A stretch of DNA of 64,000 nucleotides from Narcine bancroftii (Eukaryota): the NCBI RefSeq assembly GCF_036971445.1, contig NC_091473.1, positions 253,208,001 through 253,272,000 on the forward strand, in the 5' to 3' direction. The translations under genes were made by a program, and so were the position numbers. A model generated the notes under the pieces. The model searched no databases and was not told where the DNA came from. It worked only from the letters and a program-made list of their open reading frames with translations. Below, one piece after another: positions 1 through 64,000 of this stretch. Numbering within the stretch: the first letter of the stretch is position 1; every line of letters begins with the position of its first letter.

Positions 1-1475
1 TTACAGTTCCTTGTTAACATTTGACATTGTGCTCTCTTAGGAAATGTAAATCACTAATGTCAACTAGCCACATTAAAAGTTAATTCTGTTTAAGTTTCAT
101 GTCTTAAGAGAGGTTTTGCCTTCAATACATATCGAACATCCTTTCTCTGTGAACTTTTGTTTTAAGTTTTAATAATCAAAATGCTCTTCATTAGTTTGGA
201 GAGTTAATCGAATCTTTAAGACACACAAAGCAAAGGAAGCTTCTTCTTAAGGCACACATTGCAGAGGAACTTTCATTGGTGCTTGACAGTGAGATGCCAG
301 TTTTTTGCCCTCTTTAGTAGCTTTGACAGGCTGCCTATCGGCTGGCCATTTATGAATGGGGAACAGATGTGTCCCACCGCCAAGCTGTTTATGAATGGGA
401 GGGCAGGTTCTGACAAGCTCCGTCAGATCGTTAAGCCATTTATGCTTCTGTCAACTTGTTTATCAATCTGCAATTTAAGGTGGCCTCGAACTGTTAGTTT
501 AAATGCTAATGTAGCTGTTTGGACAAGCCAGTGGGTCTGCTTTCATTAAACATGACTATAACTTTTTCTAACACTGGACTTAATGCAAGAGGACATGCTT
601 TTCCTTAATAATTGTCGTTTCTGGGTGACTTAAAAATAGGATCTTTCATAGTCCTAGTTGAATCTTTTTTTCTGATGGGCAGCCAAATATGTAAATTAGA
701 ATCTTCAGTTTGATGGCTGCAGTTAGCTATAACGGATTTTGTGTATGATACTGTAATCAGAAAAGCAGTTCCAAAAATAGGAGACTCTGGCTTTGATATT
801 ATGATACTGCTGTGTTCAACGTGTAACTGTTTTATTCCCAAGTGTTTTGAATGTCTCTTTGAAAAGTGCTCATTTGTAACATAACAAATTAGAACATTAC
901 AGCACAGAAATAGGCCGTTCTAGTTTGAGCTGAACTGTTTTCAGTGCCGAGTCCCACTGATCAGCACATGGTCCATAGCCCGCCGTACCTCTCCCATTCA
1001 CGTAACATTTATTAAGTGTTAAAATTGAGCCGCATTCACTTCAGCTGGCAGCTCGTTCCACACTCCCACTACCCTCTATGTGAAGCAGTTCTCCCAAAAC
1101 TTTTCCCTTTCAACCTTAACCCATGTCCTCTGCTTTGTGTCTCATCTCCCCTCAGTGGAAAAAGCCGACCTGCATTTACTCCATCTATACCGAATTTTAA
1201 ATAACTATCAAATCTCTCATTTTTCTACGCTCCAGGGAATAAAGCTCTCACCTGTTTAACTTTTCCTTATAACTCAGTTCCTGAAGTCCCGGAACCATCC
1301 GTAAATCTCTGCACTTTTTAAGTTATCAGAGTTTTATCTATTCTCAATATCATTGATTAGAAATGTTGTCCATCATGCAAAATATAGTCAGAAAAAGTGA
1401 GGTGCTTATCGTAATGTTGAAGTTCCCTCTGGTTTTGTCTGGATTTTAAAAAATAAACATCGTTTTCTCTTGCAG

Positions 1476-1618
1476 TGATCGCTGCCCGAACCACCACTAT
1501 TCCTTATCTTAATGCCTTGCTACCTTCTGAACTGGAGCTTCAGCAGATGGAGGAGACGGATTCCTCAGAACAGGATGACCAGACTGACACAGAAAACGTG
1601 GCCCTGAATATGAATGCT
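1476..1618 (+). CDS. TAF8: TAF8 (TFIID subunit 8) penultimate coding exon
   Basis: ttgcag acceptor and gtatgt donor; encodes IAARTTTIPYLNALLPSELELQQMEETDSSEQDDQTDTENVALNMNA, matching vertebrate TAF8 (IAARPFTIPYLTALLPSELEMQQMEETDSSEQDEQTDTEN). Confidence 0.95.
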
Positions 1619-2928
1619 GTATGTTTCCAGTTTAATTTCCTTGGCAATATTTTGTCTTCTAATTCTGCCAAATAATAAAACCAAGGATGATAATCTAAAT
1701 TTACCTTCTATCACATACAATGTTCTGTGTTGGGGAAGTAATATGCTATCAGATTGTCAGGTGAGTATTTTTGATAACTACGGCAACAATGTATTGAATT
1801 TCTGTACCTGTTTTCTAGGTAAATACAACAATGGACATCAGACAAAATCAAAATAATTCTGATGCATAATGGCTGAATTTTTCTTCCTTCCTTGCTTCAG
1901 ATGTTGAGACTGATTGATTATGGATAGAATCATCTTCCTTACCATATTATCCAGGATCAGATCTGCTTGTTTCTGGTGGGTGGGGGGCACGGGCCTACGA
2001 TTTTAATTAAGAGTATTGATATTGTAAAGAGAGTCAAGGGGGAATCCCTTAGCACAAAATGTTAACATTTTAAACAAGATTCGTAAAAGATTAATGCAGA
2101 TAAAATATATATCAATGCAAATAACAGAAACCAACTTTAAGTTCCAAATTTATTATATGTACACTACATGTATATACCCAGACATAAATTGTATGTGTTT
2201 AGCACAGATTACAAAAATACTTAATGAGCATTTGAAATGGGGCCTACATTTCCAAGCTGGCCTGGGCCTAATACCAGCTTTGCATGGGCCTCATTGTCTC
2301 CCTTCACGGGAGTCCTTTAGCAGGCAAAATTTTATTGCTTTAAATGGTGATAATAACAACGGAGAGAATCCTGTGAACACTTCTGTAAGCTGGATCTGAA
2401 ATGGTCCTTGCTTTTATGAGTTTGGAAATGGCTCCGACTCTCTACTGTCTTTCCCCGTGGCCCCTCATTGGTTAAATGCATAGGCAAGAGCTAGCTTTCA
2501 GACTGCAAGTCAGCACATTTGAAGGTGACCAATTAGCTCGACCACTGATTTTGCAGATAGAAGCAATCTGAATAATTTTACATCTGCTAATATTAAATGA
2601 TGATGCCATAATATTGTCAGAACTCGTCATGAAATTCGTTTTGCGGCAGCATTACTGTAAATTACGGTTGGCTTAACGGTTGGCACAACCGTGTAACAGC
2701 CAGCGATGGGGACCAGGGTTCCACTGTGTCTTGTCTCCCATGTCTTCTTGGGTTTCCTTTGGGTGCTCCGGTTTCCTCCCATTGTTCAAAATGTACTGGA
2801 TGTTGTAGATTAATTGGGCAGCACAGACTCATGGGCTGAAAGGGCTTGTTTCTATGTCCAAATTTATATTTAAAATAAAGTAGTGGAGAAGAGATAGTGA
2901 GGTTGTGTCTGTGGTTCATGGTCTATTC

Positions 2929-3220
2929 CACTGGTTCTCAACCTTTTTCTTTCCACTCACATACCACTTCAAATAATCCCTATAACATTGGTGCTCTGGG
3001 ATTAGTAAGGGATTGCTTAAGGTGGGATGCGAGAGCGAGAGGGAGGTTGAGAACCACTGCTCTAGACCCAATTGCTACTGAAATATTTTGTTTGAGAAAA
3101 ATTGTCATTGACCCATTTTGTTTGGAGTTATGAAACTGTGCATTTAATGAGTCAATTAGGTATGATTAAAAGTGATTTTAAAACATTTTTCTTTCCACCC
3201 ACATCCCACCTTAAGCAATG
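2929..3220. mobile_element. hAT-like MITE (CAGTGGTTCTCAA ends, internally palindromic)
   Basis: TIR pair 2929/3059; related copies at 31300-31370 and 42948-43294. Confidence 0.7.
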
Positions 3221-3395
3221 TGCCTCAGGAGTTGCGGCATGAGATGGATCAGCCACTGGGGTTGTTGTTTAGACCACAGCATTCCACCTGTGGCCTCAAC
3301 AACCCCCTGTCCTCGTTCTTAAATGCCAACAGCTTTGAGATAATGACGAATGCGCCATCATACTGAATAGTGAGGCTGGGTTGAATGGCCTAGAC

Positions 3396-3610
3396 CAGCC
3401 ATTCTCAACCTAAACAGCTCTGACTCTGTTCAAAGTTTATGGGCCCCCTTCCCTGTGAAGCAGTCACGTTTTGGTTTAGTCAGTACTTCTCTCCTACCAA
3501 CCACAAAAAGCATAAATGATATTTGTGTTATGTGAGGTGAAAAGAAAACAGCTTTTGCTTCCACATACTGTTGGCCCCGGGGGCTGTAGGGACCCTGCTG
3601 AGAATGGATG
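3396..3610. mobile_element. hAT/Charlie-like MITE
   Basis: TIR CAGCCATTCTCA...TGAGAATGGATG with degenerate 8-bp TSD GCCTAGAC/GTCTAGAG. Confidence 0.65.
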
Positions 3611-3795
3611 GTCTAGAGTCACAGTCTTTCACCGCGGAAACAGGCCCAGATACTCCTACACTTTTTTTTCCCCCGCATATTCTTTCAGAGCAGGGAAAAA
3701 TCTGAACAAAGCCTTAATGTGTTGCAAATTCCAAATAATGAAAAGATTACTGCTTTGTTTAATAAAAGCAATATTTTTTTCTCCCCCCCCCCCAG

Positions 3796-3936
3796 GATGA
3801 AATTTCTGCCGAGAAGGAGAACTCCATGTTGCAACAGAATTCAGGTCTGCCGAACAACAAAAATAGTGAAGAACCAATGATTGACAATCCGTATCTAAGG
3901 CCGGTGAAAAAGCCCAAAGTCCGGAGGAAAAAGTGA
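3796..3936 (+). CDS. TAF8: TAF8 terminal coding exon
   Basis: Polypyrimidine-cag acceptor, phase 0 matching the previous exon; DEISAEKENSMLQQNSGLPNNKNSEEPMIDNPYLRPVKKPKVRRKK*, the TAF8 C-terminal NLS motif IDNPYLRPVKKPK. Confidence 0.95.
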   Translation, partial: DEISAEKENSMLQQNSGLPNNKNSEEPMIDNPYLRPVKKPKVRRKK

Positions 3937-4357
3937 AGTCCAAGCAAATACAATGATCATTTCGGCAAAATATTGTGCAATGAAATGATGCAACTATATT
4001 AACTGAACATTGCCTTCCTCATACACATGATGGAGAAAGGGATTGTAGACCCCATAAAGGTGGTCCTGAAATGCATCTTAGACAAGGCCGTTCCTGTTTG
4101 GATAAGCAGTATCAAAACTGAATAACCAATATGAAACTTGAATTTTCTGCATCTCCAAAACATTTTCTTGCTGTTCGTTTTTTTAAAAACAACTGCTTGA
4201 TACACATTACAAGACAACTCATGGATCTTTGTGTGAAGGTCATTTGTAGCATGAAACCTCACGATTTACCAGTGTGGTTAAGGTTCACACCACCAGTTCA
4301 ACATCACCTGTTTCTTTTTTATCCCTCTGCTGGTTATTGCAGCTAATTATAGTTCCA

Positions 4358-4363
4358 AATAAA
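4358..4363 (+). terminator. Candidate TAF8 poly(A) signal
   Basis: AATAAA ~420 nt after the stop, followed by T-rich sequence. Confidence 0.5.
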
Positions 4364-4619
4364 TTAAATATTTTTTAGAACCACTTTGTATGCAGTTTAC
4401 TTTTTTTTAATGAGTCTATTCCACGTAACTAACCTTGTCAGATTGAGACGAAGGGTCGCAGATCTATTAAATTAAAAAAAAATTCTTAAAATTTAGACAT
4501 ATAACACATTAAAAGGCCCTTCCAGCCCATGAGCTCATGCTGCCCAATTGACCTACAACCCCCAGTACGTTTTGAAGAGAGGAAACCGGAGCTGCTGGGG
4601 AAAACCCACGCAGACACGG

Positions 4620-5510
4620 GGAGAATGTTCAGAATAACCACAGGGACTGCTCTCTTTGTGACTCCCTTGTCCACTCCCCCTTCCCCACCTATCGTCCCCT
4701 TGGCACCTACCCCTCTGACTGCTTGAGATGCTCCCACTTGCGCCCATGCCTCCTCACTACCATTCGAGGCCCCAAACGGACCTTCCACGTGAAGCATCAC
4801 TTCACCTGTGAATCCACAGGACTCATCTACTGCATCCAGTGCTCCCATTGTGGTCTCTACATGGGAGAAACGTCGTGCAGATGAGATCGCTTCATTGAGC
4901 ACCTTGGCTCTGTCTGCCACAAGAGCGTAGATCTTCTCCCAGTGGCCACCTACTTCAATTCCCCACCCCATTCTCTTGCTGATGTGTCTATCCATGGTCT
5001 CATGCACTGCCAGACTCAGACCACTTGCAAATTGGAGGAACAACACGTCGACATCCGTCTGGGCCCCCTCCAACTGAATGGCATTAACATTGACTTCTCC
5101 GGTTTGCGTTAATCACCCCCCCACACCCTGCCCACTCATTTCTTTCCCTCCCCCCAACTCTTTTTACACGACATGATAAATTCTCACTTCCTCCCTTATG
5201 AGGAGCCCTCAGTGGCACAAGGACAGCTTCTTCTCCACTACCATTAGATTCCTGAATGATCAATGAATCGCAGACACTGCCTTACTTTGACTTGTTATGC
5301 ACTACATTTATTGATTGTTGCAAGGTGGTCTACATGAACGTTTGCCCTGTAATGCTGACGCAAAACAATGAATTCTACTTCTGATATCCAATTAACACCT
5401 ATTGTTGGTTTGGACTCCTCCCCCAGCCAGCACTGCCTCTATTCTGTGATTTCCTGTTTTATGCTTATTTTTTGCTCATTCATTGAAGGGCTCAGGCTTG
5501 AAATGTTGGC
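4620..5510 (+). mobile_element. Penelope-like element 3' fragment (GIY-YIG endonuclease + tail), interrupted by a LINE piece at ~5199-5383
   Basis: Degenerate GPKRTFHVKHHFTCESTGLIYCIQCSHCGLYMGET = PLE GIY-YIG motif; tail ends in hammerhead-like TGAAGGGCTCAGGCTTGAAATGTTGG. Confidence 0.8.
5307..5312 (-). terminator. Candidate poly(A) signal of Myb/SANT copy A
   Basis: TTTATT on + (AATAAA on -), ~127 nt past the stop; retained in copy B at 19647-19652. Confidence 0.55.
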
Positions 5511-5884
5511 GGGGGTTTGGGGCTGTGGAGTGGGAGCAGGGTGCTGTGGTACAGGAGCTGGCATGAGTGCAATCAGGTCCCGCAGAAGTGAGGTCTGATT
5601 CTGCATCTCATACTGAATGTCTCGGAACATGTTGGCGAACACATTCATTTGATCTGCCCGCTCCCGTCTATCGGCCTCCCGCGCCGCCATCTCCACCTCC
5701 CGCGCTGCCATCTCTGCCTCCTGCACCTCTCTCCTCAGCTGCTCTTCATGGACCCTCTGCCTTTCGAATCGAAGGCGATCCCTCTTCTCATCCTCACGGT
5801 GCATTGCCAGTAACAAGTCCTTTATTTCCTTCGTCACCAGCTGGGCTTTTGTCGGTTTCTTTCTTTTCTGCCGCGACAGGCATC
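5439..5884 (-). CDS. Myb/SANT-like gene copy A, exon 2 (basic NLS + coiled coil + Pro-rich tail)
   Basis: Acceptor TTCTCTAG|GA; the 106-nt GT-AG intron joins in frame (phase 1); RQKRKK NLS-like motif and E/R-rich coiled coil; spliced ORF 966 nt = 321 aa. Confidence 0.82.
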
Positions 5885-5990
5885 CTAGAGAACAATAGAC
5901 CACAAGCAACATTGGCGAGACTGCTCTTCATGGGCAAACACGCTCACACAGGAAAAAAAAGGTTAACCACAAACAAAACTAAGTCTTTAC

Positions 5991-6510
5991 CTGGCCGACT
6001 GTAAGACACAGATTCACTGTTTTTAATGCTGGCGTCCGTCTCCATGCCGCTCGGGACGCCGGCATCAGAACAGCTGCTACAGGAGGGAGACACAGCTGTG
6101 ATGGTCTCAGGGGGAGCTTCATCCTGGGGAGCGGGTCCCTGGGGAACTGGGTCCTGGGGTGCTGGGCATTGGGGAGCTGGGTCCTCCATGTCACTCGGAA
6201 GATCAAGCAGGCTCGTGGTGCGGCTTGCTCCCCAAATCGAATAGCACAGATCGAAATGTGGCCAGTCCAGGCGTCCTCTACCGCTCCTGCCATTATGGTC
6301 ATTGACCTCGTTGAATTTTCTTCTCAGGCTCTTCAACTTGCTTATCACCTGCGCCTTGTCCCGAACAAAGCCACGGTCTCGAAGCTGTTGAGCCAGTCTT
6401 TCAAAAATTGGTCCATCCTTCACCGTGCCAGTTATGTATCGGTTTATCTCATCAGCAGCTCGGAGGATAAGGAGTTCCTGGACCTCCTTATACCCCCAAT
6501 TTGCAGACAT
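5991..6510 (-). CDS. Myb/SANT-like (trihelix, Myb_DNA-bind_4 type) gene copy A, exon 1
   Basis: ATG at 6510 (aagATG); MSANWGYKEVQELLILRA...IFERLAQQLRDRGFVRDKAQVISKLKSLRRKF...WPHFDLCYSIWG has the W..E...L / W(F)..A..L...GF.R...Q...K.K.L...F / W.F pattern of Harbinger/MSANTD domains; minus-strand donor CCAG|GTAAAG at 5990. Upstream in-frame ATGs at 6576 and 6594 are possible alternatives. Confidence 0.85.
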
Positions 6511-6539
6511 CTTGAGGAACAGGTGAACTGCAGCTTTTG

Positions 6540-6966
6540 AAATCCTCCCCGGTGGGTCGCACACTAAAGACGTCATGAAAACGTCACATCCCATTCCCGC
6601 CCTGGTCCCGGGCCGCCGCCTCGCCCCTTTTTTACACAGCGTCTGCAGGCTTCCGCCTTTCACTCCGCTCGGCTGCCAATCATGGGCGGGGCTTCACACG
6701 CCAATCAGAGGTCGGGCCGGAAGTGAGTGGGCGGGAGGTTCTGCTGGTGTGAGAGGCGCCATCATGGCGACCAGGTGGCGGCTGCCGGCAACCGATTGAT
6801 GGTTTCCCCTCCTGTTCTCCTCCCCCCCCCCCCAACACCCCCCGATCAGGGTGGTCGCTGTGGACGGACGTTAATGGACGTGAGTGGCGGGCGGGGAGGG
6901 GGGTGGGGGAGGCCTGTGGGCGCGGAGACGGCCGCTTGCAAAATGGAGGACGTGGTGTAGGCCTCG
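6540..6966. promoter_or_regulatory. CpG-island bidirectional promoter, distal copy
   Basis: CpG-rich; CCAAT 6676 and 6701, GC box GGGCGGGG 6684, ETS/GABP CCGGAAGT 6717, inverted YY1-type CGCCATCATGGCG 6757, CAAAATGG ~6939; + strand donor GAC|GTGAGT at 6880. Confidence 0.75.
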
Positions 6967-6972
6967 AGTCCT

Positions 6973-8049
6973 CGGGGGGTGGGGGTTCCGTGGGGGGTGG
7001 GGGTTCCGTGGGGGGGGGGGGTCGGGGGTTCCGTGGGGGGGGGGGGTCGGGGGTTCCGTGGGGGGGGGGTCGGGGGTTCCGTGGGGGGGGGGGTCGGGGG
7101 CTGCGTGGGGGGGTCGGGGGCTGCGTGGGGGGGGTCGGGGGCTGCGTGGGGGGGGGGGTCGGGGGCTGCGTGGGGGGGGGTCGGGGGCTGCGTGGGGGGG
7201 GGTCGGGGGCTGCGTGGGGGGGGTCGGGGGCTGCGTGGGGGGGGGTCGGGGGCTGCGTGGGGGGGTCGGGGGCTGCGTGGGGGGGGGTCGGGGGCTGCGT
7301 GGGGGGGGTCGGGGGCTGCGTGGGGGGGGTCGGGGGCTGCGTGGGGGGGGGGTCGGGGGCTGCGGGGGGGGGTCGGGGGCTGCGTGGGGGGGGTCGGGGG
7401 CTGCGTGGGGGGGGGTCGGGGGCTGCGTGGGGGGGGTCGGGGGCTGCGTGGGGGGGGTCGGGGGCTGCGTGGGGGGGGTCGGGGGCTGCGTGGGGGGGGT
7501 CGGGGGCTGCGTGGGGGGGGGTCGGGGGCTGCGTGGGGGGGGTCGGGGGCTGCGTGGGGGGGGTCGGGGGCTGCGTGGGGGGGGTCGGGGGCTGCGTGGG
7601 GGGGGGTCGGGGGCTGCGTGGGGGGGGTCGGGGGCTGCGTGGGGGCGGGGTCGGGGGCTGCGTGGGGGGGGTCGGGGGCTGCGTGGGGGGGGTCGGGGGC
7701 TGCGTGGGGGGGGTCGGGGGCTGCGTGGGGGGGGGTCGGGGGCTGCGTGGGGGGGGGTCGGGGGCTGCGTGGGGGGGGGTCGGGGGCTGCGTGGGGGGGG
7801 TCGGGGGCTGCGTGGGGCGGGGTCGGGGCCTGCGTGGGGGGGGTCGGGGGCTGCGTGGGGGGGGGGTCGGGGGCTGCGTGGGGGGGGGTCGGGGGCTGCG
7901 TGGGGGGGGGTCGGGGGCTGCATGGGGGGGGGTCGGGGGCTGCGTGGGGGGGTCGGGGGCTGCGTGGGGGGGGGTCGGGGGCTGCGTGGGGGGGTCGGGG
8001 GCTGCGTGGGGGGGGGTCGGGGGCTGCGTGGGGGGGGGTCGGGGGCTGC
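6973..8049 (+). repeat. G-rich minisatellite, unit ~GGGGGCTGCGT(G7-11)TC, roughly 50 copies
   Basis: Direct reading; the first few units carry TTCCGT instead of CTGCGT; G-run length varies. Confidence 0.97.
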
Positions 8050-9215
8050 AGCATCGAGTTTGAAATTCGCGTCAAAAATTCTTTTAAGAAGTACTTCCCT
8101 CTGAATGTCACTTGAATATGACATGGGTATCACAGCTGAAACGGATTGTACTTCGCCTACAGCAGCTGTTTGAATAAAGTTGTATTTGAATAAAATGGTG
8201 TCGCCCAGGATGAAGATCCGGCCGATGCTTCTGGGGCGACTCTGCCCATTAAGAGTCTTTATTAGTATATTAGTAAGGCTCTATCTGTAATGGTGGGGGG
8301 GGGAGGTTAATTACGTTGGCAACACGATTAGCTTAGCAATTAGCGCAATCCTGTTAGTGACTGGGGCTCAGACTGGAATTTAAATTTTGTAGGATATGGG
8401 AATTAACTGATTAAAGTGAACTTTATATAATTAAGGGATACAATAGTTTTTTCTAATTTCTTTACGTTTTACAGTGTCTTGTCTTTTAAACTCTTAATGC
8501 AGGTGTATTAGTTAGGCCTTGTGAGAGAGTGCTTCAGGCAACTGGAAAATTCACATATCCGGCATCTGTAATTCCTGATGATGCTGGATAACGTGGATTT
8601 TACTGTACCCAGGTGGAAAGGGATCTGGGAATTCTCGTGCAGGATCGCCTGAAGGTAAACGTGCAGGTTCAGTTGGTGGAGAAGGCAAATGCAATGAAGA
8701 AAGGAAGATGATTCTGGGCATGAAAGGGTTATCATGTGAGGTACTTGTTGGAATTTAGGAGAATGAGGAGAAATTCATTGAAATATTTTGAATGTTGAAA
8801 ATATGGACCGGGTCGATGTATAAAAGTTGTTTCCCACGGTGGGAGAGACCAGGACAAGCGGGTACAGCTTCAGGGTGGAAGGCTGTCTTAGAGACGCGGA
8901 GGAATTTCTTCAACCAGAGGATGGTGAATTTGAAATTTGTTGCAACAGGGGGTTGTGAAGGCCAGTCATTGGGTGCATTTAAGGCAGAGATTGATAGGTT
9001 TGTGATTAACCATGGCATTGAAGATCAAAGCGTATCATGGATTTCCTCACCTTCAGACTACAAGCTGAAGATGGGTAAGAAATTCTCCACAATCTCCATC
9101 AGTGCTGGAGCATCACAGGGTTGTGTTCTTATCCCCCTGCTCTACTCACTTTATACCTATGACTGGGTGTAACAACAACTGCTTTGGACTCAATATCACC
9201 AAAACTCAGGAGCTG

Positions 9216-10054
9216 TGTTATGAACCACACGTAACGAGAAGCAATAGGTAATGAACCAAACAGTCTCTAATTTTAAAACATTAATTTTATTTCTCACTCT
9301 TAATCTATCCTTAACACTAAGTCTATCCTCAGCTATGTGCGGGTGTACTTGTGTGGGCATGTGTGAGATAGACTCAAACCATTACAAAATTTAGAAAGTT
9401 ACTTCAAAGTTCAGTCTTTCAAATTCAGTGTTGAAGCGTAGGTCTTTGAAATTTGATGCCCAAAATTAATGTTGAACTGATAGAAGACTGCAGTTGTGGT
9501 GGTTACAGACTCACAAATTCTCCATCTACATGAACTGTGTCATAACACTCCTGATCCTTTTGTAGGCAAGACTCATACTGGGCGGCCTCCACGAAGCTTC
9601 CAAGACCCTGGCACCAGTCTCTCCAAGTGACTTCACTGCTACTCATTTAAAATGAAGCCATCTCTCCAAGTGGCCTCCACTGTTAGTCACAATCAAAATG
9701 AAGCCAGTTGCTTCCCAAAAAGATCCTCCTGGCACAGGTCAATCCACTAAAATGGCCCAGTCATTCCCAGAGCTGGCTTTCCTCTGAATTTCACAAAAAT
9801 GGCTGGCCACAAGAGCTGCTTCAAAAAGCTGCTTTCTCTTCAGCATCAGAATGGTTCTCCCTTACAAAATCACAATGTCTTTGGAAATGTATTGAATTCT
9901 GGAGCAGACGGACAAACCTTCCCTCAGTTCTAACTATCGCTGGGCTGTGACATGTGCTTGTGTGAAATGTTAATTGTTAACTGTCCATTCAGTCCCTCCT
10001 GTCTATATTATTCCTTACAGTGATCATCCCATTTTACTAAATGAGCTTGTAATA
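9216..10054 (-). mobile_element. Solo LTR-like insertion in a Rex/Babar LINE
   Basis: TGTTA...TAATA termini with 4-bp TSD GCTG (9212-9215, 10055-10058) splitting the LINE motif AAGGAGCTGATTGTTGAC. Confidence 0.65.
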
Positions 10055-11085
10055 GCTGATTGTTGACTACAGGAAAGAAAAGTCAGGTATACAATCCAGT
10101 GATCTTTGGGGCATCAGAGGTAGAGAGGGGAGTTCTTGGGAATCTCTATCTCGGAGGATCTTTCCAGGACCAAGGGCATCATGAAGAAAGCACGTCAACT
10201 CCTCTCGTTCCTCAGGAGTTTGCGGAGGTTTGATATGACACCAGAAACCCTGGCAAATTTCCTCAGTTTGGTGAAAGTGTTTTGACCCGCTGCATCATGG
10301 TCAGGTATGGAAGCACCAATACCCCTGTGTAAATTTTACATTTTTAAATTTAAATTGATTTTTAAAAATGTAGACATCTAGCATGGAAACAGGCCATTTT
10401 GGACTATGAGCCCATGCAGCCCAGCCCAATTTACACCCAATTAACCTACCTTTCCCCCAAACGTTACATTTTGAATGCCGGAACCCTTGGGGAAAACCCA
10501 AATAGAGACGGACAATGTACAAACTCCTTACAGGGAGTGCAGGATTTGAACCCTGGTCCTGATTACTGGTGCTGTAAAGCGATCCATGCCATCCCCCAAA
10601 AAGCCCTCCAAAAGGTAGTGGACACAAGCCAAGTGATCACAGGCAAAACCCTCCCCATTATTGAACGCGTCTTCAGGGAGTGCTGCCATCAGAGAGCGGC
10701 AGCAGTCATCAAGGATCCTCACCACCAGCACACGCTCTGTTCTCACTGCTGCCATCAGGAAAGAGGTATCGGTGCCACAAGACTCGCCCCACCGGGTTCA
10801 GGAACAGCTGCTGCCCCTCCACCACCAGACTCCTCAACGAAAAACTCAATCTGATTCATTTAAGGGCTCTGACTTTGCAGATTATTGATTTTTGAAGATT
10901 TATTTTTTGTGTTGCCCATTTGGCTTGCACTGCCTTCTTTTTACTTTTCTTTTGTAGGCATCTTCTTTTCTTGAGTACAGCTTTTTGCACAACCAATCAG
11001 TGGTAATTCTGCCTGGCCCACAGATAAAAAGAATCTCAGGGTTGGATGTGATGTCATGTATGTATTCTGGCAATAAATCTGAACT
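10055..11085 (+). mobile_element. Rex1/Babar-type LINE 3' fragment (with V-SINE inside)
   Basis: LRSLRRF, LQKVVDTSQVITG, KDPHH..HALFSLLPSGKRYR motifs; 5' part at ~9020-9215. Confidence 0.8.
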
Positions 11086-12179
11086 GGCACATGAGAAAAC
11101 ATTGTAGCCTCACCTCCACAGCTAATAAACACAGGGTGAGAATAGTGACGTGATAACTTCAGAAATTTTACCTTTCAATTTGTTTGTTAGGAGTAATTTT
11201 CCGTGGAAATGGGACAGTGGGTGGTACAACTGGTGGAGCAGGTGCTTAAATGTTCCAGTGGCCAATATACAGGAGCTCCAATGCTGTCCTGCGTATGTGG
11301 TCACGCGCACCAAGATACAGTGAAGAGGTTTGTATGGTGTGCTATCCAGGAAAGTCAATCTGTGTAGGTATTGCTGAAAAGTAAAACAGAAGTGCAGAGA
11401 AAATTGTTGCAGAGGGAAGTACAGTTAAAACAGTGCTCGGGACGTGATGAGGGGTTTATGAGATCAATGAAGCACGAAAGTCTCTGATTGTAGTAAAAAC
11501 ACAAATGACGGAGGAACTCGTTGAGTCCCACAGCATCCATAGGAGGTAAGGATCAGTGATTGACTTTTATCAATGAGAGGTCTGAGCAAGGTTTGAACGT
11601 TCTCTCTGTGACTGTGTGGCATTCCTCCCACAGCCTGAAAGCATGAGAGGCAATAGCTTGATTGTCCACTGTAAGTTGCCTCTAACGTGTCAGTGAGGCT
11701 TAGAATGGGGGGGGGGGGGGGGGGAGGAGGGAGATGGAAAGTGATGGGAATATGTGGAGAGAAAAATTTAGGATTCATGCAGGCTTTGTGGGTTCTTGAT
11801 GGATGGCAAAGGTGTGACAAAGGGTCAGTGTCTGTGCTTATGTGGTTGAATAACACTGAAACTGACATTGTGAATCTGACCAGGGCTGACTCTACTGTGT
11901 GAGTTAAACAGCACTACATATGCAGTTGCATTATTGCTGGGTGCTGTTGAATAGACCAGGATATTCTTGATGGAACTCCTGTAGAAGGTTGACATAAAGG
12001 TAGCTAGTACCCATGCATGCTTTAGTCTTCTCAGGAAATGCAGTCGCTGTTGCGCCTTCCTGATAAGTTCAGATGTAGGAGTGGGCAAAATCATTGTTTA
12101 AAATTGTCAATGTTGATCCATAGAATCTGAAAGCATGGAAAGAGAGCATTCGCCCTCTGGGTCATTACTGACCATGTAC

Positions 12180-15100
12180 AACACCTGTTTTAACTTGTTC
12201 CAAAAAGTTTGCTAATTCCAACCAGAAAGGATTTACCTTGGAACAGGACCAAGTTGAATGTGTAAAAAAAAAAAAAAAAAAAAAAGTTCCTATTTCTTCA
12301 CCACATCTGAAACATTGATCTGATGAATCTGATTTAAATCTATGCAATTTTTGTTTTTAAAGGAAATTATACTGAACTAGTCTACATCTTACGTTAATAG
12401 TGTTAGTCATACAGTCTCAACAAAGGTCCGCCCATCTTCGCTCATCAAATGTAACATTTAAATCCAATTCCCACTTCTATCTAGACTCATGAACTCCACC
12501 TTGAGGAGTTTCTGATTGTAGTAAAGAATATACTGCACAAGTCAATTTCTTAACAATTCCTCTTCTAATAAAAATTTCTACTTACTACAGGCAGATAGCA
12601 ACATGGTTGGTCCTGTCTTATCTCTCAAATATGGTCTCGACTGAAAGTAACAAAAGAGTATTTTGAAATACTCCATATTTATTTTCATTTGTTAAAATGA
12701 CATTAATTGACCTCTTTCATAACAGTCTTCAATATTTATAACTCCCTTACAAAACCAAATATCTAAAAATTGATTGAACAAGGTATAAGGGAATTTTGAA
12801 TCCAAAGCATCTTAGGTGATAAATAACCTCTTGCACCAATTTCACCATTTACTTCATTCCACATATTAATCAGATGTTTCAACAATGGTGTTTATTTTCC
12901 TCCAAACATCAAAATTGTGTCCCATTTATATATACACATTCTTCTGATTTTCTCTCCAACTTGTTTCTATTGTAACCTTGAATTTTCTTCTCTTTTGAAA
13001 AAGATGGAAGAAATTTCATTTGCGCTGCATTATATTAATTTTTGATATTAAGAAGTTGTTAACCTCCTAATTCATACATCTACGTTAACTTCTTGATGAC
13101 TCTTAACATTTTACCCTTCCAGAGGAATTTCCTTACATATTTATTCAATTCTTGAAAAAAATTTATAGATAAATTAATCTATTTTTTAAAAAAAATCTCA
13201 ATTTTAAGTAATGGTAAGTAGTTCAATTTATATAAATTCTTCAAATCATTAACCGCACGAATCCCTAAATATTTAATAGCATCTTTTGGCTATTTAAACT
13301 GAGTATCCATTTGGCATTGAGTATCATCTCCTTCCATTAGTAGCATAATTTCACTTTTATCTCAATTTATTTTGCATCCTAAAATTTTCCATGTTCTTCC
13401 AACTTAATATACAATTCTTGTAATTTCATGTTCAGTCAAATAGATAAAATGTCATCTGCATATCATCTTTCACTCTTCTTGACTAATTCTAAATCCCTTA
13501 ATTTCCAAATCACTACAATTGCTTCTGCAAGTGGTTTAATTGCTAAAATAAACAAAGCTAGAGACTGGGGACATCCTTGTCTTTTTGATTTTGCTAAATT
13601 GAATGGCGCAAATACCATTATTAACTACTTTAGCTTTAGGATCATTATACAATGTCTTAATTCAATTTTAAAAAAGTCAATCCAAATTTATTCAGCACCT
13701 TAAATAAAAAAATCCCATTCCAGTTAATCAAATGCTTTTAATGCATCTAGAGCCACTGCAATACTTAAATCTTCCCCTTTTTTGCTAGATGAATTATACT
13801 AAATCTGGCCACATTCTGAGCTGATTGTCTCCTTTTCACAAAACCTGTCTGATCCATATTTATTCATTTAAGTACCAATTCAGTAATTCTGTTTGCCAAA
13901 AAATTTGCGACAATTTTATAATGTACATTTAATAACAAAATGGGGCTATAAGATGAAGGCTTTAAAGGGACTTTTTTTGGTATCGCTGTAATTATTGTCA
14001 TCGAAAAAGTTTCTGGGAGAGTATGTTTCTGAACCCTGAGAGAGACTGCATGGATGGTCAGTGGCTCTGCTCGATCTATCATCTTTGGGTCCAACTGCCG
14101 GTTGAACGTGTAGAGGGTCACCAATATAGCATTCGCGCCACGAGGAATGTGGAAGGAAGAGACATATGAGGACTTGAAATTGAAGACTGATTTATTGCAC
14201 TGGCAGCTCTGCTTACATGCGCCCTTGGCGCCGATGTCAGGGCCCCACGTTATCGGAGCACCAACCACTGGTTGGCCGGCATTCCTGCCAGAGTTCCCTG
14301 TCTTCCTGCCATGTGGAGGTCACCTGGGATGACGGCCAGTGTCACCGCCCCCCCCCTCCCCCCCCCCCCCCTAGATTTGTGCAGTTGCCTTGTTCGTTGG
14401 CCATTTTACAGGCTGGTTTGTGTCTCCGTGCGTGGGCCGCTACATATACGTAAATATCAGTTAAATACATTTATAACAAATGGCATACTTTAATAAAATC
14501 TTTAAAAAATGGATAGTATCACAATAATCATAATTAAACCACATAAATCCACTTATAAAAAAGAAAAACCCTAAAACTAATACTAGTCTAACCCCTCCCA
14601 ATAAATCAAGGTTACAAGAAAAATAAATAGATCTGTTTTGATCTTCTGGTACAAAAACTTAAAGTTGCAGGGTAATGTAGCACAAATTTATAACCTTTAT
14701 CAAAAAGAGCTTTTGTAGCTGGATTAAATTCCTTCTGTTCAAAAAATATTCACTGAAGTCCAAATAAAATAGAATTCTATTTCCATCCAATTGAAGCAGG
14801 CCCTTCCGGTCTCTCGCCCCTCTTACAGCAAGACTTAAAACTTTCTCTCTGTCTTGATATTATAGAAATTTAATTAATACAGACGCGGCTTCTGATTTGG
14901 AGGAGCTTTTTTCTCTTAGAGGTCTATGAGCTCTTTCAATAGGATTTTCAAAATTTTGCTCTCCCAAATCTTATGCAATCCATTTTTGAAAAAAAAAATT
15001 GGTTCTGGACCATCTTTTCCTTGTGGAAAACTCACTATTCCTTCTGCTGAAGTTTTCAAATACATCCACTTTCTCTAAAAGCTTTTGGTTCACTGTGATT

Positions 15101-15940
15101 AAATTTGTGGCTGGGTACAGCGTCACATTCTCTACTCTTTTATATCTCAATATTTTCTTGACCTGGTCAAATTCTTTTCATTATTTTATCTGCTCAAGAC
15201 TCAGGTCAGGGAAGAACATCAGTCTTCCCCCTGGAATTCCACCAATCGCCCTGTATTCCTTGATTAGGTCATCGCTGCCCTTAGCACTATTTTCTGGTCC
15301 AAGCTATTAACAAACAGGATCAGAACTGGCCTCGGCCATTGATTTGGGTGAGATGGGGGCTGAATGTCTGATGGGCTGGTTAGGGGGGGCTCTAAATCTA
15401 TCGTTTCCCAACACAAGTCCTTCCTTCCTCACCCTCTTTCAGGCCCAATAGTCTAATGTTATTGTTCCGATTGTAGTTTTCTAGATAGTCTAACTTGTCT
15501 GTCAGCTGTTTTTGTTTTGACAACCTGTGAGTCAGCTGCGCTTTTTAATCTTTCTTGTCTATCTTTCCTTCCAGGACTCTGTCATGATTTGTCAGAGCTT
15601 CATTTGAAGTCCACAGGTTGAGCAGGCCCTCAGAGAGCTCTTTTAGTCTGGTGCCCAGTCGTTGCTCCAGACCTCCAATCTGGGTCACCAATGACTGCAC
15701 TGCTGCTAGAACATCTTGAACGGGCAAGCCCAATGTTGCAGGCTTCGTCCTCACGCCTTCAGCACTAGGCCTGCTAGCAGCGCGGGAGCCTGCAGGTCGC
15801 TAGCGTCGAGCGAGTTTCCGCCACTTCTAGCAGGTCCTGATCTTCTTTCACCTGCTTCTTGCAATTCCTGCCCATCTTACTTCAGTGTGGGTAAGTTTAA
15901 CCTGTAATTATTTTCCTTGTTTTAGAGGCTTTAAGACGGA
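12180..15940 (-). mobile_element. Degenerate L1/Tx1-clade LINE fragments (ORF2 and ORF1)
   Basis: CFRCGEEIGT..HSTWSCSKVNPFW zinc knuckle; IITAIPKK..PSSYSPILLLNVHYKIVANFLANR RT start; ALDA.KAFD motif; many stops. Confidence 0.8.
14030..14444 (-). mobile_element. Ty3/Gypsy 5' LTR + PBS + gag start, nested in L1
   Basis: On minus: TGTAGCGG start, AATAAA, then TTGGTGACCC PBS and M...IHAVSLR gag-like start. Confidence 0.6.
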
Positions 15941-16165
15941 AGCTGTCTGAGCATGTCCTTTCAGTATCACGTGACCCAATTGGGTATCTCTTTGACACTG
16001 AGAATAATCACCTCTAGTTCGAGGCATAATTTCACTTTTATCCCAATAACCAAAATCTGTTTCATATTCTTTTAATATTAAATATAATTTACGTAATGTT
16101 CCTTCTGGTCAACCTTAAGTATCAGAATCAGATCGTATGCAAATTGTTCTACTGCTAAAATAAAT

Positions 16166-17310
16166 CTTCTTTCTTTCTTCTTTGGCTTGGCTTCGCGGAC
16201 GAAGATTTATGGAGGGGGTAAAAAGTCCACGTCAGCTGCAGGCTCGTTTGTGGCTGACCAGTCCGATGCGGGACAGGCAGACACGATTGCAGCGGTTGCA
16301 AGGGAAAATTGGTTGGTTGGGGTTGGGTGTTGGGTTTTTCCTCCTTTGCCTTTTGTCAGTGAGGTGGGCTCTGCGGTCTTCTTCAAAGGAGGCTGCTGCC
16401 CGCCAAACTGTGAGGCGCCAAGATGCACGGTTTGAGGCGTTATCAGCCCACTGGCGGTGGTCAATGTGGCAGGCACCAAGAGATTTCTTTAGGCAGTCCT
16501 TGTACCTTTTCTTTGGTGCACCTCTGTCACGGTGGCCAGTGGAGAGCTCGCCATATAATACGATCTTGGGAAGGCGATGGTCCTCCATTCTGGAGACGTG
16601 ACCCATCCAGCGCAGCTGGATCTTCAGCAGCGTGGACTCGATGCTGTCGACCTCTGCCATCTCGAGTACCTCGACGTTAGGGGTGTGAGCGCTCCAATGG
16701 ATGTTGAGGATGGAGCGGAGACAACGCTGGTGGAAGCGTTCTAGGAGCCGTAGGTGGTGCCGGTAGAGGACCCATGATTCGGAGCCGAACAGGAGTGTGG
16801 GTATGACAACGGCTCTGTATACGCTTATCTTTGTGAGGTTTTTCAGTTGGTTGTTTTTCCAGACTCTTTTGTGTAGTCTTCCAAAGGCGCTATTTGCCTT
16901 GGCGAGTCTGTTGTCTATCTCATTGTCGATCCTTGCATCTGATGAAATGGTGCAGCCGAGATAGGTAAACTGGTTGACCGTTTGAGTTTTGTGTGCCCGA
17001 TGGAGATGTGGGGGGGCTGGTAGTCATGGTGGGGGAGCTGGCTGATGGAGGACCTCAGTTTTCTTCAGGCTGACTTCCAGGCCAAACATTTTGGCAGTTT
17101 CCGCAAAGCAGGACGTCAAGCGCTGAAGAGCTGGCTCTGAATGGGCAACTAAAGCGGCATCATCTGCAAAGAGTAGTTCACGGACAAGTTTCTCTTGTGT
17201 CTTGGTGTGAGCTTGCAGGCGCCTCAGATTGAAGAGACTGCCATCCGTGCGGTACCGGATGTAAACAGCGTCTTCATTGTTGGGGTCTTTCATGGCTTGG
17301 TTCAGCATCA
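16166..17310 (-). mobile_element. RTE-clade LINE, 5'-truncated, young copy
   Basis: ELLFADDAAL RT motif, QLRWMGHVSRMEDHRLPKIVLYGEL thumb, C-terminal CNRC..H zinc knuckle, (AAG/AAAG)n tail. Confidence 0.93.
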
Positions 17311-18139
17311 TAAAGCTGGAGATAATGGACACCCTTGCCTACTAGACTTGGAAAGGTGCATTTGTTACAACTTTGGGTTTTGGTCCATTATATAAAGCTT
17401 TCATCCAATTTGTAAATATTTGTCATCCTGCTGGGATCCTCCACTCACTCTGGATTGTCCATTATTGCAGTGTGATTCTGCATAACATTTTTCAGAGGTC
17501 ATTCTTATTTGGCCACATATGCTTGTCGATCTTCAAGGGGGTGGTGGGAGTTGCAAAGGCTGCACGGATTGTTGAGCAGCACATGCTGTGACCGGAGGGT
17601 TAAGCTTTTAAGATGATTTCTGAGCTTGACTGGGTTTTTAATCTCAATAATTGATTGAAATCTGCTGTGAGAAAGCTAAACTGTTTCCATCCAGGATTCG
17701 GCAAGACCTGTTGCAATGCAGTAATTTACAATAGCATTTTCCTTTGCGTCTCGGTCGTTCCCCTTCTCCTGCAACTGGACCAAGTTGCTCATTCCTCCCT
17801 TTTGTCTTCCACTCAATAAGTTCCAAAGTCGTCGCGTCTGTGATGCTCGTCTAGTCAGTAACTTCAAGACTGCCGTTTTTGTATTTAAAAACATCGTCTT
17901 CTAACACCCAGAATGTTGTGGTTCCTGTGGGGTATTTCTTGTAGCAGTTTGACTAATAACGTTCCTCGTCTTTTAACCTATCCATCATTAAAGCAGGCCG
18001 AAGTGAGGTGTGATATGTAGATGATATGATTTATGATATCATTAGTATACCTTGTGTAAAGGGTTTTTGTTCAACTCAATAAAAATATTTTAAAAAGTAA
18101 GTAAAGTGAGGTGCGGTTATCACTAGTAAATTCAAGATG

Positions 18140-18355
18140 CGGTATGGTTAGCACGATGCAATTACAGCGCTAGTGACTGGGGTTCGAATCCTGCGCTGTC
18201 TGTGAGGAGTTTGTATGTTCCGACCTGTGTCTGTGTGGGGTTTCCCTGGGTGCTTTGGTTTCCTACTACCCTTTAAAATGTAATGGGGTTGAAGGTTTAT
18301 TGGGCAGCACGGGCTCGAGGGTCAGAAGCGCTTGTTACCGTGCTGCAGGTCTAAA
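18140..18355 (+). mobile_element. tRNA-derived V-SINE (HE1-like), representative copy
   Basis: A/B-box head GGTTCGAATCC and V-domain GTCTGT.AGGAGTTTGTA.GTTCTCC...GGTTTCCT; further copies near 2663, 4485, 10370, 18500, 29800, 38507, 40306, 43295, 44100, 49660, 57450, 63050-63480. Confidence 0.8.
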
Positions 18356-19646
18356 TCAAAATTAAATCTGCAGAGCAGCAGTGAGTGCGACCATCTTTTA
18401 TCGCTTCAAGTAGGAGTGTCCGTTCCCGCCGAGATAGTTCTCACCTTTCCACTCCAGTCCTACCTGTATACATTATTCATAGAGTTAAAATTTTTTAAAA
18501 AGTTTTACATCTACAGCATGGTAACAGGCCCAATTAATCTACACCCCCCCCCCCCCCCCTTAACATTTTTTTTTGAATGGTGAGAGGAAACTGAAGTCCC
18601 CAAAAGAAACCCACGCAGACACAGGGAGAATGTACAAACTCCTTACAGGCTTGATTCAAACCCCAGTCCCTGTTGCTGTAACAGTGTTGCACTATCCCTT
18701 ACACGAACCGAGCCACCCCAGTCTGTTGGACTGCACAACTCCCACCTGCCCTTTCTTTCCTTCTCCCAGCCTTTTAATTCAGCTGCTTGCCTGCTTTTCC
18801 CCCCACACCTTGAAGAAGCACTTGAATCTCTTCCCTCCTCTGGACACTGCGAGACCGGCTGAGTTCCTCCAGCATTTTTCCTAAAATCACAGTTTCTTCA
18901 GACTTTAGTGTTTCAATCCCTCTGAGCTATTTTCCCACTCCTCCCTAAAAACAGGTGGCATTGACACACCTGATGTCTTCTTACTGAGGTGCCCAACCTC
19001 ACGCAACTACTTAGAGTGTGCAGGTGATGAAACTGGAGAAGGGTATGACGCATTATGAAACCTCCTTACCCTGGGTGTGAGGACGTTGTTTAGAGGAATC
19101 CTTCCAGCTTTTTAGCTTGGACAGTGATTACTTCTTAGCTTCCTAATACTTAGCAGTGGCATTGCAACCAGTTGGAGTGATTGTTGAAGAAATCTTATGA
19201 AGAAAGGCTTGACACTGTCACTAACATGATGGGCAGACAGACCATTTTAATATAGTATCTGTTCAGTGAGATATTTGGAATCAGGTTGTAGTCTTACCTG
19301 TAACAGTGGTTAGTGACGCATTTACTTCAAATTAGACAAAAGTATGATTTTAAAGACCAGAGGAATAGCAGCTCACCTTCCATCTGGGCATCCCTCTGAC
19401 CAGATGGCATTAACATTGATGTCACCAGTTTCTGTTAACCTCTTTCCTCCCCCCCACCCCCCCGCTTGACTTACTTCCCCCTTCCTCCAAGTCGCTCCCT
19501 TTTGCACAGACATGATAAATTCTCACCTCTTCCCTTATGAGGAGCCCTCAGTGGCACAAGGACAGCTTCTTCCCCACTGCCATTAGATTCCTGAATGATC
19601 AATGAATCGCAGACATTTGCCTTACTTTGACTTGTTATGCACTACA

Positions 19647-19652
19647 TTTATT
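19647..19652 (-). terminator. Candidate poly(A) signal of Myb/SANT copy B
   Basis: AATAAA on the minus strand at the position equivalent to copy A. Confidence 0.55.
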
Positions 19653-19775
19653 GATTGTTGCAAGATGGTCTACATGAACGTTTGCCCTGTAATGCTGACG
19701 CAAAACAATGAATTCTACTGATATCCAATTAACACCTATTGTTGGTCTGGACTCCTCGCCCAGCCAGCCCTGCCT

Positions 19776-20179
19776 CTATTCTGTGATTTCCTGTTTCATG
19801 CTTATTTTTTGCTCATTCATTGAAGGGCTCAGGCTCGAAATGTTGGCGGGGGTTTGGTGCTGTGGAGTGGGAGCTGGCATGAGTGCAATCAGGTCCCTCA
19901 AAAGTGAGGTCTGATTCTGCATCTCACACTGAATGTCTCTGAACATGTTAGCGAACACATTCATTTGATCTGCCCGCTCCCGTCTATCGGCCTCCCGCGC
20001 CGCCACTTCCACCTCCCGTGCCTCTCTCCTCAGCTGCTCTTCATGGGCCCTCTGCTGATCGAATCGAATGCGCTCCCTTTTCTCATCCTCACGGTGCATT
20101 GCCAGTAACAAGTCCTTTATTTCCTTCGTCACCAACTGAGCTTTTGTCAGTTTCTTCCTTTTCTGCCGCGACAGACATC
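19776..20179 (-). CDS. Myb/SANT-like gene copy B, exon 2
   Basis: Acceptor TTCTATAG|GA, 105-nt intron, in frame; spliced ORF 954 nt = 317 aa. Confidence 0.82.
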
Positions 20180-20284
20180 CTATAGAATAGACCAGAAGCA
20201 ACATTAGTGAGACTGCTCTTTGTGGGCAAACACGCTCACAAGAACACATGGAAAAAAAATGTTAACCACAAGAAAAGTTTTTAC

Positions 20285-20834
20285 CTGGCCGAATGGGAGG
20301 CACAGATTCAGTGTTTTTAATGCTGGCGTCTGTCTCTATGCCGCTTGGGACTCCGGCATCAGAACAGCTGCTACAGGAGGGAGATGCAGCTGTGATGGTC
20401 TCAGGGGTTGCTTCATCCTGTGGAGCTTCATCCTGGGGAGCGGGTCCCTGCGGAGCTGGGTCCTGGAGAGTGGGGCCTTGCAGAGTTGGGTCCTGGGGAG
20501 ATGGGTCCTCCATGTCACTCGGGAGATCAAGCGGGCTTGTAGTCCGGCTTGCTCCCCAAATTGAATAGCACAGATCGAAATATGGCCAGTCCAAGCGTCC
20601 TCTACCGTTCCTGTCATTATGGTCGTTGACCTGATGGAATTTTTTTCTCAGGCTCTTCAATTTGGTTATCACCTGCCCCTTGCCACGAACAAAGCCACGG
20701 TCTCGAAGCTGTTGAGCCAGTCTTTCGAATAATGGTCCATCCTTCACCGTGCCAGTTATGTATCGGTTTATCTCATCAGCAGCTCGGAGGATAAGGAGTT
20801 CCTGGACCTCCTTATACCCCCAATTTGCAGACAT
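20285..20834 (-). CDS. Myb/SANT-like gene copy B, exon 1
   Basis: Paralog of 5991-6510; ATG 20834, donor CCAG|GTAAAA at 20284; intact ORF. Confidence 0.85.
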
Positions 20835-20863
20835 CTTGAGGAACAGGTGAACTGCAGCTTTTG

Positions 20864-21290
20864 AAATCCTCCCCGGTGGGTCGCACACTAAAGACGTCAT
20901 GAAAACGTCACATCCCATTCCCGCCCTGGTCCCGGGCCGCCGCCTCGCCCCTTTTTTACACAGCGTCTGCAGGCTTCCGCCTTTCACTCCGCTCGGCTGC
21001 CAATCATGGGCGGGGCTTCACACGCCAATCAGAGGTCGGGCCGGAAGTGAGTGGGCGGGAGGTTCTGCTGGTGTGAGAGGCGCCATCATGGCGACCAGGT
21101 GGCGGCTGCCGGCAACCGATTGATGGTTTCCCCTCCTGTTCTCCTCCCCCCCCCCCCAACACCCCCCGATCAGGGTGGTCGCTGTGGACGGACGTTAATG
21201 GACGTGAGTGGCGGGCGGGGAGGGGGGTGGGGGAGGCCTGTGGGCGCGGAGACGGCCGCTTGCAAAATGGAGGACGTGGTGTAGGCCTCG
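20864..21290. promoter_or_regulatory. CpG-island bidirectional promoter, proximal copy; probable MDM4 promoter
   Basis: Identical to 6540-6966 (offset 14324); the nearest CpG island upstream of MDM4 coding exon 2. Confidence 0.75.
21045..21203 (+). other. MDM4: Probable non-coding exon 1 of MDM4 (start approximate)
   Basis: Begins at the CCGGAAGT motif and ends at consensus donor GTGAGT (21204); MDM4 has a non-coding exon 1 in vertebrates and the exon at 33141 has an acceptor upstream of its ATG. No transcript evidence. Confidence 0.6.
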
Positions 21291-21420
21291 GGGGGGGGGT
21301 CGGGGGCTGCGTGGGGGGGGGGTCGGGGGCTGCGGGGAGGCCATGGCCGCTGGGGGTGGGAACAAAGACGCGAGTCTGGAGGTGGGGTGGGGGTGGGATC
21401 GGGGTCCCAGACGGGAGTGG

Positions 21421-21929
21421 CTCCCCCCCCTCCCTCCCCCTTCCCCCCTCCCTCCCCCTTCCCCCCTCCCTCCCCCTTCCCCCCTCCCTCCCCCTTCCCC
21501 CCTCCCTCCCCCTTCCCCCCTCCCTCCCCCTTCCCCCCTCCCTCCCCCTTCCCCCCTCCCTCCCCCTTCCCCCCTCCCTCCCCCTTCCCCCCTCCCTCCC
21601 CCTTCCCCCCTCCCTCCCCCTTCCCCCCTCCCTCCCCCTTCCCCCTCCCTCCCCCTTCCCCCCTCCCTCCCCCTTCCCCCCTCCCTCCCCCTTCCCCCCT
21701 CCCTCCCCCTTCCCCCCTCCCTCCCCCTTCCCCCCTCCCTCCCCCTTCCCCCCTCCCTCCCCCTTCCCCCCTCCCTCCCCCTTCCCCCCTCCCTCCCCCT
21801 TCCCCCCTCCCTCCCCCTTCCCCCCTCCCTCCCCCTTCCCCCCTCCCTCCCCCTTCCCCCCTCCCTCCCCCTTCCCCCTCCTCCCCCTTCCCCCCTCCCT
21901 CCCCCTTCCCCCCTCCCTCCCCCTTCCCC
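21421..21929 (+). repeat. Pure polypyrimidine 18-bp satellite (CCCCCCTCCCTCCCCCTT)n
   Basis: ~500 bp with only C/T on the + strand. Confidence 0.97.
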
Positions 21930-23194
21930 AGGGACGGTAAAGGTGGAAAACATTGGCGGGCAGTGGAGTCGAGGTGGGATTAGTCTGAATGCCAGTATGG
22001 AGCCAGATGGGCAGAACGGTCTGTGGCAAATGCTGTGTGGAAATGGTCAGTGGATCACTCCTTCACCCCTCTGCTGTTTGTAGAAACCAGAGTAATTATC
22101 AAATTTAATCTTTTTATCATGAAAGGTAAAAGATAGTTGATGTTTTGCATTATTAACAAACTTTGTGATTTCCAGTTTTCCAGAATATGGAATATATAGC
22201 TAAAACACGAATGTCTGCAGACACCATGATTGAAGTAAAAACACGATGCTGGAGAAACTCAGCAGGTCAAATAGCGTACGGTATACAGCAAAGATAAAGT
22301 TAATATCCTTGTGCTCTTCATTAAGGTATGAAAAAAAAGAGGCTTTCTGATATTTTCTGCTTCTTGCTTATTCCTTGAAGAAGGGCTCAGGCCCAAAATG
22401 TTAGCAATATATCTTTGTCTCTTGAAAAGACCAACTGAGTTCCTCCAGCATTTCTGTTTTGTATATAAAAAGTAGACAGGTCCCCTGAACAACAAAAAAA
22501 CGAAACTCTGTAGACAAGTAAAAAGACAAATTAAAAAAAAAGCCATCTCTCCTTCCCCTTGATCGCTTCTGTTCCCTCCTTCTCCATCTATCACCTCCTG
22601 CCATTGCAATCACACCACCCCAGTTCTTTTGTTCAGATGCCTGCTGACATTTTTCCAGACCTTGATGAAGTGCTCAACCCATAACATTGGTTCTTTATTT
22701 ATACCTCACTATATGTAGGACACTGCTTGACCTGCTGAGTTTCTTAAGCATTGTACTTCCATGGCAAACAAAAAAATCTCGTAATCTCAATCATTTAATG
22801 GTCATTTTCACTGGTATTAGCTTTTAATTTTAAAATTTCTCAACTTAAATTACCAAGCTACTATTTGTCCAGTTGCTTGATCACTGTAGTATTGTATTCA
22901 CTGACTAACCGTCAACTGAAATGGCCTAGCATACTTCTCAATGCAGAGGAACATTTGAGCCTGCCAATGCTGGAATCCAGAGCAAAGTACAAACTGCTGG
23001 GTGAAAATGTACATAAGTGTTTTGGAGAAACTTGGTGACGCACCATCCATAGGAAGAAAAACACAGTTGATGTTCCTATGAAAGGGTTCAGGCTTGAAAC
23101 TGTCTTTTACTTCACATGGATGCTGTATGACCTGATTTTCTCCAGCACCTTTGTGTTCAAGACCCTGGCACCTGCAGATTTTCTTGTTTACCTC

Positions 23195-24150
23195 AGAATC
23201 AGGATTTATTGTCATGAACAAGTCATGAAATTCAGTATTTTGTGGCAGCGTCATAACTGCCATCTTATGACATTACTATAAAAAAATAAAACAATACAAT
23301 AATAATGCATGAAAAGTAAGCCAGTGACTTCATGGATTATTCAGAAATTTGATGGCTGTCCTTGTGCTGCTGACTCCTTATCTTTAGGGTCCTGTACCTT
23401 TTCCCCGATGGTAGCAGAGTGAGGAGGGCGTGGCTTGGGTAATGGGGGTCTTTGTGGATAGAGGCTGCTTTTTTAAGACACTGCCTCTTGTAGATGTCCT
23501 CAATGAAGTGAAGTTTGGTGTCTGTGATGTCACCGGCCGAGTTAACAACCCTTTGGAGTTTTTCTTTGTCCTGAGAATTGACACCTCCATAACAGGCAGT
23601 GATGCAACCGGCCAGAATGCTCTCCATGGTACACCTGTAGAAGTTTGTGAGAGTCTTCGGTGACGTACCAAACCTCCTCAGACACCTCACAAAGTATAGC
23701 CGCTGGCAAACCTTCTTTGTGGTTGCATCAACATGGAGAATCCAGAATAGATTCCCCAGGAATTTGAAGTTCTTGACCCTCTCCACTTCTGAGTCCTTGA
23801 TAACCGGATCATGTTCTGACTTCCTCCTGAAATCTATAATCATCTCCTTGGTTCTGCTGACGTTGAGCGCAAGGTTGTTGTCGTTACATCATTCAGCGGG
23901 CTGATCCATCTCCCTCCTGTCTGCTTCCTCGTTGCCATTTGTGACTCTCCTGACAACTGTGGTGTCATCGGCAAACTTGTAGATGGTAGTAGAATTGTGC
24001 CTGGCCACACGGTCGTGGGTGTATGACGAGTAGAGCAGTGGGCGCAGCACGCATTCTTGGGGTGCGCCTTTGTTGATGATCAGTGAGTGGGAGACGTTTC
24101 CAATTCATACTGACCGTGGTATTCCAATGAGAAAGTCAATGATCCAATTG
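23195..24150 (-). mobile_element. Rex1/Babar-type LINE 3' fragment
   Basis: KFADDTTVV, MIIDFRRK...VERVKNFKFLG...QRLYFVRCLRRFG...FYRCTMESIL...LLPSGKRYR. Confidence 0.85.
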
Positions 24151-25399
24151 TGGGGGAGGTGCTGCAGAGCCTTTTGAGGGAACCCCTTCAAATAACAAAG
24201 CAGAGTAACCCCAGGGAACTCCGTTAGTGGCACTGGTAAAATTAATGTTTAACCATACAATGTACAGTAATAAAATGTGTATATATAGAACATTACAGCA
24301 CAGAAATAGGCCCTTTGTCCCTTCTAGTTTGTGCTGAACTTTTTTATGCCTCGTCCACTGATCTGCATCCAGTCCATAGACCTCCAAACTCTTCCCATCT
24401 ATGTACCTGTCCATATTTTTCTTAAATACTCGCATTCACCACTTCAGCTGGTAGCTCGTTCCACACTGTCACCACGCTCCATGCGGAAAAAGTTCTCCCT
24501 AGTGTTCCCCCTAAACTTTTCCCCTTTCACCTTTAATCCATGTCCTCTGGTTTGTATCTTGCATGCCCTCAGTGGAAAAAGCCGACCTACGTTTACTCTG
24601 TCTATCCCCTTGTAACTTAAAAATTTCTATCAAATCTCCCCTCATTCTTCTATGCTCCAGCGAATAAAGTCCTGAGTTGTTTAACCTTTCCTTATAACCC
24701 AGTTCCTCAACTTCTAGCACATCTCTGCACTCTTTCAATCTTATTGATATATTTCCTGTGGTTAGGTGACCAAAACTGTACACAATACTCCAAATTTAGC
24801 CTCACCTCTGACTTTTTAAACTTTACCATAACATCCCAACTCTTCTACTTACTTGATATTTTGATTTATAAATGCCAATATGTCAAGAGCTCTCTTTACA
24901 TCCTCATCTACCTGTCACTTTTAGGGAATTATGTATCTCTGTTCCCAGATCCCTGTGTTCTAAGAATATGACACTAAGAATGTGATAAAATCTTTGCACT
25001 TTTTTTCTATGTAATTTTTTTCTAATGAATAAAGTTTATTTTTGTAGAATGATAGATGAATGGGAGTATGATGTCCAGGTGTTAATATGGGAAAGGATTT
25101 TATTACCAGAAATAATCAATTAACAGAAAAAATGTGTAAAACTTAGATGGTAAAATTCTTAACTAAAGTCAGAGATCTTCAAATCCATCAGCTTGGGGGT
25201 AGTTAGTAACAGAAAAATGAATCAATTCATCGGATGCTTAAACTGCTTCCCCATTACATACGATGTTTAGTAAGATCCATGCATGGTAAATGAGTGTTTT
25301 TCATGTAAAGACAGAGGATTGCTGGAGGAACTCAGTGGGTCAGTTATTTTATTGTCATTTCCATACTGAAAACATAAAAATGAAATAGTATTTCTCTGA

Positions 25400-27350
25400 A
25401 ACAAAATCAACCTGTTTGCTGATTATGTGTTTAGTGTATTTGATGGAACCTGGGGAGTTGGTGACCAGATTGAGGACCATGCTGGAGGATTATGGGAATG
25501 TCTCCCATAATCAGATAAAAGCAAAATTATGTCTTTGTCAAAAGGAGATTATAGACCCTATCAAAGGGAAAGCCAATTCATGTGGCTGTAGGGAGGCATT
25601 AAATACCAGGGATAAGAGTGGATAAAGATAGACGTAATATGTATAAACTAAAATATCTCCCTTTGCTTTGGAAGGTCAAGAAGGACCTGGCTAGGTGGTG
25701 GGCAGAGTTAACTATAAAAATGAAGGTGATGCCAAGACTATATCTTTTTCAAATGCTGCCCATTTCGTTGCCCCAGTGCTTCTTTAAAATGCTCAGTGGA
25801 TACGTCAGAAACCTTTCATGGAATGGTAAGGTGTCTAGAGTCTCCATGGAAAAGTTGTCATGGGAATATAAATTGGGAGTGGGGTGCACACCTTAAACCT
25901 GCCAGATTTAAAAAAACTACTGGGCATTCCAAGGAAGGTTTGTCTCACTTTTTGAGAGGGGGGGGGGGCTACCTTTTTTGGCACAAATCGGGTTACATGT
26001 GATGGGAGAAAAGACAACAGGCGAATTTATATACAAATGGAATGCCAAATCAGTTTTGAAAAAAAAACACTCATAACCCCATAATAAAACGTGGGCCAGA
26101 CGTGCAAAGAATAAATCAATGAATTGGGCTGAAACTGGGGTCATCTCCTAAACACCATTGACCCAGAACAATTTAATAAGTATGACTCTGGGCATTAAGA
26201 TCTAGGACACCTGGTTCTGGAGGGGGATCAGGAGTATTGAGGATTGTTACTATCAAGGGCAGCTCTTGTCATTCGAACAATTGAGAACTAAATATGAGTT
26301 AATGAATAAAACATCTTCTGCTTTCTGCAATTAAGATCTTTCCTAAGGGAAAAACTGTGACCAACAATAACTGCCTGACTAGTGACAAATTCAAAAGGGG
26401 ATTGTATGTAAATTTATCTCTAGGATGTATTCCATAATCCAAAGTGAAGGCCCAAAGCCGGGCTTACATTGGTCAAGGGAAAGGTGGGAGTTGGACTTGG
26501 CATAACAATTGATGAATGATGGTGGGAAGATTTGTGTTTGAATAGCCTGACGGGAATTGTTAATGCCAGGCACATGCTGGTGCATTATACAAATTATACA
26601 AATTAAAGTCTGAAATTTCAGAAATATGCTTTAGGTGCAGTGTGGAGGTAGGAACCTTTGTCCATTCCACCTAGCTATGTATAAGGGTGAGATCCTTCTG
26701 GAAGGGCTGTGGGGGGCACTCTGGAAAAAAATTACAATGGTGGGTTTTCCACAGGATCTGGTGTTGTACCTTCTAGGGGGTCATTGGAGAAGTGCAGTTC
26801 AAACTGTCCAAACATCAATTCAGTTTTTGAAGGGTGCATTGTCGTATCCAGGAACTTTATAGCAGTTAGGTGGAAGTCCAACTCCCAGCTAAGTATTGCT
26901 CAATAGAATATGGAAATAGCGTTGCATTCCCCTGGAGAAAATCACTGACAATTTAGAGAAGGGATGTCACATTCGTTGAAGCGTGGCAACTTTATCTGAG
27001 GCACATCGATGCACAGATATAAATTCAGAACTCCACCCCCACCCCCACCCCCACAGGAATAAGAGAAAAGAAACAATCCACCCCAGCAGGTAAAGGATTA
27101 AGAGTATGACATGGGGAATGTAGCACAGATGATGTGTGTTTTTGCCCCTACCTGTTTTTATTTAATATCCAATGTCCTATTGCTTCGAGGAGGATCATTG
27201 TATTTGTCAGCATTTAGGTGGTTTTTGTATGTATGTATTTTAAGGGATAGGATGGGGAGGAGGGTGTAAGGAGGTGGAAATAAAGACTCTATATCATATT
27301 ACATGGAAAGAGAATGTAAAATTCTGTTTATTGGATTGAAAAAATAAGTT
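25400..27350 (+). mobile_element. Degenerate L1-clade ORF2 3' half
   Basis: IKMKVMPRLYLFQMLPISLPQCFFK...WNGKVSRVSMEKL L1 ORF2 motifs; A-rich tail near 27350. Confidence 0.75.
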
Positions 27351-28430
27351 TTAAAAAAGTTGGCAGAAGGATATTGAGTTGCGGGAGGAGGCTGGTGGGG
27401 TGAAAAGTGAAGACCAAGAGGGACCTGTTCTGCCAGGGTTGGGGTGGGGGAGGGGGTAAAGGAGAGGTAAAGGCAGAAGTAGAAATGTGGTACTGGTGCA
27501 AGCTTTATTAATGACAGTAAGGGTAAATCTAGGCAAAGGAGGAAAAACCCAACACCCAACCCCAACCAACCAATTTTCCCCTGCAACCGTGTCTGCCTGT
27601 CCCGCATCGGATTGTCAGCCACAAACGAGCCTGCAGCTGACGTGGACATTTACCCCCTCCATAAATCTTCGTCTGTGAAGCCAAGCCAAAGAAGAAAGAG
27701 GGAGGACATTTTGGATGTTGGGCAGTGGAAGGTCTCATTCTGGGAATGGATGCAGTAGAGGAATTGTGAGGTTGGAATGGCACCTGTCAAGGGACAGGAT
27801 GAGAAGAGGTATTATGCAGGCAGCTGTGAGAGTCAAATATCCATGGATAGTTTTAAGTTGGAGACTGAGAAGTCAAGGAAGGGGAGAGAGGTGTCAGAAA
27901 CCATTTAGATAAATAAGTGCACGATAGAAATTCTGCACAGGTACAGGAGGTAGCACCAATGGTGTAGCGGAGGAAGAATTAGCAAGTAGGATTGGAACTG
28001 GGACTGTTCCAGATAGCTGGCAAAAGGCAAGTATAACTGGAGTCCGTGGGTGCACCATGGATCTGGAGGATTCAAAGAAGTTGTTAAAGGTGAAGACCAG
28101 TTCTATCAAACGGAGGGAGGGCCTTTCTGATGGGAATGATGTGGAAAGGGATCGGACATCCATGGTGAAGATAAGGTAGTAGGGGCTGGAGATTTGGAAT
28201 TCTTCAAAGAGGTAGAGAGTGTTGTCCAGGATGTTGGTAAAGGACTGGACAAATCATAACAGGTGTTGTTGAGGTATGAGAAGATGTGTTTGGTGGGGCA
28301 GAAACAATGGTTCTGCCAGTGCAGTTTGTGAATTTTGGGTAGGAGATGGAAGTGGGCAGTGTGGGTTTGGAGAACTGTGAAGTTGGAGGCAGGGCAGAGA
28401 GATTCCCTGTAGTCTGCCCCCCCCTCTCCC
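27350..28430 (-). mobile_element. Penelope-like element RT fragment (degenerate)
   Basis: TAHFHLLPKIHK, MDVRSLSTS.P and LIELVFTFNNF motifs of PLE reverse transcriptase. Confidence 0.75.
27530..27697 (+). mobile_element. RTE LINE 3' end fragment
   Basis: Same family as 16166-17310 (AGGCAAAGGAGGAAAAACCCAACACCCAAC...GCCAAGCCAAAGAAG). Confidence 0.88.
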
Positions 28431-31400
28431 AATGTAGTTTTTGTACGTTAGAGTTCTTGCCTGAAATATTGTTGACCATTTCTACCCACAGATGCTAACT
28501 GACCTGAGTTCCTCCAGCAATATCCTGTTTGTCCTGCTGCGTTCCTTCAGCAGATTGATTTTTGTTCCTGAATGCAATAGCCAATTTAGGAACATATTCC
28601 CACAAACAGCGAAATCAGTGGCGAGTTGATTTTTCTTTTGCTCCAGTAGTACCAGTGGACTGAAATTGGACAGGGCACTGGGAGACAAACGGGTATGGAA
28701 ATGTTATACTTCTGCGGGTGTTTAAGCAGCTTGAGCACTTATAAATCTGTAATATTATACCAACTGTTTCCAAAATTGTGGTTGCTTTTTTAAGGAAGTG
28801 AATGCACCTGCCATTACAAAACATAAAGTACAAATTTGTTGGCTTTACAGTATTTCATAAACACAGTTTCTGCTTTCTACAAGTGGTCCTTCATTGTAAT
28901 GGTATGTTTTGACTCTTTATCCTAGTTAAAAAAGGAATATTTTTGTGCACAGTAATACCAATGAATTTGGTTATTATTTATTTGGTCAGGCAGTGTTTGA
29001 TTTTATTGATTATTTGGGAAATTCTATGTAAAGTGCTAGTGCGTGGTTAGGGTTAGTACTCTTGGAATTTTTAGGGTCTGATTAAAATGTTCAAAACACA
29101 TGTGAATTAAGTATGTGTTGAATGTAAATCATCTTCATTTGTACTAGTGCTTTTAAAACAATGTTAAAGTTGTTGGAGTGCCCACATCCTTAAATTTATT
29201 CTTGTTGCATATTTTATACTTCATTAATAGCCCCTTAATGAACTGCCCCCCCCTCCCCACCCCCGCCAAGGTAACTGACAAGATTCTTCAAATGACTTTA
29301 AGGTTTATTGTTGCATTAAAAGAACACAGTGGTCTGTGAAATCCTTTCTTGTACTGAAACAGTGGATTAATATTTAGAAAACAGATATGCCATTCAACCT
29401 ATTGTGTATGTTTGTAAGATGTCAAAGTCAACCACCCTAATCAACTATTCAGCACGTTGTCCTTGCCCTTCAGGTCAGTACTCAAAAATTAAAATGACTT
29501 TTGGGTCCAGAATTCACTCTCGCCCCTAAAGTTGGGTACGAAGGCTTCCAAGGAACTAGTCCATACTGTGTTCTCCCCCTTCAGGAACACCGGAGCATGA
29601 ACATTTTCTTGGAAGGGGGCAAGCAGTTGGCATGGTGGAACTCCCGTATTGCACGCTGCCTGGATTTGCTAATGCCCCCTTGGTTAGGCCCAGGAGTAAA
29701 CCAATAATGAGGACCTTTGACCTGCCTACCGCAAGAAGTTAAACTGCAATCCTAAAAGGAAGGGACAAGTGAATGGTTACAGTGATTTTAATTTAAAAAA
29801 AAATTAGACATGCAGCATGATAACAGGCCATTTCAGCCCATGAGCCCGTGCCACCCTATTAACCTACAAACCTCAGTACATTTTGAATGGTAGGAGGAAA
29901 CCGGAGCCCCTGGATGGGCTGAAGTGTGTTTATTTTAAAATAAATGTTGCAGGTAAGGCAGATGGATATTACTTGGAATTATGATGATGTGGCTGTTACA
30001 GAGACTGGCAGCTCAATGCTTCTGGGTTTAATTCTTTTAGATAGAGAAGGAGGTAAAAGAGGTGGAGGCATAACATTGCTGATCTGGGAGGGTGTCACAA
30101 TTGCATTCTGAGGACAAAATAATGGACTCAACTAAGGCAAGGGGGGTAGAATTCAGAAATAAGGAAGGTGTGGTCACTGCTAGGACTAATTTAAGCCTCC
30201 TAGTAGCAATTGAGTGGTGAAGGAACAGATTACAGTGTGGACAAATTATGGAAGAGTTACAAAAAAACAATGAGGTCACATCATAGGAAGCTTTATTCTT
30301 CCCATTATTCATTGCCATTTGGACATTAGGAGACCCAAAAAGGGCTATGAAATGCCTGGTGAGTGGATTAAGGACAATCCCAAGGCATTTTATATTTGCC
30401 CCTCATCAAGGAATGAGCAAAATGTAGGCAGACACCTGAATAAAACAGAATGAAGGTGTCAGATTTCCTTCTCTGGAAGACGTTAGTGAATGGAGCAGAC
30501 TGGGTGGGCTGAACTCTGGCACCTGCCTATGCTTTGGTCAAGCTATATCAAGGATAATGTTTGACCTGCTGAGTTTCTCCAGCATTGTGTTTTTACTTTA
30601 ATCATGGTGCCTGCAGACTTTTGTGTTTCACCTCTGGTGTTCTGCAGGCATCTTGTGGTTGGACCTCTGTTGTTTTGTATTACTTGGTTGAAGAAGTTTA
30701 CAGATGATACAAAGGTTGGTGGAGTTGTGAACCGTGCAAAGGGTTATCAAAGAAGACAACAGGAATAAATCAGTTACAGATATGGGCAGAGAAATGGCAG
30801 GTGGAGTTTAATCTGGACAAGAGTGAGGTGTTTTACTTTGGGAGGTCAAATGTAAGGAGAATGGCAGGGCTCCTAAAAACATTGATGTACAGAGATCTGG
30901 GGGCCCAGGATTATAGCTCATTGACAATGGCCACACTGGTAGATAAAGTGGGAAAGGCGAGGTGTGGTATGCTTGGCTTCATTGGGCATGGCGTTGAGTA
31001 TAAAAATAAGGCGGCCCTGTTGCAGCAATATAAAACTTAGGTTAAGATGCACTTGAATGCTGTATGCAATTCTGGTCACTCCAAAACAGGAAGGTTATGG
31101 AGGCTTTGGAAAGGGGACAGAAGAAGTTGCATGGTTTAGAAGGTATAAGTATGGGGAGAGATTTGATAAACCTGGGTTGTTTTCCCTGGACCATATTAGG
31201 TAGGCTAAGGGGAAAGCTGATGGAGATTGATATAATCGTGAGAGGGTGAAGAGACAAAATCTTTTGCCCAGGATAAAAGCATCACATGAGAGGACATGAG
31301 TGGTTTGCAACTTTTTTTTTCCCACTCACATACCACCTTAAGTAATCCCTTACTAACCACAGAGCACTGATGCACCCTGTCAAGAGCAAGCAGCAGAGAT

Positions 31401-33156
31401 TTAATTTTCTTTTTAATCTATTTTTATTGATTTGAAAGAGGAATATGACATCATATATTGAACAAAAAAAACCGTCAATCTTAGTGTTAAAACTCAGAAC
31501 ATGAATCTCATTAGCAAATTGTACATTATAATGTACACAGTAAATCACGTAAAAAAGAAGTTAATTTGGAAGAACTTTGGTTCATATCTATCATTGGAAC
31601 AAGTTTCTGGTATGATAAGTACTTGTGTAAAGAAAAAGGAAAAAGCAGAAGTTAAGAAAGATAGTAGAGCAAGAAAAGAAAGGAAAAGGAAAGAAATCCA
31701 CCCCATACTAATCTCACTCCTCCCAGCAAAAGAGTAAGCAAGAAATCGAGTTCCGGCCTCCACGCAACGAGCAAGTAACCCACAGAGCACTCAAGCCTAT
31801 GTCATCTAATTCTGATAGTAATCCATGAGTGGACCCCATAATGTATCAAATTTCATCTAATATTCTCCAAGCTCAAACAATGTACCCAATCCATATGAGT
31901 CGTTGGTGAGCGATCTTTCCATTTAATCAAAATTGGTCATCAATAAAAGTAAGAGCTCCAACTCTTCTTTGAGTTAGATTCAAATAAATATTTTCCTGTT
32001 GACAATAACCAAACAAAACAATGCAAGGGCAAGGATCTCAATTGACCCTGAGAATCTCTGCTAAAATTGTTCCCCAAAATCATTCAGTTTTGGACACTCC
32101 CAAAACAGATTTAAGTTGGATTTATTTTTTGGCACAAACGTGGGCTGAAGGACCTGCTCTTACAGCTGTGATGTTCTTATTTTAAAACAAAATATATCAT
32201 GACTTCAGATCTATGCAGACTATCTTGTTTTCAGGGTTCTGCTGATGCTGAGCAATGAGAAGAGATAATGGGCGGGGGGGGTGGGGGGGTCCTTTTTCCT
32301 GTGACAGTCCTAGCCATGTTTACTACCCTCTTTAATCCTAACTTTCTCATGGCATCTACATTCTCAACCAGTGAGATGGAAATCTAGCCTTATTATCCAT
32401 CCCTATTCATTGGTGAACAGTAACTGTTTAAAAAAAGTGTAAAACTCTCGGATGGACCACTTTCAAATTGTCAAGAATTTCATGATTTCAGAATTGGACC
32501 ATGATTCCGGGGAGAGGGTATAAGTAAAGGATCCATTATTGTCACTTAATGGACTACATGTAGAATGTAACATGCATAAAGTTCTTCAACTTTGTCCAGT
32601 GAGGAACGAACTTGTGACCTCTGGTTATAAGGATTTTAAAGTTGTTCAGTTTGCTGAAATGGGATTGGATCCCCATCATAATGCTTATTTCAATTAGTTT
32701 TCTCGTGCACCTCGGAATTGAGAATGAGTTCATTCCAGTTTGTGGATTCTGAATGAGGGAACCATACATGGGATGGGGGGGGGGTGTTTGATTAGGCAGG
32801 TGGGTGGTAATGTGTGAAGTGGTACCCCCTTTTGCAATTTATATTAGGCTTCAAATGTGTGACTTCAAGGTTCTCAATACCATCTTGGATGCTTCTACAT
32901 TTTGAGGAATTGGGGGAAGAGGTTGTGCAGGAGCCAGTGGTAATGTTACATTTCATCAAGGAAGCTTGAATCTTTTTATCGTAAAACAACATACAACTTG
33001 TGCATTTTTTGTGATTCCAAAGTTTGCTGGTTTTGTCACGTACAATATCATTATCTATTTTGGAAATCTAAATGTGTTAAGTATTCGTTGATGGTTAACA
33101 ATCAGTTTACTAATTTCACCTCTTCTTTCCCCAAAACCAGGCAAAATCCTATCAAC

Positions 33157-56575
<23,419 letters not shown>

Positions 56576-58121
56576 ACTACAAATCCTACTCTATTGAAAT
56601 GAATGTGACGTAGAACAATTCAGCTTCCTGTTACGTCCTATAGATTCCAGTCTTTGTTGCATCAAATGGATATGATGAAGGAGATCTCTGCCTTCAGAAA
56701 AACAACTCATTTTGATCATTCCACATCAATCCATTGGCAGGACATTAGTCTGGATTCTCGTCAATTGTAAAACACACTGCAGAGGGGGGAATGCATTCAG
56801 TAACTACTTTGATTAATGACTTAATTAACAGTGAGACATCTTGGGAAGTAATGAGTCCATTTGAATTACTGAAACAATAACCTTGCTGTTTAAGCCTGTG
56901 GTTTTCAGTGTTTGCTACTATTTTAGTGAGATTAAAGTAAAGGTATTTTGGGGATTTAATGTGATGAGATAGTGCCAAATAATAATCCACAGAGCCATTG
57001 GCCATGACACTTAGTGGCACAGTTCTTTTTCCAACATTGTATCTAATTCTTTCTGATGGCAAGGGCGCGAAAACTGATGTGCCACAAAAAAAGTTTACTA
57101 AATGTGTAAAATTACAAAGTCGGCCAGAGCGATGATTGGATTTGTACTTCTAATATTAGATCAAGCTCGACAATTATTTTCAATTACTGTTTTACACTGG
57201 AGATGGGACATTTTCCCTTGCTTGAGCTAGAAGACAGCAATTCCTTAGACTTTATACTTCACTAATTCTTCCCAAAGCAGCACCATCCAGAATTTGAAGG
57301 TTCTATCCAATGCTGAATTTCATGAAACACTAAAAAGTAGTTATCAATATTTAGCAGTTGATGGTGCTATAATGATAAGAATGAAAATCTACCACACAAA
57401 CCAATATTTTGAGTCTTCTGTGCCCTCGGTACAAACTTTCCTCCACACAGGCAGCATGTTTGGTGTAGCAGTTACAGTGCCAGCGATTGGGGCCAGGGTT
57501 CGAATCCCCCACTGTCGGTAAAGAGTTTGTACGCTCTCCCCGTGTCTGCATGGCTTTTCTCCGGAGGCTCTGGTTTCGTCCCACCCTTCAAAAGTGTATC
57601 GGGTGCTGTAAGTCAATTTGGTGCCATTGGGCAGCACAGACTCTGACCTGCAGGTCGAAATTTTTTTTTAATTTTAAAAAAAAACAACTGGCCTGATTTT
57701 CCTCCTGATGTTATGAAGATTGCAGTTGCTGTTCCAAATGCATTTCTGGTTAAGAAAGAAAATTTAAAATTTCATCCTATTTTGAACCTCTGTATCGATT
57801 TATGTTTGTGAAACTCCTGTGACAGTAATTGCTCATGCTGACGTTAATATTTTCTCCCTAACCCTTCAATGGGTAGATTGTGAATTCAGATATAATTATA
57901 GCCGTCTTTGTTGAAATTGAGCTTGTGAGATTTATTTTCTCTGTGTTATAGAGTTGCTTTGTCATTATGCCTCACAGTGACCCAGATTGGTATGATTCTC
58001 AGATTGTTTTGCTTGTTCACTGCTTTACTTGTGGGAGAAGGATGTCGTATTTAAATAGTTGCATTTATCTGCAAAATGTGTTAACAGTTTGAACTTGAAA
58101 AGAATTTTACAGCTTAAAGTT

Positions 58122-58127
58122 AATAAA
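58122..58127 (+). terminator. Candidate MDM4 poly(A) signal
   Basis: AATAAA ~1.55 kb after the stop, followed by T/GT-rich sequence. Confidence 0.5.
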
Positions 58128-59887
58128 TACGATTTGAATATTTATTATCAAACCTCTTTGTTTCTTATTTTGGCTTTAAATTTTTTTCCCCCGTCACTTG
58201 AATGGGATTTGTCATTGAAGAAATGAAACCTTTATTGTATCAAGGTTCAACCCTGTCGGAAAATAGAGGGTCCATTACTTCTCCCAGTAAGATCCCCACC
58301 AGATGTTTGTTTCTCATTGTGAAGCTTTGCCAATGAAGTGCATTATTATTGGACATCCTGTCTGTTGAGCACTTATCAGCATTCATTATGGATGCAGATA
58401 AAAAGCAGTTTTATTCAGGAAATCCAATAGTCTACATCGAACCACTCTCCATTTCATGATTAGTATTTCCATTGGCAGACTGTCTAACGTGGTTCTCCGA
58501 TACTGCTTGTTAGATGGATTGACTGAATTATGACTGGCTTCTGTTTTTCCCTGGAGCATAGAAGAATGATGGGCGATTTGATGGAAGTATAGAAAATTAT
58601 GATGGGTATTGATAGAGTAAATGCAAGTAGGCTTTTCCCACTGAGGGTAGGTGAGATATATCAGAGGGGATGGATTAAGGGTGAAAGGGGAGGCCTTCTT
58701 TACAGGGAATGGTGGCAGTGTGGAAAGAGCTACCAGGTGAATGTGAGATTTTAACTAAAAATGGGAGGGATATGGAATGATTGAGGTCAATGGGACGAGG
58801 CAGAATAATAGTTTGGCACAGACTAGAAGAGCCAAACTAACTCTTTCTGTGTTGTAATGTATGGTTTTATATCCTTGAATCTTGTTCTGGCAGTTCCTGG
58901 GCCTGGCTGATAATCGCACTAAATGGTACAGAGTTGCTTCCTTGCACAGTGACAATGGACATACAAAGGAGGTGACGAGAACGTTCTTTCATCTTGAGAC
59001 AGTAAGTTGATAGTTAAAAATTTGAACATTGGACATAGATAAGAAAAGTAGTTGTCTGTTTAAGGTGGGTGGTTGGAACTTACACATGAAGAGATCCAGT
59101 ACTTTGGTACACTTGGAACCAATTGATTATTTTTCTAACAAGCGTCCTGATGTACCTAAAATTCTACCATAACAACCAGAAGCACATTTCATGTGAGATT
59201 CTTGTAATCCTTCTCTTGATTATTACAAGCATCTGTTTAAAGTCTTTAGGACACTGGTCTGTCGGTACTGAAAAAGGTTGACAGTACTCCAACTATGTGT
59301 TTGTACCATTTGTAATTAAATGAAGGATTAGCAATGGTTTTTTATATTTATGTTTTCATCTCATTCCAATTGGTGTGGAATTTAATTAACATAGAACATT
59401 ACAGGCTCTTCGGCCCCCGATGTGGCGACCGATATAAACCTACTTAACAAACTAAACTTTCCCTCCATTCACACCCGTAACCCTCTATTTCTCTTGTAGC
59501 GATATGCCTGTGTAAGAGTCCTGAATGTCCCTATTATACCAGCCTCCACCACCACCCCAGAAATGCATTCCAGGCACCCACCACTCCGTTTAAAAAAAAA
59601 ACTTACTTCTGAGATCTCCCCTAAACTTTCTCCTCTCACCTTGTACAGATGTCCTCTGGTATTTGCATCTCTCTCCCTGGGAATAAAGGTGCTGGCTGTC
59701 CACCCTATGTATGTCTCTCAGAATCTTGTAGACCTCTATTAAGTCATCTGTCATCCTTCTGCGCTCCAAAGAGAAAAGCCCTGGCTCTGCGTTCTCCAAT
59801 CCAGACATCATCCTGGTAAATCTCATATGCACAGCTTCCACATCCTTCCTGTATTGCAGTGACCAGAACTGAAAATATACTCTTAAG

Positions 59888-60056
59888 NNNNNNNNNNNNN
59901 NNNNNNNNNNNNNNNNNNNNNNNNNNNNNNNNNNNNNNNNNNNNNNNNNNNNNNNNNNNNNNNNNNNNNNNNNNNNNNNNNNNNNNNNNNNNNNNNNNNN
60001 NNNNNNNNNNNNNNNNNNNNNNNNNNNNNNNNNNNNNNNNNNNNNNNNNNNNNNNN
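59888..60056. other. Assembly gap (169 N)
   Basis: Run of N. Confidence 1.
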
Positions 60057-63000
60057 CAATTCCTATCATGTTTTTACCAGTGGATATAGACCATGAAGCA
60101 ACTAGATTGCCATAAATCCAATTTAAAATTTCTCCCACTGATGTTGCTCTATGTATTCCAAAATGGCGGTCATCTGCAACTGTAATCACCATTGCTCCAT
60201 TTTGTGCATTTCTGCTGTGACTACGATTGAACTCGCGAGGGAGAGCTGAGGCTTCACCCCCTGCTTTCTGCGGGTCTGCACTAGAAGAAATGTAAACAAA
60301 CTGCAATACAGAGAAAAAAAACATCAGTGATGTCCAAAAATAAGAGATCTTAAATGAGTCTCTGATTGAGTTTGTCATTGAGGAGTCTGATGGTGGAGGG
60401 GAAGCAGCTGTTCCTGAACCTGGTGGTGCAAGTCTGGTGGCACCGACACCTCTTTCCTGATGGCAGCAGCGAGAACAGAGCCGTCTTTCTCCTAGGGTAG
60501 GCACCCTAAATCTACAGAACAGACTTCAGGTAGGGGAGAGAGATTCGGAGAGAACCTAAAGAGCAAGGTTTGATTATTTACAGCACAATGGAAGCAGATT
60601 CCAGCCCAATTTCACACAAATTTATCTATATATTGAAAATTGGCAAGAAACCCATGTCAAAACACGGAAAATGTACAAGATCCTTATGGACAGTGGGCAA
60701 CCTGGGTCGCTAGCACTGCAATAGCATCATGCTAACTGGCCCACTGGTACGTTGAACAAGGTGCCAGAGGAAGTGATAGAGGCAGATACAATTGTAACTT
60801 TTAAAAACATTTGGACAGGCACATGGTCAGGAAAGGTGTAGAGCAGAGGTGGCCAAACCTTTTTTGTTGTGGGCCACATATAAAAATAATGAGTCGTGGG
60901 CCAAACAATATTAAGCCTGGCAGTTTGCAACCACTCCTATCCATATTCAGTAAACACTTTTGGTCTGTACACCTTTTAATTCAGGTACCTTCCTGTTTTT
61001 CTCTCACACCTTGATGAACGGCTCAAGTCCAAAATGCCAGTAATAAATCTTTTCCTTCTATGGACACTGTGAGACATGCTGGGTTCCTACAGCATTTCTG
61101 TGTTTTTAACTACAGTCACAACGTCTGCAGACTTTCATGCTTCAACCCTGCTTGATGGCATTTGGATGGGAAATTCTACATAAAGCCACAAGATGGCACC
61201 AGCTATTGCACTTCCTACAATTAAAGCTTGCTGGTTAGTAGATAATTAATGGTTTATTGTCATAGCCATAATACAGATGCAATGGAAGTCCATGGTAACA
61301 ACACACTAACAATTTAAGTATAATTAACTCAAACAATTGGGGGAAAAAGGAACATAAAGAAATATGCACAGTTGGCTGTTAGTGCAAAAGATGTGCCTTG
61401 TTAAGTGTGCAGACAGAGATGGTCCTGGAATAGTGTTAGGGTTACTTGGAATATTGTTTTCAGTTCTGGTCACCTCATTACAGGAAGGATGTGGAAGCTG
61501 TGAAGAGGGTGCAGAGGAGATTTACCATGATGTTGCCTGGATTGGAGAACATGTCTGTTGAGGTGAGGTTAGCAGAGCTGGGACTTTTCTCTTTGGAGTG
61601 AAGAAGGATGCGAGGGGATGCCTGCAAGATTATGCAAGGCATAGAGTAGCAAACACCATAAAGTGAGGGGAGGAAAGTTTAGGGGAAATGTCAGGGTTAG
61701 GCTTTTTTTTTACACGAAGAATGGTGGGTGCCTGGAATGCATCGCCAGGGGTGGTGATGGAGGCTGATGCAATAGGGACATTTAAAAGATTTTTAAGACA
61801 GGACCAGGGATGAAAGAAAAATAGAGGATCATGAGGTAGGGAGGATTTAGTTTTTTTGAGTAGATTTATTTAGGTCGGCACAACAGCGTTAGCCAGGGAC
61901 CTGTACATTGCTGTTCTGTGTCTTCTGCATGACAGTAGCAGCGAGAAAAGTTGGTGATGTTGGCTGTCTTCCCAAGGGAGAACCTCACACAAAGTCGGTC
62001 CCCATGATGTCCATAAAGCATAGGAGCCAAATTAGGCCATTCAGCCCTTCGAGTCTGCTTCACTGTTCAAATCGTGGCTGATGTACTTTTCCCTCGACTC
62101 AAATCTCCTGCCTTCTCCCTTATTACTAAGAACCTCTCATTGTCAGCTTTAAATATAGCCAAATGATTCAGCTTCCATAGCCAACTATAGCAACCAATTC
62201 TGCCAAAAGAAGTTCCTCTTCATTGTTCTAAAGAGATGTTCTTTTATCCTGAGGCTGTGTCCTCAGGTTCAAGACGCTCCCTCCACTGGAAATATCTTCT
62301 CAACAACCATTCTATCCAGGCTTTCAGTATTCAGTAGATTTCTCCTCAACCCCAACCAGTCCATCCTATCCATACTCTGCTCCATACACCCACCACCCTC
62401 TGTGTAACAGAGTTAAATCTCTTCTTCCTCCCCCCCCCCCCCCCACCTTTAACCCATGCCCTCTGGTTACTGATTCTCCTACTCTGGGGAAAACACTCAC
62501 ACGATCTATTCTTCTCATGGTTTTCTACACTTCTCTGAGATCACCCCTCAACCTCCTGCTAATCATTTCCATAACTGAAAACAATCAATTTGCGGGTGAA
62601 TCATTGTTAGTTTTCTCTGACTCCTCTTTAGTGCCACAGCATCCTTCCTGAGGGAAAGATTTACGGCACAAAGACATTTCTACCCATTGTACATTACTGA
62701 CCCCTTGCCAACAATCACAAGTTCCTGCCTCCTCCGTGGGAACAGCTCTGCAGGTTCTTGATTTGATCAGTAATTGTTCCCCCCTCAAATGTACAACTGG
62801 TCCTCAGCCACAATCAGCAGATTGTTTATACTCGACACTAATCAGTTATTAGTCTGGAATAAAAATCTGCTCCTCTCCAAATATGCTCTAACCTGCCTGA
62901 TGTTTCAAATATTTCCTGATTTTATTGCAAGGAATGCACATTTACCTCTGAACCTTGCCTTATGAGCCTAATTAAGTGTTTTGAAGAAGTAACAAAAGAA

Positions 63001-63486
63001 ATTAATGAGTTAGGGTGGTAGATGTGGTCCATGTGGATGTTAGTAAGGCACGGTTAGTGTAGCAGTTAAATTTTAAATGAAATGTAGACATATAGCGTGG
63101 TAACAGGTCATTTCAGCCCACGAGCATGCTGCCCAATTGCACCCATTTAACCTACACCCCTGGTACGTTTCGAACGGCGGGAGGAAACTAGAAAAGCCCC
63201 CTGGGAAAACCCATGCAGACACTAAGAGAACATTCAAACTCTTTACAGTGTGGGATTTGAACTCCAGTCCTGATCACGTGCTATAACCGATACACCTTGC
63301 TGACCCATTAAAGTTATTGCAATGCTGATACAAGGCCAGTGATCTGGGTTTGAATTCTGTGCCGTTTGTAAAGGAGTTAGTATATTCTCCCTGTCTTTGT
63401 GGGTTTTCCCTGGTGGGCTCCAGTTTCCTCCCACTGTTCAAAATATACAGGAGGGTTGTAGGTTAATTGAGTGTAATTGAAGAAAA

Positions 63487-63686
63487 NNNNNNNNNNNNNN
63501 NNNNNNNNNNNNNNNNNNNNNNNNNNNNNNNNNNNNNNNNNNNNNNNNNNNNNNNNNNNNNNNNNNNNNNNNNNNNNNNNNNNNNNNNNNNNNNNNNNNN
63601 NNNNNNNNNNNNNNNNNNNNNNNNNNNNNNNNNNNNNNNNNNNNNNNNNNNNNNNNNNNNNNNNNNNNNNNNNNNNNNNNNNNNNN
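63487..63686. other. Assembly gap (200 N)
   Basis: Run of N of round length, typical of a scaffold join. Confidence 1.
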
Positions 63687-64000
63687 TTCTCAATGCAGAG
63701 GAACATTTGAGCCTGCCAATGCTGGAATCCAGAGCAAAGTACAAACTGCTGGGTGAAAATGTACATAAGTGTTTTGGAGAAACTTGGTGACGCACCATCC
63801 ATAGGAAGAAAAACACAGTTGATGTTCCTATGAAAGGGTTCAGGCTTGAAACTGTCTTTTACTTCACATGGATGCTGTATGACCTGATTTTCTCCAGCAC
63901 CTTTGTGTTCAAGACCCTGGCACCTGCAGATTTTCTTGTTTACCTCAGAATCAGGATTTATTGTCATGAACAAGTCATGAAATTCAGTATTTTGTGGCAG
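63687..64000 (+). repeat. Exact copy of 22935-23248 (MDM4 intron 1)
   Basis: 314 bp identical by eye, beginning directly after the 200-N gap. Confidence 0.92.

What the first reader, a model, noticed from the sequence alone, without database searches (positions are those of the whole stretch)
5439..21290. Duplicated, apparently domesticated Harbinger-type Myb/SANT genes placed head-to-head on the MDM4 promoter
Seen: two intact two-exon minus-strand ORFs (321 and 317 aa) with GT-AG introns, a trihelix Myb/SANT domain, NLS-like RQKRKK and a coiled coil, each starting ~170-200 bp from a CCAAT/GC-box/ETS/YY1 CpG island. All length differences between the copies are in frame (+30 nt in exon 1; -21 and -21 nt in exon 2), and no DDE transposase or clear TIR pair is present. 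Known: PIF/Harbinger transposons encode such a Myb-like protein, and NAIF1 and MSANTD1-4 are domesticated examples. Inference: a lineage-specific transposon-derived transcription factor has captured the antisense output of the MDM4 promoter, so it would be co-regulated with a key p53 inhibitor. I know of no such gene between TAF8 and MDM4 in other vertebrates.
Basis: partly seen in the sequence, partly recalled or inferred. Interest (0 to 1): 0.88.

Follow-up and report, generated by a model that had tools for sequence, protein, structure and literature searches.

The report
Tamed transposon gene beside ray MDM4
In an electric ray, a DNA-binding gene from an old, broken-down jumping element survives intact in two tandem copies facing away from the likely MDM4 promoter and shows signs of selection, so it is likely a young host gene, though any link to p53 control is untested.

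Summary
Two intact two-exon trihelix/Myb ORFs (321 and 317 aa; RefSeq names them Narcine bancroftii XP_069798290.1 and 291.1) each lie 166 bp from a duplicated CCAAT/GC/ETS island, between TAF8 and MDM4. Their parent is a decayed ~3.4-kb Harbinger family in the same genome (convergent DDE_Tnp_4 transposase, TIRs, 3-bp TSD). At this locus the left end, the transposase and the native C-terminus are gone. None of 38 aligned sibling copies is intact (mean 3.2 stops and 5.3 frameshifts), and none of 40 lies at a CpG island. Copy A against copy B shows purifying selection: omega 0.42, and 34 amino-acid differences against 46.5 expected (p=0.0002). Domestication is therefore likely. Not shown: spliced transcripts, the MDM4 start site, orthologs in other rays (none found), and any effect on MDM4 or p53. 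Related Harbinger Myb copies sit head-to-head with GPI (intact) and MED28 (frameshifted), so this looks like general capture of housekeeping promoters, a route already published for mammals, not a p53-specific event. Verdict: a new, young member of a known kind.

The parts
5035..7001 (.). Duplicated unit, copy A (Myb gene, promoter, presumed first exon of MDM4)
   Evidence: 88% identical to 19360-21322
19360..21322 (.). Duplicated unit, copy B, adjoining MDM4 intron 1
5991..6510 (-). Copy A coding exon 1 (ATG 6510; in-frame upstream ATGs at 6576 and 6594)
   Evidence: relatives begin at this Met; the 6594 ATG is AAG in 29 of 38 family copies
6247..6504 (-). Copy A trihelix Myb/SANT domain
   Evidence: PF13837 E 1.8e-10; weak match to GT-1 structure 2jmw
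5885..5990 (-). Copy A intron, 106 nt, GT..AG, inherited from the transposon
   Evidence: GT in 28 and AG in 27 of 38 family copies
5439..5884 (-). Copy A coding exon 2: RQKRKK, long predicted helix, last ~23 codons not from the parent element, stop
20285..20834 (-). Copy B coding exon 1
20571..20828 (-). Copy B trihelix Myb/SANT domain
   Evidence: PF13837 E 3.5e-10
20180..20284 (-). Copy B intron, 105 nt, GT..AG
19776..20179 (-). Copy B coding exon 2
5515..6640 (-). Part of copy A that is homologous to the dispersed Harbinger family (in B about 19850-20964)
6630..6639 (-). Retained subterminal repeat of the element (TGTGTAAAA on the minus strand); predicted binding site of the Myb protein
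   Evidence: the motif recurs at about five places near both ends of the family element; the binding role is inferred from Harbinger3_DR as described in PMC9710019
20954..20963 (-). Same retained subterminal repeat in copy B, ~40 bp from the first CCAAT box
6676..6770 (.). Host promoter core, duplicate copy (CCAAT x2, GC box, ETS, YY1-like)
   Evidence: no family homology
21000..21094 (.). Host promoter core, presumed MDM4 promoter
   Evidence: inferred
6409..6966 (.). 558-bp block identical to 20733-21290 (recent gene conversion likely; assembly smoothing not excluded)
21204..21209 (+). GTGAGT, candidate donor ending MDM4 non-coding exon 1 (copy at 6880)
   Evidence: untested
5307..5312 (-). 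AATAAA 130 nt past the stop of A (B: 19647-19652)
6974..8049 (.). G-rich 21-nt minisatellite, ~48 units in A, 2 units in B (21290-21334)
33141..33234 (+). MDM4 first coding exon (ATG 33157), predicted
   Evidence: next exons at 33542 and 38839-38973 (SWIB, best PDB hits Mdm4)
56000..56575 (+). MDM4 last exon (RanBP zinc finger, RING)
   Evidence: one paralog elsewhere at 54%
3886..3936 (+). End of TAF8 coding sequence, tail-to-tail with copy A
   Evidence: recalled motif; upstream TAF8 exons confirmed

Best explanation
This is the Myb/trihelix gene of an old Harbinger transposon that lost its left end and transposase next to the likely MDM4 CpG-island promoter, is likely transcribed from that promoter's antisense side, and has likely been kept by selection as a young host gene, then duplicated in tandem with the promoter. 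Shown: the origin, the truncation, the duplication, two intact ORFs among dead siblings, and the deficit of amino-acid change. Inferred: broad expression and splicing through the transposon's own intron; nuclear entry through RQKRKK; DNA binding by the trihelix, with the long helix as a partner or dimer surface. The most likely target is the element's repeated TGTGTAAAA motif, which survives once in each promoter copy and in at least hundreds of dead elements. The protein would then act as a sequence-specific chromatin or transcription regulator and could feed back on its own shared promoter (my odds for that last step are about 1 in 4).
For: Parent family: ~3.4 kb with sharp ends, convergent DDE_Tnp_4 in 4 of 8 ORF pieces scanned, 3-bp flanks identical in 5 of 20 two-ended copies against 0-1 of 20 at eight other offsets, 169 exact left-end 17-mers against 0 for the control. 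Intact ORFs: 0 of 38 aligned siblings (2 of 40 left out for large insertions); each has at least 4 disablements, and only 21% of their coding indels are in frame. A vs B: GY94 omega 0.42, p=0.0015 against 1 and 0.041 against the siblings' 0.73; context-preserving shuffle 34 against 46.5+-3.5 amino-acid differences, p=0.0002, with both exons significant. A vs family majority in the Myb domain: omega 0.16 against 0.53, p=0.0001. CpG counts in the exons are 2-3 times the sibling median, and above the sibling maximum. 0 of 40 siblings lie near an island. Exact A-type and B-type exon 2 contigs both occur in run X4, so the pair is not an assembly artefact. Human MDM4's promoter carries functional Ets sites (PMC6478121).
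Against: No spliced junction or MDM4 exon 1-2 link was displayed. The A-B difference in the 3' UTR is only 3.5%, below pN (5.2%), and synonymous divergence (15%) exceeds the intron's (9%), so rates are uneven, probably from conversion. Against the family majority, three dead copies score about as low as A and B (z -3.8 to -4.3 against -4.2 and -4.0), and outside the Myb domain A shows no deficit (p=0.33). If stop codons are ignored altogether, 0.4-3 frameshift-free survivors are expected among 600-5000 copies. The Myb domain differs from the family majority at 21 of 100 residues, so its specificity may have moved. RefSeq also annotates broken Harbinger copies, so annotation is no proof. No ortholog could be examined.
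Confidence: 0.72

Rival explanations
1. Passive survivor: the insertion is shielded from methylation by the CpG island and transcribed as antisense noise, and the ORF stayed open by luck among many hundreds of copies; the protein does nothing useful.
For: 37 of 120 stops in siblings are CGA>TGA, which an unmethylated site avoids. With frameshifts alone counted, a survivor is not improbable genome-wide. The 3' UTR is as conserved as the coding sequence. PMC2777200 argues that islands preserve inserted DNA.
Against: The locus has diverged more than its siblings, not less. The A-B amino-acid deficit survives a CpG-aware shuffle. With all disablements and both post-duplication branches counted, 0.005-0.04 survivors are expected. 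The MED28-adjacent copy is frameshifted despite its island.
Confidence: 0.13
2. Transposon repressor: the solo Myb was kept because it binds Harbinger ends, or soaks up transposase, without allowing excision; it has no role in host gene control and may now be relaxing.
For: The transposase is lost while the DNA-binding domain is the most constrained part. The genome had several Harbinger waves, including a younger family with ~85% pairwise identity. A second family also left a solo intact Myb, at GPI.
Against: The cognate family is long dead (median 12-14% from the majority), yet selection continued after the duplication. The younger family has different ends and lacks the repeated motif there, and no intact transposase was seen among its 16 loci examined.
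Confidence: 0.1
3. Dedicated MDM4/p53 regulator: the gene was selected because it tunes MDM4 output, in cis through the retained site or the extra promoter copy.
For: The retained motif lies ~40 bp from the CCAAT box. The promoter block is identical between the copies. The duplicated unit includes a presumed extra MDM4 first exon.
Against: The same head-to-head arrangement occurs at GPI and MED28. No clean p53 site was found near the island. There are no expression data.
Confidence: 0.05

Closest known systems
Myb-like (ORF1) protein of PIF/Harbinger transposons, e.g. zebrafish Harbinger3_DR
   Same: Trihelix domain, ~300-400 aa; the parent element has a convergent DDE_Tnp_4 transposase, TIRs, a 3-bp TSD and repeated subterminal motifs (PMC9710019 passages).
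   Different: No transposase, no TIRs, a replaced C-terminus, single locus, fused to a host promoter.
NAIF1 and MSANTD1-4 (domesticated Harbinger Myb-like genes; PMC9392472)
   Same: Solo Myb-like gene at a fixed place, under purifying selection.
   Different: Those arose ~430-500 Mya and are shared across jawed vertebrates or sarcopterygians; this one is young enough to align at DNA level to its dead siblings, was found in one species only, and is under weaker constraint (omega ~0.4).
CpG-island 'hijack' by transposon genes (Kalitsis and Saffery 2009, PMC2777200)
   Same: Antisense head-to-head insertion within 1 kb of an island promoter, with the island extending over the inserted gene (23 of 63 human co-opted genes in that paper).
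   Different: Described there for mammals; here in a cartilaginous fish, with the promoter itself duplicated, and with parallel Harbinger cases at GPI and MED28.
Lampris incognitus XP_056133775.1 and other teleost PF13837 proteins
   Same: Closest outside relative: 69% identical to copy A and 77% to the family majority over 259 codons, 86% in the Myb domain.
   Different: Its genomic setting was not examined; it is closer to the transposon than to this gene, which suggests a horizontally shared element, not an ortholog.

Membership tests
Harbinger/PIF transposon (parent family) | DDE transposase of DDE_Tnp_4 type plus a second Myb/trihelix ORF | tested here: met
   PF13359 over the cut-off in 4 of 8 ORF pieces from dispersed copies; Myb ORF on the opposite strand
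Harbinger/PIF transposon (parent family) | TIRs and 3-bp target duplication | tested here: met
   ~16-bp imperfect TIR; 3-bp flanks match in 5 of 20 against 0-1 of 20 at other offsets; AT-rich, not strictly TAA/TTA
Harbinger/PIF transposon (the two window copies as mobile elements) | Transposase, TIR pair, near-identical dispersed copies | tested here: not met
   Homology only ~5515-6640; best outside DNA match 78% over the gene body among 40 scored of 5030 candidates
Domesticated Harbinger Myb-like gene (NAIF1/MSANTD kind) | Intact trihelix ORF without transposon ends | tested here: met
Domesticated Harbinger Myb-like gene (NAIF1/MSANTD kind) | Purifying selection | tested here: met
   A vs B omega 0.42, shuffle p=0.0002; caveats given in the Against line
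Domesticated Harbinger Myb-like gene (NAIF1/MSANTD kind) | Orthologs at a conserved position in other species | tested here: inconclusive
   No ortholog in protein collections; of 20 representative hits looked up, the three cartilaginous-fish names were all this species; other ray genomes could not be searched
Domesticated Harbinger Myb-like gene (NAIF1/MSANTD kind) | Spliced expression | tested here: inconclusive
   Four runs of one study, RNA only by guess, contigs only; junction rows swamped by repeats
Ortholog of NAIF1 or MSANTD1-4 | Descent from the ancient jawed-vertebrate domestications | tested here: not met
   Nests among recent genomic copies at ~12% intron divergence; no named MSANTD or NAIF1 protein among the hits
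Sequence-specific transcription factor | DNA binding and effect on transcription | not testable with these tools
   Only domain homology and a low-confidence model (mean pLDDT 59.8)
Bidirectional gene pair with MDM4 | Divergent start sites within 1 kb on one CpG island | tested here: inconclusive
   Geometry fits; start sites not mapped

The most novel reading that the evidence does not exclude
Electric rays have repeatedly turned Harbinger Myb genes into host regulators by landing them on housekeeping promoters (MDM4 twice, GPI once, a failed try at MED28), and the MDM4 pair binds a transposon motif left in the shared promoter, wiring a new lineage-specific feedback loop onto the p53 inhibitor and onto hundreds of dispersed element ends.
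Probability: 0.15. Interest if true: 0.82.

Novelty: new member of a known kind. Interest (0 to 1): 0.52.

Why it matters
The known vertebrate Harbinger-derived Myb genes are ~430-500 My old and their parent elements are unreadable. Here the parent family is still in the genome, so each step can be read directly (truncation, promoter capture, new C-terminus, repeat growth in the linker, duplication, homogenised promoter) and a binding motif can be predicted and tested. Intact (MDM4, GPI) and broken (MED28) captures in one genome give a natural comparison for the published promoter-hijack model outside mammals. The genome also holds several large Harbinger families, whereas a 2022 survey found none in elephant shark and asked for other cartilaginous fishes to be checked (PMC9179366). 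A role in p53 control would raise the interest much further, but nothing here shows one.

Tried and rejected
RNA: the look-up of sequencing runs listed four runs of one study, RNA only by guess, and no holder on record as RNA. The single read-laying run on 8100-21290 at 85% likeness was dominated by repeats; 955 joints were not shown and the 20179/20285 junction was not among the 15 shown. Listed contigs on the Myb exons or promoter had depth 19-59 against 2.6-19 for listed low-copy non-exonic ones, but the tool says depth cannot rank genes and the runs were chosen with this gene, so I give this no weight. Ortholog searches: three homolog searches, one profile search with 20 of its 150 hits named, and the Atlas gave teleost, unnamed and same-species proteins only; the 'longer' length class was not searched. 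Assembly artefact: considered because 63687-104159 re-copies 22935-63484 at 99.3-99.7% behind a 200-N gap; rejected for A/B because they differ by 3.5-9.4% outside the identical block and both types occur in run X4. Derivation from a diverged subfamily: no sibling shares more than 19 of 87 derived states in the 5' part; not excluded, so I rely on A vs B. MDM2 in place of MDM4: the RING scores higher to MDM2 structures, but the p53-binding exon scores higher to Mdm4, a second paralog exists on C23, and the exon plan fits MDM4 (recalled). The fold search found nothing at E<=0.001. A p53-site scan gave one loose match at 9345. The selection test on the GPI copy was not significant against its siblings (0.53 against 0.63; 15 of 20 relatives aligned; the linker alignment is noisy). 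Earlier findings of the scan: none returned. Literature: seven searches listed no paper on this locus; the library lacks most subscription papers. No complex prediction was run. No supplements were read.
Full report
Observation. The window is G000:C11:253208001-253272000. Two minus-strand genes splice cleanly: A (6510-5991, 5884-5439; 321 aa) and B (20834-20285, 20179-19776; 317 aa), with GT..AG introns of 106 and 105 nt. RefSeq holds the same proteins with a 28-residue longer start, named uncharacterized proteins of Narcine bancroftii. Both carry Myb_DNA-bind_4 over the Pfam cut-off. A model from a 7-row alignment is poor overall (pLDDT 59.8) but shows the trihelix and one ~95-residue helix, with only a weak match to plant GT-1. 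The duplicated unit is 5035-7001 against 19360-21322 at 88%. It holds the gene, a CCAAT/GC/ETS/YY1-like core 166-260 bp upstream of the ATG, and a candidate donor (motif names recalled). TAF8 ends at ~3936 on the plus strand. MDM4 runs on the plus strand, with coding exons from 33157 to 56575. I saw no other promoter-like CpG island between B and MDM4's first coding exon, so B's island is the presumed MDM4 promoter. That is an inference.

Parent element. The genome has many relatives: 3717 protein candidates (150 scored, best outside 70%) and DNA matches of 65-78% over the gene body (40 of 5030 candidates scored). Forty fetched loci define a ~3.4-kb element with sharp ends, a convergent DDE_Tnp_4 transposase (4 of 8 pieces scanned), a ~16-bp imperfect TIR, and 3-bp flanks that match in 5 of 20 two-ended copies against 0-1 at other offsets. 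An exact 17-mer of the left end occurs 169 times against 0 for the control; it was intact in about a quarter of my left ends, so at least several hundred copies exist. This is a Harbinger/PIF family as defined in PMC9392472 and PMC9710019 (passages read). The window copies keep only ~5515-6640. The first ~160 nt including the TIR are gone, the junction with host DNA falls at the third TGTGTAAAA repeat, and about 46 native C-terminal codons and the whole transposase are replaced by about 23 new codons and a host 3' end. The intron and its splice sites come from the element.

Selection. A and B nest in the star-like burst of dead copies, with the same intron divergence (12-13% against a median of 11.6%). 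Of 38 aligned siblings (2 of 40 left out for large insertions) none is intact; they average 3.2 stops and 5.3 frameshifts, with a minimum of 4 disablements, and 21% of their coding indels are in frame. A and B have none. Counting all disablements and both branches since the duplication, 0.005-0.04 survivors are expected among 600-5000 copies; ignoring stops entirely, 0.4-3. So ORF survival alone is strong evidence but not final. Against the column majority, omega is 0.38 (A) and 0.40 (B) against 0.73 for the siblings (p=0.002 and 0.003), driven by the Myb domain; three siblings from a diverged subfamily score about as low, and A shows no deficit outside the Myb domain. The cleaner test is A against B, which needs no yardstick: omega 0.42 (p=0.0015 against 1; 0.041 against 0.73), and 34 amino-acid differences against 46.5+-3.5 in a shuffle that keeps base and CpG context (p=0.0002; exon 1 p=0.004, exon 2 p=0.017). 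Against this, the 3' UTR differs by only 3.5% and 558 bp over the promoter and first 34 codons are identical, so rates are uneven, likely from gene conversion.

Promoter capture. None of 40 dispersed siblings has an island within 1.1 kb upstream. The exons of A hold 23 and 19 CpGs against sibling medians of 8 and 7 and maxima of 13 and 11, and upstream substitutions run AT-to-GC 23:6 against 297:523 in the siblings, as expected if the island spread over the insert. PMC2777200 (abstract and section 6 read) describes this route for mammalian transposon-derived genes. PMC6478121 (passages) reports Ets sites in the human MDM4 promoter and calls its P1 promoter constitutive. The route recurs here. 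XP_069758116.1, from a second Harbinger family, is intact, lacks a transposase and faces away from GPI exon 1; 0 of 15 aligned relatives are intact, but its omega is not below theirs. XP_069778921.1, from another family, faces away from MED28 exon 1 but is frameshifted in exon 2. XP_069772010.1 is a prematurely stopped copy of a younger family with no island. So three of the four RefSeq-annotated loci that I examined are head-to-head with host promoters; an island alone does not keep the frame; and annotation alone proves nothing.

Reality and expression. An exact A-type and an exact B-type exon 2 contig both occur in run X4, and all four runs hold more of A's words (0.55-0.72) than B could supply (0.39), so both copies are real. 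The runs are RNA only by guess and the splice junction was not displayed, so expression is not shown.

Range. No ortholog appeared among 5.8 billion proteins in three searches covering 30-611 aa. Of 20 profile hits looked up, those with names were teleosts or this species. The opah protein is 77% identical to the family majority and 69% to A, which hints at horizontal sharing of the element; this was not tested against host genes. PMC9179366 (passages) found no Harbinger in elephant shark and asked for other cartilaginous fishes to be examined.

Mechanism. Shown: origin, truncation, fusion to host promoter DNA, duplication, and constraint on the protein. Inferred: antisense transcription from a constitutive island; nuclear import through RQKRKK; DNA binding by the trihelix. 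The Harbinger3_DR Myb protein binds a 9-bp subterminal motif (PMC9710019), and here a 9-bp motif recurs near both ends of the element and survives once in each promoter copy. It is the natural candidate site, giving possible autoregulation and an effect on MDM4, but the domain has 21 changes in 100 residues. I put domestication at about 0.72-0.8 and a real effect on MDM4 at about 0.15-0.25.

Verdict. A real and probably functional young domestication, of a known kind and by a known route, not found in seven literature searches (PMC5543598 passages, added nothing). The p53 angle is adjacency only. Interest 0.52.

Noticed in passing
window 63487-64000 and L018-L021 (window-scale 63687-104159): After a 200-N gap the assembly repeats 22935-63484 at 99.3-99.7%, giving a second MDM4 body without the promoter; likely an uncollapsed haplotype.
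   Followed up: partly
L075:2570-3621 (G000:C22:95452570-95453621, +): A second intact solo Harbinger Myb gene (XP_069758116.1, 315 aa) from another dead family, head-to-head with GPI exon 1, left TIR-like end kept, no transposase; 0 of 15 aligned relatives intact, omega not significantly lower.
   Followed up: partly
L130:451-2260 (G000:C8:131361348, +): Harbinger Myb copy (XP_069778921.1) ~0.9 kb head-to-head with MED28 exon 1, frameshifted in exon 2.
   Followed up: partly
L087-L106: A younger Harbinger family (~85% pairwise identity, different ends); L104 gives an apparently full-length Myb ORF by trial splice; no intact transposase seen among 16 loci.
   Followed up: partly
family majority vs P0003 (Lampris incognitus): 77% amino-acid identity (86% in the Myb domain) between a ray transposon family and a teleost protein; possible horizontal transfer.
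   Followed up: no
window 6409-6966 and 20733-21290: 558 bp identical between the paralogs, including a C run, while the flanks differ by up to 9%; recent conversion or assembly smoothing.
   Followed up: partly
window 6974-8049 and 21425-21929: A G-rich 21-nt minisatellite (~48 units) just after the duplicate promoter, and an 18-nt C/T array (28 units) at the start of presumed MDM4 intron 1.
   Followed up: no
window 16172-17338 (-): LINE-like fragment with an open 263-aa frame, 99.6% identical to a copy ~15 kb upstream of the window, so recently mobile; no Pfam hit for that frame, and the LINE label is recalled.
   Followed up: no
window 21088-21203: Three upstream ATGs in the presumed MDM4 first exon, one opening an 11-codon uORF.
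   Followed up: no
P0010, P0012, P0013: Teleost proteins with 5-8 tandem copies of this Myb domain (herring, tarpon, Centroberyx).
   Followed up: no
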